Shown: positions 1 to 51,583 of the stretch, piece by piece | Position numbering within the stretch: position 1 is the first letter of the stretch | Layout: each line of letters opens with the position of its first letter | Virus record (IMG/VR): IMGVR_UViG_2512047041_000005 | Coordinates: 1-51,583 of that record | Length of the DNA stretch: 51,583 nucleotides | Strand: one strand, 5' to 3' | From: a virus | Taxonomy: Duplodnaviria; Heunggongvirae; Uroviricota; Caudoviricetes | Position numbers and translations under genes: made by a program | Notes under the pieces: generated by a model | What the model was told of the DNA's origin: nothing | The model's database searches: none | What the model saw: only the letters and a program-made list of their open reading frames with translations

Positions 1-1143
1 CTATGCTGTTTTGATATCTACGATAATCCAGTCTTTACCACGATCATCATTGTATCGGTCGGTCATTTTTCTGGATTTATGGCCTAACAACTTTTGCGTA
101 TCCAGACCCTGTTCCCGATATAACCGTTCTGACAGAGATCGCTGCTCATGAAATGTGGGCGCAGTTCCTGGCTCCCATTTTATGCCACATTTTTCCCTGG
201 CCTTTTTAAAAGCCGTTGTAAGAGTATTTGCAGAAACCTGGTCTCCTCTGTTTGCTTGAGAGGTAGTGTGACGGTAATGGACCAGATATTTACTAACAAC
301 AGCATCCCTGCACTGAGATATAACTTCACGAAGGGTAATATTCAGAGCATCGCATTTCAGGCTAAGCGGAATAGCAAGTTTTGAACCGGTTTTTTCCTGA
401 GTAATGTGCAACATGTCGTCCCATATATCAGAGAATTTCAAATTGCAGATATCGCCTAAACGTTGTCCAGTAACAAGAGCAAGTAGCATGCCGCATTTTA
501 AATAGGGCTGCCGTCTGCTTACGCTTTCAAATATTGCCTGCCATTCGGGCAGTGATAATCTTTGGCGGTTTACTCGATTTCGCGGTTGTTTTGTTGCCTG
601 CGCTGGGTTAAATCCTGGCGGAACATGTCCTGCGTGTTGTGCTTCTTTGAAGACGTCGATCAACACCATTCTCACGACTTGCGCCATCCTGTTATGACCT
701 TCAGCCTTTACAGCATCAATTATTTCGGCAATATCAAGTGCGGTAATATCCTTGAGGTGTTGCATTCCACAATGCTCACGGAAAAGACGAATGGGTTTAC
801 CTTTTTGCCGATAGGAGTTGGGTTTTAGTTCATTATGTTGCAGCCTGTCCTCCTGGATAGAAATATATTTATCAAGCCATTCTGTCACCGTAATGTCTGA
901 GCGCCTGCCTTTCATTCTTTCTAGACGCTCATTGACGCTTAATATTTGTCGGGTACGTTGTTCAGCAATAATGGTATTTGCTTCAGTAGCAACTTGTTTT
1001 GCTTCATTCTCATCAGTTCCTAAGCTATGAAAACGACCGGATAGTGGATGTTTGTATTGCCAATATACCTTTCCGGTTCGCTTATCTAATTTGCAATATA
1101 AATTGGGTATAGAGATTTTGTGAGATCGGGGTCTAGCAGCCAT
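1..1143 (-). CDS. int: Lambdoid tyrosine integrase
   Basis: 380-aa ORF at the prophage left edge; C-terminal catalytic region (HEQRSLSERLY...LGHKSRKMTDRY) typical of lambda-family integrases; xis overlaps its start. Confidence 0.9.
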   Translation of the reverse strand: MAARPRSHKISIPNLYCKLDKRTGKVYWQYKHPLSGRFHSLGTDENEAKQVATEANTIIAEQRTRQILSVNERLERMKGRRSDITVTEWLDKYISIQEDRLQHNELKPNSYRQKGKPIRLFREHCGMQHLKDITALDIAEIIDAVKAEGHNRMAQVVRMVLIDVFKEAQHAGHVPPGFNPAQATKQPRNRVNRQRLSLPEWQAIFESVSRRQPYLKCGMLLALVTGQRLGDICNLKFSDIWDDMLHITQEKTGSKLAIPLSLKCDALNITLREVISQCRDAVVSKYLVHYRHTTSQANRGDQVSANTLTTAFKKAREKCGIKWEPGTAPTFHEQRSLSERLYREQGLDTQKLLGHKSRKMTDRYNDDRGKDWIIVDIKTA

Positions 1144-1369
1144 CAGCGATTATCCGTTGGAGTTTTGGGTTTGCGTTTATTGGGAGTTGCGGTTCTGCAA
1201 GCGTTCCTACAAAACGGGAATTTCGGTCAATCATCCAGTAGCGACCAACTTTTATAGCGGGTGGGGCCATCATTTTCCCTTGCGCGTATTTTTTCAGAAC
1301 TCGCTCACTTGGTGCTAAGTCCCCAAATTCTTCTTTAGCCCAGTCCTGTAAAGTGATTAGTCGAGACAT
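1133..1369 (-). CDS. xis: Excisionase-like protein
   Basis: 78-aa ORF overlapping int start by 11 nt, ATG preceded by GAGGAGGA; resembles excisionase-like proteins of lambdoid prophages. Confidence 0.7.
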   Translation of the reverse strand: MSRLITLQDWAKEEFGDLAPSERVLKKYAQGKMMAPPAIKVGRYWMIDRNSRFVGTLAEPQLPINANPKLQRIIADGC

Positions 1370-1508
1370 TTGTCCTCCTCTTAGCTGCTGAGGGAGTTTG
1401 TGACCGATATATCTGACATGATATTAAGCTCATGGCAGGTACATCTCTTGACTGGTCATAGAGATAAATTTAATGCTGAGAAATGCAGTATTGAATTTAT
1501 CAATTTTT

Positions 1509-1748
1509 CTATTTCCTGCGTATGGCACGTAACTTCTTAATGTGTTCTGCTGTATCGATCTCTTCGGCTATCCGATCTGCATCAGCTTTATTCACAGGTT
1601 CAAAGTCATGATTAAAGCGGAACATGCTGGCGATACATGTTCTGCCTTTTTGGATGTAGTGAACTTTGTTGTGGGTAGAACGCAGGATTTTGCAGGGAGT
1701 GCCGTGGTGGTCGACGTACCAGGTGTTAGGAAAAATGATTCTGAACAT
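1509..1748 (-). CDS. Hypothetical early-region protein
   Basis: 79-aa ORF in the xis-exo leftward operon; no recognisable motif. Confidence 0.45.
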   Translation of the reverse strand: MFRIIFPNTWYVDHHGTPCKILRSTHNKVHYIQKGRTCIASMFRFNHDFEPVNKADADRIAEEIDTAEHIKKLRAIRRK

Positions 1749-1795
1749 TTTTACACCTCAGTTGGACGATGTTGAAATTTGCTGCTTTGAGGCCA

Positions 1796-2014
1796 TTACA
1801 ATCCCCATTGTTTGTTCTTAAGTTCGATCTCCTCCTGGCAACTTGCACAAGTCCGACAACCCTGAACGGCCAGGCGTCTTCGCTCATCTATGGGATCGCC
1901 ACACTCACAACAATGAGTGGCAGATATAGCCTGGTGGTTCAGGCGGCGCATTTTTATTGCTGTGTTGCGCTGTAATTCTTCAATTTCTGATGCTGAATCA
2001 ATGATGTCTGCCAT
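1796..2014 (-). CDS. TraR/DksA-family C4 zinc-finger protein
   Basis: 72 aa with CCECG...C..C zinc-ribbon pattern typical of phage TraR-like proteins. Confidence 0.65.
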   Translation of the reverse strand: MADIIDSASEIEELQRNTAIKMRRLNHQAISATHCCECGDPIDERRRLAVQGCRTCASCQEEIELKNKQWGL

Positions 2015-2112
2015 CTTCCATTAATCCCTGAATTGTTGGTTAATACGCTTGAGGGTGAATGCGAATAATAGAAAAGGAGCCTGTAGCTCCCTGATGATTT
2101 TGCTTTTCATGT

Positions 2113-2328
2113 TCACCGTTCCTTAAAAACGCCGTTTAACATGCCGATCGCTAGGCTTAAATGAGTCGGTGTGAATCCCATCAGCGTTACCGTTTCGCGG
2201 TGCTTCTTCAGTACGCTACGGCAAATGTCATCGACGTTTTTATCCGGAAACTGCTGTCTGGCTTTTTTGATTTCACAATTAGCCTGACGGGCAATGCTGC
2301 GAAGGGCGTTATTATGTTCTATTGTCAT
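2113..2328 (-). CDS. Hypothetical protein (71 aa from internal ATG)
   Basis: Starts 8 nt downstream of the stop of the 250-aa ORF; the upstream part of the 117-aa track ORF overlaps that gene. Confidence 0.4.
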   Translation of the reverse strand: MTIEHNNALRSIARQANCEIKKARQQFPDKNVDDICRSVLKKHRETVTLMGFTPTHLSLAIGMLNGVFKER

Positions 2329-2335
2329 ATTGGCC

Positions 2336-3088
2336 TCACACTTCGAATGCCAGCTGAGGGGTAAAGACGTCCCGTTCAGCGTTGTAATTAAGTGAACTGG
2401 CACTGTTGAATGATTCAATGCGTTCCACAAGAACTTGCGTACGGGTTTCTTTACTTGCGGGAGCATATGGCGAACCTACCCAGGATTTGTCGATGCCTAT
2501 ATTTCTTGCGACGTTCGTGCTGTCTGCAGACGAAAGCGGTACATGAGTAAAAATGTCTTTATTTAACATCCGTAACCCATGAATCTTGGTGATTGGGTAG
2601 CCGTACTGATCTACAACATGACGTATAAGATCGCGTAGTTTAGCCCGACACGCTCTCGGTCGTTTTGCATCGTATTCCCCCATCGAGCCGATGCAGACGC
2701 GGGGAAACTCATGGCACAGACGAATAAATCGCTCATCTGGTTCGTTCATGTGCCACACCGGAGCACCAATAAATTTACCGTGAGGCCATGCCGCAATCAG
2801 GGCGTCATTCTCTTCACTGGTTCCGCCGATAACATCCGGGATAACCGCGAATGAGAAACGAGGGTGATTACCCCAGCGTTCAACAAATCTGTAATATTCA
2901 TTCCAGTCTACGGCCTTGTTTTTTGTCCAGAATGTGAATGCACCATTATCAAGAGCAAATGATTGGGTGACTTCGGAAGCCAGATCAATCTGAGCTGGAT
3001 TAGCAAAACTGATGAATGCGTGTCTGCCTTTCCAGGCTTTCAACGCACAGGTATCGGGAGTTATTGGACCACCGTGAAAATGAATCAT
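2336..3088 (-). CDS. Hypothetical 250-aa protein, possible TGT/DpdA-like enzyme (speculative)
   Basis: Translationally coupled to upstream ORF (ATGA overlap); contains D-N-G-A-F reminiscent of the D-S-G-G-F motif of tRNA-guanine transglycosylases; assignment unverified. Confidence 0.55.
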   Translation of the reverse strand: MIHFHGGPITPDTCALKAWKGRHAFISFANPAQIDLASEVTQSFALDNGAFTFWTKNKAVDWNEYYRFVERWGNHPRFSFAVIPDVIGGTSEENDALIAAWPHGKFIGAPVWHMNEPDERFIRLCHEFPRVCIGSMGEYDAKRPRACRAKLRDLIRHVVDQYGYPITKIHGLRMLNKDIFTHVPLSSADSTNVARNIGIDKSWVGSPYAPASKETRTQVLVERIESFNSASSLNYNAERDVFTPQLAFEV

Positions 3089-3243
3089 ACACTCTCCCGT
3101 TTATTATTTATCTCCTCAGCCAGTCGCTGGGCTTTCAGCGGATTTCGGATAACAGAAGGCCCGGGAAATACCCAGCCTCGCTTTGTAACGGAGTAGACGA
3201 AAGTGATCGCACCTACCCGGATATTATCGTGAGGATGCTTCAT
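3085..3243 (-). CDS. Small ORF (52 aa), lambda orf60a-like
   Basis: [19 protein letters not shown]...; ATGA overlaps with exo stop upstream and the 250-aa ORF downstream. Confidence 0.4.
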
Positions 3244-3920
3244 CGCCATTGCTCCCCAAATACAAAACCAATTTCAGCCAGTGCCTCGTCCATTTTTTCG
3301 ATGAACTCCGGCACCATCTCGTCAAAACTCGCCATGTACTTTTCATCCCGCTCAACCACGACATAATGCAGTCCTTCACGCTTCATACGCGGGTCATAGT
3401 TGGCAAAGTACCAGGCATCTTTTCGCGTCACCCACATGCTGTACTGCACCTGGGCCATGTAAGCTGACTTTATGGCCTCGAAACCACCGAGCCGGAACTT
3501 CATGAAATCCCGGGAGGTAAACGGGCATTTCAGTTCAAGGCCGTTGCCGTCACTGCATAAACCATCTGGAGAGCAGGCGGTACGCATACTTTCGTCGCGA
3601 TAGATGATCGGGGATTCAGTAACATTCACGCCGGAAGTGAACTCAAACAGGGCTCTGGCGTCGTTCTCGTACTGTTTTCCCCAGGCCAGCGCTTTAGCGT
3701 TAACTTCCGGAGCCACACCGGTGCAAACCTCAGCAAGCAGGGTGTGGAAGTAGGACATTTTCATGTCAGGCCACTTTTTTCCGGAGCGGGGTTTTGCTAT
3801 TACGTTATGAACTTCTGAAGCTGTGATGACGCCGAGCCGTAATTTGTACCACGCATCATCCCCCTGTTCGACAGCTCTCACGTCGATCCCGGTACGCTGC
3901 AGGATAATGTCCGGTGTCAT
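3240..3920 (-). CDS. exo: Lambda exonuclease (Red alpha)
   Basis: 226 aa, near-identical to lambda Exo as remembered ([24 protein letters not shown]...GFVFGEQWR). Confidence 0.95.
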
Positions 3921-4702
3921 GCTGCCACCTTCTGCTCTGCGGCTTTCTGTTTCAGGAATCCAAGAGCTTTTACTGCTTCGGCCTGTGTCAGTTCTGACGA
4001 TGCGCGAATGTCGCGGCGAAATATCTGGGAACAGAGCGGCAATAAGTCGTCATCCCATGTTTTGTCCAGGGCAATCAGCAGAGTGTTAATCTCCTGCATG
4101 GTTTCATCGTTAACCGGAGTGATGTCGCGTTCCGGCTGGCGTTCTGCAGTGTATGCGGTATTTTCGACAATGCGCTCGGCTTCATCCTTGTCATAGATAC
4201 CAGCAAATCCGAAGGCCAGGCGGGCACACTGAATCATGGCTTTATGCCGTAACATCCGTTTGGGATGCGACTGCCACGGGCCGGTGATTTCTCTGCCTTC
4301 GCGGGTTTTGCATGGTTCGCGGCGGCATTCATCCATCCACTCGGTAACGCAGATCGGATGATTGCGGTCTTTGCGGTAAATCCGGCATGTACATGATTCA
4401 TTGTCCTGCTCAAAGTCCATACCATCAAACTGCTGGTTTTCATTGATGATGCGGGACCAGCCATCAACGCCCACCACCGGAACAATGCCGTTCTGCTTAT
4501 CAGGGAAGGCGTAAATTTCTTTCGTCCACGGATTAAGGCCGTACTGGTTGGCGACGATCAACAATGCGATGAACTGCGCATCGCTGGCATCACCTTTAAA
4601 TGCCGTCTGGCGAAGAGTGGTGATCAGTTCCTGTGGGTCGACAGAATCCATGCCGACACGTTCAGCCAGCTTCCCTGCCAGCGTTGCGAGTGCTGTACTC
4701 AT
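3917..4702 (-). CDS. bet: Red beta single-strand annealing protein
   Basis: 261 aa, lambda Bet-like ([48 protein letters not shown]...). Confidence 0.95.
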
Positions 4703-4707
4703 CCGTT

Positions 4708-5004
4708 TTATACCTCTGAATCAATATCAGCCTGATGGTGAGCAATGGTTTCAACTATGTACCGGATGTGTTCTGCCATGCGCTCCTGAAACTCAACATC
4801 GTCATCAAACGCACGGGTAATGGCTTTTTTGCTGGCCCCGTGGCGTTGTAAATGATCGATGCATAGCGATTCAAACAGGTGCTGGGGCAGGCCTTTTTCC
4901 ATGTCGTCTGCCAGTTCTGCCTCTTTCTCTTCACGGGCGATCTGCTGGTAGTGACGCGCCCAGCTCTGAGCCTCAAGACGATCCTGAATGTAATAAGCGT
5001 TCAT
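4708..5004 (-). CDS. gam: Gam (RecBCD inhibitor), short form
   Basis: 98 aa [31 protein letters not shown]...; matches lambda GamS; upstream [13 protein letters not shown] is in another frame. Confidence 0.9.
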
Positions 5005-5079
5005 GGCTGAACTCCTGAAAATGGCTGTGAAAATATCGCCCGCGAAATGCCAGGCTGATTAGGAAAACAGGAAAGGGGG

Positions 5080-5223
5080 TTAGTGAATGCTTTTGCTTGA
5101 TCTCAGTTTCAGTATTAATATCCATTTTTTATAAGCGTCGACGGCCTCACGAAACATCTTTTCATCGCCAATAAAAGTGGCGATAGTGAATTTAGTCTGG
5201 ATAGCCATAATTGTTTGATCCAT
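5080..5223 (-). CDS. kil: Kil (host division inhibitor)
   Basis: 47 aa from internal ATG: [47 protein letters not shown], as lambda Kil. Confidence 0.8.
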
Positions 5224-5356
5224 TTTTTGGGACTCCTGGCTGATTGAGTATGTCGATAAGGCGTTTCCATCCGTCACGTAATTTACGGGTGATTCGTTCA
5301 AGTAAAGATTCGGAAGGGCAGCCAGCAACAGGCCACCCTGCAATGGCATATTGCAT
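5192..5356 (-). CDS. cIII: cIII (FtsH inhibitor)
   Basis: 54-codon ORF below the track's 60-aa cut-off: [54 protein letters not shown], overlapping kil start as in lambda. Confidence 0.7.
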   Translation of the reverse strand: MQYAIAGWPVAGCPSESLLERITRKLRDGWKRLIDILNQPGVPKNGSNNYGYPD

Positions 5357-5428
5357 GGTGTGCTCCTTATTTATACATAACGAAAAACGCCTCGAGTGAA
5401 GCGTAATTGGTATGCGGTAACGCCGCGC

Positions 5429-5797
5429 TCAGGCGGCCTTGATAGTCATATCATCTGAATCAAATATTCCTGATGTATCGATATCGGTAATTCTTATTCC
5501 TTCACTACCATCCATTGGAGGCCATCCTTCCTGACCATTTCCATCATTCCAGTCGAACTCACACACAACACCATATGCATTTAAGTCGCTTGAAATTGCT
5601 ATAAGCAGAGCATGTTGCGCCAGCATGATTAATACAGCATTTAATACAGAGCCGTGTTTATTGAGTCGGTATTCAGAGTCTGACCAGAAATTATTAATCT
5701 GGTGAAGTTTTTCCTCTGTCATTACGTCATGGTCAATTTCAATTTCTATTGATGCTTTCCAGTCGTAATCAATGATGTATTTTTTGATGTTTGACAT
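5429..5797 (-). CDS. ea10: Ea10-like protein
   Basis: 122 aa MSNIKKYIIDYDWKASIEIEIDHDVMTEEK...; position after cIII as in lambda. Confidence 0.8.
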   Translation of the reverse strand: MSNIKKYIIDYDWKASIEIEIDHDVMTEEKLHQINNFWSDSEYRLNKHGSVLNAVLIMLAQHALLIAISSDLNAYGVVCEFDWNDGNGQEGWPPMDGSEGIRITDIDTSGIFDSDDMTIKAA

Positions 5798-5917
5798 CTA
5801 TTCATATCCTCATAGATAAAAAATCGCCCTCACACTGGAGGGCAAAGAAGATTTCCAATAATCTGAACCGCCCCGGGAATCCTGGAGACTAAACTTCCTG
5901 AGAAAGAGGTAAACAGG

Positions 5918-6244
5918 ATGACTAAAAATACTCGTTTTTCCCCCGAAGTCCGTCAACGGGCAGTCCGTATGGTTCTGGAAAGTCAGAGCGAATATGACTC
6001 ACAATGGGCGACAATTTGTTCCATTGCTCCAAAGATTGGCTGTACGCCGGAGACTCTGCGTGTCTGGGTTCGCCAGCATGAGCGGGATACCGGGGGCGGT
6101 GATGGAGGGCTCACCACCGCTGAACGTCAGCGTCTGAAAGAGCTGGAACGTGAAAATCGTGAACTGCGCCGCAGTAACGATATCCTTCGCCAGGCTTCCG
6201 CTTATTTTGCGAAGGCGGAGTTCGACCGCCTCTGGAAAAAATGA
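5918..6244 (+). CDS. IS629 transposase OrfA
   Basis: 108 aa HTH/leucine-zipper OrfA ([50 protein letters not shown]...). Confidence 0.9.
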
Positions 6245-7131
6245 TGCCACTGCTGGATAAGCTGCGTGAGCAGTACGGGGTCGGACCGCTATGCAGCGAA
6301 CTGCATATTGCCCCGTCAACGTATTACCACTGTCAGCAACAGCGACATCATCCGGATAAACGCAGTGCCCGTGCGCAGCGCGATGACTGGCTGAAGAAAG
6401 AGATACAGCGCGTATACGATGAAAATCACAAGGTATACGGTGTGCGTAAAGTCTGGCGTCAGTTGTTACGGGAAGGTATCAGAGTGGCCAGATGCACTGT
6501 GGCACGTCTCATGGCGGTTATGGGACTTGCCGGTGTTCTCCGGGGTAAAAAGGTCCGTACGACCATCAGCCGGAAAGCCGTTGCCGCAGGCGACCGCGTA
6601 AACCGTCAGTTCGTGGCAGAACGACCTGACCAGCTGTGGGTGGCTGATTTTACTTACGTCAGCACATGGCGGGGCTTCGTCTATGTGGCGTTCATCATTG
6701 ATGTGTTTGCCGGATACATCGTGGGGTGGCGGGTCTCATCGTCCATGGAAACGACATTCGTGCTGGATGCACTGGAGCAGGCGTTATGGGCCCGTCGACC
6801 GTCCGGCACGGTCCATCACAGTGATAAAGGTTCTCAGTATGTATCGCTGGCCTACACACAGCGGCTTAAGGAAGCCGGATTACTGGCATCAACAGGAAGT
6901 ACAGGCGACTCGTATGACAACGCGATGGCGGAGAGCATCAATGGTCTTTACAAAGCGGAGGTAATACACCGTAAGAGCTGGAAAAACCGTGCAGAAGTGG
7001 AACTGGCCACACTCACGTGGGTGGACTGGTATAACAATCGACGATTGCTGGAAAGGCTGGGCCATACTCCTCCGGCAGAAGCAGAAAAAGCTTATTATGC
7101 TTCCATCGGAAACGATGATCTGGCAGCCTGA
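6241..7131 (+). CDS. IS629 transposase OrfB (DDE catalytic domain)
   Basis: 296 aa rve-type integrase core; overlaps orfA as in IS3-family frameshift pairs. Confidence 0.9.
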
Positions 7132-7173
7132 GTTCACAGATAAAACACTCTCCAGGAAACCCGGGGCGGTTCA

Positions 7174-7295
7174 AAATGATGGGTGATGGTTTCCTTTGGT
7201 GTTACTGCTGTAGGTTTGTTTCCAACAGTAAACGTCTGTTGAGCACATCCTGTAATAAGCATTGCCAGAGCGGCAGAAAACAACATTTTTTTCAT
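7174..7295 (-). pseudogene. bor: bor lipoprotein gene, 3'-truncated by IS629
   Basis: MKKMLFSAALAMLITGCAQQTFTVGNKPTAVTPKETITHHF then reading runs into the IS629 terminal repeat; lambda Bor-like signal peptide and lipobox. Confidence 0.75.
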
Positions 7296-7775
7296 CTTAT
7301 TATCCTGCATTGTTAAAAACGGCAGAATCCTATGTGACAACAATTAAACGATAGTTAAATGGATTGATGAAAATTAAAACTACACAGGTGGGCTCAGACT
7401 ATTGGAGGAAGTTGGGGACACTCAGAATCCTGTGGAATGAAATAAACCGGTCTATCCGTCCATTACCCTTTTAGCTGCGCTGTATCGTCGCCGTATTCCC
7501 GCATTAACCATGACCGTAGCCCGACGGGGAATTCCTTCTGCGTGAGTGTGCGGGAATAATTAAAAACGATGCACACCGGGTTTTTACCGCGTTAATGATT
7601 CGCGGGTTTATCCCGGTGCGATGGTGGAAGAAACAGGAAGCTGTATTACAGAAAGTGCTACTACTGTATCCCGATGCGATGTATGTAATGTGAGTCAGAT
7701 AATGGCACAGGATGTGGTGATGTGGCAGTCTGGAACACAGGATATATTGTCAGAATAAGACCCGTAGGAATAAAA

Positions 7776-8102
7776 ATGAAAAGACGCCTTTTACTACTTT
7801 TTCTGTTATCTGTCCTGGCAGTGGGATGCTCGCAGCAAAAAGCTGATGAGCCCCGGCAATTAGTGACGGTGTATCCACGATATCCGGAATATGCTGCAGC
7901 AAATTATATCAAGGGGCTGGTTGAGGTTAAGTTCGATATTGGTGCTGATGGGACTGTGACACGGATCGTTTTTCTCCGCTCAGAGCCTCATAATTTGTTT
8001 CGTGATGAAGTGGTGAAGGCCATGGCGAAATGGCGATTTGAAAAGAATCGCCCCTGTCAGGGAGTGAAGAGACAATTTATCTTTACGCCGTCACGTCCTT
8101 GA
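7776..8102 (+). CDS. Lipoprotein with TonB C-terminal-like domain
   Basis: MKRRLLLLFLLSVLAVGC lipobox; C-terminal YPEYAAANYIKGLVEVKFDIGADGTVT resembles TonB/TolA C-terminal fold. Confidence 0.5.
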   Translation: MKRRLLLLFLLSVLAVGCSQQKADEPRQLVTVYPRYPEYAAANYIKGLVEVKFDIGADGTVTRIVFLRSEPHNLFRDEVVKAMAKWRFEKNRPCQGVKRQFIFTPSRP

Positions 8103-8465
8103 TGCTTCCAGGTAGAGAGGGGCTGGAAGCAGGAGAAAAATGAAAGAGCCAGCGGTTATATTTTTGTCATGGCTGACGAGGAATGATGGAAGAAGGCGTT
8201 GTATGCCACACAACGCCTCACTGTTCATTTCTTCTTTTTCTCTGGTGGAACCCGATGAATAAGAGTTGCACTGGTTTCCGATGAGATGGCGATATACTCG
8301 GGCAAAGTATGCTGGCAGTTTTCCAACTGGTCAAAAATACCTGCTCTCGTCTGTTGCAATGCCTGCAGCATGCGGCGGCAATGCGCCTTGCTTTTACTAA
8401 CCATCTTTCCTTCCTCTATCAGTCGCTGCGTGAACTCATCATGGAATACCAGGTAAATGCGGATG

Positions 8466-8717
8466 TTATCGGTTTTGGCTACGCAGCATAGTACAAAACG
8501 GACAGGTGCATCCCGGGACGGGGGAGGCGTCACATGTCCCTGTGATGGTTGTTCCGGGTAATGTACTGTGTGGGGCATAAAAATGTCCGATAATTTTACT
8601 TTCTACCGCAGTTAGTTGATTCGTTGGTCCTGGTAGCACATTGGGCGAGGATTTAAATGCCAGGCAACTGAAGGATGATGTCGCAAGGGAGATAGCGAGA
8701 ATATTTCTGATTTTCAT
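8466..8717 (-). CDS. Small secreted cysteine-containing protein (83 aa)
   Basis: Signal peptide MKIRNILAISLATSSFSCLA; mature part has TGTCDASPVPGCTCPFC; overlaps an alternative ORF 8225-8578. Confidence 0.35.
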   Translation of the reverse strand: MKIRNILAISLATSSFSCLAFKSSPNVLPGPTNQLTAVESKIIGHFYAPHSTLPGTTITGTCDASPVPGCTCPFCTMLRSQNR

Positions 8718-8859
8718 TTGATGATGCCTCTGTGTGAAATGACGGTAAACGACGCACTTGTGCCGGCACATAATAGCAAGCACCATAATAGATCAGATTC
8801 GATTCTTGCTGTAAGTGATAATTATTCTCGTTTTCGGGTCCTTTCCGTCGATCCAACAG

Positions 8860-9052
8860 GTTACGGGGCGGCGACCTCGCGGTTTTTCACTATTTATGAA
8901 AATTTTTCAGGGAAAATCGTGTCGGTACTTCTCGAATATAACTTTTTGTTTTTTTAATATTGCATCCGTAAAGGTCCGACATGAAAGTGTCCGAAAATGC
9001 CTTTTTCTGGCGTTTTCATGTCGGGCCTTGTATTTGATAATGGGTTGTTTTC
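8860..9052 (+). other. Lambda-type cos site (cosN and cosB region)
   Basis: GGGGCGGCGACCTCGCGGTTTTTCACTATTTATGAAAATTTTT matches the lambda cohesive-end region as remembered; lies just upstream of Nu1. Confidence 0.7.
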
Positions 9053-9601
9053 ATGAAGGTTAATAAAAAGAGGCTTGCCGAAATTTTCAACGTGGACCCG
9101 CGGACGATTGAACGCTGGCAGTCTCAGGGACTCCCTTGCGCCTCCAAAGGTAGTAAGGGCATTGAATCTGTATTTGATACTGCCATGGCAATTCAGTGGT
9201 ATGCGCAGAGGGAAACTGATATCGAAAACGAAAAGCTCCGCAAAGAACTGGACGATTTGCGTGCGGCAGCGGAGTCAGATTTACAACCCGGCACCATTGA
9301 CTATGAACGCTACCGGCTCACAAAAGCGCAGGCAGATGCGCAGGAACTGAAAAATGCCCGTGAAGACGGAGTAGTGCTGGAAACTGAACTGTTTACCTTC
9401 ATTCTGCAACGTGTGGCACAGGAGATTTCGGGGATACTTGTGCGTGTGCCGTTGACATTACAGCGTAAATATCCGGACATTTCACCATCACACCTTGATG
9501 TGGTGAAAACTGAAATCGCGAAAGCCTCCAATGTTGCAGCTAAGGCCGGTGAAAACGTGGGCGGGTGGATCGATGATTTCAGACGCGCAGAAGGCAGCTA
9601 A
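9053..9601 (+). CDS. nu1: Terminase small subunit Nu1
   Basis: 182 aa [28 protein letters not shown]...; strong similarity to lambda Nu1. Confidence 0.9.
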
Positions 9602-9836
9602 TGCAGCCGGTGCGATAGCTACAGGGCTTTTATCTCTCATTATTCCTGTTCCACTGACGACAGTTCAGTGGGCCAATAAACATTATTACCTTCCTAAAGA
9701 GTCGTCTTATACCCCGGGGCGATGGGAAACACTGCCGTTTCAGGTTGGCATCATGAACTGTATGGGCAACGATCTGATTCGCACGGTTAACCTGATTAAA
9801 TCTGCCCGTGTTGGTTATACAAAGAGCGAGAGGTAA
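9573..9836 (+). pseudogene. A: Terminase large subunit A, N-terminal ~87-codon stub
   Basis: WANKHYYLPKESSYTPGRWETLPFQVGIMNCMGNDLIRTVNLIKSARVGY matches lambda gpA N-terminus, then stops; rest of A and all head/tail genes absent. Confidence 0.8.
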
Positions 9837-9838
9837 TT

Positions 9839-10270
9839 ATGCGTAAATTATGTGCTGTTATTCTGTCCGCAGTAGTCTGGCTGGTTGCCGCTGGTACGCC
9901 AGCGAGCGCAGCAGAGCATCAGTCCACACTAAGCGCCGGGTATCTTCAGACCCATACTGATATGCCAGGCAGTGATGACCTGAAGGGCATTAACGTGAAA
10001 TACCGTTATGAATTTACGGACACGCTGGGGCTGGTGACGTCATTCAGTTATGCCAATGCCAAAGATGAGCAAAAAACGCATTACAGCGATACCCGCTGGC
10101 ATGAAGATTCCGTGCGTAACCGCTGGTTCAGCATGATGGCGGGGCCATCTGTACGCGTGAATGAATGGTTCAGTGCTTATGCGATGGCAGGTGTGGCTTA
10201 CAGCCGTGTTTCGACGTTCTCCGGGGATTATCTCCGCGTAACTGACAACAAGGGGAAAACGCACGATGTG
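9839..10270 (+). pseudogene. lom: lom (Ail/Lom outer-membrane protein), 5' fragment
   Basis: Signal peptide and Lom-like beta-barrel N-terminal part; reading leaves Lom homology at about 10270 where the Mu-like element begins. Confidence 0.8.
10265..10270. repeat. Left copy of target-site duplication (ATGTGC)
   Basis: Same hexamer at 47651-47656; boundary is ambiguous by up to 3 nt because the element starts TGA. Confidence 0.5.
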
Positions 10271-10349
10271 CTGATGCGCCGCGCGATAAATGCACTCTAT
10301 CTTGTGCGATAAATGGCATCCACGCGGCGTTTCATTATTTGAAAAAGAA

Positions 10350-10922
10350 TTACATTTCAGGTTGCGTTATGACAGTCCCAACAGGGTGATAGCGGTAGAT
10401 CGTTGACAGTCCAATATCATAGATAATTGCCAGCCGCTTTCTGTCATACCCTTTCTGGAGCAATCTTGCGATCTGCTCATGCTGCTCCTTCGTCAGTTTC
10501 GGGCGACGTCCTCCAACTCTTCCTTGTGCTCGCGCAGCAGCCAGTCCTGCCAGCGTGCGCTCAACTATCAGTTCACGCTCCATTTCTGCCAGTGCACCCA
10601 TCATATGAAAAAAGAACCTTCCCATCGGAGTGCTGGTATCGATTGAATCCGTCAGACTGCGAAAATTGACACCTTTTGCGCGTAACTCTTCTGTGAGAGC
10701 AATGAGGTGTTTCATTCTTCTACCCAACCGATCCAGCTTCCAGACCACCAATGTATCCCCTCTTTTAAGGCACTTTAAAGCGCGTTTCAGGCCTGGTCGT
10801 TCCGACTTGGTTCCGCTCATTTTGTCCTCAAAAATCTGTTCACATCCTGCGCACATTAATGCATTGCGTTGCAAATCTGTGTTTTGGTCATTTGTTGACA
10901 CACGTATGTAGCCAATCAGCAT
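10350..10922 (-). CDS. Serine DNA invertase (Pin/Gin/Hin family)
   Basis: 190 aa from internal ATG: MLIGYIRVSTNDQNTDLQRNALMCAGCEQIFEDK..., close to e14 Pin / Mu Gin; C-terminal HTH. Confidence 0.9.
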   Translation of the reverse strand: MLIGYIRVSTNDQNTDLQRNALMCAGCEQIFEDKMSGTKSERPGLKRALKCLKRGDTLVVWKLDRLGRRMKHLIALTEELRAKGVNFRSLTDSIDTSTPMGRFFFHMMGALAEMERELIVERTLAGLAAARAQGRVGGRRPKLTKEQHEQIARLLQKGYDRKRLAIIYDIGLSTIYRYHPVGTVITQPEM

Positions 10923-10988
10923 TAAAAATACTCCCTTTTGAGTGGTTAAAGTACTGAGATAATGTGGGGAGGATTTGAGAGATAAACG

Positions 10989-11211
10989 TTGGTTTGGGGG
11001 AAGGCTCTGCATTGCCTGTTGGTGTACCGGTTCCGTGGCCCACCGCCACACCGCCAGAAGGCTGGTTAAAGTGCGACGGGCGCGCCTTTACAAAAGAACA
11101 ATATCCTGTTCTGGCCAGAGCCTACCCGACCCTCCGTCTTCCCGATTTACGCGGTGAGTTTATCCGTGGATGGGACGACGGGCGCAAGATTGACGAGGGG
11201 CGTAAGTTGCT
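10989..11211. repeat. Inverted repeat A (~222 bp) flanking the invertible fibre segment
   Basis: About 90 percent identical to the reverse complement of 12384-12605; encodes the shared fibre peptide GEGSALPVGVPVPWPTATPP...GWDDGRK. Confidence 0.8.
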
Positions 11212-11467
11212 TTCATGGCAGAAAGGTACACTGGTCGGCGGTCATGACGATAACGATTCTGCGCTTGATATCTCGTACATGAGTAACGGAAATAATATTG
11301 ACTATGGCGGCGATAAGGTGTTTGCGGGGAATTACCGTAGCGATTATTTGTGGTACGCAGTGCTGGGTGGAACAAACAGTCGCGCAAAAGCCGAATTAAA
11401 CGGAGCATTCTTTAACATAACCCGCCCCCGCAATATCGCGTTTAACTATATCGTGAGGGCGGCGTGA
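10994..11467 (+). CDS. Alternative tail-fibre C-terminal cassette (silent orientation)
   Basis: No ATG (track start is TTG, a Leu codon in the repeat); begins with the IR-encoded peptide and ends NIAFNYIVRAA like the expressed fibre; would fuse to the fibre after inversion. Confidence 0.6.
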   Translation: MGEGSALPVGVPVPWPTATPPEGWLKCDGRAFTKEQYPVLARAYPTLRLPDLRGEFIRGWDDGRKIDEGRKLLSWQKGTLVGGHDDNDSALDISYMSNGNNIDYGGDKVFAGNYRSDYLWYAVLGGTNSRAKAELNGAFFNITRPRNIAFNYIVRAA

Positions 11468-11473
11468 TACCGT

Positions 11474-12088
11474 TCAACTGGCAAGTGCCAGTGGCGCTTC
11501 CGGCCAGCTGATTTCAGGTGCCGTGCTGATATCCAGTGCGTTCAGCTCGTCGATATAATCCAGCACGGCGTTCAGTTTTGCCGTTTCTTCTGGTGTCAGA
11601 CTGCGACCAGCACGCAGTTTGAGGTTGATAAGATCGACGGACGCCATCGCCTGTTTCACCCGTTGCTGGCGTTGCTGTCTGGCAACCTCCAGTTCTGCGG
11701 CTCGCTGCCGTTCAGTATCGGTTACCCACGCCTCACCGTTCCAGGTATCCCATGGCGTGGCTGGCTGTTTTGTGGTGGTGTCCGCCGGGTAATCACCCGG
11801 TTGGGTAATCAGAACGGGGTTACCGTTCTCCGTGCTGTATACCGTCTCGCCGCGGTGATCAGGCACATGCTCCCACCCGTTCAGCGTGGCAGTCCGGCAA
11901 ACCACGTAACCCGAAATTGCCTCCGGCGGTGCATCGGCGCACGAATGTGCCGGAGTACCCACCCCAAGGGCGAGATACTCCACAGAGGATGAGGTGTATT
12001 CCCGGGTTTCCTCGTCATAGTGATATACAGTGATATCGCCCGCTACAGTGGCGATACCGTTTTCATCCAGAACTGCAGTGTTACTCAT
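11474..12088 (-). CDS. Tail-fibre assembly protein (Tfa/U-like chaperone)
   Basis: 204 aa directly downstream of the fibre gene; typical Tfa N-terminus MSNTAVLDENGIATVAGDITVYHYDEETREY. Confidence 0.8.
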   Translation of the reverse strand: MSNTAVLDENGIATVAGDITVYHYDEETREYTSSSVEYLALGVGTPAHSCADAPPEAISGYVVCRTATLNGWEHVPDHRGETVYSTENGNPVLITQPGDYPADTTTKQPATPWDTWNGEAWVTDTERQRAAELEVARQQRQQRVKQAMASVDLINLKLRAGRSLTPEETAKLNAVLDYIDELNALDISTAPEISWPEAPLALAS

Positions 12089-13425
12089 TAAACTGCCCTC
12101 ACAATGTAATTAAGTGCAATGCTACGGGGTCTGACAGTGATACCCTTCGCATACCCGCTTCTGATAGAGGTCAGAATAGTAGCCTGCATACCATTGTCTG
12201 ACATTGCCACGACAGGATCGCTGAATGTTGTCCCGTCCGGCATTTTAAAGCTGCCCTCACGAAGGTCTGTAATGGAATCTTCATTGTTGAATCCCATGCC
12301 GACTATCCCCGAGGTTCCCGTAGTGTCCTGGTTATAATAATCCAGCATTGCTGTTCTTAACAGCGTTGCCCCTTGTGCGGACAGCAACTTACGTCCTGTA
12401 TCAACTTTGCGCCCGTCGTCCCATCCACGGATAAACTCACCGCGTAAATCGGGAAGACGGAGGGTCGGGTAGGCTCTGGCCAGAACAGGATATTGTTCTT
12501 TTGTAAAGGCGCGCCCGTCGCACTTTAACCAGCCTGCTGGCGGTGTGGCAGTGGGCCACGGAACAGGTACACCAACGGGCAGCGCCGAGCCTTCCCCCAA
12601 ACCAAGGTAATTGAGGACATCTTTTATACTGCCCTTAGCGATAATAGCGCGACCAATAGCTGTAAGGGTTGCCAGCGCTGCTCGGTCTGCTCCGGTAAAA
12701 TAAGGCAACCGATCTGCTGCAGTGGCAAGTCCTGCCAGAGCAGTGAGCGTGGCATCTGCCGGTTGTTTTCCGTTTGCCAGATCGTATGCAGCCTTGACCG
12801 CTTTCGGTGTGGCGGCCAGTATTTCAGACGTGCTGTTGATGGCACTGCTCAATTGTACGGTGCCTTTTGCCGTCAGCGAGGCAGCAGGCACTCCCGTTAT
12901 CTGACTCCACGGGTGAGTGTGGCTGACGGGCGCCTTGCCGGCTGCAAGGTCGTATGCAGCCTTGACCGCCTTCGGCGTGGCAGCCTCAGTTTCTGATTGA
13001 CTGTCCGTGGCGCTGCTCAGTTGTACGGTGCCTTTTGCCGTCAGTGAAGCCGCAGGCACTCCCGTTATCTGACTCCACGGGTGAGTGTGGCTGGCAGGCG
13101 CCTTGCCGGCTGCCAGGTCGTATGCAGCCTTGACCGCTTTTGGTGTGGCGGCCAGCGTTTCAGAGGTGCTGTTGGTGGCACTGCTCAGTTGGGTGAACCC
13201 CTTAGCTGTCAGTGTCGCGTCCGGGTGGTTACGGGAACGTACGTGTTCAGCCAGTGACTGTGCGGCTTCCTCCGTTTTCTTCTTCAGCCATTTCGTCCTG
13301 TTTGCCAGTTGCCGGGGGGCTCGATTTGATATCCCGTCTGCACCACCCAGAACCGGATCTGATGTCTCCAGTTGATAGATATTTTCTTCCCACTTTTCTG
13401 TTTCATTCAGGTTTCCCATAATCAA
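12088..13425 (-). CDS. Tail fibre protein
   Basis: Collagen-like/ATPKAVKAAYDLA repeats (168-bp tandem units near 12900-13240), C-terminal NYIVRAV; probable ATG 6 nt inside the track ORF. Confidence 0.85.
   Translation of the reverse strand: MIMGNLNETEKWEENIYQLETSDPVLGGADGISNRAPRQLANRTKWLKKKTEEAAQSLAEHVRSRNHPDATLTAKGFTQLSSATNSTSETLAATPKAVKAAYDLAAGKAPASHTHPWSQITGVPAASLTAKGTVQLSSATDSQSETEAATPKAVKAAYDLAAGKAPVSHTHPWSQITGVPAASLTAKGTVQLSSAINSTSEILAATPKAVKAAYDLANGKQPADATLTALAGLATAADRLPYFTGADRAALATLTAIGRAIIAKGSIKDVLNYLGLGEGSALPVGVPVPWPTATPPAGWLKCDGRAFTKEQYPVLARAYPTLRLPDLRGEFIRGWDDGRKVDTGRKLLSAQGATLLRTAMLDYYNQDTTGTSGIVGMGFNNEDSITDLREGSFKMPDGTTFSDPVVAMSDNGMQATILTSIRSGYAKGITVRPRSIALNYIVRAV
12384..12605. 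repeat. Inverted repeat B, partner of 10989-11211
   Basis: Lies inside the expressed tail-fibre gene at the constant/variable boundary. Confidence 0.8.
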
Positions 13426-14000
13426 CTGCTCCCGTGGTTATAACTGCCATCATGGATGGCAGTATTGTTATAGCGAATGGCCACAGACTGATACTCCAGG
13501 CTGGCCAGATGGCAGCGGGCCGGTGCAAATGCAGCCAGCGTCTGACGCAGCATCGCGGCCTGATCGTTAGTAATGGGCTGTTTCAGAATAACGCGATAAA
13601 CTGCCCAGGCGGCTGCATCTCCATGAACAAACAGTCCGTTATAGCTGCGATTGCCGTCGTAACTGAGACGACCTGTGCCTTCAATCAGATCCACTTCACC
13701 AAAGCCAAAACGGCGGATAACTTCCCGGATTGACCACGGCGTCCCTTTATACCGGTGCAGTTCGATGGCTGCTTTTATAAGCATGCGGCGAACATCGTCC
13801 GATTCCGCCAGCTCCCAGCCATCGCCAGACAGTGAGAACTGCTCGCCCAGCCATGGCAGCGCGGAACTGTCGACGATATCGACGAGAAAGACCATCAGTA
13901 CGCTCAGGTCGATGTTATCCAGCCGTCCTGCCAGTCTTCCCAGCGTCCTGAGACTGATATCACCCTCAAGCGGTGGCGGGAGTTGTAATGGCTCAGTCAT
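13422..14000 (-). CDS. Baseplate protein (P2 gpI-like)
   Basis: 192 aa between the baseplate J-like and fibre genes. Confidence 0.65.
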   Translation of the reverse strand: MTEPLQLPPPLEGDISLRTLGRLAGRLDNIDLSVLMVFLVDIVDSSALPWLGEQFSLSGDGWELAESDDVRRMLIKAAIELHRYKGTPWSIREVIRRFGFGEVDLIEGTGRLSYDGNRSYNGLFVHGDAAAWAVYRVILKQPITNDQAAMLRQTLAAFAPARCHLASLEYQSVAIRYNNTAIHDGSYNHGSS

Positions 14001-15096
14001 CAGACACTCCAGTCATGTTAAGAGTGATTGCCGTACAGTTTGCCCATTCGTTTTCTGCCACCACCCGCAGTGCCGGTGTCACCAGTTCAACCTGGTACAC
14101 CCCGGAAACGGACAATGCACTGATAATCTGGCTGGGGACAATATCGCGCCCCAGCGTGGCGGCACGTGATGCCACCCAGTTCTGTATGGCGCTGTTAGCG
14201 GCATCTTTTACAGACCTGGCATCCTGATCACGATAGATCGTAATCCTGGCTTCAATGGTGTAATCCACCTTCACTGGTGTTTTAGCCCGCACTGTATCAG
14301 TGAGTGGCCTGACTTTCTCATCAGAGCAGAAACTCTCTACCAGCGTGAGAACACCGCCGTCCGGCAGACCGGTACTGAGCAGCGGATACAGATCTACGGT
14401 CCCGGGAACCGGGGAAAGCACAGCAACATCGACAATGTTGGGATGGGCCTGCATGGCATGAAAGCGGTATGCGCCACGGCTTCCGGCATTGGTGAATGAC
14501 TCCGGGGCCAGCCTGATACGCTCCCGGAGCCTGTCATCGTCTTCCTGTTCTGAACCGCCGGAACTGGCCGTCAGATTGCTCACCAGCAGGTCGACGTTAT
14601 CAATCTCATCGAGTAACTGACTGACCTGCGCAGGTTGCCAGCCGTTACCAGCGGTACCGGGTTCGGTACAGGTGGACGTGACATTGACCAGCAGCAATCC
14701 GGCCTTCAGTACCACATCTGTATCGGTGGCAAAAATAACGCTGTCGGAAGCGCTGACGCGGGTGCCTGCCGGGATCAGCACATCAATGGCCAGCGCCTCA
14801 TCTACGGAGAACTGGAGCGTGGTGGTGGCAGGCTGCGCGGCAAGACGGTATACACCAACCAGTTCACCGAGGTAATCAATCATCGGCTCACGGGCAAAGG
14901 CGACCAGATTCTGCTTTGCTGCCTCCTGTACCGCAACCCTGACCAGCATTTCGCGATAGGCCCACAGATCAATCAGCAGACGTTCTGCCTGTGCCGGGTA
15001 CAGCGTTTTGCCGGTATCCGCTTCATACTTCGCAATCATTTCTGCCGTGATTTTGTCGGCATCGCGTTCAATAAAATCGGGTTCTGTCAGCGCCAT
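13993..15096 (-). CDS. Baseplate J-like protein
   Basis: 367 aa; start overlaps the W-like stop (ATGGCGCTGA), canonical W/J arrangement. Confidence 0.8.
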   Translation of the reverse strand: MALTEPDFIERDADKITAEMIAKYEADTGKTLYPAQAERLLIDLWAYREMLVRVAVQEAAKQNLVAFAREPMIDYLGELVGVYRLAAQPATTTLQFSVDEALAIDVLIPAGTRVSASDSVIFATDTDVVLKAGLLLVNVTSTCTEPGTAGNGWQPAQVSQLLDEIDNVDLLVSNLTASSGGSEQEDDDRLRERIRLAPESFTNAGSRGAYRFHAMQAHPNIVDVAVLSPVPGTVDLYPLLSTGLPDGGVLTLVESFCSDEKVRPLTDTVRAKTPVKVDYTIEARITIYRDQDARSVKDAANSAIQNWVASRAATLGRDIVPSQIISALSVSGVYQVELVTPALRVVAENEWANCTAITLNMTGVSDD

Positions 15097-15434
15097 AGCA
15101 GCTCCTGAGTCCGGGTCTGTCCGTCTGAGCCTTTCCAGCTCACCCGGAGCGTAAGATGTTCGCCGTCGACGGCGGGTTTAACTGACATAAGCTGGCAGCG
15201 GGGCTCCCAGCGCCGGATGGCATCGACGGATTCGCGCACCACATGCGGAATGGCCCGGTCTACAGGCTAGTCGATATAAAGATGCAGATTGCTGCCGAAC
15301 TCCGGGCGATGCGGGTCGCTGCCGCGGGGAGTCCGCAGGATAATTTGAATCGCCTGCCGGATATCATCCAGCCCCCGGACAATTTCGCCGGGAGCCTGCA
15401 GGGCTGGTTGCCAGAATACTGAGGTTGTTTTCAT
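15087..15434 (-). pseudogene. Baseplate W-like (gp25 family) gene with in-frame amber codon
   Basis: 116 codons, ATG at about 15432-15434; reads ...FGSNLHLYID-TAG-PVDRAIPHVVRESVDAIRRWEPR...; TAG at about 15267-15269; no ORF of 60 aa or more in the track across this gap. Confidence 0.7.
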
Positions 15435-15488
15435 GGGGGCAGTATTGCCCCCGTGCGGGAACGCTGATATTAAAGGCGTTTAAAAAGC

Positions 15489-16085
15489 TCAGTGGGAGTG
15501 GTGGCTGGAGTTTTCGCCATCAGACAACATACTGCCCGTGGCATGGGCATTCCCTTTAATCTCGATATTGCCATGGATGGTCGCGGTAACACCTTCACCA
15601 CCAGAACCCGCCATGCCTCCTTCGTAAATCAGCTTACCCCTGACACGCAGATCTCCGGTAAGTTCGGTTTCCGGTGCGTCAATCGTGGCTTTCTGTGTTT
15701 TCAATACCACATCAGCACCACACTCAATGACAATATGCTCAATGCCGCCCCGGATGATCAGAGTGTGCGTCTTCCGGTTGTAGCTGTACTCTGCACCATC
15801 AGCAAACCGGGTTCCCCGGATATTTTTGTCACTGAACGGTGGTTTATCGACGTCTGAATACACCGCGCCCAGAATAACACCATCCTCGCCGTTGGCATCG
15901 AGCAGCACCTCAACCTGCTCCCCCACGTCAGGGAGCCAGTAATCTTTGTTATCCTGGGTATTGCGCTGCAGCACGTTAAGCCAGTTTGTGCGCAGGTTAT
16001 CGCATTCAGGCAGACGAACGCGGGCCTGAACCCTGTCGGCATCAACGGCACTGACCGTACCGACCTGACGAGTGACACCAGTCAT
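15489..16085 (-). CDS. Baseplate spike (P2 gpV-like)
   Basis: 198 aa, glycine-rich with histidine-rich C-terminus (SSHHSH) typical of spike apex. Confidence 0.75.
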   Translation of the reverse strand: MTGVTRQVGTVSAVDADRVQARVRLPECDNLRTNWLNVLQRNTQDNKDYWLPDVGEQVEVLLDANGEDGVILGAVYSDVDKPPFSDKNIRGTRFADGAEYSYNRKTHTLIIRGGIEHIVIECGADVVLKTQKATIDAPETELTGDLRVRGKLIYEGGMAGSGGEGVTATIHGNIEIKGNAHATGSMLSDGENSSHHSH

Positions 16086-17236
16086 TTTTTCTTCTCCTTA
16101 ATCACCGTCGATGTACTGCCATCCGGGTGATAAACCGTGAGTTTCTGAGTTTTTTGTTTTTTCCCTCTTGTGACTGGCCCCCGTGCCACTTCCAGCTCTG
16201 TGGTGTAGCCGCTGTTACGGTCAAACGCATGGCGGGCAGTGGTTATGAGCCATGGCCCGGATAACTGCCCAAAACCCACCAGTTCAATTTTGTTGCCTGC
16301 TGTCAGTTGAGGTGTTCCCGTCAGCGTCAGGGAGCCGTTCTGCTGGTATTCGTTATGTCTGGCCAGTGCTGAATCCGCTTTAATCCGGGCACTGTCCGGG
16401 TCGTTGACGCGGCTGTTAACTTTAAGTGAGTCAGCGCTGGTAACCTTACCACCTTTGAGCTTTTTGTCGCTTTCACGGGTACCACCATCAGCTTCGTAGA
16501 CGATCAGTTTTTTACTGCTGCTTTTCTGGTGTTTTACCTTTGCAGATTTATAGACCCGGTTGATGGTGTCACGCAGGGAAAAGCGGGCCACATCCTGCGG
16601 TTTTAACTGCCTGACCGGCTCCTGACTGCGCAGTGTGGCCAGATGAGAAAAAATCAGCTGGTCACTGACCACTTTCACTGCATAACCATACTCGCTGGCC
16701 AGCCGGCGCAGAAAACCCACGTCGGTTTCAGCATACTGGGTCACCCGGTCGATTCTGATGGACTCAATGCTGCCCACCAGTTTCAGCCGGTGCTTTCTGG
16801 CAATCCGCCCCGCAACAGCTGCCAGCGTGGTGTTCTCAAAACCACGACTGGTTTTAGTCCGCAGGGCACTGTTAACCGAGGTGGCCACCCCACGGATAGA
16901 AACAACGGAAGCGGGCGAACTCACTTCGATCTCGTCTATAGAGAACGTACCGCAGGACAGCAGCTTCTCGCCCTGATAGCCCATTTTCAGCGTCAGCGTG
17001 TCACCCTTGCCCGGATACCATTTATCCAGCCAGCGGCCATCGGTGTCGTCCAGCTCCACCTCAATGGTATCGGACTCATTTTTGATGTTATCGCTCCAGG
17101 TCACACGGGTGACATAAGGCGCGATATCAGAGGTGATGTTTTTCTGCAGATACCACAGAGTGAACACCGGTGTCAGCACATCGCTGACGCCGGTTAACGC
17201 TGATGTGACTTGCGCAGTGCTGTTTATCTCAGCCAT
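16082..17236 (-). CDS. Tail/baseplate hub protein (P2 gpD / Mu P-like)
   Basis: 384 aa in conserved position between the U/N-like and V-like genes. Confidence 0.7.
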   Translation of the reverse strand: MAEINSTAQVTSALTGVSDVLTPVFTLWYLQKNITSDIAPYVTRVTWSDNIKNESDTIEVELDDTDGRWLDKWYPGKGDTLTLKMGYQGEKLLSCGTFSIDEIEVSSPASVVSIRGVATSVNSALRTKTSRGFENTTLAAVAGRIARKHRLKLVGSIESIRIDRVTQYAETDVGFLRRLASEYGYAVKVVSDQLIFSHLATLRSQEPVRQLKPQDVARFSLRDTINRVYKSAKVKHQKSSSKKLIVYEADGGTRESDKKLKGGKVTSADSLKVNSRVNDPDSARIKADSALARHNEYQQNGSLTLTGTPQLTAGNKIELVGFGQLSGPWLITTARHAFDRNSGYTTELEVARGPVTRGKKQKTQKLTVYHPDGSTSTVIKEKKK

Positions 17237-17436
17237 GGGGCAATATCCTCTTCTGTACGGGCTTCTTCAGCCTCAATCACCGGGATCAGTAACAACAGCC
17301 CGGAGGGCAGCACCGGCGTGATGGCCACGTGCGGATTGGCGGCAATAATCCGGGGATAGCCCAGCGGGTCACCGTAGTACTGCCATGCCAGCGAATCCCA
17401 GCGCTCTCCGTCACGGGTAACATGTTCAAGAAACAT
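17224..17436 (-). CDS. Tail protein X-like (70 aa)
   Basis: Small ORF overlapping neighbours; ATG 3 nt inside the track ORF, which begins at GTG. Confidence 0.55.
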   Translation of the reverse strand: MFLEHVTRDGERWDSLAWQYYGDPLGYPRIIAANPHVAITPVLPSGLLLLIPVIEAEEARTEEDIAPWLR

Positions 17437-18320
17437 CACACACTCCTCGTCAGTATTCTGGCGGCCATTGCACTTAATCCCGGAGACATGCGGTTGAATG
17501 CTGTGCCGGCGGCGTTAAGCTGCCCGGAAACGGTATCCAGAGCACCTGCAATATTTCTTTTGTCCACACCACTCAGCGCAGACTGTGCCTGCTGTACATA
17601 CGTGGCTGCTTCGCTGGCTGTTCTGGCCAGACTGATGGCATCGGGCATGGATTCAGAGAGTGCGTTAAACGCCGGAACACTTTTCCCCAGAGCCCCGGAG
17701 ATATTACCCAGTCCGCTCATCAGCCCCGGCACACGGGTCAGTGCGACAACGGGGTTATCCTTCATTTTCTGTGTCACCCGAACGGCGCTGATAGTGGTCT
17801 GGAGTACAGACTGCGCCTGTTTCGCATAGTTGACGCCGTTGCGGATGAACTGCGCCACCCCTGAAGGTGAAGGAATGGCACCGGAGACCGCCCCGACACC
17901 CGGGAGCTTCGTGCGTATTGCCGGTGGTTGCAGAGGATTTTTCGGGTCACCGGTGTATTCCCGGAGAGACACGGTGGCACTGACAGCCAGCACGTTGCCG
18001 GTACTGTCAGTCTGCTCGCTGGTTGCAGTCACATCGGTAATCACGAACCAGCCGCGATAGTCACCGTTGCCGAAGACCAGCGCCAGTGCCTGATGGGCTT
18101 TCATGGCTGTTCGCAGTCTCGCCAGCTCCACATCGGGTACACAATAATGCTGATGGAAAACCAGAGTTATCTGGATTTCGTCCAGCCTGTCGCCGACGAA
18201 CTGCAGGCCAGGCTTACCCCCGATGCGGGCATGCTCCGCATAATCGACGCCGAACGTGGCCTCGAAGCCGTCCCAGTAGGTAATCAGCTCAAACTCAATA
18301 TCACCCAGTACGGCAAACAT
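17436..18320 (-). CDS. Tail protein (P2 gpU-like N-terminus / Mu N-like)
   Basis: 294 aa immediately downstream of the tape measure gene. Confidence 0.6.
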   Translation of the reverse strand: MFAVLGDIEFELITYWDGFEATFGVDYAEHARIGGKPGLQFVGDRLDEIQITLVFHQHYCVPDVELARLRTAMKAHQALALVFGNGDYRGWFVITDVTATSEQTDSTGNVLAVSATVSLREYTGDPKNPLQPPAIRTKLPGVGAVSGAIPSPSGVAQFIRNGVNYAKQAQSVLQTTISAVRVTQKMKDNPVVALTRVPGLMSGLGNISGALGKSVPAFNALSESMPDAISLARTASEAATYVQQAQSALSGVDKRNIAGALDTVSGQLNAAGTAFNRMSPGLSAMAARILTRSV

Positions 18321-21271
18321 CAGCGGTACTCCTTACGTTGTTTCTGAGCCAGCAGACGCTCCAGCATTTTTTCCAGCTCATGCAGACTCATATTCAGGGC
18401 ACCAGTCAGTCCTGCAGGCGCTGTGGTTTCCCTGCCATTGAGGAAAAACTGAGGATTAAAGCTGACCTGGATACCACCAGACGTTCCACCGCCGGTTGCA
18501 GCTGCACCACGGCCTGAATATCCGGCAGCCAGGATTTCAGGCGAGGGGATACGGGGAACATCCGGTGTCATCTCATTTGCCAGACGTTGCCCTGGTAAAA
18601 TCGATGCCCGGGTGGAGAGCGGAATAGCGGGCATGGAAGACAAACTATTGATTACGGCTCCGATCGCATTTTTAGCAGACGACATAAACCCATTGATATC
18701 GGGCAACGGCATACTGAAGCGAACACCTGAAGTGTTATCTCGTATTTCTGGCCCCTGAATGCTCACGGGCATTCTGGGGAGCAGTTCACTGGCCATTCGC
18801 TGCCCGGCCAGAGCTGCAAGCGGAGTGGTCCGCTGCAGGCCAATGGCGGCCCCCTGCGCGATATTGTCACCAAAGCCCATAAACACGCGGCTCGGCGAAT
18901 GAATGCCCAGCTTTTCGCTGAACCAGCCACTGATGCTGTCACCCATTCCGGTTACACTGGATTTGAGCGACTCCCATTTGTTTTTGATACCGTTAATCAG
19001 ACCATCGACAAGATGGCCACCGAAGTCGGTAAACTTTGCCGGCAGATCAACACCAAGATATTTCAGCGCAACTGCAAAGGCTTTATAGAGCAGACCTGCC
19101 GGCGACCAGTTAATCAGCAGCTTACCAGTTCCCGCGATACCGCCGTTAAAGGCTTCCTGAATGTCAGCCCAGCACTGTTTAAACCAGCTACTGATGCTGT
19201 CACCCATTCCGGTTACACTGGATTTGAGCGACCCCCATTTGTTTTTGATACCGTTAATCAGACCGTCGATAAGATGGCCACCGAAGTCGGTGAACTTTGC
19301 CGGCAGAGCAACGCCGAAATATTTCAGCGCAGCCGCAAAGGCTTTATAGAGCAGGCCTGCCGGCGACCAGTTAATCAGCAACTTACCAATTCCCACAATG
19401 CCGCCGTTAAAGGCTTCCTGAATGTCTGCCCAGCGCTGTTTAAACCAGCCACTGACTGCCCCCCAGTTGCGGTAGATAAGGTAAGCTGCTGCCGCGACAG
19501 CGGTGATAACGAGACCGATGGGATTCATCATCAGCGCACGTCCAATCCAGAGAACAGCACGTCCGGCGAGCATAATTCCGCGAACCAGCCCCCCGGAGAG
19601 CACGCCACTCAGTGTTCTGGCTCCTCTGGCGACGGCGCTAAATCCGGTCACCAGCCAGCGGAGCTTACCGCCTTGCCCCAGTGCGAGCGACAGACGAAGC
19701 CAGTTGGCCCGAAGTAAAACAGCATTTTTCCAGACACTTACAAAGGGGGAAATAAGGAGATTCAGCCCCAGTTTGAGACCAACAGTCGCTATCTTAATCG
19801 CAAGGAGCGCACTGATGAGCTTAAAAGCCCCACTGACAAATTGCGGGTGAGTCGCTACCCAGTGTTTTGCCCCCTGAATGAGTGGAAGCAGTTCCTGAGT
19901 CAAAGAAATAAAAGATGGAGCTAATTGATCGCCCAGCGTAATTGCCAGATCGCGACTGCTGACCATAAGTGTTTTAGTGGCTTCAAGGGGAGATTTCAGC
20001 CGCTGATCATAAGCACTGGCAAGCAAATCGTTATCCGCAGCCCTGAGAGCACCGGCACGGATCTCTCGATATCTGTCCATGTTGGCCAGCATCGGGCGGA
20101 TAAATGCCATGACCTGCATATCCGCGAACATATCGCCCAGACCAAAGTTTTTCGCCAGAGCCTGAAGTGCCTCATCTCTTGCCGTATCATTCTTTATTTT
20201 CATGGCTGATTTGAAGCCGGCCAGCGCTTCGGGGCTTTTGGCATTGAGGTAACGTTCTATAACACTCAACATCCCTTCAATCGGAGAGATCCCCGCAGCT
20301 TTATAACTCGCAATAGATCCCTGCAAATCAATACCCAGATCAGCAAACTGTTTCTGAGTATCGCGGGCAAAAATTTTGGTAAGAAAGTTTTTAAAATTAT
20401 TGGCTGCTTCGTCGGTGGAACCTGCACCGATTTTTGCTATCTGGAGACTGGCCCCGATTTCAGCAACAGCCTCTTTTCCACTGGCAATACCCGCCATCAT
20501 TGGGGCCAGGGACTGCATCCACTTGACCTGATCCGGGATTTCAAATGACCCCTGGTCACCGGCATAAGCCATAATATTCTGAACGGCACCAAAATCTCTG
20601 GCCGCACCTTTCAGGGAGTTTTGCCAGACTGCGGCCACTTTTGCCCAGTCCTGAGCAGACGTGCGTGTTGCCGTTGCCGCGCGGGCAATATCCGGCATCA
20701 GAAAACCGATATCTGACACATTATCAATATTGTCGCTGATGAGTGAACCCACCGCCTCCTGCAGCTCATCCTGATACTGATTGTATTTAAGCGCCCAGCC
20801 TTTTATCTGTCCGGCAAGTGCATCCCGCGTTTTATTGTCATATTTTGCGGTGATCGACATATCAATCATTTTGTCCTGAAAAAACATGGACTGCTGAACG
20901 GCAGGGGAAACCGTATGATAAACAGTCTGAGCCATGCCATACGCTTCAATCCCCTGACCATACAGCGCCATGCGGTTAGCTTTCAGCGCATCACTGGTAG
21001 CGGATGCCGCTGACAGACGGCGCTGCTGGCGCTCAATTTGCTCCATGGTGCGGCTTACCCGCAGCAGCTCGCTGTTGAGATGCTGCATCCGGGAAGAACC
21101 CAGTTGACCATAACGTTCTGTTGCACGGGTTAAAGCGTTCTGACGTTCCTGCAGGCGGCGTGAGGTATCGCTCAGGGAATCAAGCGCACGGCGGGTACCG
21201 CTCATTGCAGAACGGAATGTGCTGCCAATCATCCCGCCGATAACAACGCCGACTGAAAACTGTCCCGACAT
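18320..21271 (-). CDS. Tail tape measure protein
   Basis: 983 aa, helical and Gly/Ala-rich; internal 87-aa tandem duplication. Confidence 0.85.
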   Translation of the reverse strand: MSGQFSVGVVIGGMIGSTFRSAMSGTRRALDSLSDTSRRLQERQNALTRATERYGQLGSSRMQHLNSELLRVSRTMEQIERQQRRLSAASATSDALKANRMALYGQGIEAYGMAQTVYHTVSPAVQQSMFFQDKMIDMSITAKYDNKTRDALAGQIKGWALKYNQYQDELQEAVGSLISDNIDNVSDIGFLMPDIARAATATRTSAQDWAKVAAVWQNSLKGAARDFGAVQNIMAYAGDQGSFEIPDQVKWMQSLAPMMAGIASGKEAVAEIGASLQIAKIGAGSTDEAANNFKNFLTKIFARDTQKQFADLGIDLQGSIASYKAAGISPIEGMLSVIERYLNAKSPEALAGFKSAMKIKNDTARDEALQALAKNFGLGDMFADMQVMAFIRPMLANMDRYREIRAGALRAADNDLLASAYDQRLKSPLEATKTLMVSSRDLAITLGDQLAPSFISLTQELLPLIQGAKHWVATHPQFVSGAFKLISALLAIKIATVGLKLGLNLLISPFVSVWKNAVLLRANWLRLSLALGQGGKLRWLVTGFSAVARGARTLSGVLSGGLVRGIMLAGRAVLWIGRALMMNPIGLVITAVAAAAYLIYRNWGAVSGWFKQRWADIQEAFNGGIVGIGKLLINWSPAGLLYKAFAAALKYFGVALPAKFTDFGGHLIDGLINGIKNKWGSLKSSVTGMGDSISSWFKQCWADIQEAFNGGIAGTGKLLINWSPAGLLYKAFAVALKYLGVDLPAKFTDFGGHLVDGLINGIKNKWESLKSSVTGMGDSISGWFSEKLGIHSPSRVFMGFGDNIAQGAAIGLQRTTPLAALAGQRMASELLPRMPVSIQGPEIRDNTSGVRFSMPLPDINGFMSSAKNAIGAVINSLSSMPAIPLSTRASILPGQRLANEMTPDVPRIPSPEILAAGYSGRGAAATGGGTSGGIQVSFNPQFFLNGRETTAPAGLTGALNMSLHELEKMLERLLAQKQRKEYR
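18890..19450. repeat. 261-bp tandem repeat (about 2.2 copies) inside the tape measure gene
   Basis: ctgatgctgtcacccattccggttacactggatttgagcga recurs with 261-bp period; in-frame 87-aa protein repeat. Confidence 0.8.
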
Positions 21272-21346
21272 AGTGGTTAACCTCCGGGGAAGGTGAAAAG
21301 ACGTGAGGGGATAACGCAGAACAGCCGCTACTGGCGGCTGTCTGTA

Positions 21347-21604
21347 CTATGATTTGTCGCCGTACTCGCTTTTGATTTGCTCTTCAGCCTGCTCCAGCCA
21401 CATCTCCAGATCGTCAGTATCGAGGGCATCAATCTCCCCCGGCTGAAACCGGAACCATCTCGCCAGCAGCCCCTGCGCCTGCGTCAGCGCCCTGGTTGCT
21501 CTCACCCATCCCCGTGATGAGCTGAAATCGTTTCTGTAACTGCAGGTAATCAGCCAGATCCATATTGTCGAGATCTTCCGGGAGAAGACCAGTACTGCGG
21601 GCAA
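21347..21604 (-). CDS. Chaperone frameshift extension (E'-like), +1/-2 frame
   Basis: Open in the +1 frame relative to the chaperone and extends past its stop; acidic helical tail ...DTDDLEMWLEQAEEQIKSEYGDKS. Confidence 0.5.
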   Translation of the reverse strand: MPAVLVFSRKISTIWIWLITCSYRNDFSSSRGWVRATRALTQAQGLLARWFRFQPGEIDALDTDDLEMWLEQAEEQIKSEYGDKS

Positions 21605-21764
21605 TCAGCGGTTCGTCCCAGTCTGCCGGGTTTTTGCTGATTTTGCGCACCTGCTTCAGGTCTTTTACCGTCAGGCGTTTCAGTTCAACCAGCTCAATTC
21701 TGGTACCTGCAGCAGTGGTGAAGGGATAAGACAATTTAAAAGTATCGGATGGGGTCTGTGACAT
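21429..21764 (-). CDS. Tail assembly chaperone (E/G-like)
   Basis: 111 aa directly upstream of the tape measure gene with an overlapping extension ORF. Confidence 0.7.
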   Translation of the reverse strand: MSQTPSDTFKLSYPFTTAAGTRIELVELKRLTVKDLKQVRKISKNPADWDEPLIARSTGLLPEDLDNMDLADYLQLQKRFQLITGMGESNQGADAGAGAAGEMVPVSAGGD

Positions 21765-21840
21765 GATTGTGCTCCTGTGTAAGTTCAGGGCAGTATGTCG
21801 GGAGAAGCGCGTGACGGATATTAAAGGAGATTAAGAAGAA

Positions 21841-21854
21841 GGGGCCGGAGCCCC
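21841..21854 (-). terminator. GC-rich hairpin GGGGCCGGAGCCCC between tube-proximal ORF and chaperone
   Basis: Perfect 5-bp stem with 4-nt loop followed on the minus strand by a T-rich tract. Confidence 0.3.
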
Positions 21855-21960
21855 TGTGATGTCAGCAAGTGCGAAACCCCTTGCAGTTACGCAGGAAAGC
21901 GATGAGAAGCGTCTTTCCCTCAGATTTGTCGGTGCCGGAGAACCAGTGGTCGGGAGGCTC

Positions 21961-22143
21961 CTATGCTTCAATCAAATCCTCCAGTTTGCGGGCCTTTGAA
22001 CGTGTGCAGTCAATCGGGTCATTGGTTTTACGGGTATTAAAAAGGGTTTCCACCCCCGGAATATCAAGGAGGGTAAACCACGTACCATTTGACATGCCCA
22101 GTGCCGCACATCGTCCTCCTTTATCCGTCAGTTCAACACTCAC
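21961..22143 (-). CDS. Small hypothetical protein
   Basis: 60-aa ORF starting 3 nt after the tube gene stop. Confidence 0.3.
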   Translation of the reverse strand: MSVELTDKGGRCAALGMSNGTWFTLLDIPGVETLFNTRKTNDPIDCTRSKARKLEDLIEA

Positions 22144-22145
22144 CG

Positions 22146-22667
22146 TCAGCCCCCGATATTGATACGGTAGTCAGTCAGTTGATCAACACCTCCGACCCGG
22201 AAGATGTTGGCCAGATAGTCCAGTTGCAGCAGCTCTTCACCATCCAGTACCTGTCTGATATACGTGCAGGTGAAGCTACTGGAGAACTCGGCGTTCTCGT
22301 GCTGTTTGAACGTCCCCAGCGGGTTCTTCTTGAACATAATCGTCAGGAAGGTGACCAGCGGGATTTCGTCAATCAGCCCCTGCGAGCTGTAGCGCTGGAC
22401 GCTGGAACGACACTGCAGTGCCAGCGACCTGTACGGGTTCGCGGCAGACAGCATCGCATCGCGGTAAAAGCTGTTCCATTTGATTTCGCCTTCCAGTTTG
22501 TCAAAACCAGCCGGGAGTTCCACCTTACCCACCATCCCCAGCGCCTTGTGTTCCTGCATAATCATGGAGACATCGGGGAGTTTAACTTCCTCAGCCCGTC
22601 CCAGCAGGTTAGTACCATCCAGATAGATGTTGGCATTCGTGATGCGGTTTATCTCAATCTTTGACAT
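22146..22667 (-). CDS. Tail tube protein
   Basis: 173 aa immediately downstream of the sheath gene. Confidence 0.8.
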   Translation of the reverse strand: MSKIEINRITNANIYLDGTNLLGRAEEVKLPDVSMIMQEHKALGMVGKVELPAGFDKLEGEIKWNSFYRDAMLSAANPYRSLALQCRSSVQRYSSQGLIDEIPLVTFLTIMFKKNPLGTFKQHENAEFSSSFTCTYIRQVLDGEELLQLDYLANIFRVGGVDQLTDYRINIGG

Positions 22668-24094
22668 CAGTTGCCCCCTTTCAGGGTTAACAGGTATTCC
22701 GAGGTGATCTCAGTCTCAAACGTCAGTCGCTCCAGCGGCGGTGGTGGCGTATATTTGTAGCTCAGCAACAGGTGCCCGGCGGCCAGCTCCGTCTCCGGAT
22801 TGCGGGCCGGATCAAACCAGCAACGGAAGCCCAGTACCGCACCATCACCAGTCATTTTGCGACCGTAGGCGTTGACCGACTCCGTCAGTGCATCAATCAG
22901 CGCCTGAGTAATCGGCATGTCGATGTACTGCTGGCTGAAATAACGAATGGACTCGTTGATCACATCACCGGTGCGGCGAACGTTCTCAAAGTTACGCATA
23001 TGGGTGACCGTTGGCCATGCTGCCGTCCGGTTACCCCACAGACGAAGGCCGCTGCCGTAACTGCTGAATACCGTGGTGATCCCCTGTTCGTTAAGCAGGT
23101 TCACCTCACTCTGCGGGTCATCAATCATCGCGGACAGCTGGCGCTCCACGCCGGTGATCCCCAGAATCTCCTGATTGGAGGATGACCACCAGTAGCCCTT
23201 GTCCAGATCGACTCTGGCACGCAGACCTGCTGCACGCTGGCTGAGCGGCTCCAGACGCTCTGTGTTTGTCACCGGGTCATATACCTTCACATGCGGATAG
23301 CACAGACGGACGCGGTCGGAGCTGGTATTGAAGTTGATGGTGCCTTCCGGGCCACGACCTGCCAGAGCCTGTGCAAAGGTGGTACCGACAGGCGCATCAA
23401 TGTAGGTTACCGCGCCCAGCTTCTCTGCCATGGCGATAAGCTCAACTGCGACACTCTTCTGGGTGCAGAACACCGGCGCAATCAGAATTTTGGCGAAATA
23501 GCCGTACAGGTTGAAGCTGTCGTTAAGCAGCTTCATGCCGGTTCGGTTTCCGGCGCTGTTCACCCCGCCGATGATGTCCGCCGCAGTCACCTTCGACGGG
23601 TCCGCGTACTCATAGCTCACCTTCACGCTGCCACCGGCCTCAATAGCCTTGCCCAGGTTCGTGAGCACACCCGCCTGCGCATCAACACGGTAGTCCGTGT
23701 TCGCCGTGTGGGTGGTGCTGCCTTCACTGTTTTTCACCACCACATTAGCGACAACCGGATGCGCCAGTCTGGCCTGCCCTGTCGATTTGTCAAAGGTAAC
23801 CACCTCATCCTCGATCGCCGTTTTATGTTTCGCCGGGTCGAGGACGTTAATGACCAGAACGGTACCTGCACCATGGTCATAAATCGCATCCAGCGCCTGC
23901 GGAATGGTAAAGCCGGTGAACTGGCTGCCAAATGCCGCTGCGTCTTTCTCAGACAGGCACTGTACCAGCGTATTGACATCCCCCATCGGGGCGGTACCAA
24001 TCAGGCCAATAACGGCAGATTTCACCGTTTTAACCGGGCGGGCACCGTTTTCCACCTCAATGGTTTCGGGACCATGCAGATAGTTAGCTGCCAT
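22667..24094 (-). CDS. Contractile tail sheath protein
   Basis: 475 aa, Mu L / P2 FI-like. Confidence 0.85.
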   Translation of the reverse strand: MAANYLHGPETIEVENGARPVKTVKSAVIGLIGTAPMGDVNTLVQCLSEKDAAAFGSQFTGFTIPQALDAIYDHGAGTVLVINVLDPAKHKTAIEDEVVTFDKSTGQARLAHPVVANVVVKNSEGSTTHTANTDYRVDAQAGVLTNLGKAIEAGGSVKVSYEYADPSKVTAADIIGGVNSAGNRTGMKLLNDSFNLYGYFAKILIAPVFCTQKSVAVELIAMAEKLGAVTYIDAPVGTTFAQALAGRGPEGTINFNTSSDRVRLCYPHVKVYDPVTNTERLEPLSQRAAGLRARVDLDKGYWWSSSNQEILGITGVERQLSAMIDDPQSEVNLLNEQGITTVFSSYGSGLRLWGNRTAAWPTVTHMRNFENVRRTGDVINESIRYFSQQYIDMPITQALIDALTESVNAYGRKMTGDGAVLGFRCWFDPARNPETELAAGHLLLSYKYTPPPPLERLTFETEITSEYLLTLKGGN

Positions 24095-24335
24095 GGGTGT
24101 CCTCCGTTTTCACTTCGCTGTCACTGCTGCTTCTGCGCTTTGGTGACTGCACAGCCGGTGTGCCGGCGGGTTTAGTCTCTTCAGGTACCGGCGTCAGATG
24201 TTTCAGCGCCACCAGTACCTTCACGTAGTCATGCTCCTCCGGCAGGGAAACCGTCTTCCCCGGCCAGAGCAGGATTTCGGTTCCGTCCGACAGCGTGACG
24301 CCGCTGGCCGGGCCGGAATAGCGGTATTCTTTCAT
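24084..24335 (-). CDS. Hypothetical Mu-like structural protein
   Basis: 83 aa from ATG; position between the gp37-like and sheath genes. Confidence 0.45.
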   Translation of the reverse strand: MKEYRYSGPASGVTLSDGTEILLWPGKTVSLPEEHDYVKVLVALKHLTPVPEETKPAGTPAVQSPKRRSSSDSEVKTEDTHGS

Positions 24336-24799
24336 CACTCGCTTTCCTCATAGTTCACTTCGGTTAACAGCGGGCCGGACGGTAAATCGCTGTCTTCGAT
24401 AAAGACGCTTTCAGTCGCGAAGTCGAGGGCGTACTGCCACAGCCCCCTGACTTCACCGATAAACACCTCGCGGGTCAGCCAGATACGGCGGCGGCAGCCG
24501 GGCGGGGTGTGGCCACCGAGAATGCGGCGGACAGCATCCAGGACATTAATCGCCCCTTTTTTACCGTTGAGCTGGCGGAAGACCACCGTGACGCAGAGCT
24601 GGATAGTCTGAGACTGGATCACTGCACCGGTATCATCCGGCCTGTCAAAGCGCGAACCGGCATAGCTCAACAGCAACGCGCCAACCGGATGGTTCAGGCG
24701 ATATTCAGCCGGTTTCTCCGGGAAGTACTCCACCTGCAGTTGCGGCAGCTTCTCGCGTAACCGGGCCAGTACCGCATCAAGGACGGGCAGAACGTTCAT
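24335..24799 (-). CDS. Mu gp37-like head-tail connector region protein
   Basis: 154 aa, conserved position. Confidence 0.55.
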   Translation of the reverse strand: MNVLPVLDAVLARLREKLPQLQVEYFPEKPAEYRLNHPVGALLLSYAGSRFDRPDDTGAVIQSQTIQLCVTVVFRQLNGKKGAINVLDAVRRILGGHTPPGCRRRIWLTREVFIGEVRGLWQYALDFATESVFIEDSDLPSGPLLTEVNYEESE

Positions 24800-25245
24800 C
24801 AGTATTTCTCCAGTAAACCGTCACGACCGCCGAAAGTAGCCGGGCGACTGCGTACACGAAACTCGCTAGGCTCAGGCACATCTTTCTGAGTGGACGGCAG
24901 CCCCAGCGTGAGCCTGTTATCACGTAACTCCCTGAGTTGCCGCAGCGCTTCTTTGTGGTCATCCTTCACCGTATCCGGGAGGTCACCTTCCGGGCGGCGG
25001 GCGTAGAGCCGGTAACGGACCAGCGTGATGGCAATGTCCCGCAGAACAGTCGGTATCTCTGCCAGTGGCAGGATATAGCGTCCGCGCAGATGGGCATCAA
25101 TCAGCTCGTCGGCATAGCGGATACAGCTGTCCACCACACGGGTATTCACTGTTGCAGGTGAGTCGAAGTCCATCTCTTCACTGGTGAGCTCGATAAGCGT
25201 CCGCTCCGGCACCTGCGCAAGCAAATCCTCCAGGGTGCAGTACAT
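24799..25245 (-). CDS. Mu gp36-like protein
   Basis: 148 aa from internal ATG (MYCTLEDLLAQVPERTLIEL...); stop overlaps next start. Confidence 0.55.
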   Translation of the reverse strand: MYCTLEDLLAQVPERTLIELTSEEMDFDSPATVNTRVVDSCIRYADELIDAHLRGRYILPLAEIPTVLRDIAITLVRYRLYARRPEGDLPDTVKDDHKEALRQLRELRDNRLTLGLPSTQKDVPEPSEFRVRSRPATFGGRDGLLEKY

Positions 25246-25246
25246 G

Positions 25247-25585
25247 TCACACCCCGCGCAGGATACGAATGACGTCGCCTTCACCCCCGGCTTCATCAAG
25301 TGCAATACCACAGGATTTACCGTCGCCGGACTGCGGCACGGCTCTGGCCTGAGCATCTGACTGAACAGCCACACCACGGCTGACAGCGGCCCCGGCCTCG
25401 ACAGCAATAATGCCCAGAACGCTCACCGGCGTGCTGTCGCCGGTAACAGCATCCACTTCGGCAACCCCGAGCGCTGCGGCACCGGCTTTACAGGGGGTAT
25501 TATCTGCCCCGACAAAACGCTGCTGTGCCAGTGCTGCCCCTGCCGTTACGGTTGTGATCAGAATGACCTGCTGAGTGGTTCCCAT
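25247..25585 (-). CDS. Small capsid-associated protein
   Basis: 112 aa Ala/Gly/Val-rich ORF directly downstream of the major capsid gene. Confidence 0.5.
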   Translation of the reverse strand: MGTTQQVILITTVTAGAALAQQRFVGADNTPCKAGAAALGVAEVDAVTGDSTPVSVLGIIAVEAGAAVSRGVAVQSDAQARAVPQSGDGKSCGIALDEAGGEGDVIRILRGV

Positions 25586-25594
25586 AACGCCTCC

Positions 25595-26548
25595 TTATTT
25601 ACTGATACCGGTAATGAGATACCCGGCATCGCCACCAACCACGGCGACTTTGTAGATATCGGTATAACGGCAGTACTTCACCTTGCCACCGGCTCCGTCG
25701 TATTTGTCGGCAACAGGCATCCCCTTACGACGCAGGGTGTAGCCGAAGGACGGCTCGTTCTCGTCCGCGCTGTCCGCCCCCGGCTGCGGTTTGCCGACAT
25801 AGTGCAGCATCAGATTGTCTCCCCAGATATCCGCCGGCACGCTGTTCTTATCCATTGCCGCTTTCATGGACGGCAGGGAGACTGGGGCACCGATGACGAT
25901 CTCTTCGATCTGAAAGAGGTCCTGCAGGATTTCTGTGGTGATGCGCTTGCGTTCGTTGGCTCCGATGGCGGCCTGAATCGCCGGGTGGAACTTCAGCAGC
26001 GCCATCACGCCGGCCCCCATGGTCATCAGGTTAGGACGCAGCCCCGTGGCCGTACGGACCGCTTCCATACCGGCTTCAATCACCCCGATGGGGTCCCCCT
26101 TACCACCGGCCCAGCGATCACTGGCTGTCAGTTTTTTGACGTGCCCGGTACGGTAGACCTTTTCATCCTGAGCCAGACGGGCAGCGATAAGTTCACGGCG
26201 CAGGTTCACGCCATTCGTGGCGCGACGGATGGCCTTGCTCTCTTCGTTAAACATGGACTCCGCCTGCTCGCGATAGTCCACCGGCGCAGCCAGATCGTGT
26301 TCACCCAGCACCAGGTCCAGCGTGCCTGTTTTTTCACGGACCAGAACATTGCTGTCCGCCCCGACGGCACGCTCGGTGTCATATTCCACAAAGGCGGTTT
26401 TCCCGAAGGTCGGTACACGCACGCCTTCCTTGTCCGTCAGCACGACGGGGAAAATACGTTCGCCGATGAATGCGGCATTTTTATAGCCACGGGCGATACT
26501 GGTCAGTACCGGATCAACGACACGTTTACCTTTTAAGTAATCAGACAT
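25595..26548 (-). CDS. Major capsid protein (Mu T-like)
   Basis: 317 aa downstream of the protease/scaffold gene. Confidence 0.8.
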   Translation of the reverse strand: MSDYLKGKRVVDPVLTSIARGYKNAAFIGERIFPVVLTDKEGVRVPTFGKTAFVEYDTERAVGADSNVLVREKTGTLDLVLGEHDLAAPVDYREQAESMFNEESKAIRRATNGVNLRRELIAARLAQDEKVYRTGHVKKLTASDRWAGGKGDPIGVIEAGMEAVRTATGLRPNLMTMGAGVMALLKFHPAIQAAIGANERKRITTEILQDLFQIEEIVIGAPVSLPSMKAAMDKNSVPADIWGDNLMLHYVGKPQPGADSADENEPSFGYTLRRKGMPVADKYDGAGGKVKYCRYTDIYKVAVVGGDAGYLITGISK

Positions 26549-26562
26549 GCTCTCTCCTTAAA

Positions 26563-27678
26563 TTACAGGCAGCGTGCGACAGCAGCCTCATAGCTGATGC
26601 CTTCTTTTTTGGACAGGGCCACTGCTTTCTGATGCAGGGCCAGACGCTCAGGATCGGCTTCCGCAAACTCTGCCACATCCACCTTCACCGTGTCGCCGAC
26701 ACGCTCTTTTGTGGCCTGTTCGGCGAAATTCATCACCGGCTCCCCGTCGGAGAGCAATGAACGAAAGGCGGTGGCCAGCGGTGTGCGGCTTTCCCCCTCA
26801 GCAAACTCCACCGGCTTGTCGCCACCGGCGACGGCATCCAGCAGGGCAACCACCACGGAGGAGGCGCGGGGAGCCAGACGGCCCTCTGCGACCAGTTTTT
26901 CTGCAAAGGCCACATTGTCCTTATGCAGTTGCTCCTGTCTGACCTGTGCATCACGCGCATCGCGATCAGCAGCCTGCTGCTTCAGGCGGCGGTTCTCCTC
27001 CTGAAGGGCTTCAATCTCTTCTTTTGTCATCGATGATTCCTCGTTACTTGCGGAAGACGGCCCTGGGCCTGTCTCACTGAATTGTGCACCTGCTGCATCC
27101 TGCGACAGTGTGTCGCGGTACGCCTCTTCGCGCAGACTGTTGAGCTGCCATTCCGGCAGGACTTTTTCTGCCTCGTCCAGACTGAAGCGGGCGATCAGAA
27201 AATCGCGCAGCTTTCCCCACAGGGAGGCATTCGTGATGGCCTGCCAGTCGGCGAACTCCACCACACCTTCTTCCTGCTCACTGAAGGACACCTGTTTCAG
27301 CCCCTTGATGGAAGGTGGCTGTGCCCCGAGAAAGCCCACATGGCGAAGGTAGAGCACGCCGGGCTTCGGATTGGACGGTGAATCCGGGAGGTAGAAAGAG
27401 GCGGACACTTTTTTGAATCGTCCGTCGGTGACCATCTCAGCAAACTGCGGGTCCAGCTGGGCAGGCTCTGCCATCAGATCGACGCCGCTGAGCGACAGGG
27501 CTTTCACCCAGCCCCACGCCGGGTCTTCCGTTCTGGGATGACCAATCACGAGTGGTGCTTCATGGACGGACGGGTCATAGGCTTTCACGCAGGCGGCAAG
27601 ATCGTCTGGCGTGAACGGCAGTTTTTTGCCGTGCATATCGGTATGAGTACCGGCTTTAAAAATGTGAATGGCTGACAT
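26563..27678 (-). CDS. Head protease/scaffold protein (Mu I-like)
   Basis: 371 aa with N-terminal protease-like domain and coiled-coil, Ala/Glu-rich C-terminal half. Confidence 0.75.
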   Translation of the reverse strand: MSAIHIFKAGTHTDMHGKKLPFTPDDLAACVKAYDPSVHEAPLVIGHPRTEDPAWGWVKALSLSGVDLMAEPAQLDPQFAEMVTDGRFKKVSASFYLPDSPSNPKPGVLYLRHVGFLGAQPPSIKGLKQVSFSEQEEGVVEFADWQAITNASLWGKLRDFLIARFSLDEAEKVLPEWQLNSLREEAYRDTLSQDAAGAQFSETGPGPSSASNEESSMTKEEIEALQEENRRLKQQAADRDARDAQVRQEQLHKDNVAFAEKLVAEGRLAPRASSVVVALLDAVAGGDKPVEFAEGESRTPLATAFRSLLSDGEPVMNFAEQATKERVGDTVKVDVAEFAEADPERLALHQKAVALSKKEGISYEAAVARCL

Positions 27679-27814
27679 TTTGCTGTCCCGCGTTATGTTG
27701 TCGGAGACAGTTTGTGAGAAATGCAGGCCCGGCGATTTTAATCTGCTTTAGAAAACATCAGGGGAGAAGGACAGGGAAAGCAATGCGGTGAACCGGAGGC
27801 GGTTATAAAACAGA

Positions 27815-27850
27815 GGCTGTAAAGCCTTTATAAAGGTAATACAGCCCCTC
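27815..27850 (-). terminator. Nested palindrome GCTGTA-tta-CCTTTATAAAGG-ctt-TACAGC
   Basis: Long hairpin followed on the minus strand by CTCTGTTTT, in the 215-bp gap between the G-like and I-like genes. Confidence 0.35.
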
Positions 27851-27892
27851 ATTCTCTGGCAATGATAAATCACCCGCCTGAAGAGAGAAAAC

Positions 27893-28351
27893 TCAGCGAC
27901 GGGCCGCTGATTCAAGATGGCGGACAATGGTATCGAGGATGGGGATTACCACTTCAGGCTGTAGTTCTCCATCCCCCGTCACCGGCAGGAACGGGCGGGC
28001 CGGAAGTTCAACAGACTCATTACGCCCCGTTTTACCCCCGAACTGGTGAATGGCACCGTAAACAACGTTGGTCCCCACAACAGCCTGCCGGTCGTCATGG
28101 TCGGTTGATACTGACCCCATCAGACGCCCGGTATCCTGCAGTGTCTGCCCGTCACGTTCTTCCGCTGCCAGCGAGGGCATCCACCCCGGACGCCCCTCAT
28201 CAAGAAAGTTAAACTGTGTTTCCGCCAGCAGGGTTCCGGCGATTTTGCGCATCGCGGGCTCCAGGTCTGTGGCAGCAAGATCCAGCGCACGGAGGCTCCG
28301 GCGCAGGGATTTATCGTTAATGGTGATACTGACCAGGTTATCGGAAGCCAT
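27893..28351 (-). CDS. Virion morphogenesis protein (Mu G-like)
   Basis: 152 aa following the F-like gene. Confidence 0.65.
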   Translation of the reverse strand: MASDNLVSITINDKSLRRSLRALDLAATDLEPAMRKIAGTLLAETQFNFLDEGRPGWMPSLAAEERDGQTLQDTGRLMGSVSTDHDDRQAVVGTNVVYGAIHQFGGKTGRNESVELPARPFLPVTGDGELQPEVVIPILDTIVRHLESAARR

Positions 28352-28353
28352 TG

Positions 28354-29175
28354 TTATCCTCTCAGTTCCTGTTGTGCCAGTGGCTGAAGCGTACCCTGAT
28401 AGCGGGCCAGGTCGGGACGGTATGCTGCCCCCGGTGCATAAGACCAGCCGACGTCGGTGGTCACCTTCGGGGTGCCGGTATTAAAGGTGGCCACGTTCCG
28501 CATTTCGCCGGTTTTCTCTGAGACCAGTTTCAGTTCCTGGCCCATGGCAGAGCCGGAGCTGATAACCTTCAGGCCACGGGCACGTACATCCGCCGCACTC
28601 AGGGCAATCACACTACAGCGGCAGCGCCAGCCGTTCGGCGGGTAAAATGCCTGCCAGAACGGGTCATCCCAGCGCAGCACCAGACCATGCAGCGCCAGAT
28701 GGCTCCTGCGGGTATGGCTGTCGTTGATGCCGGTATACATCCAGTACGGCCTGTCGTCGACGTTTTCCATCTGTTCCGCCCAACGACCGGCGCTGTAGAG
28801 TACGGACATATTGGTGCGAAAGATGGTATCGAGCCGCCACGGACTGCCCTGCTGAATGGTGACCGGCTCACCCGTTACCGGGTCAGTCGTGTCACGTGGT
28901 CCCCACCATCCCTTACGCTTCAGCACCGGCTCCAGCTCCTGCCGGAACCAGCGATCGGTTTTTCCTTCATCGACAGCCTGCTGCAGTGCCCCGCGAATAT
29001 CTTCCAGGATATCCAGGCGGGTCACTTTAGCAACGGTAAAGGCGCGGGCATGGGCCTCCTGCCACATTTCTTCCCAGTCCCAGGTAATCTGATACCCTTT
29101 GGACTTCAGGTAGTTGATTGCCCGCTTCGGGGGAAGCGTCATGCAGTACGCCAGTTCAGCCGTTGTCACGCTCAT
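28354..29175 (-). CDS. Head morphogenesis protein (Mu F-like)
   Basis: 273 aa directly downstream of the portal gene. Confidence 0.75.
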   Translation of the reverse strand: MSVTTAELAYCMTLPPKRAINYLKSKGYQITWDWEEMWQEAHARAFTVAKVTRLDILEDIRGALQQAVDEGKTDRWFRQELEPVLKRKGWWGPRDTTDPVTGEPVTIQQGSPWRLDTIFRTNMSVLYSAGRWAEQMENVDDRPYWMYTGINDSHTRRSHLALHGLVLRWDDPFWQAFYPPNGWRCRCSVIALSAADVRARGLKVISSGSAMGQELKLVSEKTGEMRNVATFNTGTPKVTTDVGWSYAPGAAYRPDLARYQGTLQPLAQQELRG

Positions 29176-30652
29176 GCAGACGCCCCCAGATATTTGTCAC
29201 AAAGAGAATGCGGGCCAGCCGCTCCTGCAGATCGTCCGTGTTCATCTGAGGGTAGAGCTCCGCCAGTTCGCCCAGCAGCTCAGACGGGTTAACCCCATTT
29301 TCGACCCGCCTGAACAGAGGTGCCAGGACGGGTTCCAGCGTGCCATTTAACGCGCCTCCGTTCATCAGAATGTCCAGCGCGTCGTCAAGCTGCTGCTGAG
29401 CCTGAATATCAGCATCAATCGCCTCGGCAAATGACAGCGGCAGCATGTTATTCTGGCGTTCCGACGGTGGTGTCTCGTCAATATCGCCGTCCTGCAGTTG
29501 GTACTCACGCTTGAAGTACTGCGGGGTCAGACGCAGACCCGCCCGGGTGAGTTTTTCGTCGCGGGTGGCACGGGTGTCATCAATGGCCTCCTGTTCCCAC
29601 ATGGCCCAGACCGGACACGGCACATCGCCGAAGTTCAGGGTGACCACCGTTCTGATGACCTGATTCACTGCCGCCTGAATGATGTCCGCATCCGCATCGC
29701 GGATATCAGCCGTTACCTCCAGCCCGGCCTGTGCAGAGGCCTTGTTACTGTTCGCTTCCGTGGTCTGATTCTGACCGAGTAATGCAATGGAGATCTCACT
29801 GCGTGACAGTGTGATCAGCTCGCGAAATACCTCGCTGCTGTCTGCCTTGCCATCCGCTGCCCTGAGCTCAATACTGCTGTCATCGGGGATGGCGGCCACC
29901 GCGTCCTCCACCATCTGCTCCATGGAGTCCAGCAGTTTTTCAATCTCTGCATCATTTGCGCCCCTCGGGTGCTTACCGATCACCCACGGGGAGCCAAACT
30001 TTTCGGCAAAGCGGAGCCAGAATTTCATCCCGCCTTTCTTGAAGGCGACCGGCCAGAAGCACATGGACAGGTCCGGGAAACCGTAAGGATTGTCATACGA
30101 GGCATCCTGTGCCGGCACCACGAATTTTGACGGTGACAGCAGCTCACCCTCCACACCCGCATCACGCGCCCGGAAGCGCAGGCAGTTGTCCGTATCAAAC
30201 TGAAACCACTCAGGCGGTTTGCCGACAATATCCGTCACCGCCCACGACCTGACCGAACGGCCCCACATGATTTCACAGGGCTGATACCCGTAGAGCACGG
30301 CATCGCTCATTTCACCGATGATGCGGGACAGATCCAGATCGTCGAGCATGTCGCGGATGAAACGGAAGACCCGGGCAGAGGCGTGACCACGCTCCAGTCC
30401 ACGCTCCAGCGATTTGAGCGCTGCTTTACGTCTGCGGATACAGCCCCCGACCAGCGGGTCGGTGCGCAGTTCGCGGTAGATACGGATATCCCGTCCCTGA
30501 GCCTTGAGAATGGGATCAGGATTGGGCAGATACATGCCCAGTCCGTAAAAGTCGATCGCGCGGCTGCGGGAGGCAATCTGCGCGGTCAGTGATTTCTGAG
30601 GCTCAGAAAAAGCAACAAATTCATCGGGTGAAACCCAGATACCCCTCGCCAT
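29156..30652 (-). CDS. Portal protein
   Basis: 498 aa between terminase large subunit and F-like genes. Confidence 0.85.
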   Translation of the reverse strand: MARGIWVSPDEFVAFSEPQKSLTAQIASRSRAIDFYGLGMYLPNPDPILKAQGRDIRIYRELRTDPLVGGCIRRRKAALKSLERGLERGHASARVFRFIRDMLDDLDLSRIIGEMSDAVLYGYQPCEIMWGRSVRSWAVTDIVGKPPEWFQFDTDNCLRFRARDAGVEGELLSPSKFVVPAQDASYDNPYGFPDLSMCFWPVAFKKGGMKFWLRFAEKFGSPWVIGKHPRGANDAEIEKLLDSMEQMVEDAVAAIPDDSSIELRAADGKADSSEVFRELITLSRSEISIALLGQNQTTEANSNKASAQAGLEVTADIRDADADIIQAAVNQVIRTVVTLNFGDVPCPVWAMWEQEAIDDTRATRDEKLTRAGLRLTPQYFKREYQLQDGDIDETPPSERQNNMLPLSFAEAIDADIQAQQQLDDALDILMNGGALNGTLEPVLAPLFRRVENGVNPSELLGELAELYPQMNTDDLQERLARILFVTNIWGRLHERDNG

Positions 30653-32247
30653 CAGAATCCCTCCAGCATACGGGCCGCCTGACGACGACGGCGTGAGCTT
30701 GCCTTCACCGGCCCTTTGTTAATTTCACGGCTGGCGAAATACGCCAGCGCCAGTGCGATGGCTGAATCCCCGTGGCGTTTACCACCGTCAGCCTTTGCTT
30801 TTGAGCGTTGCTCCGGTACGCGGGGGACACCGTTCACCACCTGAACGGCCCGCAGGTCATCCAGTGTGTCTTCATCCTTTGGTAAGTCCACCAGGTTACC
30901 GTCTTCCAGTGCAGCTTTGACCGGAGGCATATGCTCCCGGTACCAGCCTTCGGTTGGCATCACCTGCTGAACCCGGCTGGAGCCGTAGCGCTGCATGGCG
31001 TATTCAGCCAGATAGGCACCATTACCACGGGCATCAAACGCTGCACCCAGCAGACCGGGCAGGCCATCCATCAGATACCAGGTGATTTGCTCCTGCTGTC
31101 TGAACGGCACGTTACGCAGCTCCAGTACGAATGGCACGCGTCGTACCAGGTTCTTCTCCTGCAGCAGGGGATAGTCCACCGACAAATCACCGCTACGGCC
31201 AAAGTCGCGCCCCAGGAAAGAGCGGGCATCAGTGGGGAGTGCCTCCAGCAAGGGTTTCAGATACTCATCAAGCCAGTCCTGCGTCTCGCGGAAGCGAACC
31301 TCATCAGACAGCAGTTCATAACCTTCCTTGCAGGTCAGACGCAATACCGGCGTATCAGCGGACATGCGGGACTCTATCAGGGCACGGGACAGCCAGGCAC
31401 CGCCACCGTTGGCCGGAATACAGTCAAGCTCTTCGGATGCGCCGGCACCGTAGAATTTGTACACCGATGCCATCCAGGCCTGCTCGGATGCCTCCGACCA
31501 TTCCTTCCCGGTGCGCAGACAGACGCGCCGGAACAGCCCCTCAGATACGGCTTCCCGGAAAGTGATGCGATGTATGCTGCCTCCCTGACGTCCGGCACGG
31601 ATATCCCCGATAAGCGTATTGAACGGATTGTCGTCACCGTCATGGGTGGAGATAACGCGTACCTTTCCCCCCCAGATAAGCATCGCCAGCGCCGCTTTCA
31701 GCAGTTCGTCCAGTTGCTCATGGAACGCCGCTTCGTCGATAACAATAATACCCTGACGGCCACGCAGGTTAGACGGGCGGCTGGAGAGCGCAACAATACG
31801 AAAGCCGGAGTCAGGAAATTTGATGGTGTAAGTCTTGATGTGTTTGTCGTCGTCGTCCTCTTCCCAGAATCCTTCTTCAATTTCACTGGCCGCATAGTTG
31901 AATGCCCGTGCCCACATCGCACACGCCTGAATGTATTCGACGGTCATGTCCTGGTTATAAGCGATGTAATACACATTCATCCCGCCTGCTGGCGCAGAAG
32001 AGGCGGCGGTCAGTACGTTATCGGATGCCTCAGCCCATGTAATACCGGTACGACGGCTCTTTTCTATCACCTTAAGCGGAGAGGTGTCTGCCACCCAGCG
32101 CTGCTGGTAAGGCAGCAGAACGGGAGGGGCATCCAGCGCCGAGGTATCAGGCAAAACGGGAGCAAGGTTATTCCTCCCGTCCATGGGACTCATCCCTTCG
32201 GGGCCGCCGCCAGCGGCGTTTAAAATCACTCCGGATGATTTTGTCAT
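30652..32247 (-). CDS. Terminase large subunit
   Basis: 531 aa with ATPase and nuclease regions; precedes portal. Confidence 0.85.
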   Translation of the reverse strand: MTKSSGVILNAAGGGPEGMSPMDGRNNLAPVLPDTSALDAPPVLLPYQQRWVADTSPLKVIEKSRRTGITWAEASDNVLTAASSAPAGGMNVYYIAYNQDMTVEYIQACAMWARAFNYAASEIEEGFWEEDDDDKHIKTYTIKFPDSGFRIVALSSRPSNLRGRQGIIVIDEAAFHEQLDELLKAALAMLIWGGKVRVISTHDGDDNPFNTLIGDIRAGRQGGSIHRITFREAVSEGLFRRVCLRTGKEWSEASEQAWMASVYKFYGAGASEELDCIPANGGGAWLSRALIESRMSADTPVLRLTCKEGYELLSDEVRFRETQDWLDEYLKPLLEALPTDARSFLGRDFGRSGDLSVDYPLLQEKNLVRRVPFVLELRNVPFRQQEQITWYLMDGLPGLLGAAFDARGNGAYLAEYAMQRYGSSRVQQVMPTEGWYREHMPPVKAALEDGNLVDLPKDEDTLDDLRAVQVVNGVPRVPEQRSKAKADGGKRHGDSAIALALAYFASREINKGPVKASSRRRRQAARMLEGF

Positions 32248-32339
32248 GTGGCAATCCCCAGAATCTCGCGACGAAGCGCCTGTACTGCGTCGCTTGACAG
32301 TCCCCCCTTACGGGCAATTTTCTCGGCGTTGCTGGCTGC

Positions 32340-32789
32340 CTACTGCGCTCTGGCCCGTACTTCAGACTGGAACTTTTTGAGGTTGACGGACGCGCGGGAC
32401 AGCGTAGCCACATTCTTCGCCACCTTCGACAGCAGGGCCACGCGTTCTTTAGGATCGACTTCGCCTTCTTCCGCCTCCTGCAACTGGACAATACTCTCGA
32501 ACAGCTCGGTCTGAATAAGGGCTATCACAGCCTCCGAACGCGCATCCTGATCGTCTGCTGCGCCTTCGGTCAGCATGCGGGCCGCTTCTGTTGCCGCACG
32601 GATAGCACCATAGCGGCGCTCAATCTTCTGTCCATAGCGATGGATAGCGGATTTGCTGATGACGTACCCCCGCTCACGCAGCAGGGACTCCAGCTCGTTA
32701 TACCCGCTGAAGCCGGATTCAGTCAGCGCCCGTTCAAGCCAGCGGCGCACGTCTTCCGGCAGCTTTTCTATTGTGCTGCGTCTGGCCAT
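32340..32789 (-). CDS. Terminase small subunit-like DNA-binding protein
   Basis: 149 aa basic/helical protein immediately upstream of the terminase large subunit. Confidence 0.55.
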   Translation of the reverse strand: MARRSTIEKLPEDVRRWLERALTESGFSGYNELESLLRERGYVISKSAIHRYGQKIERRYGAIRAATEAARMLTEGAADDQDARSEAVIALIQTELFESIVQLQEAEEGEVDPKERVALLSKVAKNVATLSRASVNLKKFQSEVRARAQ

Positions 32790-33100
32790 TATTCACTCCA
32801 GTACTTTTCCGGGCGGGCAATACCCGGACCACATTCCACGGTGTATTCCACCAGGTCTACGCCGAGGCGGGTCAGGTCAGCAAACCAGTCGCCAGAAGGT
32901 TTTTTCTCCAGATCAACCATTTTACGGTCAGCCAGATAATCCAGTTCGCGGCGCAGTTCCAGCGGTGTGGTGTCCGGGTAGATGGCACGGGACACATCCA
33001 GCAGCAGCGTCTCGCTGGCGGTGTAAGGGCGGGTCTTGTTCAGGGCAACCAGCAGACTCCAGCGCAGGGATTCGCGGCGTACCCGGGTAATATCGACCAT
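32789..33100 (-). CDS. Hypothetical protein
   Basis: 103 aa, tightly packed between lysis and packaging genes. Confidence 0.45.
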   Translation of the reverse strand: MVDITRVRRESLRWSLLVALNKTRPYTASETLLLDVSRAIYPDTTPLELRRELDYLADRKMVDLEKKPSGDWFADLTRLGVDLVEYTVECGPGIARPEKYWSE

Positions 33101-33426
33101 TATTGACCTCCGGTATTGCGGTACTGCTGTACCACTTCCAGTTTGTTATAAAGCGCGTCCAGTTTGGCCTCAATGACTGTCTGGCCACGGATATAATCCT
33201 CTCGACGGACATAATTCAGCGGTAAATCCGCTTTAAATCGCATAAATTCTTTTTCCAGCTCGCCCCAGTTGGAGGCGGATTGTTGCAGGGCCTGTTCAAG
33301 GGAGGCGAATCGTGCCGCCTGGCGTTCTTCTGTTTTACTGAACAACCATTTGGCGAGCCCTCCCACAAACCCCATGAAGGTGAGCAGAAAACTCACCACC
33401 GTCCAGAATTCAACCTGCAGTGTCAT
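33100..33426 (-). CDS. Membrane protein with coiled-coil
   Basis: N-terminal TM helix (WTVVSFLLTFMGFVGGLAKWLF) then helical region. Confidence 0.5.
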   Translation of the reverse strand: MTLQVEFWTVVSFLLTFMGFVGGLAKWLFSKTEERQAARFASLEQALQQSASNWGELEKEFMRFKADLPLNYVRREDYIRGQTVIEAKLDALYNKLEVVQQYRNTGGQ

Positions 33427-34073
33427 TTCTGTAATCCTTCCCGTTCATCCAGTAACGCGTTTATCTGGTTCCGCCAGCGACGACATTGTCCTGCGTTGTC
33501 GATGATGTTGGCGAGAACGTCACGCTGGGAGACACCCGAATCGCGTAACCGGGTGTCAGTGGTTTCAGGTTGCCCGGTCGCTGTGCCAGAGCGGGTGCCA
33601 GCGGCGGCAACTGAGTCTGAATGACCGGTGTCGACGGATGCGTTGTCATATCCGAGTGCGGCGTTGTACTGGCGCACGAAACCGCGAGTAAACACGCACT
33701 CAATGGGATGGCTCTTACCTTTTTCATCAATCCAGCGCTGTGTGACATCGTTAATTTGCCCCTGTAGTTGTTTATTCCGGCTCTCCAGTTGAGCAATCTG
33801 CTCAAGATAACCGGCTTCAGCCCGCTGCCCGGCGGCCACCTGCTCCTGATACCGTCTGGCCCAGGCCCGCAGCGCAGCATTCTCAAGCGTTGCCTGCTCC
33901 GTTTTGTACGCGTCAAATGCTGACTGCAACTGACTGAGCGCGGTATCACCGTCACGCTTTGCAGAGTCATGACCACTTCTGTATCCCATGGCATACAGGC
34001 CGACCAGAAAGGCATTGATAAGAATGGCCAGCAGAATGCCGCGCCACGGCAGCTTTTTAATCAGATGCCACAC
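33423..34073 (-). CDS. i-spanin (Rz-like), probable GTG start
   Basis: N-terminal TM (LPWRGILLAILINAFLVGLYAM) and long coiled-coil; GGGGAGG 8 nt upstream of GTG; overlaps endolysin end. Confidence 0.5.
   Translation of the reverse strand: MWHLIKKLPWRGILLAILINAFLVGLYAMGYRSGHDSAKRDGDTALSQLQSAFDAYKTEQATLENAALRAWARRYQEQVAAGQRAEAGYLEQIAQLESRNKQLQGQINDVTQRWIDEKGKSHPIECVFTRGFVRQYNAALGYDNASVDTGHSDSVAAAGTRSGTATGQPETTDTRLRDSGVSQRDVLANIIDNAGQCRRWRNQINALLDEREGLQK
33461..33727 (-). CDS. o-spanin (Rz1-like lipoprotein) embedded in i-spanin
   Basis: +1-frame ORF MKKVRAIPLSACLLAVSCAST with lipobox and proline-rich mature part. Confidence 0.5.
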   Translation of the reverse strand: MKKVRAIPLSACLLAVSCASTTPHSDMTTHPSTPVIQTQLPPLAPALAQRPGNLKPLTPGYAIRVSPSVTFSPTSSTTQDNVVAGGTR

Positions 34074-34797
34074 AACTGCTGCCTCCCCATGTGAGATATC
34101 GCGGTGCCAGTTCGCGCAGGATGCGCTGCGGATAATGGCGGTTCTCCCGCCAGCTGGCCGCATTGCGTCCGGCATTCACCGTGGCGACATGTCCGAACCA
34201 GCGGGTGCTGTCCAGACCTTTCTGTGATGCAAGCCGCCTGTCCCGTTGTACCCAGCCCAGACCACCGTTATAGCCCGACAGTGTCATGGCCATACGCTCG
34301 CAGTCACTGGCGGCGCTGACACGCTGCCACAGCCAGCGGTCATAGCTGACCAGCGCCCGGATAGCCCATGCCGGATTAAACGGCTCACGACTGCTCAGCA
34401 TCGGTATCAACTGGCTTATCCAGTCGGCAGTGGCAGGCATGAACTGCGCCAGTCCCTGAGCGCCAGCCGGCGAGATCGCATCAGGTCGCCAGCCGCTTTC
34501 CTGATGCAGTTGCGCGGCGAAATCGGCCACCGGCGCAGACAGTCCCCATTCAAGCCGGGCATTACGGATCACATCATCGCGATACTGCAGCGCAGCCTGC
34601 GGAGGTTGTGCTGCGCATGCCTGGCTGAAAAAGCCGCCACACCAGAGCAACATTGCGACAAAGAATACCCATGCCATATGAACCAGAAAGGTCCCGGCGC
34701 GGACTGACAGGCGTTCGGTTCTGATGAAGACCCGAAAGGCTTCGAAAGCCAGTTTCAGGGACATGCATACAATCCAGGTGATCTGCGGCCAGTTCAT
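34057..34797 (-). CDS. Endolysin, lytic transglycosylase with N-terminal signal-anchor
   Basis: SLT motif ESGWRPDAISPAGAQGLAQFMPATA; hydrophobic N-terminal segment suggests SAR-type export. Confidence 0.8.
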   Translation of the reverse strand: MNWPQITWIVCMSLKLAFEAFRVFIRTERLSVRAGTFLVHMAWVFFVAMLLWCGGFFSQACAAQPPQAALQYRDDVIRNARLEWGLSAPVADFAAQLHQESGWRPDAISPAGAQGLAQFMPATADWISQLIPMLSSREPFNPAWAIRALVSYDRWLWQRVSAASDCERMAMTLSGYNGGLGWVQRDRRLASQKGLDSTRWFGHVATVNAGRNAASWRENRHYPQRILRELAPRYLTWGGSSCVASD

Positions 34798-34799
34798 GA

Positions 34800-35150
34800 T
34801 TAAAGCCCCATCGCAACAGCCAGGCAGACCGCTGCAACAATCAGTGCACGGCGGATTAACGCAGCAGAAAACACCAGGTGAAGGCCGGTCTGTACCGGGA
34901 AACGCCCTTCAGCCATCAGCCTGTCGTCATGTTTCAGGTACTGACCGGGACGGGCTTTGGGGAAGAGCGAACGGTCAAGCCAGTAACCCAGCACTGCTGC
35001 CAGCGTGATGAGTGCCAGCTTGTAGATCACAACAGGCAGCTGCTGTGGTGAGACCAGAGCGATGGTGCCCAGCAACAGCACTGAGGTCAGCAGCCAGCCG
35101 CTGAGGCGAGGTTTTTTAACAGGGGGAATGAATTTTTTCAGGTTTTTCAT
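34800..35150 (-). CDS. Putative holin
   Basis: 116 aa from internal ATG with GGAG Shine-Dalgarno; three hydrophobic segments; directly upstream of endolysin. Confidence 0.5.
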   Translation of the reverse strand: MKNLKKFIPPVKKPRLSGWLLTSVLLLGTIALVSPQQLPVVIYKLALITLAAVLGYWLDRSLFPKARPGQYLKHDDRLMAEGRFPVQTGLHLVFSAALIRRALIVAAVCLAVAMGL

Positions 35151-35280
35151 GTGTGTCTCCTCGTTTGGTGGAGACAGCATCACAAATACAGGGCGCAAAG
35201 GATTTTAAAGCGCGTTAAGAGAGCCGGGGATACGGGATGTGCAGGATAAACGATGAATTATTCACAGAGGAGAATACGAT

Positions 35281-35757
35281 ATGACGCACACACTGAATCC
35301 GGTCATCACTGTCACTGTGTCCGGTCCTGTGGGCAGCGGTAAAAGTTACGTACTGGCGCGGATAGAAGAGATGGTGAAACAGGAACTCGGAAACAGCGTC
35401 ATTGTCGATGCTGCTGACGTGGAGAATGAGCGCCGTATGAATGGCGAAGATCTGACGACCTGGCAGAAGCCACGGGGTGGCACAGTGATCAGGCTAGAGG
35501 AATACACGGGACAGGGCCTGTTGTCATACGGCGAGGAGCGTATCTGTCGGACGAATGAGCTGCTGGATGTTATATGCCCCACGGGCCGGCAACCCTGGAT
35601 ACTGCCCGATGCACTGCATGCCACCATTGCGGCACTGATGACAGTTTACGATCAGGAGCTGCTCATGAAGGAGTTACGTAAACTCACCGGTCAGCCAACA
35701 GAATGTTGTTCGTCTCCGAAGTACGGCAAACAGGAAAACGCCCCGGATAATCCTTAA
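35281..35757 (+). CDS. Small P-loop NTPase of unknown function
   Basis: 158 aa, Walker A GPVGSGKS at residues 15-22, possible Walker B VIVDAAD; opposite strand to all neighbours. Confidence 0.6.
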   Translation: MTHTLNPVITVTVSGPVGSGKSYVLARIEEMVKQELGNSVIVDAADVENERRMNGEDLTTWQKPRGGTVIRLEEYTGQGLLSYGEERICRTNELLDVICPTGRQPWILPDALHATIAALMTVYDQELLMKELRKLTGQPTECCSSPKYGKQENAPDNP

Positions 35758-35776
35758 GATACCTCCTGAACAGAAA

Positions 35777-35792
35777 CAGCCCTGAAGGGCTG
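35777..35792 (-). terminator. Intrinsic terminator after the repressor operon
   Basis: Hairpin CAGCCC-TGAA-GGGCTG right after the stop of 35795-36382, followed on the minus strand by TTTCTGTT. Confidence 0.5.
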
Positions 35793-35794
35793 CA

Positions 35795-36382
35795 CTAAAA
35801 AAAGAAGTGTATTATTGCCCAAACAGCTATAACGATGATTCCCAGCCCAAGAGCCGATTCTAACTTATCTTTGGCAGTCATTTTTACTGTTGTAGCGGGC
35901 GCAGGTAAGTCTTGCTGCTGTGGATTTTCTGTTAGTTGTTTACGAGAAGAAACATCGCCCCTATTAGTTTGCTTCATGTTGATTACAGATGCGTTATGGG
36001 CATTATCAGCAGCAATTGACTGAAGTTTTACAAAAGTTTTTGAATCTGTTTTAGCCAGAAGTAACCTATTTCCCGTAAACATTGCCTTAAAAGTGATAGT
36101 TTTTTTCGTCTTGTCCGCCGCACCAAGCAAACCTCCAATGACCAACCCTGCACCACCAAAGATTAATCCACCAAGCAAACCTGCGCCTGCCGCCTTACCT
36201 ATACGGCTTTCCTCTTCACTATCCGCAAGTTCAATCGATAAAAGCTCTTCTTTCAGATTTAATACAATATTTTCAGGAAAGCCTTGTTTTGGTTTTTTGG
36301 CAAACACGATGGTACCGAACCCCATGCTTGCCCACCCTTTAGGAAAACTTCCTGCGATAACCTGAATCCCTGCCATGTTCAT
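35795..36382 (-). CDS. Membrane protein with glycine-zipper segment and C-terminal TM helix
   Basis: AAGAGLLGGLIFGGAGLVIGGLLGAA plus C-terminal LGLGIIVIAVWAIIHFFF; AT-rich; last gene of the repressor operon. Confidence 0.65.
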   Translation of the reverse strand: MNMAGIQVIAGSFPKGWASMGFGTIVFAKKPKQGFPENIVLNLKEELLSIELADSEEESRIGKAAGAGLLGGLIFGGAGLVIGGLLGAADKTKKTITFKAMFTGNRLLLAKTDSKTFVKLQSIAADNAHNASVINMKQTNRGDVSSRKQLTENPQQQDLPAPATTVKMTAKDKLESALGLGIIVIAVWAIIHFFF

Positions 36383-36466
36383 CACCTTTTACATTAAAAT
36401 TTCAGAACGCAGCATGATGCCGCCTTTGTCTTTTTTCTGATCCCATGGTAATTCAGCTGTTATTTT

Positions 36467-37453
36467 CTATTTAAGAATAAAACGGTATTTACTGTCAGGA
36501 GTGCTTTGCTGATCAAGTAGCAGTGAACGACATGGAGCAGTCAAAACCCGAGCATAACTACCATCAGGGCTTATGTTAATGTAACAAACCTTGCCCTTAA
36601 CACTATAATTTTCGGGGACGGATGCCTTTGCTGATACAGTAAATTTAAGGGTATGCCAGCCCGTTTTTTGCTTGTAGCTTGAAACCGAATGGAAATCATC
36701 TGAGTACTTATTTAACCCTGGAAACATGCTGCGCAGTGCGGGGATGGAATCTTCTATTATTTTATCGTTGGTTTTAATGTTAAAAACGCTGGTTTCAGTA
36801 GAAGCTACTGCTTTGGCATTTCCCCATTTACCAGCGAACACAATCATTCCCACGAAAAATATTGCTACAAGAACTAACACTCCCCCCAACACTACTACAT
36901 GAGGCTTCCGGCTTCTGGTTGGTACAGTTGCGACTGATTTTGCACCGCTTTCCGATGGAGGTGATAGAGTTTTACTCTCATCACGAATATTCAGCAGATC
37001 ATCAAAATAACCAAACACAGCCTGCAACTGCTCTTTGTCTAGGCCTTTAAGATGGGTTGTACCGAAATGCTTCAGACAGTATCTGTCACGGTCAAGACGA
37101 TACCCAGGGTCAGTAAGCGCCATTATTTTGCTGACCAGAAGATTACAGTCCTTCATATTCTGGATCTGTTGTGCATATCTCTGAAGGATCTCAACCGCAC
37201 CATGATAATCAGCCGCAGTCATTTCATTAACTGTTTTGGTATTAAGTTTCGTGTGGATCGTCATCCATAGCTCGCGCTTACTTTCCCCCAGATCAACCAA
37301 TTCATCCATCAATCTGTGTAAATCGCGTTTTTGCAGCAACGAAATTGGTTGCTGGGCCGAAGGAAGTATGTCAGCAGAATAGTTATGAATGGTAACATCA
37401 CCGCTGACAACGTTACCCACATCCCCGTTAACTGTTTGCTTCTCTTTACTCAT
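36467..37453 (-). CDS. Bitopic membrane protein (cytoplasmic N domain, one TM, periplasmic C domain)
   Basis: 328 aa; TM HVVVLGGVLVLVAIFFVGMIVFAG; start overlaps repressor stop by 4 nt. Confidence 0.7.
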   Translation of the reverse strand: MSKEKQTVNGDVGNVVSGDVTIHNYSADILPSAQQPISLLQKRDLHRLMDELVDLGESKRELWMTIHTKLNTKTVNEMTAADYHGAVEILQRYAQQIQNMKDCNLLVSKIMALTDPGYRLDRDRYCLKHFGTTHLKGLDKEQLQAVFGYFDDLLNIRDESKTLSPPSESGAKSVATVPTRSRKPHVVVLGGVLVLVAIFFVGMIVFAGKWGNAKAVASTETSVFNIKTNDKIIEDSIPALRSMFPGLNKYSDDFHSVSSYKQKTGWHTLKFTVSAKASVPENYSVKGKVCYINISPDGSYARVLTAPCRSLLLDQQSTPDSKYRFILK

Positions 37454-37911
37454 CTTCTCTTGGTATTTTTGTTCATTATTCCACCTGTTCCTATGGTTAC
37501 GTTACCTTTGATAACATTCCCCAGAACATCTCCATGAATAACCTGTTCCGCCCGTTCTCTGGAGGAGCCAGTAGTCAAGGCCGACAAAACTGAACCTTTG
37601 ACCTGTAATGGTGCCTGCCGGTAGTGCTGCAGTAACTCCATTTCATCACGTGATAAAGTTATACCTGATGACTCCCCGGTAAGAATGAACTGTACATTGG
37701 CCCCAATTCTTGCAAAGGCTGCAAGTAACTCACCTCCGGGAACAGCAACCCCTCGTTCATATTTCCCCCACATTTCTCTTGAAACGCCACAAAGGGCTGC
37801 TACTTCAGCCTGCTTGAGTGATAACCGCGAACGCTCAGCTTTGAACCGCGACGCGCAAAGAGAATCAAAATTCACATAAACCTCATTGACAATGAGAACA
37901 ATAGTTCTCAT
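37450..37911 (-). CDS. Prophage repressor, HTH_XRE family
   Basis: 153 aa with HTH (LSLKQAEVAALCGVSREMWGKYERG); divergent from the ner-like gene across a 50-bp gap. Confidence 0.7.
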   Translation of the reverse strand: MRTIVLIVNEVYVNFDSLCASRFKAERSRLSLKQAEVAALCGVSREMWGKYERGVAVPGGELLAAFARIGANVQFILTGESSGITLSRDEMELLQHYRQAPLQVKGSVLSALTTGSSRERAEQVIHGDVLGNVIKGNVTIGTGGIMNKNTKRR

Positions 37912-37961
37912 AATCTATCACATATAAAACAAACATCATTGCATCAACAAAGGAGACAACA
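37912..37961. promoter_or_regulatory. Divergent promoter/operator region
   Basis: 50-bp AT-rich intergenic region between divergent regulators; ner-like gene has AAGGAG Shine-Dalgarno. Confidence 0.4.
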
Positions 37962-38150
37962 ATGACTTCCGAACAAGTTAAAAATCTCTTCCGTCAGCGT
38001 GGTATCACGTTTACCCGCTGGGCCGAAGAACACGGCTACAGCCGCAATGAGGTCTATCGTGTTCTCAATGGACAGACCAAAGCTCGTTACGGCAAAGCCC
38101 ATGAAATTGCCGTAAAACTGGGATTAAAACCCACGTCAAATGCGGCATAA
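37962..38150 (+). CDS. Ner/Cro-like small DNA-binding protein
   Basis: 62 aa; first gene of the rightward early operon. Confidence 0.6.
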   Translation: MTSEQVKNLFRQRGITFTRWAEEHGYSRNEVYRVLNGQTKARYGKAHEIAVKLGLKPTSNAA

Positions 38151-38202
38151 ATTTTCCACATATGCAACAGGTTATCACATATTGCAAAAATGGAAATGTG
38201 AC

Positions 38203-38511
38203 ATGAGTAAAGTAAATATTTCCAGTTCTGGGACCCGCATCCTACGTGTACTCAAAGCTCTACGCGGTCATGCTCTGAACGGTGTTTCTAACGGTGAACT
38301 GGCATCAGCCCTGGGGGAGTCCCCGGCGAATATCAATCGAGCACTTAATACCCTTATTGAAGAGGGACTGGCCATGAAATTAGAGAACGGACGTTTCGCA
38401 CCGGGAATCCAGTTACTACAGATCGCCATGGCTCACAGTCACGAGATGGCGCGTGCACAGGATCGTATTAACGAAATCAACCAACGAGTTATTTCAGGTA
38501 GTCGTTTGTAA
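38203..38511 (+). CDS. Winged-helix DNA-binding protein
   Basis: HTH-like GVSNGELASALGESPANINRALNTLIEEGL; alternative start at 38140. Confidence 0.5.
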   Translation: MSKVNISSSGTRILRVLKALRGHALNGVSNGELASALGESPANINRALNTLIEEGLAMKLENGRFAPGIQLLQIAMAHSHEMARAQDRINEINQRVISGSRL

Positions 38512-38521
38512 GGAGTAATCA

Positions 38522-39436
38522 ATGGGACGCACCAAATCACCCGTTAACACTGAACTGAATGTTGAGGTTCCGCTGTCAGATAACATCAATGTCAATTTGA
38601 ACGCTATGACACAGCATCGCATGGAAATTATGCAGCAGTTTGGTGATGGACTGCCTTATGAACGTGATCGCATTGTTCACGAAGCACGTTTTTATATGGC
38701 GCAGAGTGCTGAATCTATGCTGGAAGCGGGTAAGCGGCTGATCATCTTAAAAGAAAATGAGCCACACGGTGATTTTACAAACATTTTAGAAAATGAACTC
38801 GGACTTGCACCACAAGTTGCTCGCCGCATGATGCAAGCCAGTATGAAGTTTTTGGGAGAAGGTGATGAGCCAACAAAACGCTCAACGTTGAGCGTTTTGG
38901 GGAAAGCCAAACTGTACGACCTGATGGTTCTGGATAATGAAGAACTTGATGAATTGGCCGACGGCGGCACAGTTGCCGGCCTGACGCTTGACGACGTTGA
39001 TCGCATGTCAGTACGTGAATTGCGTCAGGCCCTGCGCGAAGCGCGCGAAACCAACGCAGCACAACAGCGCGTACTCGCTGACAAAAATGAAAAAATAGAC
39101 TCACTCTCCACCAGACTGGAGAAGAAATCCCGTATTCAGCCGCCTGAGCCTGATGAAGAGGTTAAGAAGCTGCGGGCGGAAGTGACAGCATTAGCGGTTG
39201 AGGCGGAATCTGCTATCGCCGTTCGACTGTCCAGCGCTTTTGAGACGCTGTGCGCATATTGTGCTGAAAACATGATTGATACCCCCAGAGACTTCATGGC
39301 AGGCCTGGTCTGTCAACTGGAAAGCACAGCGCGTAGCCTGCGCTCCACATTTGACCTGCCGGATGAGCCAACAGGCAATGCCGCGCCTTCATGGCTGACT
39401 GAGCCGACGCCACAGATTAACGGGCTGGAGGCATAA
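38522..39436 (+). CDS. Hypothetical acidic coiled-coil protein
   Basis: 304 aa immediately upstream of the transposase gene; no recognised motif. Confidence 0.55.
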   Translation: MGRTKSPVNTELNVEVPLSDNINVNLNAMTQHRMEIMQQFGDGLPYERDRIVHEARFYMAQSAESMLEAGKRLIILKENEPHGDFTNILENELGLAPQVARRMMQASMKFLGEGDEPTKRSTLSVLGKAKLYDLMVLDNEELDELADGGTVAGLTLDDVDRMSVRELRQALREARETNAAQQRVLADKNEKIDSLSTRLEKKSRIQPPEPDEEVKKLRAEVTALAVEAESAIAVRLSSAFETLCAYCAENMIDTPRDFMAGLVCQLESTARSLRSTFDLPDEPTGNAAPSWLTEPTPQINGLEA

Positions 39437-39439
39437 CCA

Positions 39440-41209
39440 ATGAATGCTGCCCTGACTGAACGACTGGTTTATGTCGCCCGCGCGGCACGTGACGCGGGGC
39501 ATGGTAAACGCGGTGCAATATACGACGCTGCCTGTGCTGAACTTGGCATGTCCCGCGCCACTCTGCTGCGCAGGCTGAAGGAGGTCTCTGTGACTGATAA
39601 ACGCAAAAAACGCGCTGATGCCGGACGCAGCGCCCTGACCCGCGACGAAGCCGCGCTGATATCTGCCACACTGCGTGAGGCCACCCGCAAGAACGGTAAA
39701 CGCCTCTATTCCATCGCAGATGCAGTGGAAACCCTGCGGGCTAACGGCTTTATCACCGCAGGCAGAACAGATGAAACCACCGGTGAGTTTTTCCCGTTGT
39801 CTGAAGATGCCATCAGCCGTGCTCTGCGTAACTATGGCCTGCACCCGGAACAACTGGATGCTCCTGCACCGCATACCGAAGTGGCCAGTCTGCACCCCAA
39901 TCATGTCTGGCAGATTGACGCCTCACTCTGCACGCTTTACTACCTGAGCAATGGACATAAAGGGCTGCAGGTGATGGACAGCGCGAAGTTCTACAAGAAC
40001 AAGCCCGCTAACCTTGCCCGTATCGCCAGTGACCGCGTGTGGAGTTACGAGATTACCGACCATGCCAGCGGCTGGATTTACGTTGAGTATGTGACGGGCG
40101 CGGAATCAGGTGAGAACCTGTGTTCTGTGCTTATCAACGCCATGCAGGAGCGTGGCGGCGCAGACGTGCTGCACGGCGTGCCAAAAATACTCTATCTCGA
40201 CCCCGGCTCGGCAAACACCGCGGGTATGACGAAAAACATGTGCCGCTCACTGGGCATCGACCTGATAGCGCACAAGCCGCATAACGCCCGCGCCACCGGA
40301 CAGGTGGAAAAGGCGCGGGACATTATCGAACGCAAGCTGGAGCCGGGTCTGAAGTTCCGGCCGGTTCACAGTCTGGAAGAACTCAATGCGCTGGCCGCGA
40401 AATGGCGCAGCCACTTTAACGCCACGGCTGTTCACAGCCGCCACGGTAAAACCCGCACGGATATCTGGCTGAAGATTACTGCTGAGCAGCTGAAAAAAGC
40501 GCCTTCCGTTGAGGTATGTCGTGAACTGGCTGTGGCGGCACCAGAACTCCGCAAAGTCACGCCAAAACTTCGTGTCTCGTTCCGGGGCACTGAATTTGAC
40601 GTATCAACGGTACCGGGCGTACTGGTCGGTGAAAAACTGATGATTACCCGTAACCCGTGGCGCAGCGATGTGGCACAGGTGGTTCTGACCGGTGAGGACG
40701 GCCACGAGACGTTCTTCCTGGTCGAAGAAGTCAGAAAGAACGAGTTTGGCTTTGCTGAAGGCGCGGCGGTATTTGGCGAAAGTTACAAAGCCCTGCCGGA
40801 AACCCCGGCGCAGATGGCGGCAAAAGAAACCGAAGCGCTGGTCACCGGTACAGACAACGCCGCAGATGCAGCTGCCGCACGCAAGGCGAAGGCGCTGCCG
40901 TTCGGCGGGCGGCTTGACCCGTATAAACATATTGATGACGCCACACTTCCGGCCTATATGCCGAAGCGAGGTCAGGCCTCTGACGTACGCGGGTCGCGCA
41001 CTGAACAACGTCCCATGACTCATGTGGAGGCCGCGAAAGCCCTGCGCGATAAGTTCAGCGCCGACGGCCTTACCTGGACGCCGGAACATTACCGCCAGTT
41101 AACGGCACAGTATCCGGACGGCGTACCGGAAGCCGCACTGGATGAAGTCATGGCCACGCTGACCACGCCGGCCCGCAGCAGCGTTATCAGCATTGTTAAC
41201 GGCAACTGA
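39440..41209 (+). CDS. DDE transposase (rve-type core, not MuA-like)
   Basis: 589 aa, rve-like core (HPNHVWQIDASL...DPGSANTAGM...HNARATGQVEKA); followed by overlapping B-like ATPase. Confidence 0.8.
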   Translation: MNAALTERLVYVARAARDAGHGKRGAIYDAACAELGMSRATLLRRLKEVSVTDKRKKRADAGRSALTRDEAALISATLREATRKNGKRLYSIADAVETLRANGFITAGRTDETTGEFFPLSEDAISRALRNYGLHPEQLDAPAPHTEVASLHPNHVWQIDASLCTLYYLSNGHKGLQVMDSAKFYKNKPANLARIASDRVWSYEITDHASGWIYVEYVTGAESGENLCSVLINAMQERGGADVLHGVPKILYLDPGSANTAGMTKNMCRSLGIDLIAHKPHNARATGQVEKARDIIERKLEPGLKFRPVHSLEELNALAAKWRSHFNATAVHSRHGKTRTDIWLKITAEQLKKAPSVEVCRELAVAAPELRKVTPKLRVSFRGTEFDVSTVPGVLVGEKLMITRNPWRSDVAQVVLTGEDGHETFFLVEEVRKNEFGFAEGAAVFGESYKALPETPAQMAAKETEALVTGTDNAADAAAARKAKALPFGGRLDPYKHIDDATLPAYMPKRGQASDVRGSRTEQRPMTHVEAAKALRDKFSADGLTWTPEHYRQLTAQYPDGVPEAALDEVMATLTTPARSSVISIVNGN

Positions 41210-42386
41210 GGAGGGATACATGCTGGTACTGAAGCAGCAACTGAAAGAGGCCCGTATTCCACAGGCGGTGGTGGCGAGAGCTGTCGATGTTTCTGAGGCC
41301 ACGCTGGCCCAGATTGTGAATCATAACGCGTGGCCCCGCACCAGCCCCGGAGAAGTGCGCCGGCGTCTTGCGTCCTGGCTGGAAAGTCAGGGGATTGATA
41401 CAACGAAGAGTTTTGATGCTGTACAGGGCGCGGCCACGCCCCGTACAGCGGGTACCACAGATAAAACGAGCCTCAGTGAGGAAGAGAATATGTTACTCAA
41501 AAAACAGGTGTTATTTCCAGCAACCAAAAAAGCGTTTGGTCTTTTCCGTGACCCGTTCGCCGACGAAGCCATGCAGGGTTCTGATGATGTGTTCACCACT
41601 CCGGACATTCGCTACGTGCGTGAGGCGCTGTACCAGACAGCCCGTCATGGTGGGTTTATGGCCGTCATCGGTGAGTCCGGTGCGGGTAAATCCACGCTGC
41701 GCCGTGACCTGACTGAACGTATCAACCGCGAGAATGCGCCGGTGATTGTTATCGAGCCATACATCATCGCTATGGAAGACAACGATGTGAAAGGGAAAAC
41801 CCTGAAGGCAGCAGCGATTGCCGAAGCCATTATCAGTACCATCGCACCACTGGAAAGCATCAGACGCAGTCAGGACGCCCGCTTTCGCCAGCTGCATCGC
41901 GTCCTGAAAGACAGCAGCCAGGCGGGGTTCAGCCACGTTCTGGTGATTGAGGAGGCCCACAGTCTGCCCATTCCGACACTGAAACACCTCAAACGCTTTT
42001 TTGAGCTGGAGTCCGGTTTCAAAAAACTGCTGTCCATCGTGCTGATTGGCCAGCCGGAACTGGCGACAAAACTGTCTGAACGCAATATGGAAGTCCGTGA
42101 AGTCGTTCAGCGCTGTGAGGTGGTCGAACTTCTGCCTCTGGACAATAACCTTGAAGAGTTTCTGACGTTCAAACTGCAACGGGCCGGTAAACAACTGACG
42201 GACATTATGGACGCCAGCGCAGTGGATGCCATACGTGCCCGCCTGAGCAATCCGGGAAGTCATCGTAAAAATATGGTCAGCCTGCTGTATCCGCTGGTCG
42301 TCAGTAACCTGGTAATAGCCGCCATGAATCTGGCCGCTGAAATCGGGGTTCCACAGGTCAACGCTGACGTTGTCAAAGGGGTTTAA
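41193..42386 (+). CDS. Transposition ATPase (MuB/TniB-like AAA+)
   Basis: Walker A GESGAGKST, Walker B VLVIEEAH. Confidence 0.8.
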   Translation: MLTATEEGYMLVLKQQLKEARIPQAVVARAVDVSEATLAQIVNHNAWPRTSPGEVRRRLASWLESQGIDTTKSFDAVQGAATPRTAGTTDKTSLSEEENMLLKKQVLFPATKKAFGLFRDPFADEAMQGSDDVFTTPDIRYVREALYQTARHGGFMAVIGESGAGKSTLRRDLTERINRENAPVIVIEPYIIAMEDNDVKGKTLKAAAIAEAIISTIAPLESIRRSQDARFRQLHRVLKDSSQAGFSHVLVIEEAHSLPIPTLKHLKRFFELESGFKKLLSIVLIGQPELATKLSERNMEVREVVQRCEVVELLPLDNNLEEFLTFKLQRAGKQLTDIMDASAVDAIRARLSNPGSHRKNMVSLLYPLVVSNLVIAAMNLAAEIGVPQVNADVVKGV

Positions 42387-42388
42387 TA

Positions 42389-42658
42389 ATGAAATCCACC
42401 ACAGGTATCAACCAGCAAATCAGCAAAGTGCAGTCAGCCATTATGGCGCTTAAGGCGACGAACACGGATGTACAAAGCATCACCATCAGGGGTAACAAAC
42501 CTGTCATCCGCGTTTCCCGGAGTGCGCATTGCATGCGCATGCTTGAGCAGGGAAAGGCCTGTTATCTGTATACCGGACATGACCACAGGGGATATTTCCG
42601 TCAGGGCGTTTTCGAACTGCACGGCTGTCGCGTCGTGTGGCCGGAATCTTTGTGGTAA
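42389..42658 (+). CDS. Hypothetical early protein
   Basis: 89-aa ORF starting 3 nt after the B-like gene. Confidence 0.45.
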   Translation: MKSTTGINQQISKVQSAIMALKATNTDVQSITIRGNKPVIRVSRSAHCMRMLEQGKACYLYTGHDHRGYFRQGVFELHGCRVVWPESLW

Positions 42659-42685
42659 TCAGCACAACTGGAGAAATCATAAAAA

Positions 42686-43216
42686 ATGGCAAAAAGTACA
42701 AAAGGTGCAAAACGTATCAAGGCCGCAGCAGCACTCTGGGTGCCGGGGACACGTGAAGAGGTCATTGAGGGAATCAGACTACTCGGTGACGCACAACGTG
42801 AACTGGTCAGGGCTGAAACAGAAATGAATGACGCCATTGGCGATATCACCGCACGTTATGCCCCGCTCACCGAGAGCCTGAAAAAACGCATGGCCGAACT
42901 GCAGTCCGGTATTCAGACATGGTGTGAGGCACACCGTGATGAACTGACCGGCAACGGGAAGGTGAAGTTCGCTAACCTCACCACCGGCGAGGTGCAGTGG
43001 CGAAACCGTCCGCCATCAGTCAGTATCCGTGGGGCGGATAATGTTATTGAATTACTGAGACGTCTGGGGCTTGAGCGCTTTATTCGTGTAAAAGAGGAAA
43101 TAAATAAAGACGCTATCCTGAATGAAAAAGAGGCCGTGAAAAATATTCCCGGTATTTCCATTAAAAGCGACATTGAGGATTTTTCAATAATTCCTTTTGA
43201 GCAGGATGTGCAGTAA
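42686..43216 (+). CDS. Mu Gam-like host-nuclease inhibitor
   Basis: 176 aa; ...PPSVSIRGADNVIELLRRLGLERFIRVKEEINKDAIL...EDFSIIPFEQD closely matches Mu Gam as remembered. Confidence 0.85.
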   Translation: MAKSTKGAKRIKAAAALWVPGTREEVIEGIRLLGDAQRELVRAETEMNDAIGDITARYAPLTESLKKRMAELQSGIQTWCEAHRDELTGNGKVKFANLTTGEVQWRNRPPSVSIRGADNVIELLRRLGLERFIRVKEEINKDAILNEKEAVKNIPGISIKSDIEDFSIIPFEQDVQ

Positions 43217-43313
43217 ACACACCACGTTAATTATTTAATAAAAACATTTTCTTTTTTATTCCGGCGTCAGCGCCGCGGGCTTCTGCACGCCGGAAACAGA
43301 GGAGAATTAAATC

Positions 43314-43508
43314 ATGATATTTAAATGTATTCAGTGCGAGAGGGATATAACAGCCCTGCGTTTTCACAGCGCCATCGCCGTGATGTCCGGTAAATACCAC
43401 ATCCCTGCGGTACGCGTCACCCTGGTCTGCCCGTACTGCAGCCAGCATTTTTCGGCAGACGTGCCCGTCATGGAATTCTCCCGCCCTGACAGGGAGGACT
43501 CGCAATGA
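43314..43508 (+). CDS. Small zinc-ribbon protein
   Basis: 64 aa with two CxxC pairs. Confidence 0.45.
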   Translation: MIFKCIQCERDITALRFHSAIAVMSGKYHIPAVRVTLVCPYCSQHFSADVPVMEFSRPDREDSQ

Positions 43509-43777
43509 TTACCCCACAGGAAGCACGACAGCGCACCCGAACCCTTGTTGAACACTATGTCAACGAGTGTGAATGCCGCGACCTCACCGATGTGAAGCAC
43601 GTCCTGACCGCGCTAATCAGCATGACCGCTCAGGCCATTGTGGCGACCAACGGAAAGGCGGCTGCCCTGCAGGTACTGGTGAACACACTCACCCACACGG
43701 CAGAGCATGAGGTGCCGTACCGGATGGAAACCACTGCAGAAGGCGGCCTGCACATCACCGTCAGCCGGAAGCACTGA
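43505..43777 (+). CDS. Hypothetical early protein
   Basis: 90-aa ORF, ATGA-coupled to the previous gene. Confidence 0.45.
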   Translation: MITPQEARQRTRTLVEHYVNECECRDLTDVKHVLTALISMTAQAIVATNGKAAALQVLVNTLTHTAEHEVPYRMETTAEGGLHITVSRKH

Positions 43778-43786
43778 GGGCGCGGC

Positions 43787-44083
43787 ATGACACGGAACAC
43801 CATACTCACCCGCACCGCCCTCTACCGTCTGGCCCTGCAGCGTTTCGGGCCGGACGCACAGGCCCTGAAACTGACAGAAGAGGCCGCTGAACTGGCGGCC
43901 AGTGCTGCCCGCAATCTGAACGGACAGGGCAGCGAAAGTGACCTCGCGGCAGAGCTGGCAGACGTGGAAATCATGACAGAGCAATTGCGCCTTCAGGGGA
44001 TGGACCGGCTGATTGACTTCCACAAACAGAAAAAACTGGAACGTCTGGCTGCACGACTGGGCGTGATTTACACGAACGAGTAA
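43787..44083 (+). CDS. MazG-like nucleotide pyrophosphohydrolase (tentative)
   Basis: 98 aa with EEAAELA...AAELADVEIM acidic helix motifs typical of small MazG-family proteins. Confidence 0.45.
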   Translation: MTRNTILTRTALYRLALQRFGPDAQALKLTEEAAELAASAARNLNGQGSESDLAAELADVEIMTEQLRLQGMDRLIDFHKQKKLERLAARLGVIYTNE

Positions 44084-44097
44084 CCGGGAGGCATTCA

Positions 44098-44313
44098 ATG
44101 GCTGACATACTCAGGGAAATCACCGCATGGACACTGATTCTTACTGGCCTGGCGACATGCCTCAGTGCGGGGGCAGCCCTGGCTGCCCTGCTGATGCACA
44201 TAACAACACAGTGGTTATGGGAAAAGCTTAAAGCAGCATACAGCCTGAAAGAGCTGTCCGACGCTGTCCGGGCATGGAAACGGCAGAAAAATACCGGAGA
44301 TACAGAACAATGA
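44098..44313 (+). CDS. Small membrane protein
   Basis: 71 aa with one hydrophobic helix. Confidence 0.4.
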   Translation: MADILREITAWTLILTGLATCLSAGAALAALLMHITTQWLWEKLKAAYSLKELSDAVRAWKRQKNTGDTEQ

Positions 44314-44993
44314 CAGACCAGAATAAACACATTGAGAAACTGAAAAAGTTGCTGGCGCTGGCCGCATCCGGCAACCCGCACGAGGCCGCTCTGGCACTGC
44401 GCCGAGCCCGTAAACTGATGGATGTTCACGGCATCACACATTCCGACATTGCTATGAGTGATATTGATGAAACCATCAGTCATTACTGGCCGACAGGCAG
44501 TCTCCGTCCACCGCGCTACATGCTGGGCCTGATGAACATCATCCGCGAGGCATTTGGTGTTAACTCCATCATTCACCCCGGCACGCATCCGTCTGTGGGG
44601 TTCTACGGTAACCGGGAACGAGCGGCACTGGCTGCGTACACCTGGGAAGTGCTGGTCCGCCAACTGAAAAAGGCGCGTCAGCAGTATATCAGCGCACAGA
44701 ACAAAAGAATAAAAAACGCCACCCGTACCAGCCGTGGAAACCAGTTTGCTGAAGGCTGGGTACTGGCCGTTATCAGTGAAATACAGTCCTTTGCCCTGAC
44801 CGATGATGAGCGTGAACTGATGCAACAGTGGCTGGAACATAAATACCCGCAAACGCAAACCACCAGGGCGCGTAAACCGGGAAGAAGCCGCAATGGCGAC
44901 GCCTCGCGCTATGCGGGGTTTCGTGAAGGGCAGAACGTCAGACTGCACCGCCCGGTCAGTGGGCAGGAACAACAGAAACTGGAGGCCAGATGA
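44310..44993 (+). CDS. Hypothetical early protein (DUF2786-like, from memory)
   Basis: 227 aa from internal ATG overlapping previous stop; helical N-terminus HIEKLKKLLALAASGNPHEAALALRRARKLM. Confidence 0.55.
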   Translation: MTDQNKHIEKLKKLLALAASGNPHEAALALRRARKLMDVHGITHSDIAMSDIDETISHYWPTGSLRPPRYMLGLMNIIREAFGVNSIIHPGTHPSVGFYGNRERAALAAYTWEVLVRQLKKARQQYISAQNKRIKNATRTSRGNQFAEGWVLAVISEIQSFALTDDERELMQQWLEHKYPQTQTTRARKPGRSRNGDASRYAGFREGQNVRLHRPVSGQEQQKLEAR

Positions 44994-45101
44994 TTACGCT
45001 ATCAGGTAACAGCCGGAAATTAAAAGCCTGCCGAATATCTGCCAGATACCTTTTTGCCCGCGCCTTTTTTAAGAACGTCAGGCCGGGGATCACTGTAGTG
45101 G

Positions 45102-46352
<1,251 letters not shown>

Positions 46353-46470
46353 ACAATTGGTGTTATTGCCGGACGCGAACAGGTTGAAAAATACATGTCA
46401 GGTGCATGGTGGAATAACGACCCTGTCATTGCTGCCCGTAATATTCATATCAGTTGGGGGGATATTCAGA

Positions 46471-46686
46471 ATGACGGCTGAATCTGTTGTATGTGCCCTG
46501 TTCTGGTATTGTTTTGTCGGTTGGTGTACTGCTGAACTGCACCGCCGTTCAGGGTTTTATTCACGTTACAGTGGTGCCGGCTACTGGATTAGCTGGTCGG
46601 TGATGTTCCTGTGCTGGCCTGTGGCGCTTCCTTTATATGTCGATTATATCGGTGGCGCAGGTAAAAGGAGCAACGATGATGACTAA
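46471..46686 (+). CDS. Small membrane protein
   Basis: 71 aa, MTAESVVCALFWYCFVGWCTAEL...; upstream part of the track ORF lies inside the IS. Confidence 0.4.
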   Translation: MTAESVVCALFWYCFVGWCTAELHRRSGFYSRYSGAGYWISWSVMFLCWPVALPLYVDYIGGAGKRSNDDD

Positions 46687-47128
46687 ACAACGTCTTATCC
46701 AGCTCATTCATATTGCCCGTAATGAACTGGGTATGGATGAAGACACCTACCGCCAGATGTTACAGGGGCTGACCGGTAAAGCCTCAACCAAAGGAATGGA
46801 TACCACACAACTAAACTGCGTGCTGGAATCCATGAAAAGGAAAGGCTTTCGCGTTAAGCCTGCCGGAAAAGCCAGCTCCGGTTTACCGCTGGATAACCAT
46901 CCGCAGTCCAGGAAAATCCGTGCGCTATGGCTTGAAATGGCTGCTGCCGGCATTGTTCGTGACCGTTCAGAAAATGCATTAGCGCGGTGGATCAAGCGGG
47001 AAACGGGCATCAGCGCCCTGCGCTGGCTCAATACTGAACAGGCAAGCAGTGTTATTGAGAAACTGAAGAAGTGGCAGCACAGAGCTGCGGGAGTAAAACA
47101 TGAGCGACCTGAATCAGTTTCGAAGTAA
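46676..47128 (+). CDS. Mu GemA/gp16-like protein
   Basis: 150 aa from ATG overlapping previous stop; position before the mor-like gene. Confidence 0.65.
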   Translation: MMTKQRLIQLIHIARNELGMDEDTYRQMLQGLTGKASTKGMDTTQLNCVLESMKRKGFRVKPAGKASSGLPLDNHPQSRKIRALWLEMAAAGIVRDRSENALARWIKRETGISALRWLNTEQASSVIEKLKKWQHRAAGVKHERPESVSK

Positions 47129-47489
47129 AGGGCCGGAACTCCTGGTGGAACTGGCACAGCATACCTCTGAGACCGTTCGCGAGATTATTGATATTGAGCC
47201 CGCAATTGCCGACCAGATTGGTCAGGCCGTCGCGAACCGCATGATGCAGGTCTGGGGCGGGCAAAACGTTTATTTCCCGATGGGCATGGTATGGAAGGTC
47301 AGTCAGCGCGACCGGGAAATCTTCAGGGAGTTTAACGGACGTAACCACCATGAACTGGCCCGCAAATTTGGTGTTTCGCTTCAGTGGGTCTACAGCGTGG
47401 TTAAGCGGGTAAGAAAAGAAGAACTGGATCGGATGCAGGGCAAGCTATTTGCTGATGAACCCGATGTAGATACGGAGAAAAAAGAGTAA
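47100..47489 (+). CDS. Mor/C-family transcriptional activator
   Basis: 129 aa with C-terminal HTH (NHHELARKFGVSLQWVYSVVKRVRKEE); last gene before the element terminus. Confidence 0.7.
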   Translation: MSDLNQFRSKGPELLVELAQHTSETVREIIDIEPAIADQIGQAVANRMMQVWGGQNVYFPMGMVWKVSQRDREIFREFNGRNHHELARKFGVSLQWVYSVVKRVRKEELDRMQGKLFADEPDVDTEKKE

Positions 47490-47518
47490 TATCTGCAATC
47501 AGGCTGGAGCGAGTTCTG

Positions 47519-47822
<304 letters not shown>

Positions 47823-47881
47823 ATTAGCCAGGTAACACAGTGTTATGACAGCCCGCCGGTTCAGGCGGGCTTTTTTGTGGA

Positions 47882-50287
47882 GTGGATATGGCAGCAGTAA
47901 AAATCTCAGGTGTGCTGAAAGATGGTGCGGGAAAACCAATACAGAACTGCACTATTCAACTGAAGGCAAAGCGTAACAGCACCACGGTACTGGTGAACAC
48001 GGTGGCCTCTGAAAATCCGGATGAAGCCGGGCGTTACAGCATGGATGTTGAGTATGGCCAGTACAGCGTTATCCTGCTTGTTGAAGGTTTTCCGCCTTCA
48101 CATGCCGGAACCATTACCGTCTATGAAGGTTCCAGACCAGGTACGCTGAATGATTTTCTCGGTGCCATGACGGAAGATGATGTCATGCCGGAGGCATTGC
48201 GTCGTTTTGAGGAAATGGTGGAAGAAGCGGCACGCAACGCCGAAGCCGCCTCTCAGAGCGCAGCGGCGGCAAAGAAATCCGAAACTGCAGCGGCATCATC
48301 GAAGAACGCGGCGAAAACCTCAGAAACGAATGCAGCTAATAGTGCACAGGCGGCAGCGACCTCACAGACTGCATCAGAAAACTCCGCGACAGCAGCCAAA
48401 AAATCAGAAACCAACGCGAAAAATAGCGAGACAGCCGCAAAGACGAGCGAAACCAACGCAAAGTCCAGCCAGACGGCAGCGAAGACCAGCGAAACGAATG
48501 CCAAAGCCAGTGAAACTGCGGCAAAAAACAGCCAGGTTGCAGCAGCCCAAAGCGAGAGCGCGGCAGCCGGTTCTGCGACTTCAGCAGCTGGATCAGCAAC
48601 TGCTGCGGCTAACAGCCAGAAAGCTGCGAAGACGAGTGAAACTAACGCAAAGTCCAGCCAGACGGCAGCGAAGACCAGCGAAACGAATGCCAAAACCAGC
48701 GAAACTGCGGCGAAAAACAGTCAGGATGCAGCAGCCCAAAGCGAGAGTGCTGCAGCTGGTTCTGCAAGCGCGGCGGCTGCTTCTGCCACTGCATCAGCCA
48801 ACAGTCAAACAGCAGCAAAAACCAGTGAAACCAATGCAAAGACAAGCGAGACTGCAGCGGCGAACTCGGCGAAAGCATCGGCAGCAAGCCAGACAGCAGC
48901 TAAAGCAAGTGAAGACGCAGCCAGAGAGTATGCAAGCCAGGCAGCAGAGCCGTATAAATATGTCTTACAGCCGTTGCCTGATGTGTGGATACCGTTTAAC
49001 GATTCACTGGATATGATTACGGGCTTTTCGCCGTCATATAAAAAAATTGTTATTGGTGATGATGAAATAACGATGCCTGGCGACAAGGTTGTTAAGTTTA
49101 AACGCGCATCAACTGCCACATATATCAATAAATCAGGCGTATTTAGTGTTGCTAAAATTGATGAACCACGATTTGAAAAAGAAGGTTTATTGATTGAAGG
49201 ACAGCGCACTAACTATTTTGTTAAATCCAATACTCCCGCTGAATGGACGAGTACCAGCAATATCGATAAAACTAATAATGGTGTTGATGAATTTGGTTTT
49301 TCATATGCCAAAATGCGAACAAAAGATAATATGACAGGACAATCATCTGCACTTAGTCTGCATACATGCAGTGCATCCCGGGGGATTGATGTTAGTGGCG
49401 ATAATAAGTATTGCACTGTTTCATGCAGGGTTAAAGCTCCTGATGGTCTTCGTTGTCGTTTGCGTTTTGAAAAATACGATGGGTCGGTTTATACATTTTT
49501 AGGAGATGCTTATTTAACTTTCGGAACTCTGATAATAGAAAAAACTGGCGGAGCAGCCAATAGAATAGCAGCTACTGCAACTAAAGATCCGGTTACAGGG
49601 TGGATTTTCTATGAGGCAACTATAGAAGCTGTTGAAGGTGAAACCTTAATTGGCGCAATGATTCAGTATGCGCCGAAAAAAGGTGGTATAACTGAAGCGG
49701 GAGATTATATTTACCTTGCAACACCACAATTTGAAAACGGCGGATGTGCTTCATCTTTTGTTATTACGACAACTGCACCCGCAACCCGCTCCAGTGATAT
49801 GGTGACGATCCCAACTGAAAATAATATCTATAATAGACCGCTTACGTGTCTTGTCGAGGTTAATAGAAATTGGGGCGATATTCCTCCTAATGTAGCACCG
49901 CGTATTTTTGATTTTTCTGGTGTGCCACCTATTGAGTCAATTACATACGCTTTTAACACAACTGAGAAATATTACGGTCAGCTTTATATGCAAACTTATA
50001 AAGCGTCGACAAGTACTTACGTTTCTAGTGTGTTTGCTGGTCGAACTGATGTTCGAAAATTCATTGGTGGTTTTAATATTTATTCTGATGGTACTAAACG
50101 AGTAGTTTCTAACGGTGAGGCTACTAAAACTATGAAAACGGAGTGGACGGGCGTAAAAACACGGACCTTTATTCGAATTGGAGGTCAAGCCACATCGGGA
50201 ACTCGTCATCTATTCGGCCATTTGAGAAATCTTCGTCTCTGGCATAAAGTATTAACTGATGCGCAAATGGGGGAGAGTATTAAATGA
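47882..50287 (+). CDS. stf: Side tail fibre protein with divergent C-terminal module
   Basis: N-terminal ~120 aa nearly identical to lambda Stf; long Ala/Ser/Thr/Lys-rich repeat region; C-terminal part unrelated to lambda Stf and AT-richer. Confidence 0.9.
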   Translation: MDMAAVKISGVLKDGAGKPIQNCTIQLKAKRNSTTVLVNTVASENPDEAGRYSMDVEYGQYSVILLVEGFPPSHAGTITVYEGSRPGTLNDFLGAMTEDDVMPEALRRFEEMVEEAARNAEAASQSAAAAKKSETAAASSKNAAKTSETNAANSAQAAATSQTASENSATAAKKSETNAKNSETAAKTSETNAKSSQTAAKTSETNAKASETAAKNSQVAAAQSESAAAGSATSAAGSATAAANSQKAAKTSETNAKSSQTAAKTSETNAKTSETAAKNSQDAAAQSESAAAGSASAAAASATASANSQTAAKTSETNAKTSETAAANSAKASAASQTAAKASEDAAREYASQAAEPYKYVLQPLPDVWIPFNDSLDMITGFSPSYKKIVIGDDEITMPGDKVVKFKRASTATYINKSGVFSVAKIDEPRFEKEGLLIEGQRTNYFVKSNTPAEWTSTSNIDKTNNGVDEFGFSYAKMRTKDNMTGQSSALSLHTCSASRGIDVSGDNKYCTVSCRVKAPDGLRCRLRFEKYDGSVYTFLGDAYLTFGTLIIEKTGGAANRIAATATKDPVTGWIFYEATIEAVEGETLIGAMIQYAPKKGGITEAGDYIYLATPQFENGGCASSFVITTTAPATRSSDMVTIPTENNIYNRPLTCLVEVNRNWGDIPPNVAPRIFDFSGVPPIESITYAFNTTEKYYGQLYMQTYKASTSTYVSSVFAGRTDVRKFIGGFNIYSDGTKRVVSNGEATKTMKTEWTGVKTRTFIRIGGQATSGTRHLFGHLRNLRLWHKVLTDAQMGESIK
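48459..48840. repeat. 189-bp tandem repeat (about 2 copies) in stf
   Basis: gcaaagtccagccagacggcagcgaagaccagcgaaacgaatgccaaa recurs 189 bp apart; in-frame 63-aa units. Confidence 0.6.
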
Positions 50288-50565
50288 AAGATTTAACACT
50301 CAAATTTGCAGACAGGGCCGACTTTTCGGCCTTTATGGAGAGCATTGGCTATTATGATGACGAGTCGATGCAGGATGATATTCTTATTGACGTGATAGGT
50401 AATGTGTACAAAGAAACCGGAGAACTTACTGAAGATGGCGAGCCGGTATGTGTTAAGGAGGATGGATATTTTGTAAATGTGCGCATCATTAATGATTCGC
50501 AAATATCGTCATTATTCGATGAACACGCGGTTGCTGTTGAGCATCAACTCCGTAGCTGGATGTGA
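50284..50565 (+). CDS. Hypothetical protein
   Basis: 93 aa, ATGA-coupled to stf; acidic; occupies the position of tfa but is unlike Tfa. Confidence 0.5.
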   Translation: MKDLTLKFADRADFSAFMESIGYYDDESMQDDILIDVIGNVYKETGELTEDGEPVCVKEDGYFVNVRIINDSQISSLFDEHAVAVEHQLRSWM

Positions 50566-50574
50566 GGAAGAAAA

Positions 50575-51279
50575 ATGGCTACATCGACAGTAATTCCTGA
50601 TGACATCAAAACGCTAAAGGGAGATGTCAGTAAGGCAAAGGAAGATATTTCCTCAATTAACGTAAAAGTATCAACGCTTCAGACTGATATGGACAGTGCA
50701 AAGCAGGATATCAGTACCAGATACACAAAAACAGAAGTGGATAATAAGCTGAAAAACAAAGTGGAAGTGAACGATCTGGAAAGTGGTCGTTATGGCGGAG
50801 ATTTTTACCCGCTGACTGGTCGTGAAGCGTTTTATTTGTGGGGATTGGGCACGACTACAGCGGCGGCAAACCTTTATCTTAATCCTGACCCCGCAATTTC
50901 GTCTGTACTGCGGTCCACATCGTCTATCCGCTATAAACATTCAGTAGAGACGATAGATTCGGAGCACGCCGATCTCATTTTCAGGATGCGCCCTGTGTGG
51001 TACAGGTCGCAATGCGAAAATGACAGGCGCGATTGGGGATTCTATGGATTGATTGCCGAGGAAGTAGGAGAAATTGCCCCTCAGTTTGTTCACTGGCGAC
51101 CAGCCAACGAAGATGATGCACCGGAAACCATTTCCAGCAATGGCCTTGTTGCCGAAGGTGTAATGTACGAACGTCTGGTTGTTCCACTGATTCACCATAT
51201 CCAGAAGCTGACTGAAAGAGTTGATGAACTTGAGTCAGAATTAAAGTTGTTATCCGTTTCCCGAAGCGATATCGGATAA
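50575..51279 (+). CDS. Tail-fibre-like protein with C-terminal intramolecular chaperone-like domain
   Basis: N-terminal coiled-coil; C-terminal region resembles S74-type autoproteolytic chaperone domains (from memory). Confidence 0.55.
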   Translation: MATSTVIPDDIKTLKGDVSKAKEDISSINVKVSTLQTDMDSAKQDISTRYTKTEVDNKLKNKVEVNDLESGRYGGDFYPLTGREAFYLWGLGTTTAAANLYLNPDPAISSVLRSTSSIRYKHSVETIDSEHADLIFRMRPVWYRSQCENDRRDWGFYGLIAEEVGEIAPQFVHWRPANEDDAPETISSNGLVAEGVMYERLVVPLIHHIQKLTERVDELESELKLLSVSRSDIG

Positions 51280-51289
51280 AGGAGGCGTA

Positions 51290-51583
51290 ATGGATATAAC
51301 ACCTTTCCTTCATGCACTTTGTGCTGTGGCTGCGCAGGTACTGGTTGGTCTTTTTACCGGAAACTGGGCTTACGGAGCGATAGCCGGTTGTACGTTCTTC
51401 ATTGCGCGTGAACATACCCAGGCAGAATATCGCTGGATTGAAATGTTCGGGCATGGCAAGCGAATGAATATGCCGTGGTGGGGCGGTTTTGATCCGCGAG
51501 CTTGGGATGTGGCAAGCCTGATGGATTTTGCTGTGCCGGTGGTGGCGTGTCTGCTGGTCTGGCTGTTGGTTAATCGTGGGTGA
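51290..51583 (+). CDS. Small membrane protein
   Basis: 97 aa with two hydrophobic helices; ends with the window's last codon. Confidence 0.5.
   Translation: MDITPFLHALCAVAAQVLVGLFTGNWAYGAIAGCTFFIAREHTQAEYRWIEMFGHGKRMNMPWWGGFDPRAWDVASLMDFAVPVVACLLVWLLVNRG

Follow-up and report, generated by a model that had tools for sequence, protein, structure and literature searches.

The tape measure gene and its tail cluster

The window analysed here, a 51,583-nucleotide stretch of a Caudoviricetes virus record (IMGVR_UViG_2512047041_000005), carries a cluster of tail genes, listed below in the order in which they are read:

22667-24094, minus strand: tail sheath gene (Pfam match; PF04985/PF04984/PF17482 for tube and sheath)
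22146-22667, minus strand: tail tube gene (Pfam match from the same set)
21429-21764, minus strand: gpE-like tail assembly chaperone gene, lying upstream of the TMP gene (PF10109, E 5.5e-21)
18320-21271, minus strand: tape measure protein (TMP) gene, 2952 bp, 983 aa, intact ORF
17436-18320, minus strand: gpU-like gene, downstream of the TMP gene (PF06995/PF05954 for gpU-like and gpD-like)
16082-17236, minus strand: gpD-like hub gene, downstream of the TMP gene (Pfam match from the same pair)

Taken together, the Pfam matches in the window and the RefSeq annotation of IAI39 give the order sheath, tube, chaperone (E/E'), TMP, gpU, gpX and gpD, and the tail is contractile, as judged by its tube and sheath genes. 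An earlier note, made from the sequence of this window, had placed the repeat in a tape measure protein; this is supported by the similarity of aa 159-340 to PF10145 (PhageMin_Tail; 74 bits, cut-off 33.2, E 2e-20) and by the place of the gene between the chaperone and gpU/gpX/gpD. The identical gene in IAI39 is annotated as 'phage tail tape measure protein' (WP_000016537.1), and an alignment of the product with BcepMu gp44 shows 33.7% identity (coverage 83%, E 5e-72).

A 261-bp tandem repeat within the gene

Tandem Repeats Finder (TRF) reported one array at 18921-19455 (period 261, 2.0 copies, 92% matches, 0% indels, score 937), and a repeat search returned two head-to-tail 261-bp copies (18921-19181 and 19182-19442) with 93% identity. 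A direct repeat of this length and identity cannot be a chance match, and since 261 equals 3 x 87, the array is in frame. The in-frame tandem duplication described in the earlier note is therefore present, as two copies inside the 983-aa ORF. Its other details required revision: the array holds 2.05 copies instead of about 2.2, the third copy being a partial one of 13 nt only; it begins at 18921 and not at 18890; and the gene lies on the minus strand, which corrects the orientation. The features in and around the array, in the direction of translation, are as follows:

19748-19840, minus strand: second hydrophobic segment, aa 478-508
19472-19537, minus strand: hydrophobic, transmembrane-like segment just before the repeat, aa 579-600
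19443-19455, minus strand: 13-nt motif TCAGTGGCTGGTT (encodes ..SGWF), just upstream of unit A, exact match
19184-19444 in codon phase (19182-19442 in TRF phase), minus strand: repeat unit A (aa 610-696), the first to be translated (5')
19182-19194, minus strand: 13-nt motif in a form with a single mismatch (TCAGTAGCTGGTT; Gly to Ser), where units A and B meet
18923-19183 in codon phase (18921-19181 in TRF phase), minus strand: repeat unit B (aa 697-783), the second to be translated (3')
18921-18933, minus strand: 13-nt motif TCAGTGGCTGGTT at the end of unit B, exact match
18881-18910, minus strand: LGIHSPSRVF motif (aa 788-797), shortly beyond the repeat and conserved in KP12 and BcepMu gp44

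Both hydrophobic segments were located by a Kyte-Doolittle scan (19-residue window, mean of at least 1.6). Units A and B differ at 19 of 261 nucleotides and 9 of 87 residues, with no indels, and the substitution pattern (dS 0.19, dN 0.046, dN/dS 0.24) indicates purifying selection on both copies. The 13-nt direct repeat that flanks the 261-bp unit constitutes a bordering microhomology, for which three matches were obtained (one mismatch being allowed in the junction copy) against 0.09 expected by chance; its position makes it the probable place where the unit was first duplicated.

Repeats of this size are prone to misassembly, and the GenBank record of phage PhiKM contains a 100-N gap within unit A, both of which would fit an artefact in which the repeat of a true one- or three-copy gene had been expanded or collapsed during assembly. 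However, two independent complete genomes, IAI39 and AR_0013, contain the 2952-bp TMP gene with 100% identity, ECA64 has it with a single base changed, and the two-copy gene also occurs in hundreds of other assemblies; 77 records are at least 99% identical. The ORF stays in frame, and the two copies, being 7% diverged (19/261), are not interchangeable, so that reads can tell A from B by the 19 differing sites. We reject an assembly artefact on the agreement of independent complete genomes and the divergence of the copies, and regard its probability as close to nil. The warning of assembly trouble in the earlier note thus fails for this locus, where the two-copy state recurs in independent complete genomes, and it does hold in general, as seen in the PhiKM gap and in the splitting by PGAP of three of the four intact three-copy genes examined into two 'partial pseudogenes'. 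Such pseudogene calls and assembly gaps could bias estimates of intact prophages.

Copy number among related prophages

Approximately 12% of complete E. coli genomes have this TMP gene family, and the TMP ORF is intact in every locus fetched. Protein length follows unit number, with 896 aa corresponding to one unit, 983 aa to two and 1070 aa to three. Strains that exemplify these states are ECKH-100 (NZ_CM181230) for one unit, 025542-1 (NZ_CP035832) for two and EC11 (NZ_CP027255) for three. Among the best 120 protein matches, one unit was found in all 26 proteins of 896 aa, two units in 43 of the 44 proteins of 983 aa, and three units in all 17 proteins of 1070 aa; no four-unit protein stood at the top of these score-ranked matches. 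The comparison of homologues bears out a change by unit steps, as the earlier note had proposed, at the level of the TMP itself, which contains one, two or three units in close relatives. A BLAST query specific to three copies was non-diagnostic, as two-copy genomes match it by joined pieces. Our literature search found no description of this E. coli TMP repeat.

The units are not simply reiterated. Of the three-copy alleles, L007 and L008 have two A units followed by one B, and L009 and L013 consist of A, a B/A hybrid that switches between unit nt 56 and 64, and B. The one-copy allele L006 is itself an A/B hybrid, with the switch between nt 101 and 111, and several further switch points can be seen in the protein signatures of one-copy alleles. 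These hybrid units point to repeated unequal recombination between copies and could stem from gene conversion or from reciprocal unequal crossing-over, either of which would fit the data. TMP relatives are mostly single-copy, and from the single module copy in each of Klebsiella phage KP12, a Salmonella Infantis prophage and BcepMu gp44, we infer that one copy is the ancestral state.

State of the host prophage

The element is a BcepMu-like (Mu-like) transposable myovirus prophage in E. coli. The prophage end carries a 589-aa integrase-catalytic-domain (DDE transposase-like) gene and an ExeA-family ATPase gene, with matching ORFs in the window, and the insertion sites vary by strain: the prophage interrupts or adjoins ygcQ-side genes, lptF, yqhA, irp2 or a DUF1107 gene. 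The genus Bcepmuvirus includes PhiKM, whose TMP gene is 96.8% identical in nucleotide sequence to that of the window.

Three late genes in the window prophage carry in-frame TAG (amber) stops, so it probably builds no tails; any effect on tail length is thus probably not expressed in the source strain, though the two-copy allele is intact. A spectrum of differences from an intact relative was balanced (27 G>A, 27 A>G, 26 C>T and 18 T>C), and we rejected deaminase-like hypermutation as the source of the TAG codons; no suppressor tRNA was found in the window. The stops would be in keeping with a duplication devoid of biological meaning, the degenerative noise of a prophage in decay. Against this, the same two-copy allele occurs at other sites in prophages annotated as free of pseudogenes, such as that of strain 025542-1, and the dN/dS of 0.24 between copies speaks for constraint. 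The duplication is also older than the stop codons, since ECA64 carries the near-identical two-copy gene and lacks two of the three TAG stops. We therefore consider decay a very improbable explanation.

Phages with one, two and three units are found as complete-looking prophages at different chromosomal sites. The tube protein is common to all of them, and the two- and three-unit prophages have the same sheath protein. From these observations it follows that each length variant has spread by transposition or infection.

The 87-aa module

The repeated unit is one of a conserved family of sequences (615 representative proteins matched at E <= 1e-3), in which P28 and P48 are invariant and W5, W26 and glycine residues near-invariant. 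No Pfam family matched the module, even at E <= 10, and the only family covering it fully is PHROG phrog_5690, of unknown function. Its predicted structure is mostly helical (helices at 2-13, 15-25, 28-42 and 51-85), at a low confidence (pLDDT 59.8). No sequence relative of the whole TMP was found in the PDB. The profile of the module weakly matched C-terminal portions of the TMP chains 9h4p, 6v8i, 9d93 and 9m8o (E 6e-4 to 0.014), and the match to 6v8i (phage 80-alpha TMP) spans the equivalent 'GIHSPS' stretch of that chain; these matches are consistent with a TMP, and we draw no fold assignment from them. The class of 11- or 18-aa W/F repeats was rejected for the 87-aa unit, in which W/F residues are spaced by 4, 7, 14, 10, 7, 8, 3, 16 and 17 and the lag-11 autocorrelation of W/F was not above background.

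Origin of the repeat and its effect on tail length

The TMP acts as a molecular ruler: it runs in an extended form through the tail tube and determines how far tube and sheath polymerise. To our knowledge, stepwise changes in length by whole units are documented almost entirely by mutants that were engineered in non-contractile phages. For TP901-1, tail length scaled with the TMP when segments of the latter were deleted or duplicated by engineering, according to the account of Pedersen (2000) in Mahony et al. (2016; PMC5099701), and 118 nm for about 810 length-determining residues corresponds to 0.146 nm per aa (PMC5099701). In KS10, a Mu-like myovirus, a tail of roughly 140 nm goes with an 811-aa TMP (PMC2628397). 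The duplication described here is a natural example of this known phage route to changed tail length.

We consider the following account of the locus probable. The ancestral gene would have contained one unit with the 13-nt direct repeat TCAGTGGCTGGTT on either side, and slippage or illegitimate recombination between these two motifs could have given rise to the first 261-bp duplication. Misaligned units have later recombined homologously, by unequal crossing-over or gene conversion, adding and removing whole units repeatedly; the natural prophages therefore have one, two or three units, always in frame. Extrapolating from other phages, each additional unit of the ruler would lengthen the tail by about 13-15 nm, equivalent to 3-4 tube rings, or about 9%.

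The module lies between a hydrophobic segment and the GIHSPS motif, and its conserved family, invariant prolines, conserved glycines and flanking segments suggest that it may be a functional domain and not a fully extended part of the ruler. Copy number could then alter a function such as membrane insertion, channel formation or hub binding without a proportional change in length. The breadth of the family, the position directly after a transmembrane-like segment, and helix breaks in the low-confidence model that permit a folded-back shape would all suit such a role. The C-terminal-side repeats of TP901-1 are needed for plaques, and also add length (PMC5099701). However, in-frame deletions and insertions within the protein body, including those in hydrophobic regions, scaled tail length in every tested TMP (PMC5099701). 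The whole TMP must also fit the tube lumen, and the single-copy state of most relatives implies that extra copies are not needed for function. A purely functional effect of copy number thus appears unlikely beside the ruler effect that we favour.

Public genomes hold this natural one-, two- and three-copy series in otherwise near-identical, apparently inducible contractile-tail prophages. It could be used to calibrate the length per residue, in nm, of a myovirus ruler and to probe the relationship between tail length and host range. A further step would be to regard the series as a tail-length polymorphism maintained by selection, in which recombination serves as a fast 'length switch' that fits the tail to a thicker or thinner host envelope or capsule, with a functional ceiling at three units. 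The family would then offer a ruler of naturally variable length, a rarity among contractile-tail phages; we find this reading unlikely.

Similarities to described systems are partial. As in TP901-1, in-frame gain or loss of a TMP segment alters ruler length, and the authors of the TP901-1 work suggested that repeats ease natural duplication and deletion (PMC5099701); TP901-1, however, is a siphovirus with 11- or 18-aa W/F-marked repeats and laboratory variants, whereas here an 87-aa module forms a natural series of one, two and three copies in a contractile-tail phage. Belcaid, Bergeron & Poisson (2011; PMC3271669) likewise described tandem-unit numbers that vary among related TMPs through duplication and loss, in units of 11 aa with regular W/F, in contrast to the 87-aa unit without an 11-aa aromatic periodicity. 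The ruler principle was established with lambda gpH and T4 gp29, the latter from a contractile tail (Katsura & Hendrix, 1984; Abuladze et al., 1994, as reported in PMC13585406), but these have no detectable sequence relationship to the present TMP, and we know of no natural repeat polymorphism described for them. According to a 2026 survey, tandem repeats are typically absent from myovirus TMPs (PMC13585406). The Bcepmuvirus TMPs, including BcepMu gp44, are encoded by a homologous gene in the same gene order; gp44 differs in its length of 846 aa and in its single, shorter copy of the module.

Structure and genetic context of the repeat

A single array was detected in the region by Tandem Repeats Finder (18921-19455; period 261, 2.0 copies, 92% matches, no indels, score 937), and a repeat search found 93% identity between copies 18921-19181 and 19182-19442. 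A 983-amino-acid ORF on the minus strand (18320-21271) encloses the array, which bears out the tandem 261-bp duplication in the tape measure protein (TMP) gene that an earlier note had read from the sequence. The extent given there holds in part: the duplication is present, but it starts at 18921 rather than 18890, and the gene is on the minus strand. The suggested copy number of about 2.2 is instead 2.05, since the apparent third copy amounts to only 13 nt. The 5' and 3' copies (units A and B) differ at 19 nucleotides and 9 amino acids, and the 13-nt motif occurs three times where chance would give 0.09 matches.

Units and motifs of the array
19184-19444, minus strand: unit A in codon phase, aa 610-696
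18923-19183, minus strand: unit B in codon phase, aa 697-783
19443-19455: motif TCAGTGGCTGGTT, exact
19182-19194: motif with one mismatch to TCAGTGGCTGGTT, at the A/B junction
18921-18933: motif TCAGTGGCTGGTT, exact

The protein scores 74 bits with PF10145 (PhageMin_Tail), for which the gathering threshold is 33.2. On the same strand, the gene is preceded by those for sheath (PF04984), tube (PF04985) and a gpE-type chaperone (PF10109) and followed by gpU (PF06995) and gpD (PF05954), a standard P2/Mu-type contractile-tail cluster. It is already annotated as a TMP: the Escherichia coli chromosomes IAI39 and AR_0013 carry the gene with 100% identity, labelled ‘phage tail tape measure protein’. 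The element carries genes for a DDE-type transposase and an ExeA-family ATPase at one end and for a Gin-like recombinase at the other. Phage PhiKM, which shares 96.8% identity over the TMP gene, is classified as a Bcepmuvirus, and BcepMu gp44 matches the TMP with an E-value of 5e-72. The window exactly equals neither reference strain: 8 SNPs separate it from IAI39, and 5 from AR_0013, over a 27.85-kb colinear stretch.

Copy-number variants among related prophages

Comparison with homologous TMP genes recovered alleles with one, two and three units. The proposal that such repeats change tail length by unit steps is upheld at the level of gene length, as relatives differ by exact steps of 87 codons. 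The proteins fall into discrete length classes, separated by fragments and a few odd lengths. Among the best 120 protein matches, a unit HMM found one unit in 26/26 proteins of 896 aa, two in 43 of the 44 of 983 aa, and three in all 17 of 1070 aa; no four-unit TMP occurred among the top score-ranked matches listed. The gene family is present in approximately 633-635 of 5,426 complete E. coli genomes (~12%). Roughly 70% of these have two copies, 19% three and 11% one, in a set of non-independent genomes to which clones such as ST131 contribute heavily.

Estimated copy number in complete E. coli genomes
One copy: 69 genomes; one-copy test query at least 80% covered in one place
Two copies: ~440 genomes; the remainder
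Three copies: ~120 genomes; ~123 cover less than 80% of the two-copy query, and among 60 sampled at even spacing the low-coverage genomes had three-copy alleles (four sequence-verified)

Assembly and annotation of the repeat

The two-copy gene differs by one base in E. coli ECA64, and 77 records contain it at 99% identity or more. The complete match in IAI39 and AR_0013, which are independent complete genomes, rules against an assembly artefact here. The copies are 7% diverged and therefore not interchangeable. The more general warning that the repeat is prone to assembly trouble is supported by PhiKM (PQ738613), in which 100 Ns (locus L001, 4915-5014) lie within unit A and the TMP gene is annotated as ‘disrupted by sequencing gap’; this shows that the repeat breaks short-read assemblies. 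Annotation is also affected. Three of the four three-copy genes that we retrieved were each split by NCBI PGAP into two pseudogenes (‘incomplete, partial in the middle of a contig’), even though all three are continuous 1070-codon ORFs (L007, 443-3655; L009, 703-3915; L013, 443-3655) whose translations have no internal stop. These calls are annotation artefacts due to repeat expansion.

Origin and recombination of the units

The more distant relatives, namely KP12 (a Klebsiella phage) with the 821-aa E. coli alleles, a Salmonella Infantis prophage and BcepMu gp44, have one copy each, so the single-copy state is ancestral. Single-copy genes already carry a ~13-nt motif, encoding SGWF, on either side of the unit. 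Slippage or illegitimate recombination between such microhomologies, 261 nt apart, would produce exactly the observed junction. Divergence between A and B (dS 0.19, dN 0.046, dN/dS 0.24) shows that the duplication is not very recent and that purifying selection acts on both copies.

At the DNA level, 25 variable sites inside the unit reveal clear mosaics.

Unit composition of fetched alleles
Three copies, L009 and L013: A (identical to window A), a hybrid (B-type to nt 56, A-type from nt 64), B
Three copies, L007 and L008: A, A, B
One copy, L006: A-type to nt 101, B-type from nt 111

Protein signatures indicate more switch points in one-copy alleles. Mosaic units are the products expected of recombination between misaligned units and, because breakpoints vary from allele to allele, unit gain and loss have been recurrent. 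The mechanism may be reciprocal crossing-over or gene conversion, and the sequences fit both.

The 87-amino-acid module

The unit is a conserved and widespread TMP module: at E ≤ 1e-3 it matches 615 representative proteins, a number that falls to 326 at E ≤ 1e-10. P28 and P48 are invariant, and W5, W26, F51 and glycines nearly so. Full-length representatives mostly have one copy (67) or two (22), with three or four in another two. The copies inside some of these proteins resemble each other more than they do those of other proteins, which suggests that duplication occurred independently. We found no Pfam family covering the module, and phrog_5690 (unknown function) is the only PHROG family that spans it entirely. 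A transmembrane-like segment (aa 579-600) immediately precedes it, and a conserved LGIHSPSRVF motif immediately follows. AlphaFold, run with a 26-sequence alignment, predicted four helices (2-13, 15-25, 28-42 and 51-85) with low confidence (pLDDT 59.8). Unlike classical TMP repeats, the module lacks an 11-aa W/F periodicity.

TMP lengths in this prophage family are 821, 896, 961, 983 and 1070 aa. The 961-aa allele lacks 22 residues (aa 540-561, LVTGFSAVARGARTLSGVLSGG; window 19589-19654), and the 821-aa KP12-type alleles lack a ~73-aa segment (aa ~828-900; window ~18570-18790) edged by GQR(M/L)A motifs. Compared with the window TMP (aa ~120-460), the N-terminal half of the KP12 protein is closer to BcepMu gp44 than to the window protein, and its C-terminal half is close to the window protein, a pattern that suggests mosaic recombination inside the gene.

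Mobility and potential effects on tail length

Prophages that look complete carry each of the three copy-number variants, and they are inserted in different places (the ygcQ region, lptF, yqhA, irp2 and beside paeA). The same tube protein is encoded in one-, two- and three-unit prophages, and the same sheath in two- and three-unit prophages. Different sites and shared tail proteins together indicate that each variant has been carried by an element able to move. The scattered sites fit Mu-like random transposition. The right ends of near-identical prophages (L014, L016-L019) adjoin truncated host genes.

Prophage-adjoining host genes
ECA64: lptF
EC11: yqhA
ECKH-100: DUF1107 gene
Eco889: irp2 (yersiniabactin synthetase)

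Both the ruler principle and the notion that repeats in TMPs favour duplication and loss are established (PMC5099701, PMC3271669). By analogy with other phages, a step in TMP length would be expected to produce a step in tail length. Tail length increases with TMP length by ~0.146 nm per residue in TP901-1 (118 nm for ~810 length-determining residues; PMC5099701), and the ratio is 0.17 nm per residue in the Mu-like myovirus KS10 (811-aa TMP, tail ~140 nm; PMC2628397). One unit would add approximately 13-15 nm. If the tube of a contractile tail rises by ~4 nm per ring, the increment would equal three to four rings. The main alternative treats the module as a functional domain that does not extend fully; an additional unit would then have a smaller or different effect.

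Our literature search found no published description of this repeat or its polymorphism. According to a 2026 survey, myovirus TMPs are typically without tandem repeats (PMC13585406), which makes a naturally occurring series of long units in a phage with a contractile tail a useful example, though not a new kind of system.

Amber codons and a putative invertible segment

Three late genes contain in-frame TAG codons, and the window prophage is therefore probably defective; the two-copy ruler is probably idle in this strain.

In-frame TAG codons
32340-32342, minus strand: DUF3486 family gene; CAG in intact relatives
21961-21963, minus strand: small conserved ORF between tube and chaperone genes; TGG in intact relatives
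15267-15269, minus strand: gp25/W baseplate gene; TGG in intact relatives

Across 27.85 kb, the ECA64 prophage, which has a different insertion site, shows only 8 nt differences from the window; two of these eight are nonsense changes listed above, and the third TAG is common to both. Among 635 genomes with the gene, the gp25 TAG is common only to IAI39 and AR_0013. The substitution spectrum is balanced overall, and no tRNA gene was found within the window. Judged from these sequences, the pattern looks like recent nonsense inactivation of the prophage.

Inverted repeats of 229 nt (10986-11214 and 12380-12608, 93% complementary) bracket 1165 nt of the tail-fibre region, adjoined by a Gin-like recombinase gene (~10351-10923). 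The orientation of this segment is opposite to that in IAI39 and AR_0013, as would fit a Mu G-segment-like switch still active now or until recently.

Follow-up and report, generated by a model that had tools for sequence, protein, structure and literature searches.

The window, by which we mean the whole stretch of 51,583 nucleotides analysed here, carries a contractile-tail module on its minus strand, recognized from ORF calls and Pfam matches and arranged in the order sheath, tube, chaperone and tape measure (Table 1). At the DNA level the window shares 99.5% identity with Escherichia phage PhiKM, a phage assigned to the genus Bcepmuvirus, and the host element is a BcepMu-like (Bcepmuvirus) E. 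coli prophage of a family that we found in 636 of 5,426 complete E. coli genomes. The chaperone matched PF10109 (Phage_TAC_7) over residues 8-81 (E=5.5e-21; 74.8 bits, against a cut-off of 25), the Pfam family described as 'Phage tail assembly chaperone proteins, E, or 41 or 14' and containing P2 gpE and Mu gp41. This match, together with a position between the tube and tape-measure genes as expected of a lambda G/GT-type locus, upheld the suggestion of an earlier note on this DNA that the genes form a tail assembly chaperone pair. Beyond approximately residue 85, the chaperone ends in a low-complexity tail without frame-0 selection. A PDB sequence search returned no solved relative. One neighbouring small ORF bears a nonsense mutation in the window copy, pointing to some decay in this copy.

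Table 1. Features of the tail module and of the chaperone/extension overlap, in the order of transcription (window coordinates).
Feature	Position	Strand	Remarks
Sheath gene	22667-24094	minus	tail module
Tail tube gene	22146-22667	minus	Pfam Phage_tube; upstream neighbour of the chaperone gene
Small ORF	between tube and chaperone ORFs	minus	tail module
Tail assembly chaperone ORF (frame 0)	21429-21764	minus	111 aa; stop UGA 21431-21429
+1-frame ORF as mechanically listed	21347-21604	minus	85 aa; TTG start
Proposed +1 shift site CGA_UUU_C	21524-21530	minus	CGA 21530-21528; UUU (Phe80) 21527-21525; C 21524
+1 coding segment of the predicted fusion	21347-21526	minus	58 aa past Phe80, SSSRGWVRATRALTQAQGLLARWFRFQPGEIDALDTDDLEMWLEQAEEQIKSEYGDKS; stop UAG 21349-21347
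Near-invariant +1-frame Trp codon UGG	21506-21508	minus	2-6 codons past UUC
E′-like core (extension residues 15-49)	21380-21484	minus	homologous to P2 E′ / Pfam PF06528 region
GGGGG run	21436-21440	minus	inside +1 codons CCG GGG GAG (Pro-Gly-Glu)
Tape measure protein gene	18320-21271	minus	downstream neighbour of the chaperone gene

The extension ORF overlaps the 3′ end of the chaperone gene in a different frame. On the minus strand, codon starts modulo 3 were 2 for the chaperone and 1 for the extension, which places the extension in the +1 (equivalently −2) frame; both the coordinates and the frame relation agree with the earlier note, which had assigned it to the +1 rather than the −1 frame. 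The mRNA at the 3′ end of the chaperone reads GUU UCA GCC GGG GGA GAU UGA, and the last five of these codons are exactly those that note had reported. Using a back-translated E′ motif, we then searched a single genome for each species and recovered 42 loci from ~40 species of Enterobacterales and Burkholderiales, 40 of them with enough upstream sequence for evaluation. The E′-like ORF was in the +1 frame in all 40, in a scan that is biased toward ARWFRF-type E′ sequences, and separate scans that added the BcepMu and Pseudomonas clades extended the arrangement to BcepMu itself, a Ralstonia phage, a Salmonella prophage and Pseudomonas phage Komp_PAO1_1; in a Pasteurella phage, as in P2, the frame is −1. 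As judged from these loci, the +1 arrangement is far beyond chance. The first 26 codons of the mechanically listed ORF lie within sequence that also encodes the conserved chaperone domain, and no translation of them is expected; recoding into the +1/−2 frame is the most likely means by which the extension would be expressed.

To which frame selection applies can be read from the positions that vary. Among 59 unique close relatives in IMG/VR, variability fell on frame-0 third positions up to approximately gene position 255 and on +1-frame third positions thereafter, a switch located ~70 nt upstream of the G-run. Across gene positions 286-333, the last 48 nt ahead of the chaperone stop, within which the G-run lies, variation affected 13 of 16 third positions of the +1 frame versus 1 of 16 of frame 0, indicating that the ribosomes relevant to selection are already in the +1 frame there. 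Individual substitutions follow the same pattern: where UUC CGG is replaced by UUU AGA, the +1 frame still reads Phe-Arg but frame 0 acquires a UAG, and each of the four bases is found at gene position 295, giving Gly every time in the +1 frame but Ala, Pro, Thr or Ser when read in frame 0. Frame-0 stops occur at at least five different positions, every one of them downstream of UUU_C. In window-type sequences the frame-0 stop follows the G-run, in a large clade a frame-0 UAG lies 7 codons ahead of it, and in a Hydrogenophaga prophage the nearest frame-0 stop lies 8 codons past Phe80; a CAG-to-TAG change at codon 91, synonymous in the +1 frame, accounts for a 90-aa protein present on 914 contigs. 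Together, these patterns argue that the +1 frame is under strong purifying selection in ~100 relatives.

The same data bear on where the frame is changed. The earlier note had proposed a −2 slip on the GGGGG run two codons before the chaperone UGA, in the manner of phage Mu, which it had correctly cited as the known −2 case for this gene pair: the GenBank record of Mu notes a verified −2 frameshift on CGG_GGG_C between gp41 and gp41-42, and Mu gp41 belongs to the same Pfam family. In the window, the elements of such a slip are present, in that a zero-frame run of at least five G lies at GCC GGG GGA (21443-21435) upstream of the frame-0 stop, as it does in window-type sequences generally, and tRNA-Gly could re-pair from GGA to GGG two bases back. 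The slip would give ...VSAGG-EIDALD..., or ...SAG-EID... if it were +1 instead. Against this stand the onset of +1 selection ~70 nt upstream and the distribution of the run itself. G5 was absent from 30 of the 40 species-level loci (the motif there being Pro-Ser-Glu, CCG AGU GAG), lay past the frame-0 stop in 8 and was usable in 2; among the 97 unique sequences (128 loci) that we assembled for the shift-site analysis, a −2 site on the run was usable in 14. Relatives read CCG AGU GAG, CCC AGU GAG, or CCU/CCA GGG GAG at these codons, and the first base of the run varies among G, T and A as the third base of the +1 proline codon, a synonymous position. The 90-aa and 104-aa chaperone variants are also common. 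Finally, the alignment to P2 E′ begins ~14 residues upstream of the run, so that the product predicted in the earlier note (...SAGG-EIDALD...) would lack LLARWFRFQP, the half of the E′ domain that is most strongly conserved. We therefore consider slippage on the G-run very improbable and that part of the earlier proposal mistaken: on this comparison, the run is merely the Pro-Gly-Glu codons of an E′-like domain and not a conserved shift site. A disruption of the run that is synonymous in the +1 frame is CCGGGGGAG to CCAGGAGAG.

What the +1 frame encodes is recognizable by homology. A family profile aligned with P2 E′ over 35 columns (hhalign, E=5.9e-5), and 10 of 20 aligned family members matched PF06528 (Phage_P2_GpE) at E<=0.01; the window +1-frame peptide alone scored 14.7 bits (E=0.022) against a gathering cut-off of 23 bits. 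PGAP has given the name 'GpE family phage tail protein' (WP_001202894.1, 52-aa) to the same +1 ORF in a degraded copy elsewhere. Within the domain, the G-run supplies the Gly of a conserved QP[G/S]EI motif. Further upstream, the bases of the near-invariant Trp codon read in frame 0 as M, L or V followed by G, D, A or V, a frame-0 variation that indicates constraint on the +1 frame at this point as well.

Without any frameshift, the E′ ORF might instead be translated on its own from an internal start, for instance GUG 21505-21503, which is preceded by GGGGAUGG. Such a start matches the 52-aa protein called by PGAP, and in the BcepMu record the start of gp42 is an AUG conserved in the BcepMu clade. 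In relatives, however, the GUG codon is replaced by GCA, AUC, AUU, CUA or GUA, and no +1-frame start codon is conserved across clades: the locus has a conserved, 3′-overlapping ORF in another frame and without a start of its own, as in lambda G/GT-type systems. The near-invariant Trp, moreover, lies upstream of all candidate starts, and the homologous or analogous domain of P2 and lambda works as a fusion. Internal initiation is, in our estimation, distinctly unlikely. Less probable still, to the point of being nearly negligible, is that the overlap is a decaying remnant whose extension goes unexpressed in the window prophage. The nonsense mutation in the adjacent small ORF would fit such decay, but the +1 frame has been held under strong purifying selection in ~100 relatives, and in PhiKM, an isolated phage with the same chaperone/extension arrangement, the region is intact and identical to that of the window.

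We next sought a shift site shared by all relatives; such a site has to follow the nearest +1-frame stop and precede the nearest frame-0 stop in each. The 97 unique sequences fell into four clades — close Enterobacterales relatives, ARWFRF-type loci (~40 species), BcepMu and Pseudomonas. Among these relatives, +1-frame stops occur at gene positions 209-211, and the Burkholderiales and Pseudomonas clades have a UGA only 4 codons before UUC, which sets the tight lower bound of the permitted region; the interval common to all 97 sequences comprised codons −3 to +8 around Phe80. When every codon in each permitted interval was enumerated for cognate tRNA re-pairing at +1 or −2, in-frame UUU_C was the only site common to all (97 of 97, the next best site reaching 35), although the relatives are phylogenetically connected and such counts overstate their independence. 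This site lies inside the overlap, ~90 bases upstream of the G-run.

Codon usage at the site is consistent with selection on the nucleotides. Phe80 is encoded by TTT in 40 of 40 species loci, including those of ~61-64% GC where TTC predominates, and other Phe codons of the same gene mix TTT and TTC; the following codon specifies Gln, Leu or Arg, always with C as its first base. Because Phe80 is an invariant residue of the chaperone domain, this conservation is partly at the protein level, and the nucleotide-level signals are limited to the choice of TTT and the C that follows. In 58 close relatives, gene positions 235-243 (CGAUUUCAG) were essentially invariant with neighbouring third positions free, and a rare CGA codon precedes UUU_C in 35 of 40 species loci. 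The BcepMu clade reads [U/G]C[C/U]_UUU_CG[C/U] at this position.

A G4 run, GCA_GGG_GCU (gene positions 292-295), was rejected as a shift site since its fourth G varies among G, C, A and T as a synonymous +1 third position. Natural single-ORF fusions of 138-144 aa (P0001-P0009, P0014, P0020 and others) owe their continuity to indels at varied homopolymers (among them G5 and GGGG), in some cases to a pair of indels that offset each other, and we judged them to be sequencing or assembly errors that are uninformative about the junction.

Collectively, these observations lead us to propose that low-level +1 slippage of tRNA-Phe from UUU to UUC at CGA_UUU_C probably yields a 138-aa gpE+E′-like fusion. 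Most ribosomes would make the 111-aa chaperone, and a small fraction would shift +1 as the tRNA-Phe in the P site (anticodon GAA) gives up its pairing with UUU for the overlapping UUC, exchanging a G:U wobble for a G:C pair. Reading would continue as AGC UCA UCA CGG GGA UGG... to the UAG, so that the product would consist of chaperone residues 1-80, a short Ser-rich linker and the E′-like domain, with an expected size of ~15 kDa, a junction of ...QKRF/SSSRGW... and a diagnostic peptide ...LQLQKRFSSSRGW. If it works as lambda GT and P2 E+E′ do, the fusion would be expected to link the tape-measure-bound chaperone to the polymerizing tube. In the prfB-based assays summarized in PMC10274946, UUU ranks with the P-site codons most prone to +1 slippage.

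Alternatively, the shift might lie between Phe80 and the +1 Trp but not at UUU_C; in the window this could be a +1 slip of tRNA-Gly on GGG_A (21512-21509), with other sites serving other clades. GGG_N is a classical +1-prone site (sufD-type suppression). The GGG at gene positions 253-255 is almost invariant in close Enterobacterales relatives, with the next base behaving as a synonymous +1 third position, and frame 0 remains constrained up to position 252. Indeed, between UUU_C and the Trp, frame 0 looks the more constrained of the two (fourfold variation at ACN), as would be expected if the short product dominates, and this stretch gives no positive sign of +1 reading from UUU onward. Yet GGG_N is absent from the Photorhabdus (GGA UUG), Salmonella-like (AGC GUG), Ralstonia/Burkholderiales, BcepMu and Pseudomonas clades and occurs in ~54 of 97 sequences, whereas UUU_C occurs in all 97, such that the site would have to have been relocated repeatedly. 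We regard a shift at GGG_A as unlikely and retain UUU_C as the favoured site.

Slippage at UUU_C would have to proceed with little assistance. The only structure returned by RNAalifold was a 7-bp long-range helix between CGAUUUC and GAGAUUG, without covariation and at −4.9 kcal/mol, and a local hairpin that the window could form directly 3′ of UUU_C was neither significant (z = −1.5) nor conserved. Neither feature of prfB-type sites, an A-site stop and an SD-like element 3 nt upstream, is found here: the A-site codon is CAG, which is not rare in E. coli, and the upstream UUACAGAAACGA is not SD-like. Of the conserved stimulators considered — an A-site stop, an A-site codon rare in E. coli, a well-spaced SD-like element — the site has none, so that shift efficiency is presumably low, which would fit the ~30:1 ratio of lambda G to GT. 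More speculatively, the conserved CGA may weaken E-site pairing.

A mechanistic counterpart of the proposed site is eukaryotic. Influenza A PA-X is expressed through an established +1 site, UCC_UUU_CGU, and PA-X and the Amalgaviridae resemble the window locus in the proposed move of tRNA-Phe from UUU to UUC, the lack of an evident stimulatory structure and a low efficiency; a P-site UUU followed by C (21527-21524 in the window) is what all 97 sequences have in common with them. The resemblance is at the level of mechanism only, as these viruses use eukaryotic ribosomes and PA-X a rare A-site CGU, whereas the window places a common CAG in the A site, after CGA, instead of a slow CGN. CGC, CGU or CGG follows UUU only in the BcepMu, Pseudomonas and Hydrogenophaga relatives.

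Among phages, P2 provides a close parallel in protein architecture. Its gpE+E′ fusion of 142 aa, or 143 codons counting the stop, compared with 138 aa predicted here, arises by a −1 frameshift at G_GUU_UUU_UG, and both loci combine a PF10109 chaperone with a PF06528-like E′ between the tube (FII in P2) and tape-measure (T) genes. In both, a Phe UUU codon at the C-terminal edge of PF10109 is the site of the shift (proposed, in the window), followed after ~33 (P2) or ~30 (window) residues by a PxE motif (WPPSEL or FQPGEI) and by a conserved C-terminal Trp. Where P2 slips −1 on a U6 heptamer, however, the window has its E′ in the +1 frame and UUU_C only. The two Phe residues could not be equated as the same codon, as Pfam end-points place them ~4 profile positions apart (74 vs 78). 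Mu shares the gene pair, the contractile tail, a weak PF10109 match, a +1/−2 extension and a Trp-[Leu/Val]-Arg just past the junction; it differs in that slippage takes place on its G5, located at the domain boundary, whereas the window G5 is unconserved and lies 70 nt inside new-frame coding sequence, and in that its extension lacks an E′-like motif. Lambda G/GT, the prototype of a conserved class of tail-chaperone frameshifts (Xu, Hendrix & Duda 2004), is alike in its location between major tail and tape-measure genes, its two products with a common N-terminus and the low long-to-short ratio expected here; it shifts −1 on G_GGA_AAG and has no sequence similarity to the window.

The feature itself is, on this analysis, an ordinary and well-known kind of phage recoding with a corrected predicted site. 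Forward (+1) chaperone frameshifts have been annotated by the hundreds in actinobacteriophages and mentioned in reviews, and the kind is thus already known; in the literature we searched, of which coverage was incomplete, we found no description of a +1 shift for BcepMu-like chaperones, and the UUU_C solution for these phages appears to be undescribed. Should it hold, a simple, structure-free +1 site would join the bacterial recoding repertoire, and a single chaperone family would be seen to switch among −1, −2 and +1 solutions. Somewhat less confidently than for the shift itself, we lean toward a picture in which PF10109 chaperones have adopted three recoding solutions at one domain boundary: −1 on U6G (P2), −2 on G5 (Mu) and an unstimulated +1 on (CGA_)UUU_C in BcepMu-like phages and prophages of Enterobacterales, Burkholderiales and Pseudomonas. 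The last would be a bacterial counterpart of the PA-X/amalgavirus UUU_C, un- or mis-annotated in GenBank/RefSeq, with the near-fixed rare E-site CGA perhaps acting as a clade-specific enhancer.

The proposed site also has consequences for annotation. In E. coli genomes, PGAP labels the chaperone alone as 'phage tail assembly protein' and gives no joined product; records present this lone chaperone, at times with a separate 'GpE family' ORF, and never join the two into the predicted 138-aa fusion. Frameshift predictors that search near the zero-frame stop would choose the G-run and hence the wrong protein. In BcepMu (AY539836), a true relative whose gp41 is a PF10109 chaperone and whose gp42 is a +1-frame E′-like ORF, the record marks gp42/gp43 as the slippage-joined G/T pair, apparently the wrong one; our comparison indicates that the pair would instead be gp41/gp42, joined by a +1 shift.

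The chaperone family holds +1 and −1 frame solutions side by side: the E′-like domain lies in the +1 frame in a Trinickia metagenome-assembled genome (locus L100), despite a U6C run there (ACG UUU UUU CAA) that resembles the P2 slippery run, and is kept in the −1 frame in Pasteurella phage AFS-2018a (locus L088). In the BcepMu record (AY539836; locus L085, 4603-5364), gp42 and gp43 are marked in GenBank as a lambda G/T-like slippage pair. Homology points to gp41, which carries PF10109, and gp42, a +1-frame, E′-like product containing QPSEIAELD, as the putative BcepMu chaperone pair, and the gp41/gp42 boundary reads UCC_UUU_CGC.

The proposed shift site, CGAUUUC (21524-21530, minus strand), is complementary to GAGAUUG (21430-21436, minus strand), a segment ~90 nt downstream and directly 3′ of the GGGGG run at which the earlier note had placed a −2 slip. 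RNAalifold paired the two segments across 12 diverse relatives, in which one-sided changes were tolerated and no compensatory changes were found. Because coding constrains both segments, this complementarity is probably coincidental.

Many chaperone versions in public protein collections are 'fused' or doubly frameshifted (sequences P0001-P0009, P0014, P0020, P0023 and P0031), with indels that sit at homopolymers (G5, G4). These versions probably derive from error-prone assemblies, and could wrongly pass for natural fusions. A further record, an 8,241-nt contig assigned to 'Arthrobacter sp. GMC3' (NZ_PJIO01000028.1; locus L128), carries an E. coli-type chaperone locus with ~99% protein identity, most likely reflecting enterobacterial contamination of an actinobacterial assembly.

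Features flanking the chaperone gene and its E′ extension
Feature	Coordinates	Strand	Position
Hypothetical ORF, 93 codons	21862-22143	−	Between tube and chaperone genes
Terminator-like hairpin	21840-21855	−	Directly upstream of chaperone gene
Strong hairpin	21317-21344	−	3 nt past E′ stop codon, ahead of tape-measure gene

Hairpins flank the chaperone/E′ pair on both sides (see table). The terminator-like upstream element consists of AGGGGCUCCGGCCCCU followed by UCUUCUU (−12.8 kcal/mol, z = −3.5), and could act as a transcriptional attenuation site within the tail operon. The downstream hairpin, in which stem arms CAGACAGCCGC and GCGGCUGUUCUG enclose the loop CAGUA (−18.1 kcal/mol, z = −4.1), keeps its stem sequence in most relatives despite diverging flanks.

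The small ORF that separates the tube gene from the chaperone gene carries, in the window, a TGG-to-TAG nonsense change at 21961-21963 (A at 21962). Phage PhiKM and E. coli 503829 both retain an intact ORF, whereas for the identical copy in E. coli AR_0013 PGAP annotates a pseudogene containing an internal stop.

Downstream, the tape-measure gene contains a tandem duplication at 18921-19455 (261 bp, 2.0 copies, 92% identical). The tape-measure protein spans 983 aa in the window versus ~821 aa in the two relatives with complete coordinates (2466-nt genes), and its greater length may give a longer tail.

Follow-up and report, generated by a model that had tools for sequence, protein, structure and literature searches.

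A probable BcepMu-type lysis module in an Escherichia coli prophage, with a small membrane protein fused to the front of its endolysin

The region from 33423 to 35150 of the window (the whole 51,583-nucleotide stretch of viral DNA that was analysed) very probably represents a four-gene lysis module of the BcepMu type, carried by a Bcepmuvirus-like, Mu-like transposable prophage of E. coli, as judged from sequence and homology. All four of the open reading frames proposed there were found; they are read from the minus strand and are tightly coupled (Table 1). The sequence-only reading of this DNA had suggested a lysis cassette made up of a holin-like protein, a lytic transglycosylase, an i-spanin beginning at a GTG and a lipoprotein ORF embedded in the +1 frame of the latter, and Pfam and PHROG matches, RefSeq records and conservation uphold each of these: the holin through PF13272 and phrog_1528, the enzyme through its SLT match and a glutamate aligned to E478 of Slt70, the i-spanin through phrog_1403 and an identical RefSeq start, and the embedded gene through its conservation among relatives and a halving of synonymous variation. 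As a whole the cassette is ordinary, being a homologue of the BcepMu lysis cassette, which was reportedly described in 2004, and largely annotated already. Its one unusual detail is that a small membrane protein, rather than a simple membrane anchor, is fused at the front of the endolysin. The gene identities, the homologies, the fusion, the conservation of the site that follows it, and the conservation and constraint of the embedded gene are all directly seen; topology, cleavage, timing and all functions of the cassette are what we infer.

Table 1. Features of the lysis region, with positions in the window
Feature	Position	Strand	Basis
Holin, 116 aa	34800..35150	-	Holin_2-3 PF13272, E = 1.1e-41; phrog_1528 'holin', E = 5.5e-55
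Endolysin, 246 aa, family-1 lytic transglycosylase with fused N-terminal membrane module	34057..34797	-	Pfam SLT, E = 1.8e-14; phrog_669 endolysin, E = 8e-69
Endolysin residues 1-57, two-helix membrane module	34627..34797	-	homologous to stand-alone 53-aa phage protein, phrog_5479
Endolysin residues 58-62 (S-Q-A-C-A), putative signal-peptidase I c-region, predicted cut A62/A63	34612..34626	-	conserved pattern among homologues
i-spanin, 216 aa, GTG start	33423..34073	-	phrog_1403 'Rz-like spanin', E = 3.8e-92; same CDS as WP_000264661
o-spanin, +1 frame, embedded	33461..33748	-	start at ATG 33748 (95 aa) or ATG 33727 (88 aa); kept in 64/65 relatives
gp25-like membrane protein, 108 aa	33100..33426	-	phrog_462, E = 1.6e-36; 51% identical to BcepMu gp25

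Both the order and the spacing of the cassette, embedded Rz1 included, are those of BcepMu gp21-gp27. In BcepMu (NC_005882; Bcepmuvirus), gp21-gp25 comprise, with the same coupling, a PF13272 holin, an SLT endolysin and an Rz-like i-spanin whose gene wholly contains a +1 Rz1, followed by the gp25 membrane protein, gp26 and TerS; identities to the cassette are 52% for the holin (BLASTP against gp21, E = 6e-29), about 58% for the catalytic part of the endolysin, 51% for gp25 and 25-35% for the spanins. Of 5426 complete E. coli genomes, 637 (about 12%) contain the cassette; many E. coli chromosomes match it at 100%, and the GenBank record of phage PhiKM, classified as Bcepmuvirus, has it at 99.3% identity. 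The B3-like transposable phages of Pseudomonas (Beetrevirus JBD18 and relatives such as Ps56 and Fc02) have a homologous holin and endolysin, the latter with 55-56% identity, and about 60% across the catalytic part by tblastn, and a phrog_1403 i-spanin with an embedded or overlapped o-spanin; unlike the cassette, they have an additional small ORF ahead of the i-spanin. A scan of the cassette for promoters and terminators gave nothing exceeding the shuffled expectation.

The holin gene is preceded by the Shine-Dalgarno sequence GAGGAG, and its product, called 'putative holin' in RefSeq, matches PF13272 over its full length with 141.8 bits against a cut-off of 27. The ATG of the endolysin gene lies 2 nt past the holin stop. 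The enzyme scores 53.8 bits against PF01464 (cut-off 21.3), and a sequence search of the PDB aligned its QES100-101GW motif to QE478S of Slt70, E100 being the counterpart of the catalytic E478; E100, S101 and Y176-N-G-G vary little or not at all, and from about residue 64 onward the protein is 58% identical to BcepMu gp22. A preprint on a UPEC endolysin deals with another phage. The scheme overall follows the established model of multigene lysis. [quoted passage not shown]

The module at the front of the endolysin consists of a first helix, a basic loop (RTERLSVR) and a second helix ending in WCGGFF; AlphaFold2 places the helices at residues 3-25 and 30-53, in a model of moderate quality (pLDDT 65.7). 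Residues 1-58 match positions 1-53 of the phrog_5479 profile, its full length, with E = 4.8e-4 for the allele in the window, as compared with 4.4e-15 for the commoner enterobacterial allele and 2.4e-31 for Ps56_26, and BLASTP also detects homology to the stand-alone protein (E = 7e-4). In the Pseudomonas B3-like phages JBD18 and Ps56 the phrog_5479 protein has a 52-aa gene of its own between holin and endolysin (Ps56_26/JBD18 gp22, ending in ...WWGGFFG before the stop), whereas in the cassette it is fused in frame; their endolysin has its own lipobox-like signal, MKRLLTLGLLGLLSAC. At its N-terminus the 203-aa BcepMu gp22 has just one short hydrophobic signal (MRVLIAFVVALLGAAAPVAA/QVP), while the 246-aa enzyme of the cassette has the extra two-helix module. 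The full module is found in 80 of the 120 closest homologues, and the basic loop carries a net positive charge in five of six allele types. In the window copy the middle of the module is a mosaic allele; a frameshift origin of this odd N-terminal allele was considered and rejected, the segment having been replaced in the same frame, and an internal start at M41 was set aside as it has no Shine-Dalgarno sequence and the Met is missing in other alleles. The predicted topology has the N-terminus out, the basic loop in and the C-terminus out. Helix 1 of the window allele is poorly hydrophobic (K15, E19, R22), which makes two spans a less certain topology for it than for the common allele.

Given such a two-span, N-out topology, helix 2 would serve as an internal signal sequence, with a conserved A-x-A/A site after it. 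After the hydrophobic core the site reads A60-C61-A62/A63-Q-P-P, so that both -3 and -1 are small and +1 is not a proline. Among 116 homologues aligned in fixed register, position -3 is A, S, V or G in 111, position -1 is A or S in 115 and position +1 is A in 112, while position -2 is hypervariable, with ten residue types; these counts replaced one of 'small-x-small within 22 residues' on cluster representatives (97/107), which proved too permissive and was dropped. The cleavage-site pattern is kept across three unrelated N-terminal modules, and representatives of clusters at 50% identity mostly have short classical signal peptides with A-x-A directly before the same mature N-terminus, while 16 representatives have lipoboxes. 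The AlphaFold2 pLDDT falls below 50 at residues 61-63. The canonical n-h-c layout with a short h-region at the extreme N-terminus was not found in this protein, the signal being internal (residues 35-57) with another helix before it. Because the site is conserved, and because the same site follows signal peptides or lipoboxes in relatives, processing by signal peptidase seems more likely than SAR release. The fuller version, which is the reading we prefer and in which leader peptidase would cut the endolysin into a membrane fragment of about 62 aa and a free periplasmic enzyme of 184 aa, restrained until the holin depolarises the membrane, is in our estimation close to evenly balanced, leaning slightly toward being correct.

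Two observations go against cleavage. Helix 2, with its 21-23 residues, exceeds typical cleaved h-regions in length, which can favour an uncleaved signal anchor; and a muralytic enzyme that is constitutively secreted and cleaved needs a further restraint, of which none was identified. The only documented precedent found for a secreted, cleaved muralytic endolysin under restraint is Lys44 of Oenococcus phage fOg44, from a Gram-positive host: its Sec signal ends in a signal-peptidase site, and the exported enzyme is held in check until the holin dissipates the proton-motive force. In contrast to Lys44, the signal in the cassette is internal, lies behind another helix and derives from a separate membrane protein, and its cleavage is putative.

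The sequence-only reading had taken the N-terminus of the endolysin to be a hydrophobic anchor, a candidate of the SAR type. This finds no support in the two-helix module, its un-SAR-like composition, the basic loop or the A-x-A/A-Q-P-P site, and a cleavable signal peptide, which that reading had itself set against its proposal, is the more likely state. The SAR endolysins P1 Lyz, R21 of phage 21 and Mu gp22 share with the cassette enzyme a holin-independent, Sec-dependent N-terminal export signal, a muralytic activity and a Gram-negative host, but they are lysozyme-type muramidases with one helix, whereas the cassette has a transglycosylase with two helices, a different composition, a long and strongly basic cytoplasmic stretch and a peptidase-type site past the anchor. 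Rather than a single weakly hydrophobic N-terminal span there are two helices, the second with a G/A/S/T fraction of 0.26 and 30% aromatics, as against a G/A/S/T fraction of about 0.63, by our own count, in the SAR segment of Mu gp22 (AALLAVTIAGGGVGGY); and rather than a short cytoplasmic N-terminus with 1-3 basic residues, 34 residues lie ahead of helix 2, among them the first helix plus R22, R26, R28 and R33. Scanning for summed Hessa/Kyte-Doolittle hydropathy was uninformative, since the values for this endolysin were close to those of both known SAR domains and signal peptides.

A broader alternative is that the endolysin, SAR-type or otherwise, stays uncleaved and tethered, kept inactive by helix 2 or by the whole hairpin and freed only on depolarisation by the holin, possibly with help from the gp25-like protein as with the releasin of Mu. 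Coliphages offer well-established examples of endolysins that are exported without being cleaved (P1 Lyz, R21, Mu gp22), and Chamblee et al. placed the related transglycosylases of Pseudomonas among the SAR endolysins, with DUF2730 as their partner; helix 2 is long enough for a stable anchor, the strict conservation of WLLWCGGFF suggests a role beyond that of a disposable signal, and a membrane protein of releasin-like size, topology and position does stand after the spanins. However, the exit of helix 2 would pull the 34-residue N-terminal segment, including the four-Arg loop (R26-R33), through the membrane, and it is known that SAR domains are locked in by additional basic residues at the N-terminus; the composition of helix 2 is far from that of the Mu segment; small residues at -3 and -1 around a hypervariable -2 have the look of a peptidase site and not of a SAR domain; and the gp25-like family is not DUF2730, as described below. 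We consider this reading rather unlikely.

The gp25-like gene, whose start overlaps the i-spanin stop (ATGA), lies directly after the spanins, in the slot held by DUF2730 in Mu and Ps56. Its product begins with MTLQVE and has a predicted N-out transmembrane segment, a K/R-rich flank and a cytoplasmic coiled coil; its homologues form a large conserved family, and the gene may belong to the cassette as a fifth, accessory one. Its predicted layout agrees with that described for releasins: a single N-out/C-in span, a cytoplasmic domain of about 75 aa, a location no more than five genes downstream of the endolysin and a transposable phage. It resembles the Mu gp25 releasin (DUF2730, PF10805) in its position after the spanins and before gp26 and TerS, in size (108 versus 99 aa), and in the N-out span and cytoplasmic coiled coil, but is without detectable homology to it. 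Assignment to DUF2730 was rejected on all three lines followed: PF10805 has no match in the protein at E <= 10, a scan of the family member by member gave 0/40 at E <= 1, and profile-profile comparison of the family with DUF2730 by hhalign gave a probability of 1.2%, while Mu gp25 and Ps56_30 do match PF10805. A scan of viral contigs for DUF2730 relatives had returned near-identical copies of Mu only, and the profile was built from a protein search instead. Two UniRef names label close homologues of the gp25-like protein 'DUF2730', with no HMM match to back them. Among Pseudomonas phages, the slot after the spanins holds a phrog_462 protein in JBD18 and a DUF2730 protein in Ps56. Since it stands in the place of the releasin yet outside DUF2730, the phrog_462 protein of the cassette could serve to test how widely the releasin function extends.

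Taken further, the fused module suggests two bolder schemes. As a natural fusion, the endolysin gene may supply two lysis proteins, with leader peptidase separating the secreted transglycosylase from a two-span protein of about 62 aa, which corresponds to the separate gene beside the holin in Pseudomonas B3-like phages and is maybe an antiholin or holin partner; or, left uncut, the fusion may make a hairpin-anchored endolysin released by a new factor, with the phrog_462 protein as a non-homologous analogue of releasin. We put this forward tentatively, as a possibility that is doubtful but not slight. If either version is true, endolysins would be controlled in a way that has yet to be described among phages of Gram-negative hosts, and the fused module with its conserved peptidase-type site offers an easily testable case of how exported endolysins are restrained in such hosts.

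The reading frame of the small terminase gene directly downstream is broken by a stop after codon 149, so that in this strain the cassette may never take part in a productive cycle; in E. coli IAI39, where the cassette is 100% identical, RefSeq flags the small terminase and two other prophage genes as pseudogenes. One could on these grounds take the cassette for an inert relic in a defective prophage copy, its genes intact by recency and not by selection. Against this, all five ORFs of the lysis region are intact, they are identical in many genomes and 99.3% so in PhiKM, purifying selection acts family-wide in both overlapping frames, and the lysis genes of a defective prophage can still be lethal once induced, and we think it improbable. 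Such a reading bears on the fate of this copy, and not on the identity of the cassette.

The i-spanin gene starts at a GTG at 34073, with the Shine-Dalgarno sequence GGGGAGG 8 nt upstream. The protein is made up of an N-terminal transmembrane segment, a putatively helical periplasmic domain, a Gly/Ser/Thr linker and a putative C-terminal helix; MWHLIKKLPWR, a hydrophobic segment of about 20 residues and a long polar domain follow one another in the manner of a type II membrane protein. The phrog_1403 match covers its full length, and it aligns with BcepMu gp23 and JBD18 gp25, both entries of SpaninDB. Records are inconsistent in naming it, as 'hypothetical', as 'lipoprotein' or, for WP_000264661 in some genomes, as 'lysis system spanin subunit'.

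The o-spanin gene, from 33748 or 33727 to 33461, lies wholly inside 34073-33423 at relative position 0.50-0.94, and in the +1 frame (34073 - 33727 = 346 = 3 x 115 + 1). Of 65 distinct relatives, reaching down to 31% identity in the i-spanin, 64 have a +1 lipoprotein ORF between 0.5 and 0.94 of the i-spanin length, each with the signal peptide, the Cys and the core PP..P.L..RP..L.PL.PGYA. For the i-spanin, synonymous pair differences come to 0.135 across the overlap, compared with 0.295 outside it (49 genes; Mann-Whitney p = 3e-10), and both overlapping frames are under selection. The o-spanin also aligns from residue 1 with BcepMu gp24, the Rz1 protein (BLASTP, E = 6e-6). Its lipobox is L-L-A-V-S-C, in the signal MKKVRAIPLSACLLAVSC/AS..., and +2 is Ala or Ser, with no Asp as inner-membrane retention residue; the forms among the 64 relatives are AVSC, AASC, LASC, LVSC, AAGC and LSAC. 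It fits the permissive PROSITE-type pattern, and departs at -3 from the strict consensus [LVI][ASTVI][GAS]C. Departures of o-spanins from the strict consensus have been documented. That the ORF merely stands open by chance in a GC-rich gene, as its lack of Pfam, PHROG and NCBIfam matches, its missing annotation, the Ala in place of Leu/Val/Ile at -3 and weak Shine-Dalgarno signals might suggest, is effectively refuted by its conservation, by the twofold drop in synonymous variation across the overlap, by homology to the annotated BcepMu Rz1 and by a position within the i-spanin that is typical of embedded spanins. The gene is unannotated in all the RefSeq and GenBank records checked (E. coli chromosomes and E. 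coli and Klebsiella phages), and is absent from the annotation of a very common E. coli prophage.

The ORF had been read from the sequence as one of 88 aa, longer than usual for an Rz1-like gene. It exists, but its start is more likely the ATG at 33748 (95 aa, MSHSAGLMKKV...), 21 nt upstream of 33727, as relatives without the internal Met keep the upstream one and this start aligns with residue 1 of BcepMu gp24; with either start, the mature form is 71 aa from the Cys, 11 of them Pro. As for its length, the description holds only against lambda Rz1 (60 aa); within its own family it is normal, SpaninDB giving o-spanins of 84 aa for BcepMu, 91 for JBD25 and 102 for B3/JBD18. The spanins of BcepMu and B3/JBD18 are catalogued as embedded two-component spanins, and the pair described here is of the same type (Rz/Rz1; BcepMu gp23/gp24 family), with a putative role at the outer membrane. 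[quoted passage not shown] It differs from the lambda pair in having no detectable sequence similarity to it and in the greater length of both proteins (216 and 88-95 aa versus 153 and 60), and from lambda Rz1 in that the sole cysteine of the mature o-spanin is the lipidated one.

All genes of the lysis cassette lie on the minus strand, and the sequence-only reading had placed its limits exactly and correctly described what is an ordinary, already-catalogued kind of cassette. The holin and the lytic transglycosylase that it proposed are borne out by the family matches in the table; a profile of the enzyme's family also found E. coli Slt70 in the PDB (E=1.4e-8), whose catalytic E478 aligns with E100 of the window endolysin. 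The transglycosylase ATG lies 2 bases past the holin stop, and its 3' end overlaps the i-spanin gene by 17 nt. The GTG start proposed for the i-spanin has GGGGAGG eight bases upstream and is the start used in RefSeq, whose CDS boundaries are the four found here. From that GTG to ATG 33727 is 346 nt (3x115+1), which puts the embedded ORF in the +1 frame; no match to this ORF came from Pfam, PHROGs or NCBIfam.

Genes of the lysis cassette and the gene that follows it (window positions)
Gene	Position	Strand	Size, families and signals
Holin	34800-35150	-	116 aa; GAGGAG 5' of start; Pfam Holin_2-3 E=1.1e-41; phrog_1528 'holin' E=5.5e-55
Transglycosylase (endolysin)	34057-34797	-	246 aa; Pfam SLT E=1.8e-14; phrog_669 'endolysin' E=8e-69
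i-spanin	GTG 34073 to 33423	-	216 aa; phrog_1403 'Rz-like spanin' E=3.8e-92
Embedded ORF (o-spanin)	ATG 33727 or 33748 to 33461	-	within i-spanin, +1 frame
gp25-like protein	33100-33426	-	108 aa; phrog_462; ATGA overlap with i-spanin stop

Of 5426 complete E. coli genomes, 637 have the 2.3-kb stretch, with 100% identity in many chromosomes; Escherichia phage PhiKM, classified as a Bcepmuvirus, matches it at 99.3% identity. The gene order is shared with Burkholderia phage BcepMu: holin gp21 (52% identity), endolysin gp22 (58%), Rz gp23 (25%) with embedded Rz1 gp24 (35%), membrane protein gp25 (51%), gp26 and TerS gp27. Kongari et al. 2018 (PMC6139136) list the spanins of BcepMu/phiE255 and of B3/JBD18/JBD25/JBD67 among the embedded two-component spanins. 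Across RefSeq and GenBank records the i-spanin is variously named 'hypothetical protein', 'lipoprotein', 'putative lipoprotein' and 'lysis system spanin subunit', and the embedded o-spanin is annotated in none of the E. coli chromosome and E. coli/Klebsiella phage records checked, which included NZ_CM144251, NZ_CP032261, NC_011750, PQ738613 and OM835952.

The endolysin N-terminus, earlier described as a hydrophobic anchor, is better seen as a fused two-helix module. In tblastn against phages, homology to the BcepMu and Pseudomonas enzymes begins only at residue 72, while the first ~57 residues (MNWPQITWIV...LLWCGGFF) match a 52-aa gene (MGAPQIIWIV...ALVWWGGFFG*) that in Pseudomonas B3-like phages (Beetrevirus JBD18 and relatives) stands separately between holin and endolysin. 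This small membrane protein family, phrog_5479, of unknown function, is matched over its full length by the common enterobacterial N-terminus (E=4.4e-15) and the window allele (E=4.8e-4), and the enterobacterial enzyme is therefore an in-frame fusion of the small membrane protein to the transglycosylase. The whole module is present in 80 of the 120 closest endolysin homologues, from E. coli, Salmonella, Pantoea, Serratia, Pectobacterium, Dickeya, Morganella and Arsenophonus, and is rare among 50%-identity clusters (3 of ~114 classifiable representatives). At least six allele types of its middle segment occur between fixed ends, M.WPQI and WLLWCGGFFSQA.AA. In the window this segment (nt 25-135 of the gene; 34660-34775, minus strand) cannot be aligned to otherwise 99%-identical prophages (L011); a frameshift was considered as the origin of this odd allele and rejected, the segment having been replaced. 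Its helix 1 is poorly hydrophobic (K15, E19, R22) and its loop very basic (RTERLSVR). An AF2 model, from which secondary structure alone was taken (mean pLDDT 65.7), has helices at 3-25 and 30-53, a low-confidence linker at 61-63 and then a helical catalytic domain. Five of the six allele types have an interhelix loop with net positive charge, from which we infer an N-out, loop-in, C-out hairpin that would put the enzyme in the periplasm. In a related locus, L073 (IMGVR_UViG_2898975184_000011, ~1764-1878 and following), the fused endolysin is split, with helix 1 on a 37-aa ORF and a shortened endolysin ORF beginning MLWSGGFF; the i-spanin there is also shortened and the o-spanin becomes 'overlapped'. 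L073 is probably a degraded copy.

Directly after the GGFF of the module comes S-Q-A-x-A↓A-(Q/E)-P-P (↓, putative cut). Counts in a fixed register give, among 116 homologues, 111 with A/S/V/G at -3, 115 with A/S at -1 and 112 with A at +1, while ten different residues occur at -2; as a residue pattern this is that of a classical signal-peptidase I site. The same site, ahead of the same mature N-terminus, occurs in relatives behind non-homologous N-terminal signals, a Leu-rich signal peptide (MARRIHYNGSGSGWLFLLLILLLTGAFGSNA↓AQPP) in one type and a different two-helix module in another, and the BcepMu endolysin has its own signal (...PVAA↓QVP) before the same mature N-terminus. Most cluster representatives carry short textbook signal peptides, such as MKWLVGFLLILLTSPSFA↓QIPSAANQYK; about 16 of 149 have lipobox-type signals, Pseudomonas phages (MKRLLTLGLLGLLSAC) among them. 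Cleavage at this site is judged about as likely as not or slightly more so; that the enzyme instead stays as an uncleaved tether, or is SAR-like, is rather improbable, and the remaining weight goes to other arrangements. Against cleavage, helix 2 is long (21-23 residues), and a freely secreted muralytic enzyme would need PMF-dependent restraint, for which the sole precedent found is Gram-positive (Lys44; PMC6116005). The hallmarks that the earlier 'SAR-type candidate' would call for are missing: SAR endolysins have one helix whereas this one has two; 34 residues with four Arg precede the spanning helix, and SAR domains are known to be trapped in the membrane by extra N-terminal basic residues (Chamblee et al. 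2022, PMC9239132); and the G/A/S/T fraction is 0.26, against ~0.63 in the proven SAR segment of Mu gp22. In place of SAR, the enzyme should be labelled 'fused two-helix membrane module with a probable signal-peptidase site'. The Pseudomonas B3-like endolysins, treated in the literature as SAR endolysins, start with a textbook lipoprotein signal, MKRLLTLGLLGLLSAC (loci L006 and L007, 2408-2460), and protein P0104 has LLSGC.

The embedded lipoprotein ORF of the earlier reading held up well. Among 65 distinct i-spanin genes, drawn from 80 IMG/VR loci and reference phages, 64 carry, in the +1 frame, an ORF that encodes a basic n-region, a hydrophobic core and a lipobox Cys and lies at ~0.5-0.94 of the i-spanin length, persisting down to 31% i-spanin identity, with the conserved core ...ACLL(A/L)(V/A)SC↓(A/S)STTP...LPPL.PAL..RP..L.PL.PGYA. 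Synonymous differences in the i-spanin fall from 0.295 outside the overlap to 0.135 inside (49 enterobacterial genes; p=3e-10), the signature expected of a second constrained frame, and on these comparisons the o-spanin is real. Its lipobox, L-L-A-V-S-C, has Ala at -3, off the strict consensus, and fits the permissive pattern; relatives have LASC, LVSC or LSAC there, and spanins with deviant lipoboxes are on record (Kongari et al. 2018, PMC6139136). Ala at +2 leads one to expect outer-membrane sorting. The 88-aa length proposed earlier corresponds to an ORF from ATG 33727, but ATG 33748 (95 aa) is the more likely start, since it has the better Shine-Dalgarno (AGGGG, 10-nt spacing), is retained in relatives without the internal Met and lines up with the first residue of BcepMu Rz1 as annotated; the start should probably be moved there. 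Both starts lead to a 71-aa mature protein containing 11 Pro. The o-spanin is longer than usual only against lambda, being normal for its family (84-102 aa in SpaninDB, where embedded o-spanins span 48-102 aa).

In the gp25-like protein that follows, a short N-out tail leads into a single TMD, and a conserved coiled coil (LPLxYVRREDYIRGQTVIEAKLDALYNKLE) lies on the cytoplasmic side. In phage Mu the corresponding slot holds the releasin gp25 (DUF2730), required to free the SAR endolysin. Two Pseudomonas phages whose holin, small membrane protein and endolysin are near-identical differ in the post-spanin slot (compared at L006 3833-4222 and L007 3862-4182): JBD18 has a phrog_462 protein there and Ps56 a DUF2730 protein, so the two families take each other's place. 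No homology between them was detectable: PF10805 (DUF2730) did not match the window protein at E<=10 or any of 40 family members at E<=1, and hhalign of the two families gave a probability of 1.2%. A releasin-like or other lysis-accessory role is for this reason only a tentative lead. UniRef gives the name 'DUF2730' to ~60%-identical homologues from Dickeya (P0183) and Brenneria (P0222); neither of them matches PF10805 at E<=1, and the precomputed Pfam field is empty.

Directly downstream, the small terminase gene (Mu gp27-type, DUF3486; 32244-32789, minus strand) is interrupted by an in-frame stop codon at 32340-32342, following codon 149, beyond which the frame stays open for 31 codons more. 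In E. coli IAI39, whose cassette is 100% identical, RefSeq flags the small terminase and two other prophage genes as pseudogenes, one of these a GPW/gp25 baseplate gene. The lysis genes of the window prophage are intact; the prophage copy may be defective. On the other side, a divergent 158-aa ORF (35281-35757, plus strand) adjoins the holin gene. Its RefSeq name is 'ABC transporter ATPase', but its match to AAA_30 is only weak (E=0.003), and it also matches phrog_3787, of unknown function. The position is variable and moron-like, since the gene there is 729 nt in other strains and PhiKM. Between the regulatory genes and the cassette lie two membrane-protein ORFs of unknown function (35795-36385 and 36467-37453, both minus strand), one of phrog_12025 and one encoding a 328-aa protein with one TMD, at the position where BcepMu has membrane protein gp18 and gp19.

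Follow-up and report, generated by a model that had tools for sequence, protein, structure and literature searches.

What does a small Walker A protein do when it is encoded, alone on the plus strand, between the lysis cassette and the immunity region of a transposable prophage? The question is raised by a 158-aa reading frame in a stretch of viral DNA of 51,583 nucleotides (IMG/VR record IMGVR_UViG_2512047041_000005; hereafter the window). An initial annotation, made from the letters alone, had described the product as an orphan P-loop NTPase and had suggested a moron, possibly encoding a nucleotide kinase, a toxin, or a defence or anti-defence factor. We report that the notable feature of this gene is a 75-residue Walker A mini-domain that is conserved and not in Pfam, and we weigh what such a domain may be for.

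The prophage and the reality of the gene

The window corresponds to a transposable E. coli prophage of BcepMu-like (Bcepmuvirus) type. It encodes a Ner-like protein, a DDE transposase, a transposition ATPase, Gam and Mor, and it contains Mu-type portal, gp27 and terminase genes, a lysis cassette and a divergent immunity region; BcepMu gp16, gp17, gp21 and gp22 were assigned with the help of the KS10 paper (PMC2628397). The reading frame, its ribosome-binding site and its Walker A motif are all as first described, and the following features define the locus.

35281..35757, plus strand: coding sequence with an ATG start for a 158-aa protein (WP_000149906.1, phrog_3787), supported by the reading frame, the family match and purifying selection
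35267..35272, plus strand: Shine-Dalgarno sequence GAGGAG, 8 nt 5' of the ATG, read from the sequence
35323..35346, plus strand: Walker A motif GPVGSGKS, aa 15-22, from the sequence and sub-threshold P-loop matches
35745..35746, no strand: recombination breakpoint, where similarity to the 242/247-aa alleles stops and GC falls from ~54% to ~42%
35776..35793, minus strand: terminator-like hairpin of the convergent repressor operon, without a U-tract on the plus strand

A hydrophobic, strand-like segment (VITVTVS) directly precedes GPVGSGKS, and the Shine-Dalgarno sequence is kept, as GGAG(G)A, in E. coli and Salmonella alleles. The 801 bp spanning the gene are 100% identical in many E. coli chromosomes, and the product has a RefSeq entry, WP_000149906.1, under the name 'ABC transporter ATPase'. 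Pairwise dN/dS between E. coli alleles (Nei-Gojobori) is mostly 0.15-0.35, in the N-terminal 76 codons as well as in codons 77-135 of those alleles that differ there. The protein matches phrog_3787 with an E-value of 2.1e-107 (359 bits), residues 1-157 aligning with positions 1-157 of the 242-position profile. Given the RefSeq entry, the low dN/dS and this match, 35281..35757 is a real gene under purifying selection and not a chance frame.

Gene calls combined with the RefSeq annotation of the identical prophage of E. coli IAI39 place all other credible genes between ~10350 and 37911 on the minus strand, which confirms the solitary orientation of this one. Its neighbours are also as first reported. 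On one side a divergent holin starts at 35150 (PF13272, Holin_2-3, E 1e-41), and on the other lies the terminator of a convergent repressor operon of three minus-strand genes with an HTH repressor first; the gene is thus monocistronic. An Rfam scan of 34500-38300 found no RNA family. The GC content of the gene (~54%) resembles that of the phage backbone, whereas the adjoining repressor operon (35795-37911, minus strand) has 40-45% GC versus ~54-60% for the backbone. The GC drop falls at nt 465-466 of the reading frame, the very point at which similarity to the commoner allele ends. It is the repressor operon, not the P-loop gene, that is the foreign-looking low-GC block.

Two predicted membrane-protein genes lie behind the HTH repressor in this operon. 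One product is of 328 aa with a single hydrophobic segment, the other, of 196 aa, combines a glycine-zipper-like stretch with a hydrophobic tail at its C-terminus, and neither had a Pfam or PADLOC match; being co-transcribed with the repressor, these genes are candidates for exclusion or defence cargo expressed in the lysogen. Other prophages of the BcepMu-like type instead carry a Dam methylase and other variable ORFs in the lysis-immunity region. Elsewhere in the window, the gp27-like gene (DUF3486, small-terminase-like; 32244-32789, minus strand) is open only from 32340, giving 149 aa versus 181-183 aa in relatives; in IAI39 the identical gp27-like gene and a gp25-like baseplate gene are RefSeq pseudogenes with internal stops. 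This copy of the prophage may be defective.

Family, distribution and a conserved slot

The gene is no orphan, as it belongs to phrog_3787, occupies a conserved position and, among 5426 complete E. coli genomes, is carried by 582, always on the chromosome. This slot, with the gene transcribed away from the holin, is likewise filled in E. coli ST131 EC958, F1022 and A24 and in phage PhiKM, in Salmonella/Citrobacter-type prophages with an N-domain ~50% identical, and in Hafnia-type prophages with a homologue only ~30% identical. Its absence from BcepMu itself and Klebsiella phage KP12, which makes the gene accessory at the level of the genus, would suit a moron, but its backbone-like GC and the slot shared with Hafnia and Salmonella/Citrobacter give no support to a recent acquisition from elsewhere; no sigma-70-like promoter of its own and no plus-strand terminator were found for it. 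Since the gene is accessory and the lysis-immunity interval in which it lies is variable, a conflict-type role in defence or anti-defence is plausible.

The gene invites comparison with lambda bor, an opposite-strand accessory gene after Rz, in that both are small, independently oriented genes beside lysis genes in a variable region. Set beside accessory genes such as bor, this gene differs in its backbone-like GC and its cross-genus slot, and its product looks cytoplasmic; no signal peptide or lipobox was found in it.

When 1.84 billion representative proteins were searched exhaustively with an HMM, 68 relatives emerged, almost all of which align only at profile positions 1-75, and all distant homologues match only phrog_3787 among the PHROGs. 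A scan of the genome contigs with the window protein gave no match. The contexts of the distant homologues are mixed, with lysis, terminase/HNH, DNA ligase or methylase genes alongside. In a Yersinia prophage the homologue stands directly after the lysis cassette and before HNH-terminase, while in Acinetobacter prophages it is flanked by an HNH gene and the small-terminase gene; genes in the vicinity of homologues also include a Lar-like one, an Acb2/Tad1-like one and some for DNA methylases. The initial annotation of a small Walker A protein without a known function stands, and phrog_3787 itself has no assigned function; searches of the literature on BcepMu and on small prophage P-loop proteins yielded nothing about this family.

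Some individual loci deserve mention. In two large phage contigs (L041, 5001-7928; L043, 5001-7628) a free-standing mini-domain gene lies upstream of a gene for NAD-dependent DNA ligase, which is the next gene in L043 and is separated by one 82-aa ORF in L041; the latter contig also has an Acb2/Tad1-like gene ~4.5 kb from the mini-domain gene. A third contig (L038, 1919-2398; protein P0087) encodes an endolysin-typical PG_binding_1 domain (E 4.7e-15) fused ahead of the Walker A mini-domain, an odd partner for a cytoplasmic nucleotide-binding motif.

A conserved Walker A mini-domain

Conservation was measured over 26 non-redundant relatives with <60% identity, and is concentrated in the N-terminal ~75 residues.

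35281..35505, plus strand: Walker A mini-domain, aa 1-75, the sole part conserved family-wide
G20, K21 and I28: conserved in 100% of the 26 relatives
S/T22: 100% of the 26 (S in 88%, otherwise T)
G15, G18 and E50: 96% of the 26
L32: 92% of the 26
G37: 88% of the 26
L47 and E74: 85% of the 26

This pattern argues for a functional P-loop. GxxGxGK[ST] sits between the first strand and the first helix; a second strand follows, then a short helix that carries a conserved E-R, and the final strand closes with a conserved Glu. The mini-domain also makes up entire free-standing proteins of 71-90 aa; these were found in Yersinia, Acinetobacter and Thalassolituus and on several large phage contigs, in the context of an intact phage or prophage. 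In some Salmonella relatives the motif reads GKN and G18 is lost, so that catalysis, if there is any, would be dispensable there, and the 182-aa alleles have lost half of the mini-domain.

Structure prediction and a fold search had been proposed as a check. AlphaFold2 with 42 sequences gave a model of only moderate confidence, with pLDDT values of 80-89 for residues 11-70 and 54-67 for the C-terminal half (mean 66); with a shallow alignment the value was 48.7, which is unusable. In the model with mean pLDDT 66 there are no beta-ladders or sheet, and fold searches with it against the PDB and BFVD returned no significant match.

Comparison with known P-loop proteins

Part of the designation 'P-loop NTPase' holds, since the Walker A motif follows a strand and precedes a helix, but no complete alpha/beta core was found by fold comparison, which did not recognise the canonical P-loop core of five or more strands. 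The motif-level likeness is clearest for ABC-type nucleotide-binding domains, with whose Walker A motif, helix 1 and next strand the family motif hhhhhSGPxGxGKSxhhxxIE...G..hhhD..dl aligns; in a PDB profile search the family profile matched ABCB-type transporters over ~35 residues (E ~6e-5). With H-Ras and adenylate kinase, hhalign aligns 32-33 residues, at a probability of 4% for adenylate kinase. The likeness is thus limited to the strand, the P-loop and the first helix, about 32-38 aa. Beyond ~residue 48 nothing aligns with P-loop NTPases, and the window protein was found to have no Q-loop, no H-loop, no LSGGQ (the ABC signature), no lid or substrate domain of a kinase and no Walker B of the form 'hhhhDE'. 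TVIRLEE (aa 68-74) has the pattern h-h-x-h-x-E and ends in the conserved E74; no profile aligns it to Walker B.

Matches in Pfam, NCBIfam and PADLOC were all sub-threshold and confined to ~residues 4-60. PF00005 (ABC_tran) reached 13.6 bits against a cut-off of 25 (E 0.11, residues 4-49 only), PF07693 (KAP family NTPase) 14.6 against 20 (E 0.019, residues 4-43) and PF06414 (Zeta-type toxin) 12.6 against 22.3 (E 0.093). NCBIfam ABC models scored 11-15 bits versus cut-offs of 240-875, the guanylate kinase model 12.9 versus 263 and uridine kinase 12.5 versus 180. The best PADLOC hit of the window protein was SngB (E 0.0073, 13.4 bits), over the P-loop only and below threshold; the longer relatives had no PADLOC match, and the Pfam and PADLOC results for relatives were likewise confined to P-loop matches below threshold. 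The RefSeq names 'ABC transporter ATPase' and, on some fragments, 'KAP family NTPase' are consequently unsupported. The suggested nucleotide kinase has no support beyond the motif, as matches are at the P-loop level only with no lid or substrate domain, and the suggested toxin fares no better, with neither a toxin-family match nor a partner antitoxin gene.

The family profile also matches 6c2u, a 'phosphate-loop protein', and the de novo designed ATPase PL2x4_2 (9jix), at E-values of 1.7e-4 to 8.5e-4; the 9jix match (E 1.7e-4) spans profile positions 8-81 and is the only near-full-length PDB match. Unlike the phage family both are artificial, and the similarity is weak and may reflect the motif alone. 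These engineered constructs are reportedly very small strand/P-loop/helix units that bind phosphate ligands.

The C-terminal module and mosaic alleles

Behind the mini-domain the window protein has a second, separable part, and the E. coli proteins of the family occur in several lengths.

35524..35700, plus strand: C-terminal helical module, aa 82-140 (...RTNELLDVICP...LPDALHATIAALMTVYDQELLMKELRKL...), from homology and predicted helices
242/247 aa, E. coli: commonest allele, ~436 genomes, 90-95% DNA identity
158 aa, E. coli: window form, ~130 genomes
141 aa, E. coli: shorter allele
182 aa, E. coli: allele with internal deletions of residues 51-86 and 96-124

AlphaFold2 predicts helices at residues 85-98, 110-122 and 125-136. 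Residues 82-135 resemble the extreme C-terminus of a Salmonella relative (P0034, aa 197-249; E 1e-11), whose middle modules are absent from the window allele, and in relatives this helical module ends longer, shuffled C-terminal regions. In Salmonella/Citrobacter the mini-domain is fused to different sets of modules in proteins of 156-364 aa. E. coli alleles can agree in every one of codons 77-135 while their N-domains are separated by a dS of ~0.25, which shows that recombination has been module-wise. The protein is thus best described, from these comparisons, as the mini-domain plus one helical module from a shuffled set.

The window protein lacks the C-terminal extension of the phrog_3787 profile (242 positions), that is the final ~85 aa of the 242/247-aa form. 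As 158-aa proteins at 83-97% identity share the same ...PDNP stop, this form is an evolving allele rather than a fresh truncation.

In one Hafnia-type contig (L044) the gene is split, and we considered a three-gene operon of a mini-P-loop protein, a partner and a third module but rejected the split as a sign of an ancestral operon. The split at 5250-5270 results from an 8-bp tandem duplication (CCAGATGA twice), by which the 246-aa gene falls into two ORFs with an ATGA overlap, one of 88 aa for the mini-domain and one of 161 aa, whereas the gene is fused (246 aa) in 12 Hafnia-type contigs; either the gene was split recently, or this one contig was misassembled. The 161-aa ORF aligns with residues 88-253 of P0034 (E 6e-38), a search with it found only that Hafnia protein, and the separate 76-aa third-module ORF stands weakly (E 5e-5). 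In the prophages with the 242-aa allele, EC958 and PhiKM, an opposite-strand ORF of 134 aa (L003, 5205-5609, and L001, 3194-3598, respectively) shares 25 nt with the 3' end of the gene. This ORF, which has no family match, is annotated for EC958 but omitted from the PhiKM record, as is an HTH repressor ORF of PhiKM (L001, 4884-5240, minus strand).

The intergenic region

The 130 bp between the holin and the P-loop gene contain two conserved elements, both kept in E. coli, Salmonella and Hafnia-type loci. The first is a dyad.

35205..35218, no strand: conserved dyad TTAAAGCGCGTTAA in the holin/P-loop-gene intergenic region

Dyad-like TTAAAG-N4-xTTAA motifs number 14 in the window versus 2.7 expected, a count reached in none of 100 shuffles. 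Further copies lie at 10765-10788, 15470-15483, 21821-21834 and 33223-33246, and several are upstream of minus-strand late gene blocks. The dyad is a candidate site of a Mor-type late activator. It lies at ~-42 from a possible -10 of the holin operon and at ~-46 from a weak plus-strand GATAAA, and because of this spacing on both strands the P-loop gene could share a bidirectional late promoter with the holin operon. On the plus strand, neither a good sigma-70 promoter nor a conserved -10 element was found.

The second element, an inverted repeat (GTCTCC-N9-GGAGAC) at 35155-35175 in the minus-strand holin leader, folds with a predicted -13.3 kcal/mol (z -3.8). The hairpin buries the holin Shine-Dalgarno, which suggests that the holin is under translational control. 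At the other end of the gene, as the 35776-35793 hairpin lacks a plus-strand U-tract, we may speculate that transcripts of the P-loop gene run antisense into the repressor operon.

Discussion

As it stands, the gene is an uncharacterised, ordinary-looking accessory gene of a prophage. The explanation that we tentatively prefer, while holding it at somewhat under even confidence, is that its product is a small adaptor that joins a phosphate- or nucleotide-binding mini-domain to specificity modules and acts as a non-essential factor in phage-host or phage-phage conflict. The mini-domain (aa 1-75) would bind a phosphate-bearing ligand, most simply a nucleotide, and would act as an oligomer or docked on a partner, which is probable because it is too small for a self-sufficient canonical NTPase. 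The shuffled helical modules, aa 82-140 in this allele, would set the specificity for partner or target. A conflict role appears the likeliest because of the position in the hypervariable lysis-immunity region and the mosaic evolution, and the gene would then be a defence, exclusion or anti-defence factor rather than a metabolic kinase or a transporter ATPase. A bolder proposal, possible but doubtful, is that the mini-domain is autonomous and constitutes the smallest natural P-loop module for binding phosphate or nucleotides, oligomerising or docking, and with it a new class of phage conflict factor; this same doubtful proposal would make it a natural counterpart of the engineered 'P-loop prototypes'. 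The case for autonomy comes from the many free-standing homologues in unrelated phages.

Alternatively, the gene may be a late accessory of lysis or packaging, expressed from a Mor-activated promoter shared with the holin and either tuning lysis timing or aiding terminase/HNH. Gene and holin are divergent in every case, with the conserved dyad similarly spaced to both; the Yersinia homologue beside the lysis cassette and HNH-terminase, the Acinetobacter homologues between HNH gene and small terminase, and the single fusion to a peptidoglycan-binding domain all point the same way. Against this, BcepMu and KP12 lyse and package without the gene, homologues in other phages adjoin DNA ligase or methylases, the plus strand has no sigma-70-like or conserved -10 element, and a cytoplasmic-type Walker A motif has no obvious link to lysis. 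On balance we consider such a role unlikely.

A bona fide small P-loop enzyme, whether a nucleotide or polynucleotide kinase or an NTPase, was the leading idea of the initial annotation and underlies the RefSeq names. It now seems improbable: the matches remain below threshold over ~aa 4-60, the ABC and kinase motifs are absent, and there is no significant fold match. The conserved unit is just 75 aa, while to our knowledge the smallest P-loop NTPases have ~150 aa or more, and the rest of the protein can be replaced by unrelated modules or be missing.

Comparably improbable is an anti-defence role as a sponge or decoy, in which an oligomer would sequester a signalling nucleotide or other second messenger, or would mimic the Walker A face of a host ATPase. 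Small size and a strict phosphate-binding motif without catalytic machinery would suit such a function, as would the wide occurrence of free-standing ~75-aa phage proteins in accessory regions, one of them ~4.5 kb from an Acb2/Tad1-like gene. Yet the idea is purely inferential, sequence and fold comparisons give no similarity to known sponges, and expression in the resident prophage would suit defence no less than anti-defence.

That the 158-aa ORF is a decaying, functionless truncation of the 242/247-aa gene, left by recombination of the low-GC repressor module, is very unlikely, for although the final ~85 aa are missing, the breakpoint coincides with the GC drop, shorter broken versions exist (121-128 aa in A24, and many fragments) and the same prophage has a disrupted gp27-like gene, the 158-aa alleles at 83-97% identity end identically, dN/dS is well below 1, and the existence of the 141-aa form and of free-standing ones of 71-90 aa shows that the extension is not needed for the mini-domain to function.

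We return to the conflict factor built from a mini-domain and exchangeable modules as our preferred, if tentative, reading. Whatever its function, about one in ten complete E. coli genomes, including those of ST131 such as EC958, carries this gene under misleading names, and the correction of the annotation and the definition of the domain limits are useful in themselves. Wider interest is moderate, and chiefly depends on the mini-domain proving to be an autonomous minimal P-loop. Should the mini-domain bind nucleotides by itself, it would exemplify a minimal P-loop in nature, with a bearing on the origin of the most abundant nucleotide-binding fold, and would add a new class of small protein to the accessory repertoire of phages.

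What the first reader, a model, noticed from the sequence alone, without database searches (positions are those of the whole stretch)
35777..37961. Repressor-linked operon encoding two membrane proteins: candidate Rex-like exclusion module
The HTH_XRE repressor (37450-37911) is co-directional with and overlaps by 4 nt a 328-aa bitopic membrane protein (36467-37453), followed by a 195-aa glycine-zipper membrane protein (35795-36382); the unit ends at a hairpin terminator (35777-35792) just before the lysis genes. A repressor co-transcribed with membrane proteins mirrors lambda cI-rexA-rexB, so these should be expressed in the lysogen. The block is AT-rich relative to neighbours and has no counterpart in Mu. 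The repressor C-terminus (HGDVLGNVIKGNVTIG) and the membrane protein N-terminus (NGDVGNVVSGDVTIHNY) share a short peptide motif without DNA identity. The exclusion function is inference.
Basis: partly seen in the sequence, partly recalled or inferred. Interest (0 to 1): 0.85.

Follow-up and report, generated by a model that had tools for sequence, protein, structure and literature searches.

The report
Phage repressor with membrane-protein twin motif
In this E. coli prophage the repressor that keeps the virus silent ends in a 20-residue tail that closely copies the start of the membrane protein encoded right after it, and this matched pair recurs and co-varies in two unrelated phage families, which suggests an undescribed physical link between the viral on/off switch and the cell envelope.

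Summary
All three ORFs, the 4-nt overlap, the terminator hairpin, the AT-richness and the shared peptide are present. The window is a BcepMu-like transposable prophage of E. coli.

The "Rex-like pair" reading does not hold, because the two membrane proteins are not a unit. The 196-aa protein (Pfam PH_gly_zipper) is an independent moron. It occurs with other repressors where the 328-aa gene is absent, and the 328-aa gene occurs without it.

The conserved unit is the repressor plus the 328-aa protein. That protein has an N-terminal motif, an Flk_N domain, one TM helix and a periplasmic domain. In relatives the periplasmic domain is a separate lipoprotein gene, so the window gene is a fusion.

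The shared motif is the main result. Nine repressor/partner pairs were compared, from BcepMu-like prophages of Enterobacteria and Pseudomonas and from P2-like prophages including E. coli O157:H7. In every pair the repressor C-tail matches the N-terminus of its own downstream partner, and the sequence types co-vary (permutation 17/100,000). Composition (N, G, V high; K, L, P low), length and placement match amyloid signalling motif pairs.

The most likely mechanism is direct homotypic coupling of the repressor to an envelope-spanning partner. This is inferred, not shown. No matching description was found in the literature searched.

The parts
37886..37914 (+). Early promoter-like site (TTGACA-17-CATAAT) reading into the ner-like gene and the transposase operon
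   Evidence: 11/12 match to the consensus. It is a consensus match only; function was not tested.
37892..37911 (.). Perfect 20-bp palindrome ATGAGAACTATTGTTCTCAT in the promoter spacer: candidate repressor operator
   Evidence: Expected by chance 0.01 per window. It lies between the -35 and -10 of the early promoter. A half-site copy is at 38060-38070.
37450..37911 (-). XRE-family prophage repressor gene (153-aa ORF; likely 141 aa from GTG 37875)
   Evidence: HTH_31 and HTH_3; phrog_8 and phrog_2328 regulator/repressor families; divergent from the ner-like/IclR-HTH/transposase genes; homologues start at VNFDSL.
37489..37536 (-). Repressor C-tail motif HGDVLGNVIKGNVTIG (residues 126-141), followed by a basic end MNKNTKRR
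   Evidence: Conserved across two HTH specificity types: against E. coli A33 the HTH part is 53% identical and the C-part 99%. It matches the partner N-terminus.
36467..37453 (-). 328-aa bitopic membrane protein gene; its start overlaps the repressor stop in ATGA
   Evidence: phrog_10002. Homologues in Morganella, Salmonella, Yersinia and Serratia keep the same position.
37385..37429 (-). Partner N-terminal twin motif NGDVGNVVSGDVTIH (residues 9-23)
   Evidence: Nearly invariant in 14 homologues, while the linker after it varies. pLDDT is below 50 in the monomer model. Distant relatives keep variants of it.
37004..37348 (-). Cytoplasmic Flk_N helical domain (about residues 36-150)
   Evidence: NCBIfam PRK10715 (Flk): E 2.9e-12, residues 19-147, 46.6 bits, far below the 353-bit cutoff. 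Precomputed PF27202 Flk_N on the identical protein P0001 and on homologues. pLDDT is 76-93 for residues 31-100.
36830..36901 (-). Single transmembrane helix (about residues 185-208)
   Evidence: Hydropathy segment 181-213, mean 3.05. Helix 187-205 in the model.
36470..36811 (-). Periplasmic alpha/beta domain (residues 215-328) with two conserved Cys
   Evidence: pLDDT 83-94. Homologous to stand-alone lipoproteins and secreted proteins. These are encoded directly after short tail-anchored Flk_N genes in L008/L009 and in 14 of 30 distant loci.
35795..36385 (-). PH_gly_zipper membrane protein gene (193 aa from ATG 36376): an independent accessory gene
35776..35793 (-). Terminator-like hairpin GCAGCCC-TTCA-GGGCTGT directly after the stop codon
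   Evidence: it folds within a -14.1 kcal/mol structure. The T-run is weak (TTTCTGTTC).
35281..35757 (+). Opposite-strand truncated P-loop ORF (158 aa) between the operon and the holin gene; not part of the unit
   Evidence: It matches 157 of 242 positions of phrog_3787. Full-length 242-aa versions occur in PhiKM and in ST131-type prophages.

Best explanation
The region is the lysogeny operon of a BcepMu-like transposable prophage. It is a mosaic of two units.

Unit 1 is the conserved core. An XRE repressor ends in a G/N/V-rich tail of about 20 residues. That tail is a near-copy of the first 20 or so residues of the protein made from the next, translationally coupled gene. This partner is a bitopic inner-membrane protein: twin motif and Flk_N helical domain in the cytoplasm, one TM helix, and a periplasmic alpha/beta domain. 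I propose that the two motifs bind each other (homotypic beta pairing). That would tie the repressor to an envelope-spanning protein, so that repressor availability is coupled to the state of the envelope. The output I favour is control of repressor activity, meaning sequestration or inactivation and therefore a RecA-independent route to induction or to setting the lysogeny threshold.

Unit 2 is the PH_gly_zipper membrane protein. It is a separately mobile lysogenic-conversion gene of unknown function and is the better candidate for any exclusion role.

Shown: the anatomy, the conservation of the pair, the co-variation of the motif, the fusion/fission with the periplasmic protein, and the independence of unit 2. 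Inferred: physical binding, the direction and consequence of regulation, and expression in the lysogen.
For: (1) The repressor and Flk_N genes are adjacent, usually with a 4-nt overlap, in every locus examined where both genes are intact and fully on the contig. These are Yersinia, Serratia, Salmonella and metagenomic relatives (in L012 the repressor is degraded, with frameshifts and stops), 30 IMG/VR loci of a relative only 24-28% identical, four Pseudomonas-type prophages, and P2-like prophages including O157:H7.

(2) In each locus the best alignment between the repressor and its partner maps the repressor C-tail onto the partner's extreme N-terminus. Scores were reached by 0-10 of 1000 shuffles.

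(3) The motif differs sharply between lineages. Examples are GDVGNVVSGDVTI, FHGxVGQxxAGDINNYG, QQFNxxVxQVAAGxIxN and GxxNRxAGRDYxE. The repressor tail changes with its partner: in a 9x9 matrix the diagonal sum is 460 against a permuted mean of 298, and 17 of 100,000 permutations reach it.

(4) Repressors without the tail have no Flk_N partner: the 118-aa ST131-type repressor and the 121-aa Citrobacter-type repressor.

(5) The tail and partner are retained while the HTH specificity is swapped: 53% against 99% identity.

(6) Two orthogonal motif types, A and D, sit in one genome, E. coli 510016. This argues for pairwise specificity rather than a common host target.

(7) Rosetta-stone evidence: the periplasmic domain is a separate lipoprotein gene downstream of tail-anchored Flk_N genes elsewhere.

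(8) Other downstream membrane proteins carry the same N-terminal motif: a 2-TM protein in 13 of 30 loci, and two proteins in L016.

(9) Flk itself is a tail-anchored cytoplasmic regulator that acts through protein contacts at the membrane (PMC13344023).
Against: The motif is low-confidence coil in the AF2 monomer. There are exceptions. L044/L045 repressors lack the motif, and their partners carry an N-terminal extension. L047 has no XRE gene directly upstream. The Flk_N gene is frameshifted in phage 520873, so it is dispensable for at least that prophage. Making both proteins 1:1 from one operon is awkward for a simple antirepressor unless the partner is gated. No signal sensed by the periplasmic domain is known. 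Fold and sequence searches gave no informative relatives.
Confidence: 0.5

Rival explanations
1. Rex-like or superinfection-exclusion module. The membrane proteins are made in the lysogen and block or abort infection by other phages. Linkage to the repressor is only a matter of sharing its promoter.
For: The genes lie downstream of the repressor in the lysogenic operon. The block is AT-rich. It sits in a variable hotspot between the repressor and holin that carries other cargo, such as Dam methylase and DUF2441. Periplasmic or lipoprotein partners recall known exclusion lipoproteins; this is from my own knowledge (Ltp of TP-J34, Llp of T5, Cor). In the Mu-like Pseudomonas phage Fc02, genes transcribed with the repressor do exclude phages (PMC9936078).
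Against: There are no RexA/RexB Pfam hits and no PADLOC hit for either protein. The two proteins are not a conserved pair. Exclusion does not explain why the repressor protein carries a co-varying copy of the partner's N-terminus, nor why tail-less repressors lack the partner. The two readings are not mutually exclusive.
Confidence: 0.2
2. Toxin-antitoxin or abortive-infection logic. The XRE protein doubles as an antitoxin whose tail neutralises a toxic membrane partner. Loss of the repressor frees the partner.
For: An XRE gene overlapping a downstream gene by 4 nt is the usual type II TA layout. There are weak HTH similarities to antitoxins: MqsA, Y4mF/HipB-type and PezA, E 0.0005-0.03. A tail-to-partner contact would fit antitoxin action.
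Against: The XRE gene sits exactly at the immunity position, facing the early promoter with a palindrome in its spacer, and at the C-repressor position in P2-like phages. The partner matches no toxin family. Killing the cell on derepression would work against the phage's own lytic cycle.
Confidence: 0.1
3. The motif is a shared tag read by a third party, such as a host protease, adaptor or chaperone. It is not a contact between the two proteins.
For: Terminal placement is typical of degrons. Mu repressor stability is controlled through its C-terminus by ClpXP (own knowledge).
Against: Very different motif types occur in the same host species, and even in the same genome, each matched only within its own operon. 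A single host reader would hold the motif constant. The same sequence at an N-terminus and at a C-terminus is unusual for one recognition site.
Confidence: 0.07

Closest known systems
Amyloid signalling motif pairs: bacterial BASS in Bell/NLR gene pairs, and Bab/Agp (BASS11) in E. coli prophage defence islands
   Same: A motif of about 20-25 residues is shared by the products of adjacent, sometimes overlapping, genes. It sits at the C-terminus of one and the N-terminus of the other. BASS motifs are reported as enriched in N, G, V, Q, I and depleted in K, L, P; the same bias is seen here. Motif families co-vary within pairs. The setting is a prophage in E. coli.
   Different: The partner domains are an XRE repressor and an Flk_N membrane protein, not an NLR/TPR sensor and a pore-forming Bell/Bab effector. 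Fibril formation and templating were not tested. The sequence relation to BASS1-11 could not be checked because no motif sequences were available in text.
Lambda cI-rexA-rexB
   Same: Genes sit downstream of the repressor on its strand, presumably expressed in the lysogen, and at least one product is a membrane protein.
   Different: There is no sequence relation. RexA/RexB do not share a motif with CI. Here the two membrane proteins are independent of each other.
Flk (Fluke/RflH), flagellar type III secretion-switch regulator of Salmonella and E. coli
   Same: The Flk_N domain. The cytoplasmic body is held at the inner membrane by a C-terminal anchor, which is the exact topology of the short relatives. 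Flk acts by protein contacts at the membrane.
   Different: The score is far below the family cutoff (46.6 against 353 bits). The gene is in a prophage immunity context. It has an extra N-terminal twin motif, and in the window a periplasmic domain after the TM helix.
Repressor/antirepressor operons (ImmR-ImmA type) and membrane sequestration of transcription factors (Mlc-PtsG, anti-sigma factors); own knowledge
   Same: A regulator of the repressor is encoded directly after it, and a membrane protein controls the availability of a DNA-binding protein.
   Different: There is no protease domain and no known sensing domain. The proposed contact is through duplicated terminal motifs rather than a folded interface.
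Prophage exclusion lipoproteins and bitopic exclusion proteins (Ltp of TP-J34, HK97 gp15, P22 SieA); own knowledge
   Same: Envelope proteins encoded in the lysogeny module next to the repressor.
   Different: No homology was detected. Those proteins have no cytoplasmic domain matched to the repressor.

Membership tests
RexA/RexB exclusion system | RexA and RexB protein families (RexB is a polytopic membrane protein) | tested here: not met
   There is no RexA/RexB Pfam hit at E<=0.1 and no PADLOC hit for either membrane protein. The topologies are bitopic, and gly-zipper plus C-terminal TM.
RexA/RexB exclusion system | Two products act as an obligate pair encoded together | tested here: not met
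   Each gene occurs without the other in relatives.
RexA/RexB exclusion system | Co-transcribed with the repressor in the lysogen, and excludes other phages | not testable with these tools
   Gene order, the 4-nt overlap and the terminator are compatible with co-transcription. No transcript or phenotype data are available.
XRE-family prophage repressor | HTH_3/HTH_31 DNA-binding domain | tested here: met
   HTH_31 at 30.5 bits (cutoff 27) and HTH_3 at 23.0 bits (cutoff 23).
XRE-family prophage repressor | Immunity position: divergent from the early operon, with an operator in the early promoter | tested here: met
   The gene is divergent from the ner-like/IclR-HTH/DUF3102/transposase genes. 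A 20-bp palindrome lies in the promoter spacer. DNA binding itself was not tested.
Flk family (NCBIfam PRK10715 / Pfam Flk_N PF27202) | Flk_N domain | tested here: met
   E 2.9e-12 over residues 19-147. Precomputed PF27202 on the identical protein and on relatives.
Flk family (NCBIfam PRK10715 / Pfam Flk_N PF27202) | Full-length equivalog of Flk (score above 353 bits) with a role in the flagellar switch | tested here: not met
   46.6 bits against a cutoff of 353. The prophage context and added domains mean it is a domain relative, not Flk.
Flk family (NCBIfam PRK10715 / Pfam Flk_N PF27202) | C-terminal membrane anchor with a cytoplasmic body | tested here: met
   Most relatives are 185-270 aa and end in a hydrophobic segment. 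In the window the TM helix is followed by a fused periplasmic domain.
Amyloid signalling motif pair (BASS/FASS type) | Short motif shared by the products of adjacent genes, C-terminal in one and N-terminal in the other | tested here: met
Amyloid signalling motif pair (BASS/FASS type) | Length of about 20-25 residues and a composition bias (N, G, V, Q, I up; K, L, P down) | tested here: met
   N 3.3x, G 2.3x, V 1.9x, Q 1.3x, I 1.2x; K 0.32, L 0.29, P 0.13 over 16 instances. The criterion is taken from 10.1101/2020.01.06.895854.
Amyloid signalling motif pair (BASS/FASS type) | Association with an NLR-type or other sensor and a cell-death effector | tested here: not met
   The partners are an XRE repressor and Flk_N or other small membrane proteins.
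Amyloid signalling motif pair (BASS/FASS type) | Forms cross-beta fibrils and templates its partner | not testable with these tools
   The monomer AF2 model gives pLDDT below 50 and no strands for residues 1-30. No multimer prediction or experiment was possible.
PH_gly_zipper (Pfam PF27000) | PH-like fold with an inserted glycine zipper | tested here: met

The most novel reading that the evidence does not exclude
The twin motifs are a new family of amyloid-type signalling sequences, and the effector is a transcription factor. When the membrane partner clusters, for example after an envelope or periplasmic cue, its N-terminal motifs template the repressor tails into a cross-beta assembly. This would strip the repressor from its operators in a self-propagating, switch-like way. 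It would be a prion-like, RecA-independent trigger for prophage induction. The orthogonal motif types would keep co-resident prophages from cross-talking.
Probability: 0.2. Interest if true: 0.92.

Novelty: new variant of a known kind. Interest (0 to 1): 0.8.

Why it matters
How prophages that lack a LexA-like self-cleaving repressor decide to induce is largely an open question. This module offers a concrete, testable candidate. It is common: whole-region matches occur in about 99 of 5,426 complete E. coli genomes for the BcepMu-like form and 504 for the P2-like form, including O157:H7.

If the motifs bind each other, the result is a direct protein link between the lysis/lysogeny switch and the envelope. 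It would also give a set of naturally orthogonal 20-residue tags. If the motifs are amyloid-like, amyloid signalling would extend from cell-death effectors to gene regulation.

The work also suggests that the flagellar regulator Flk is related to a prophage immunity protein.

Tried and rejected
- Foldseek of the 328-aa model against the PDB gave nothing at E<=0.001.
- The afdb50 library was unavailable.
- PDB sequence searches with both family profiles found nothing.
- PADLOC and NCBIfam gave nothing for the 196-aa protein.
- tblastn of the 196-aa protein and of P0109 against isolated phages found no match. The 328-aa N-terminal part and P0045 found only phage 520873.
- The search for related loci with the diverse alignment failed because no stretch was conserved enough. 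Single-protein scans with P0058, P0043 and P0044 found nothing.
- A regular-expression scan for motif instances was too strict and returned nothing.
- Literature searches found no description linking repressors, Flk_N, DUF2511 or amyloid motifs.
- I considered that the peptide similarity was a recent DNA duplication. I rejected this because only 4 of the 10 identical residues share a codon, and because the pairing holds across motif types that are unalignable with each other.
- I considered the PH_gly_zipper gene as a lysis regulator, since in L016 it abuts the holin gene. This is not supported in the window, where a terminator and an opposite-strand ORF intervene.
Full report
**What is there**

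The window matches E. coli chromosomes (CE10, IAI39 and others) at 100% identity. The closest isolated phage, PhiKM, is classified in Bcepmuvirus.

The layout is BcepMu-like. A ner-like gene (37962-38150), an IclR-type HTH gene, a DUF3102 gene and the transposase (39440-41209) read rightwards. The repressor, the two membrane-protein genes, the lysis cassette (holin 34800-35198, SLT endolysin, Rz-like spanin) and the structural genes read leftwards.

- The repressor carries HTH_31/HTH_3.
- The 328-aa ORF overlaps the repressor stop in ATGA and has one hydrophobic helix.
- The third ORF has a glycine-zipper segment and a C-terminal TM helix.
- A terminator-like hairpin follows its stop codon. 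It is the only such site in 3.6 kb.
- GC falls to 0.42-0.44 from 0.55-0.59.

Small corrections apply.
- The annotated repressor ATG lies inside a perfect 20-bp palindrome (37892-37911). That palindrome fills the spacer of the divergent early promoter TTGACA-17-CATAAT.
- Homologues start at the GTG twelve codons downstream, which has a GAGG Shine-Dalgarno sequence.
- The third gene most likely starts at ATG 36376.
- A truncated opposite-strand P-loop ORF separates the terminator from the holin gene.

**The two membrane proteins are not a pair**

The 196-aa protein belongs to Pfam PH_gly_zipper (PF27000), by precomputed hits on homologues.
- In Citrobacter-type BcepMu-like prophages it follows a different repressor of 121 aa, and no 328-aa gene is present.
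- In L016 it abuts the holin gene.

The 328-aa gene likewise occurs without it.
- In Serratia nothing follows on that strand.
- In Yersinia and Salmonella other genes follow.
- In E. coli 510016 a 203-aa protein and a DUF2441 protein follow.

The commonest E. coli variant of this prophage (ST131-type) has a 118-aa repressor, neither membrane gene, and a Dam methylase in the slot. The space between the repressor and holin is therefore a cargo hotspot, and PH_gly_zipper is one item of cargo.

**What the 328-aa protein is**

- Residues 19-147 match the NCBIfam model of the flagellar regulator Flk (E 2.9e-12, far below the equivalog cutoff). The identical database protein carries Pfam Flk_N.
- AF2 gives confident helices for residues 31-100 and a confident alpha/beta domain for residues 221-328. 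Residues 1-30 and the linkers are low-confidence.
- A full-library HMMER search shows that the two halves occur separately.
  - The N-terminal half occurs in proteins of 185-270 aa that end in a hydrophobic anchor. This is Flk's own topology.
  - The C-terminal half occurs in proteins of 130-200 aa (a few longer) that start with a lipobox or signal peptide.
- In L008/L009 and in 14 of 30 distant loci the lipoprotein gene directly follows the tail-anchored Flk_N gene.
- The window gene is therefore a fusion of two neighbouring genes. This fixes its topology (N-terminus in, C-terminus out) and implies that the two parts work together.
- Where that lipoprotein is absent, another secreted or membrane protein usually takes the slot. 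In P2-like prophages it is a DUF2511 protein.

**The twin motif**

- The partner's N-terminal KQTVNGDVGNVVSGDVTIxNY is nearly invariant in 14 homologues, while the next ten residues vary.
- The repressor tail ERAEQVIHGDVLGNVIKGNVTIG is kept across two HTH specificity types. Against E. coli A33 the HTH part is 53% identical and the C-part 99%.
- The similarity is held at protein level. Ten of 15 residues are identical, but only four of those use the same codon.

I then looked at relatives only 24-28% identical. In 30 IMG/VR loci, four Pseudomonas-type prophages and P2-like prophages, the upstream gene is again an XRE repressor ending at the partner's start. Its tail again resembles the partner's N-terminus. 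The motif itself is different in each lineage:

| Locus | Repressor tail | Partner N-terminus |
|---|---|---|
| L021 | KQTFHGSVGQSVAGNVTNKSGVTFNVG | MSQDFHGDVGQAAAGDINNYGVSISL |
| L054 | GVGQQFNAGVGTVTSGDITNSG | MTQQFNQPVDQVAAGNINNYLG |
| L052 | AISVEGDNNRTAGRDYHE | GDIDVDGSKNRVAGRDYIE |
| O157:H7 P2-like (L056) | LNISGGNNRIAGRDYNE | VNSNGSNNRVAGRDFHE |

- Local alignments exceed shuffles (0-10 of 1000).
- A 9x9 tail-by-N-terminus matrix is block-diagonal. Only 17 of 100,000 permuted pairings reach the observed sum.
- Tail-less repressors have no such partner.
- Further downstream proteins can carry the motif at their N-terminus. A 2-TM protein does so in 13 of 30 loci. In L016 a 74-aa protein and a 2-TM protein do so, and no Flk_N gene is present.
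- E. coli 510016 holds a type A module and a type D module in one genome.

**Mechanism**

Co-variation of two terminal peptides inside each operon is the signature of a direct, specific contact between the two peptides. So are the orthogonal types found within one host and the loss of both peptides together. I therefore propose that the repressor is physically coupled to an envelope-spanning partner (confidence 0.5), with control of repressor availability as the most likely output.

The contact, its direction and its trigger are all inferred. The following count against a simple picture:
- L044/L045 repressors lack the motif.
- L047 has no XRE gene directly upstream.
- The partner gene is frameshifted in phage 520873.
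- Both proteins are made 1:1 from one operon.

Rivals are exclusion (0.2), toxin-antitoxin logic (0.1) and a tag read by a host factor (0.07). The last is disfavoured by the orthogonal types.

**Comparison with known systems**

There is no relation to RexA/RexB.

The closest logic is that of amyloid signalling motif pairs. Their features are adjacent genes, a C-terminal motif in one product and an N-terminal copy in the other, a length of about 25 residues, enrichment in N, G, V, Q, I and depletion in K, L, P. An experimentally shown example, Bab/Agp, sits in E. coli prophage defence islands.

The motif here has the same bias: N 3.3x, G 2.3x, V 1.9x, K 0.32, L 0.29, P 0.13. The associated domains differ, and fibril formation could not be tested, so membership stays open.

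Flk is a domain relative only.

I found no description of this module in the held literature.

**Verdict**

- The Rex-like reading is only partly supported.
- The real finding is a widespread repressor/Flk_N/envelope-protein module joined by co-varying twin motifs.
- The PH_gly_zipper gene is unrelated cargo.

Noticed in passing
window 35281-35757 (+): This P-loop ORF of 158 aa is a truncated copy of a 242-aa protein (phrog_3787). The full-length form is present in phage PhiKM and in ST131-type prophages. RefSeq calls it 'ABC transporter ATPase'.
   Followed up: partly
window 37875-37911: The RefSeq start of the repressor (ATG 37911) lies inside the candidate operator palindrome. A GTG at 37875 with a GAGG Shine-Dalgarno sequence matches the start used in homologues. 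The repressor's own promoter was not located.
   Followed up: partly
L056 2506-3953 (E. coli O157:H7 86-24, P2-like prophage next to yecA): The same three-gene module sits between the repressor and integrase: an XRE repressor with a tail motif, a 216-aa tail-anchored Flk_N protein, and a periplasmic DUF2511 protein. 504 of 5,426 complete E. coli genomes match this region.
   Followed up: partly
L055 2040-3080 (Escherichia phage 520873, NC_049344.1): The Flk_N gene downstream of the repressor is split by a frameshift into 55-aa and 115-aa ORFs. It is not annotated in the record.
   Followed up: partly
L016 3894-5396: Three consecutive proteins carry the motif: the repressor tail ..KQVFHGTVSGDVAGRDIVNKRKK, a 74-aa protein starting MTEANQEFNGSIEGGVAGRDIVHE, and a 2-TM protein starting MTEQEFYGDVGQVAGRDIINE. 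They are followed by PH_gly_zipper and holin, and there is no Flk_N gene. This motif looks intermediate between the FHGxVGQ and AGRDY types.
   Followed up: partly
chromosomal flk of E. coli and Salmonella (not in the window): Flk shares the Flk_N domain and the tail-anchor topology with these prophage proteins. This suggests that the flagellar regulator and the immunity-module protein have a common origin, possibly by domestication. I did not examine the Flk sequence itself.
   Followed up: no
L001 3045-3590 (CE10; about window 32250-32800): RefSeq marks the DUF3486 (Mu gp27-like) gene of this prophage as a pseudogene with an internal stop. The prophage in this lineage may therefore be defective.
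   Followed up: no
L049 1004-2600 (E. coli 510016): In an otherwise near-identical prophage, a 203-aa protein with no family hit and a DUF2441 protein replace PH_gly_zipper. This illustrates cargo turnover at the hotspot.
   Followed up: partly
window 38060-38070: A copy of the operator half-site (TGTTCTCAATG) lies inside the ner-like gene, about 160 bp from the main palindrome. It could be a second, weaker operator.
   Followed up: no

Follow-up and report, generated by a model that had tools for sequence, protein, structure and literature searches.

Gam, a zinc-ribbon-like protein and a small MazG-like protein encoded in the early accessory region of a BcepMu-like prophage

Positions 42389-44313 of the 51,583-nucleotide stretch of viral DNA analysed here (the window) hold six genes, all read in one direction (+), which lie immediately 3' of the transposition gene B of what the sequence identifies as a BcepMu-like (Bcepmuvirus) transposable prophage of E. 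coli. The reading that we favour, with a probability of about 0.6, is that this span is the proximal part of a "semi-essential early" accessory region, in which a Gam protein would cap DNA ends, a 98-residue MazG-like protein (MazG98) would be an active enzyme with a 64-residue zinc-ribbon-like protein (Zn64) as its partner, and a conserved hairpin would have a regulatory role. Overall, the region is an ordinary one that had been annotated before. Prophages of this type are common, and RefSeq already carries both the Gam and the NTP-pyrophosphatase assignments, so that the finding matters little as it stands; what is new here is the mutual exclusivity of Gam and a DUF3164 protein, the presence in some relatives of an enzyme of the family PF04447 in place of MazG98 or beside it, the conserved hairpin and the recurrent fusion of zinc ribbons to the MazG-like domain in other members of its family.

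Layout of the region downstream of B

The cluster region, 2.6 kb in length, is 98.8% identical to phage PhiKM, which is classified as a Bcepmuvirus, and it was found in 620 of 5426 complete E. coli genomes. Related records have the gene order DUF3102, A, B, ..., Gam, ..., GemA, Mor. The cluster is anchored by B (41220..42386, +, with the start coordinate of RefSeq), an AAA+ ATPase of the ExeA family (AAA_22, 3.7e-20; PHROG 296 'DNA transposition protein', 9.9e-94). It was by way of B, and not of MazG98, that the 77 related loci of our comparison set were picked. Because the orthologues are intact in these 77 loci and dN/dS is low, the ORFs of the cluster are real genes and not chance reading frames; dN/dS indicates purifying selection on all six genes of the span.

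The first-pass annotation had listed a Mu Gam-like, a zinc-ribbon and a MazG-like protein here, and all three were found on the + strand where it had placed them, but its gene list had passed over three further ORFs. The first of these, orf89 (42389..42658, +), begins 2 nt past the stop of B and encodes a small protein named 'HI_1482 family' in RefSeq (PHROG 2041, 3.1e-36), without a match in PDB or Pfam; it is present in 76 of the 77 loci. The second, orf90 (43505..43777, +; PHROG 3691, 2.7e-55), is an accessory gene for a small protein whose start overlaps the Zn64 stop (ATGA). It occurs in 41/77 loci with a dN/dS of 0.16-0.49, and a search of PDB with its product was empty. The third, TM71 (44098..44313, +; PHROG 3958, 1.1e-41), is an accessory ORF of 71 residues with one hydrophobic helix, predicted to be a single-pass membrane protein; it is found in 24/77 loci, with a dN/dS of about 0.3-0.4. 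Both orf90 and TM71 may represent exchangeable cargo. The operon continues with a gene for a DUF2786/DUF7168 protein (44310..44993, +; PF23771, 2.1e-26; PF10979, 4.8e-11), whose start overlaps the TM71 stop and which is present in 64 of the loci. The genes had also been described as all tightly coupled, and this is accurate for most of the junctions, which either overlap or are separated by 2-27 nt, but not for the 97-nt gap between gam and Zn64, which contains the conserved hairpin.

The best promoter-like site between 37 and 48.5 kb, identified by consensus match only, lies upstream of the first early gene (TTGACA-17-CATAAT, 37886..37914, +; 11/12 consensus positions), and a consensus scan found no convincing promoter within the cluster. 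Towards the distal end of this accessory region is GemA (gp16; 46637..47128, +; PF06252, 1.6e-40), and 3' of gemA there is a terminator-like hairpin with a T-run (47850..47871, +), again called by consensus match only, that consists of an 8-bp stem with 7 GC pairs followed by TTTTTTGTGG. In related records, the Mor gene is located 3' of gemA. With such an arrangement, expression of the cluster genes would be confined to lytic or transpositional growth, along with that of the transposase A and B.

Between the DUF2786 gene and gemA, the window has an IS3-family insertion of 1258 bp (45094..46351, -) with a 3-bp target duplication: the window corresponds to E. coli IAI39 at 99.99% on either side of these 1258 bp, and the two alignments overlap by 3 bp. 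Transposase ORFs are located on the - strand within this insertion, and a match to the Rfam family isrC also falls within it. Since the IS3 copy breaks the early operon downstream of the cluster, the prophage in this window may be functionally impaired.

The position of the small genes bears on the idea that they are morons, expressed in the lysogen, which guard the host from other phages by superinfection exclusion or defence and do not aid the phage itself. Such cargo is frequent in temperate phages, and TM71, as a small membrane protein of patchy distribution, has the usual form of an exclusion protein. The genes are, however, situated within the early lytic operon that extends from B to gemA on one strand, with overlapping stops and starts and without a promoter-like site of their own, and none of the seven proteins of the cluster matches the PADLOC defence models. 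We consider this explanation most improbable.

The Gam slot and the hairpin upstream of Zn64

The gene that follows orf89 (42686..43216, +) encodes a protein that belongs to the Gam family of Ku-like double-strand-end binders and host-nuclease inhibitors. The assignment to a Mu Gam-like protein is a firm one, for the match to the Pfam family Phage_Mu_Gam (PF07352; E=9.9e-41) covers positions 1-148 of the 149 in the profile, with a score of 139.6 bits that is well above the cut-off of 28.3. There are also matches to PHROG 491 'Mu Gam-like end protection' (5.5e-73) and, over residues 35-147, to PDB 2p2u ('Host-nuclease inhibitor protein Gam, putative'; E=7.9e-8). Its dN/dS of 0.03-0.11 is low. 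In the summary given in PMC12407980, Gam of the Mu type is a DNA-end binder that blocks RecBCD. By analogy with its family, Gam would thus be the sole protein of the cluster with a documented anti-defence role, and dimers of it would cap the double-strand ends of the phage genome during infection or transposition, which would shield them from RecBCD.

Gam occupies this slot in only 38 of the 77 related loci. In another 38 the slot contains a DUF3164 protein, and the two are mutually exclusive. A comparison by hhalign gave no sign of homology between them (E 0.43-0.87). The DUF3164 protein has no relative in PDB and its PHROG is unannotated; the titles and abstract openings of the papers that mention DUF3164 report no function for it. 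DUF3164 is common in Mu-like phages, and if it were a stand-in for Gam, this would provide the first testable function for the family. A functional replacement of Gam by DUF3164 would also tie in with recent work showing that Gam licenses Gabija.

The 97-nt gap downstream of gam contains a conserved, GC-rich hairpin with a T-run on its 5' side (43259..43295, +), which was revealed by RNA folding and by conservation. Its predicted folding energy is -29.5 kcal/mol (z=-4.3), and one of its 15 pairs is compensatory (C:G to U:A). The hairpin sequence is near-invariant among 31 distinct variants, despite an identity of only about 50% in Zn64 and differences in the gene located upstream. In an extended fold of the window sequence the T-run pairs with the Shine-Dalgarno sequence of Zn64. 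An intrinsic terminator was rejected, since on the + strand the T-run is 5' of the stem, and on the - strand the corresponding run is of A. The hairpin would mark off a sub-unit of the operon that is under translational or post-transcriptional control. A known RNA family was excluded by the absence of any credible Rfam match, and a paper on an sRNA and the Mu-like prophage Sp18 (PMC13502914) turned out to have no bearing here.

Zn64, MazG98 and the anti-defence question

Zn64 (43314..43508, +; PHROG 3401, 1.6e-40) is a 64-residue zinc-ribbon-like protein with four cysteines in the arrangement CxxC...CPxC. In 32 relatives, with identities that range down to 25%, C5, C8, P40 and C42 never vary, and C39 is at least 90% conserved. 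The AlphaFold2 model (mean pLDDT 88.2) has five beta strands, at residues 3-5, 10-12, 16-25, 30-38 and 45-51. The four conserved cysteines together with this confident all-beta model make the zinc-ribbon call a well-supported prediction. Zinc ribbons of NrdR and ZPR1 were among the top matches of a fold search, at non-significant values (E 0.23-1.3). In the searches run here, relatives of Zn64 were limited to Mu-like prophages of the Enterobacterales. The gene is kept in 65 of the 77 loci and has a dN/dS of 0.13-0.22.

MazG98 (43787..44083, +) is predicted to be an all-alpha, MazG-like NTP pyrophosphohydrolase with the acidic motif E31E32xxE35 ... E56xxD59. It matches PHROG 2245 'nucleoside triphosphate pyrophosphohydrolase' at 2.8e-34, and its RefSeq name is 'nucleoside triphosphate pyrophosphohydrolase family protein'. 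By itself, MazG98 reached no MazG model of Pfam or NCBIfam, the best match being PRA-PH with E=0.047, and nothing was found among PDB sequences either by phmmer or with a profile of its close relatives; none of the seven proteins received a usable name from NCBIfam. Twenty of its 70 distant relatives match the Pfam family MazG (PF03819) at E<=0.01, and the family profile built from these 70 matches the PDB MazG 5ie9 at 0.0074 and also reaches the MazG-type entries 2q73, 2q5z, 2gta and 1vmg. The AlphaFold2 model of the monomer (pLDDT 79.9) is an extended hairpin of two long helices. In BFVD its best neighbours are predicted NTP pyrophosphohydrolases of phages (E=1.7e-4, TM 0.73), and a Foldseek search of PDB returned first DCTPP1 and then HisE, Bacillus MazG and YpjD, all of them non-significant (E>=0.34). 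Fold prediction had been suggested as the check on the MazG-like and zinc-ribbon calls, and as far as models of this kind can inform, both the family and the fold assignments appear to hold up.

As judged from sequence comparisons, MazG98 belongs to a separate and very large clade of proteins of 90-110 residues that are mostly from phages. The family comprises 10,837 representative clusters, and no characterised member of the clade was found. Isolated phages with MazG98 homologues were four only; in these the homologues are unannotated or 'hypothetical', and none of the four is a Pectobacterium phage. The present finding would matter more if this clade of phage MazG-like proteins of about 100 residues (>10,000 clusters) had a defined substrate that is linked to host immunity or to the accuracy of replication by transposition.

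MazG98 is retained in 68/77 loci and has a dN/dS of 0.09-0.14. Its acidic metal motif is intact and is invariant in 14 close relatives, and in the 70 distant relatives E31, E32, E35, E56 and D59 are either invariant or at least 90% conserved. In the proposed mechanism, MazG98 would be an active, Mg-dependent and oligomeric all-alpha nucleoside-triphosphate pyrophosphohydrolase that, during transpositional replication, rids the host's nucleotide pool of a harmful or unwanted species; a non-canonical dNTP or an alarmone would be its most likely substrate. Nevertheless, both E56 and D59 are lost in three loci (L080, L081 and L083, which have EKMAGIEIM for AELADVEIM), and a fourth (L069) has E56K, which indicates that catalysis is not always retained. 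As the ORFs of these variants are still intact and the monomer is modelled as a plain hairpin of two helices, it could be argued that MazG98 is a non-catalytic helical adaptor, binding nucleotides or protein, in which the acidic motif is inherited but unneeded. This is quite improbable: the motif is invariant in all of the other relatives and, as noted, conserved in distant members of the family, the variants are few and may come from decaying prophages, and in L069 the neighbouring gene could compensate for the lost activity.

That neighbouring gene encodes a second NTP pyrophosphatase, of the family PF04447 (5e-44), that replaces or joins MazG98 in some of the relatives; it is found at the MazG98 position in L138 and L140, and directly after MazG98 in L049 and L069. 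PF04447, formerly DUF550, is a dATP/dGTP pyrophosphohydrolase, which we take to be likewise an all-alpha NTP-PPase of the MazG clan. No sequence similarity to the MazG98 family was detected by hhalign (E=0.3). The presence of a different NTP pyrophosphatase in or near the MazG98 slot suggests that selection keeps an enzymatic activity there.

Zn64 directly adjoins MazG98 where orf90 is absent, and it may act as a zinc-ribbon partner or adaptor that is usually located directly upstream of the enzyme. In the 77 loci the two genes showed no association beyond independence (58 with both, 7 with Zn64 only, 10 with MazG98 only and 2 with neither), and in a Mu-like prophage of Salmonella a relative of Zn64 is present without MazG98. 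An in-frame Zn64::MazG fusion was seen only in L045 and in the odd cluster P0036, and it is likely to be an indel error, since in other loci the upstream extension is Zn64 in another frame. In the wider family to which MazG98 belongs, 46 members are extended, and 10 of these have fused modules with at least two CxxC motifs.

The first-pass annotation had considered possible anti-defence roles for the cluster. For Gam this stands, given the documented blocking of RecBCD by its family, but for Zn64 and MazG98 there was no support in anything that could be tested: no PADLOC match was obtained and retention is high. Beyond Gam, the anti-defence reading is conjecture. Patchiness of content differs within the cluster: in the 77 loci there is turnover in what fills the Gam slot and in orf90 and TM71, but not in MazG98, Zn64 and orf89. 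The retention of MazG98 and Zn64 (~85-88%) fits a conserved early function better than it does a fast-exchanged counter-defence cargo.

Some precedent exists for the opposite opinion. The MazG-like phage protein Atd1 hydrolyses ppGpp with an apparent Km of about 50 uM, shields cells from TIR-STING toxicity, and rescues T5 plaquing on retron-TIR tenfold (preprint 10.1101/2022.06.09.495361). This preprint provides the only precedent, by analogy, for an anti-defence MazG. MazG-like domains also serve as effectors on the defence side (PMC12871103), which shows that enzymes of this kind, the nucleotide pyrophosphatases, are involved in conflicts between phage and host. MazG98, possibly with Zn64, might then be a dedicated counter-defence enzyme that either hydrolyses (p)ppGpp in the manner of Atd1, which would blunt abortive infection by TIR or toxins, or destroys a nucleotide of host immunity such as a chain terminator or a second messenger. 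In keeping with this, MazG98 lies beside Gam, which is known as an antagonist of nucleases, and the region includes exchangeable genes. Its 88% retention and low dN/dS are unlike those of the typical patchy anti-defence gene, and the enzyme that replaces it is a pyrophosphatase of the dATP/dGTP type, which points to the dNTP pool and not to alarmones or immune signals. We therefore hold a dedicated counter-defence role to be unlikely, though it has a real share of the probability.

A more elaborate reading joins the two parts of the cluster. The slot after orf89 would be an arms-race position at which Gam and DUF3164 are interchangeable means of protection from RecBCD, repeatedly swapped in response to host systems (Gabija, for example) that sense end binders of the Gam type, and the hairpin-gated Zn64 and MazG98 would form a two-part, nucleotide-directed counter-defence module, of which the fusions of a zinc ribbon to the MazG-like domain would be single-chain versions, widespread in other phages. 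We find this doubtful, and a little more so than the simpler counter-defence role of MazG98.

Comparison with known systems

Our preferred reading of the span, as an early accessory region with an active MazG98, can be set against several known systems. MazG98 has in common with MazG (PF03819), DCTPP1/RS21-C6, YpjD and HisE (PRA-PH) the motif EExxE ... ExxD and, as modelled, a helical fold, but it falls below the threshold of every model of the curated MazG-type families, and its monomer is modelled as an extended hairpin, whereas the solved MazG oligomers have a compact bundle. The PF04447 enzyme differs from MazG98 in having an extra N-terminal domain of ~60 residues. Zn64, as modelled, resembles the N-terminal zinc ribbon of NrdR in that both have two CxxC knuckles on beta hairpins; in contrast to NrdR, it stands alone as a protein of 64 residues and has a long beta-hairpin insert between the knuckles.

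Atd1, from the Pectobacterium phage PcCB7V, can be compared with MazG98 by description. Both are small, single-domain phage proteins of the MazG type with acidic catalytic motifs, but their genomic contexts differ, as Atd1 was chosen for its closeness to NTase genes, and the ppGpp substrate and the rescue phenotype are those reported for Atd1.

A further parallel is with phage Mu. Judging from gene order, the span corresponds in position to the region of Mu that runs from B to gemA/mor. The Mu semi-essential early region (kil, gam and others) is likewise a run of small genes that extends from B to gemA-mor, and these are mostly dispensable and co-transcribed. The Gam of the window has the same place as that of Mu, in the early operon downstream of B, but it belongs to an element that is BcepMu-like and not Mu, and a single ORF, orf89, separates B from gam; the binding of ends and the protection from RecBCD are for this protein predicted from its family. 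The homologues of Gam, GemA and Mor follow each other as in the Mu early region, whereas the other genes are, in the searches run here, unrelated to those of Mu, and to our knowledge Mu has neither a MazG-like nor a Zn64-like gene.

Setting and coding content of the early cluster

The window derives from an E. coli chromosome, with 99.98-99.99% identity to strain IAI39 on either side of a 1258-bp insertion, and its segment from 37.9 to 47.9 kb is the early operon of a transposable prophage. There, on the plus strand, small HTH regulators and a DUF3102 protein precede the rve-type transposase A (39440-41209) and the AAA+ transposition protein B (41220-42386), which stands directly before the cluster; a DUF2786/DUF7168 protein and then GemA lie downstream of it, and the IAI39 and TUM1586 records, which are near-identical, have Mor after GemA. 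By consensus matching alone, a sigma-70-like site (11/12 positions) was located at 37886-37914, upstream of the first early gene, and a terminator-like hairpin at 47850-47871; the same matching found no plus-strand promoter-like site within 37.9-47.5 kb. The 2.6 kb at 42389-44993 are 98.8% identical to Escherichia phage PhiKM, a Bcepmuvirus, and at 90% identity or above this stretch is present in 620 of 5426 complete E. coli genomes, chromosomal every time.

The cluster itself (42389-44313) consists of six ORFs in the same direction. The small orf89 (42389-42658) starts 2 nt past the stop of B and is followed after 27 nt by gam (42686-43216). A 97-nt gap separates gam from the gene of Zn64 (43314-43508), a 64-aa four-cysteine protein, which shares an ATGA overlap with orf90 (43505-43777); 9 nt further on lies the gene of MazG98, the 98-aa MazG-like protein (43787-44083), and, after another 14 nt, that of the 71-aa single-pass membrane protein TM71 (44098-44313), whose stop overlaps the start of the DUF2786 gene. 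The first-pass annotation had described a Gam-like protein, a zinc ribbon and a MazG-like protein, all tightly coupled; the three are indeed present, beside three ORFs that it did not mention, and only the gam-Zn64 junction departs from the tight coupling. The six ORFs are all genuine genes: every one matches a PHROG family (E<=3e-34), dozens of diverged loci carry intact orthologues, and the pairwise dN/dS values are 0.03-0.11 (Gam), 0.09-0.14 (MazG98), 0.13-0.22 (Zn64), 0.16-0.49 (orf90) and about 0.3-0.4 (TM71). The PhiKM GenBank record places a minus-strand hypothetical ORF over Zn64 (10934-11155 of that record, approximately 43227-43448 of the window); since the cysteines are conserved and dN/dS is low, the plus-strand reading is correct, and the PhiKM ORF is probably a mis-annotation.

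Several other elements were encountered. The insertion relative to IAI39 is an IS3-family element (45094-46351) with a 3-bp target duplication, situated in the small ORF that follows the DUF2786 gene and precedes gemA; an Rfam isrC match (46161-46283, minus strand) falls within it. Polar effects of the insertion on early genes further downstream are probable, and the prophage copy in the window may therefore be impaired. Two Rfam matches that exceed the gathering score indicate remnants of further mobile elements in the window's left part: one is to the lambda CIII thermoregulator (5311-5369, minus strand), the other to the ALIL pseudoknot, a frameshift element of the IS3 type (6199-6315, plus strand). 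A gene downstream of the Mu-like element, annotated in IAI39 as "prophage tail fiber N-terminal domain-containing protein", contains two 249-bp stretches that overlap at a shift of 189 bp and share 83% identity (48422-48670 and 48611-48859).

Gam, its alternate and the conserved hairpin

The assignment of Gam is secure, with a match across the full PF07352 model (9.9e-41), one to PHROG 491, "Mu Gam-like end protection" (5.5e-73), and one to PDB 2p2u (7.9e-8). We assembled two sets of 80 IMG/VR loci, one via MazG98 and the other via protein B, the latter unbiased as to the cluster; the 77 B-anchored loci with both B and GemA are the basis of all gene-content counts. The slot after orf89 is occupied by gam in 38 of these and by the gene of a 203-aa DUF3164 protein (PF11363, 3e-80; in one locus, L045, at 5110-5721, corresponding to window 42686-43216) in another 38; the two never occur together, and one locus has neither. 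Sub-lineages set apart by their B identity alternate between the two: Gam at 98% or above, both types at 91-94%, Gam at 83-85% and DUF3164 at 81-83%. No sequence homology between the two is detectable, and the literature and database entries consulted give no function for DUF3164, which may be a functional substitute for Gam. A recent report (PMC12407980) summarises Mu-type Gam as a Ku-like dimer whose binding to DNA ends keeps RecBCD from loading, and describes GamMu and GemA as licensing Gabija against a Mu-like Pseudomonas phage. We infer that such licensing plausibly provides a selective reason for the alternation.

Within the 97-nt gap, a T-run from about 43246 is followed by a GC-rich hairpin (43259-43295; -29.5 kcal/mol, z=-4.3), and in the window a predicted extended structure would also sequester the Shine-Dalgarno of Zn64 (43298-43307). 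The core is almost invariant in 31 distinct variants in which Zn64 is only about 50% identical, and it is present whether the upstream gene is gam or DUF3164; RNAalifold recovered 15 pairs, one of them compensatory (C:G to U:A), with several G-U-compatible changes. No credible Rfam match was obtained, and for an intrinsic terminator the hairpin has the wrong shape on either strand. It might serve as a translational gate, as an element of mRNA processing or stability, or as a conserved joint for recombination where modules meet.

MazG98, Zn64 and the exchangeable genes

Several independent lines of evidence place MazG98 in the all-alpha NTP pyrophosphohydrolase superfamily. The protein itself falls below the curated models because it is too diverged: its best Pfam match is PRA-PH at only E=0.047, NCBIfam gives no usable name and sequence searches of the PDB returned no match. 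It does match PHROG 2245, "nucleoside triphosphate pyrophosphohydrolase" (2.8e-34), and an identical protein carries the NTP pyrophosphohydrolase name in recent RefSeq annotation. Among 1.84 billion representatives, a profile search picked up 10,837 clusters with E<=1e-3, of which 2,143 reach E<=1e-10; most are proteins of 90-110 aa. Of 70 sampled members, 20 match Pfam MazG (PF03819), and others match MazG-like or PRA-PH. The profile of these 70 reaches the solved MazG-type proteins 5ie9 (E=0.0074), 2q73, 2q5z, 2gta and 1vmg, aligning EExxEL with EEmgEL and AEEIADV with EElGDV. E32, E35, E56 and D59 are the counterparts of the four Mg-coordinating acidic residues of DCTPP1-type enzymes; all four are unchanged among close relatives, and their conservation in distant members is 90% or higher. 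The AlphaFold2 model is a two-helix hairpin (pLDDT 79.9) whose best BFVD neighbours come from phages and carry NTP pyrophosphohydrolase annotations (E=1.7e-4, TM 0.73); against the PDB, DCTPP1, HisE domains, Bacillus MazG, AF1178 and YpjD head the list at non-significant values (E>=0.34). The wider family extends to phages of Clostridium, Fusobacterium, Vibrio, Cellulophaga and Bifidobacterium, and no characterised member was found in it. Two members (P0066, P0073) are tandem duplications of the MazG-like domain, and orthologues of ~170 aa (L042, L043, L074, L077) bear a ~70-aa C-terminal extension (...LLEDWCGAVPNSAFIGA...), also present in P0012 and P0031, that has no Pfam match.

That selection at the MazG98 position retains the enzymatic activity is best supported, indirectly, by the recurrence there of a different nucleotide pyrophosphatase, the PF04447 dATP/dGTP pyrophosphohydrolase (5e-44): it replaces MazG98 in L138 (8556-9047) and L140 (8556-9044) and lies directly downstream of it in L049 and L069 (both 6263-6751). 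Against such selection would count the intact orthologues of L080, L081 and L083 (6001-6306), which lack E56 and D59 (EKMAGIEIM replaces AELADVEIM), and the E56K change in L069, where the PF04447 enzyme adjoins. The PF04447 enzyme has an extra N-terminal domain of ~60 aa; L143 and the group of L058, L061, L062, L063, L117 and L121 carry this domain with different C-terminal parts attached.

MazG98 (68/77) and Zn64 (65/77) behave as conserved early genes; orf89 (76/77) and DUF2786 (64/77) are also widely present; orf90 (41/77) and TM71 (24/77) behave as exchangeable cargo. Where orf90 is missing Zn64 directly adjoins or overlaps MazG98, so orf90 looks like an insertion into a Zn64-MazG98 pair. 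Zn64 is supported as a zinc ribbon, an assignment from which no function follows: the 51 relatives found by a profile search are all from Enterobacterales, C5, C8, P40 and C42 never vary, and C39 hardly does, among sequences with as little as 25% identity, and its AlphaFold2 model is all-beta with five strands (pLDDT 88.2); the fold search gave nothing significant, with the zinc ribbons of NrdR and ZPR1 among the top matches (E 0.23-1.3). That Zn64 is a partner of MazG98 is a reasonable hypothesis only. The two are neighbours in most loci without orf90, and 10 of 46 wider-family members with extensions of at least 35 aa carry N- or C-terminal modules with two or more CxxC-type motifs, two more having shorter N-terminal zinc knuckles; yet Zn64 and MazG98 co-occur in the B-anchored loci no more often than chance would give (58 both, 7 Zn64 only, 10 MazG98 only, 2 neither), one Mu-like prophage of Salmonella carries a Zn64 relative but no MazG98, and the sole in-frame fusion (L045) is probably an indel. 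The CxxC-module fusions come from unrelated sources (P0067, P0075, P0120, P0127, P0141, P0153, P0167, P0170, P0181, P0186, P0187, P0196).

The anti-defence question

The observation is confirmed: the region was correctly read, it is an ordinary early accessory region of a common prophage, and its main assignments are already in public annotation. Follow-up could be justified by the by-products, namely the mutual exclusivity of Gam and DUF3164, the recurrent nucleotide pyrophosphatases at the MazG98 position, the zinc-ribbon fusions of the wider family and the conserved hairpin. The first-pass interpretation is partly supported. For an anti-defence role, Gam would qualify on the well-established knowledge of its family. 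PADLOC defence models matched none of seven proteins, and the position within a lytic operon argues against lysogen-expressed exclusion genes. MazG98 could sanitize dNTP pools during transpositional replication, act on another nucleotide target, or play a role like that of Atd1; its replacement by the PF04447 enzyme leans towards dNTPs. MazG-like domains are also predicted defence effectors (PMC12871103). The sole direct precedent in the literature for an anti-defence role of MazG98 is Atd1, a MazG-like domain from a phage; it acts as a ppGpp hydrolase and alleviates the toxicity of TIR-STING and retron-TIR (preprint 10.1101/2022.06.09.495361).
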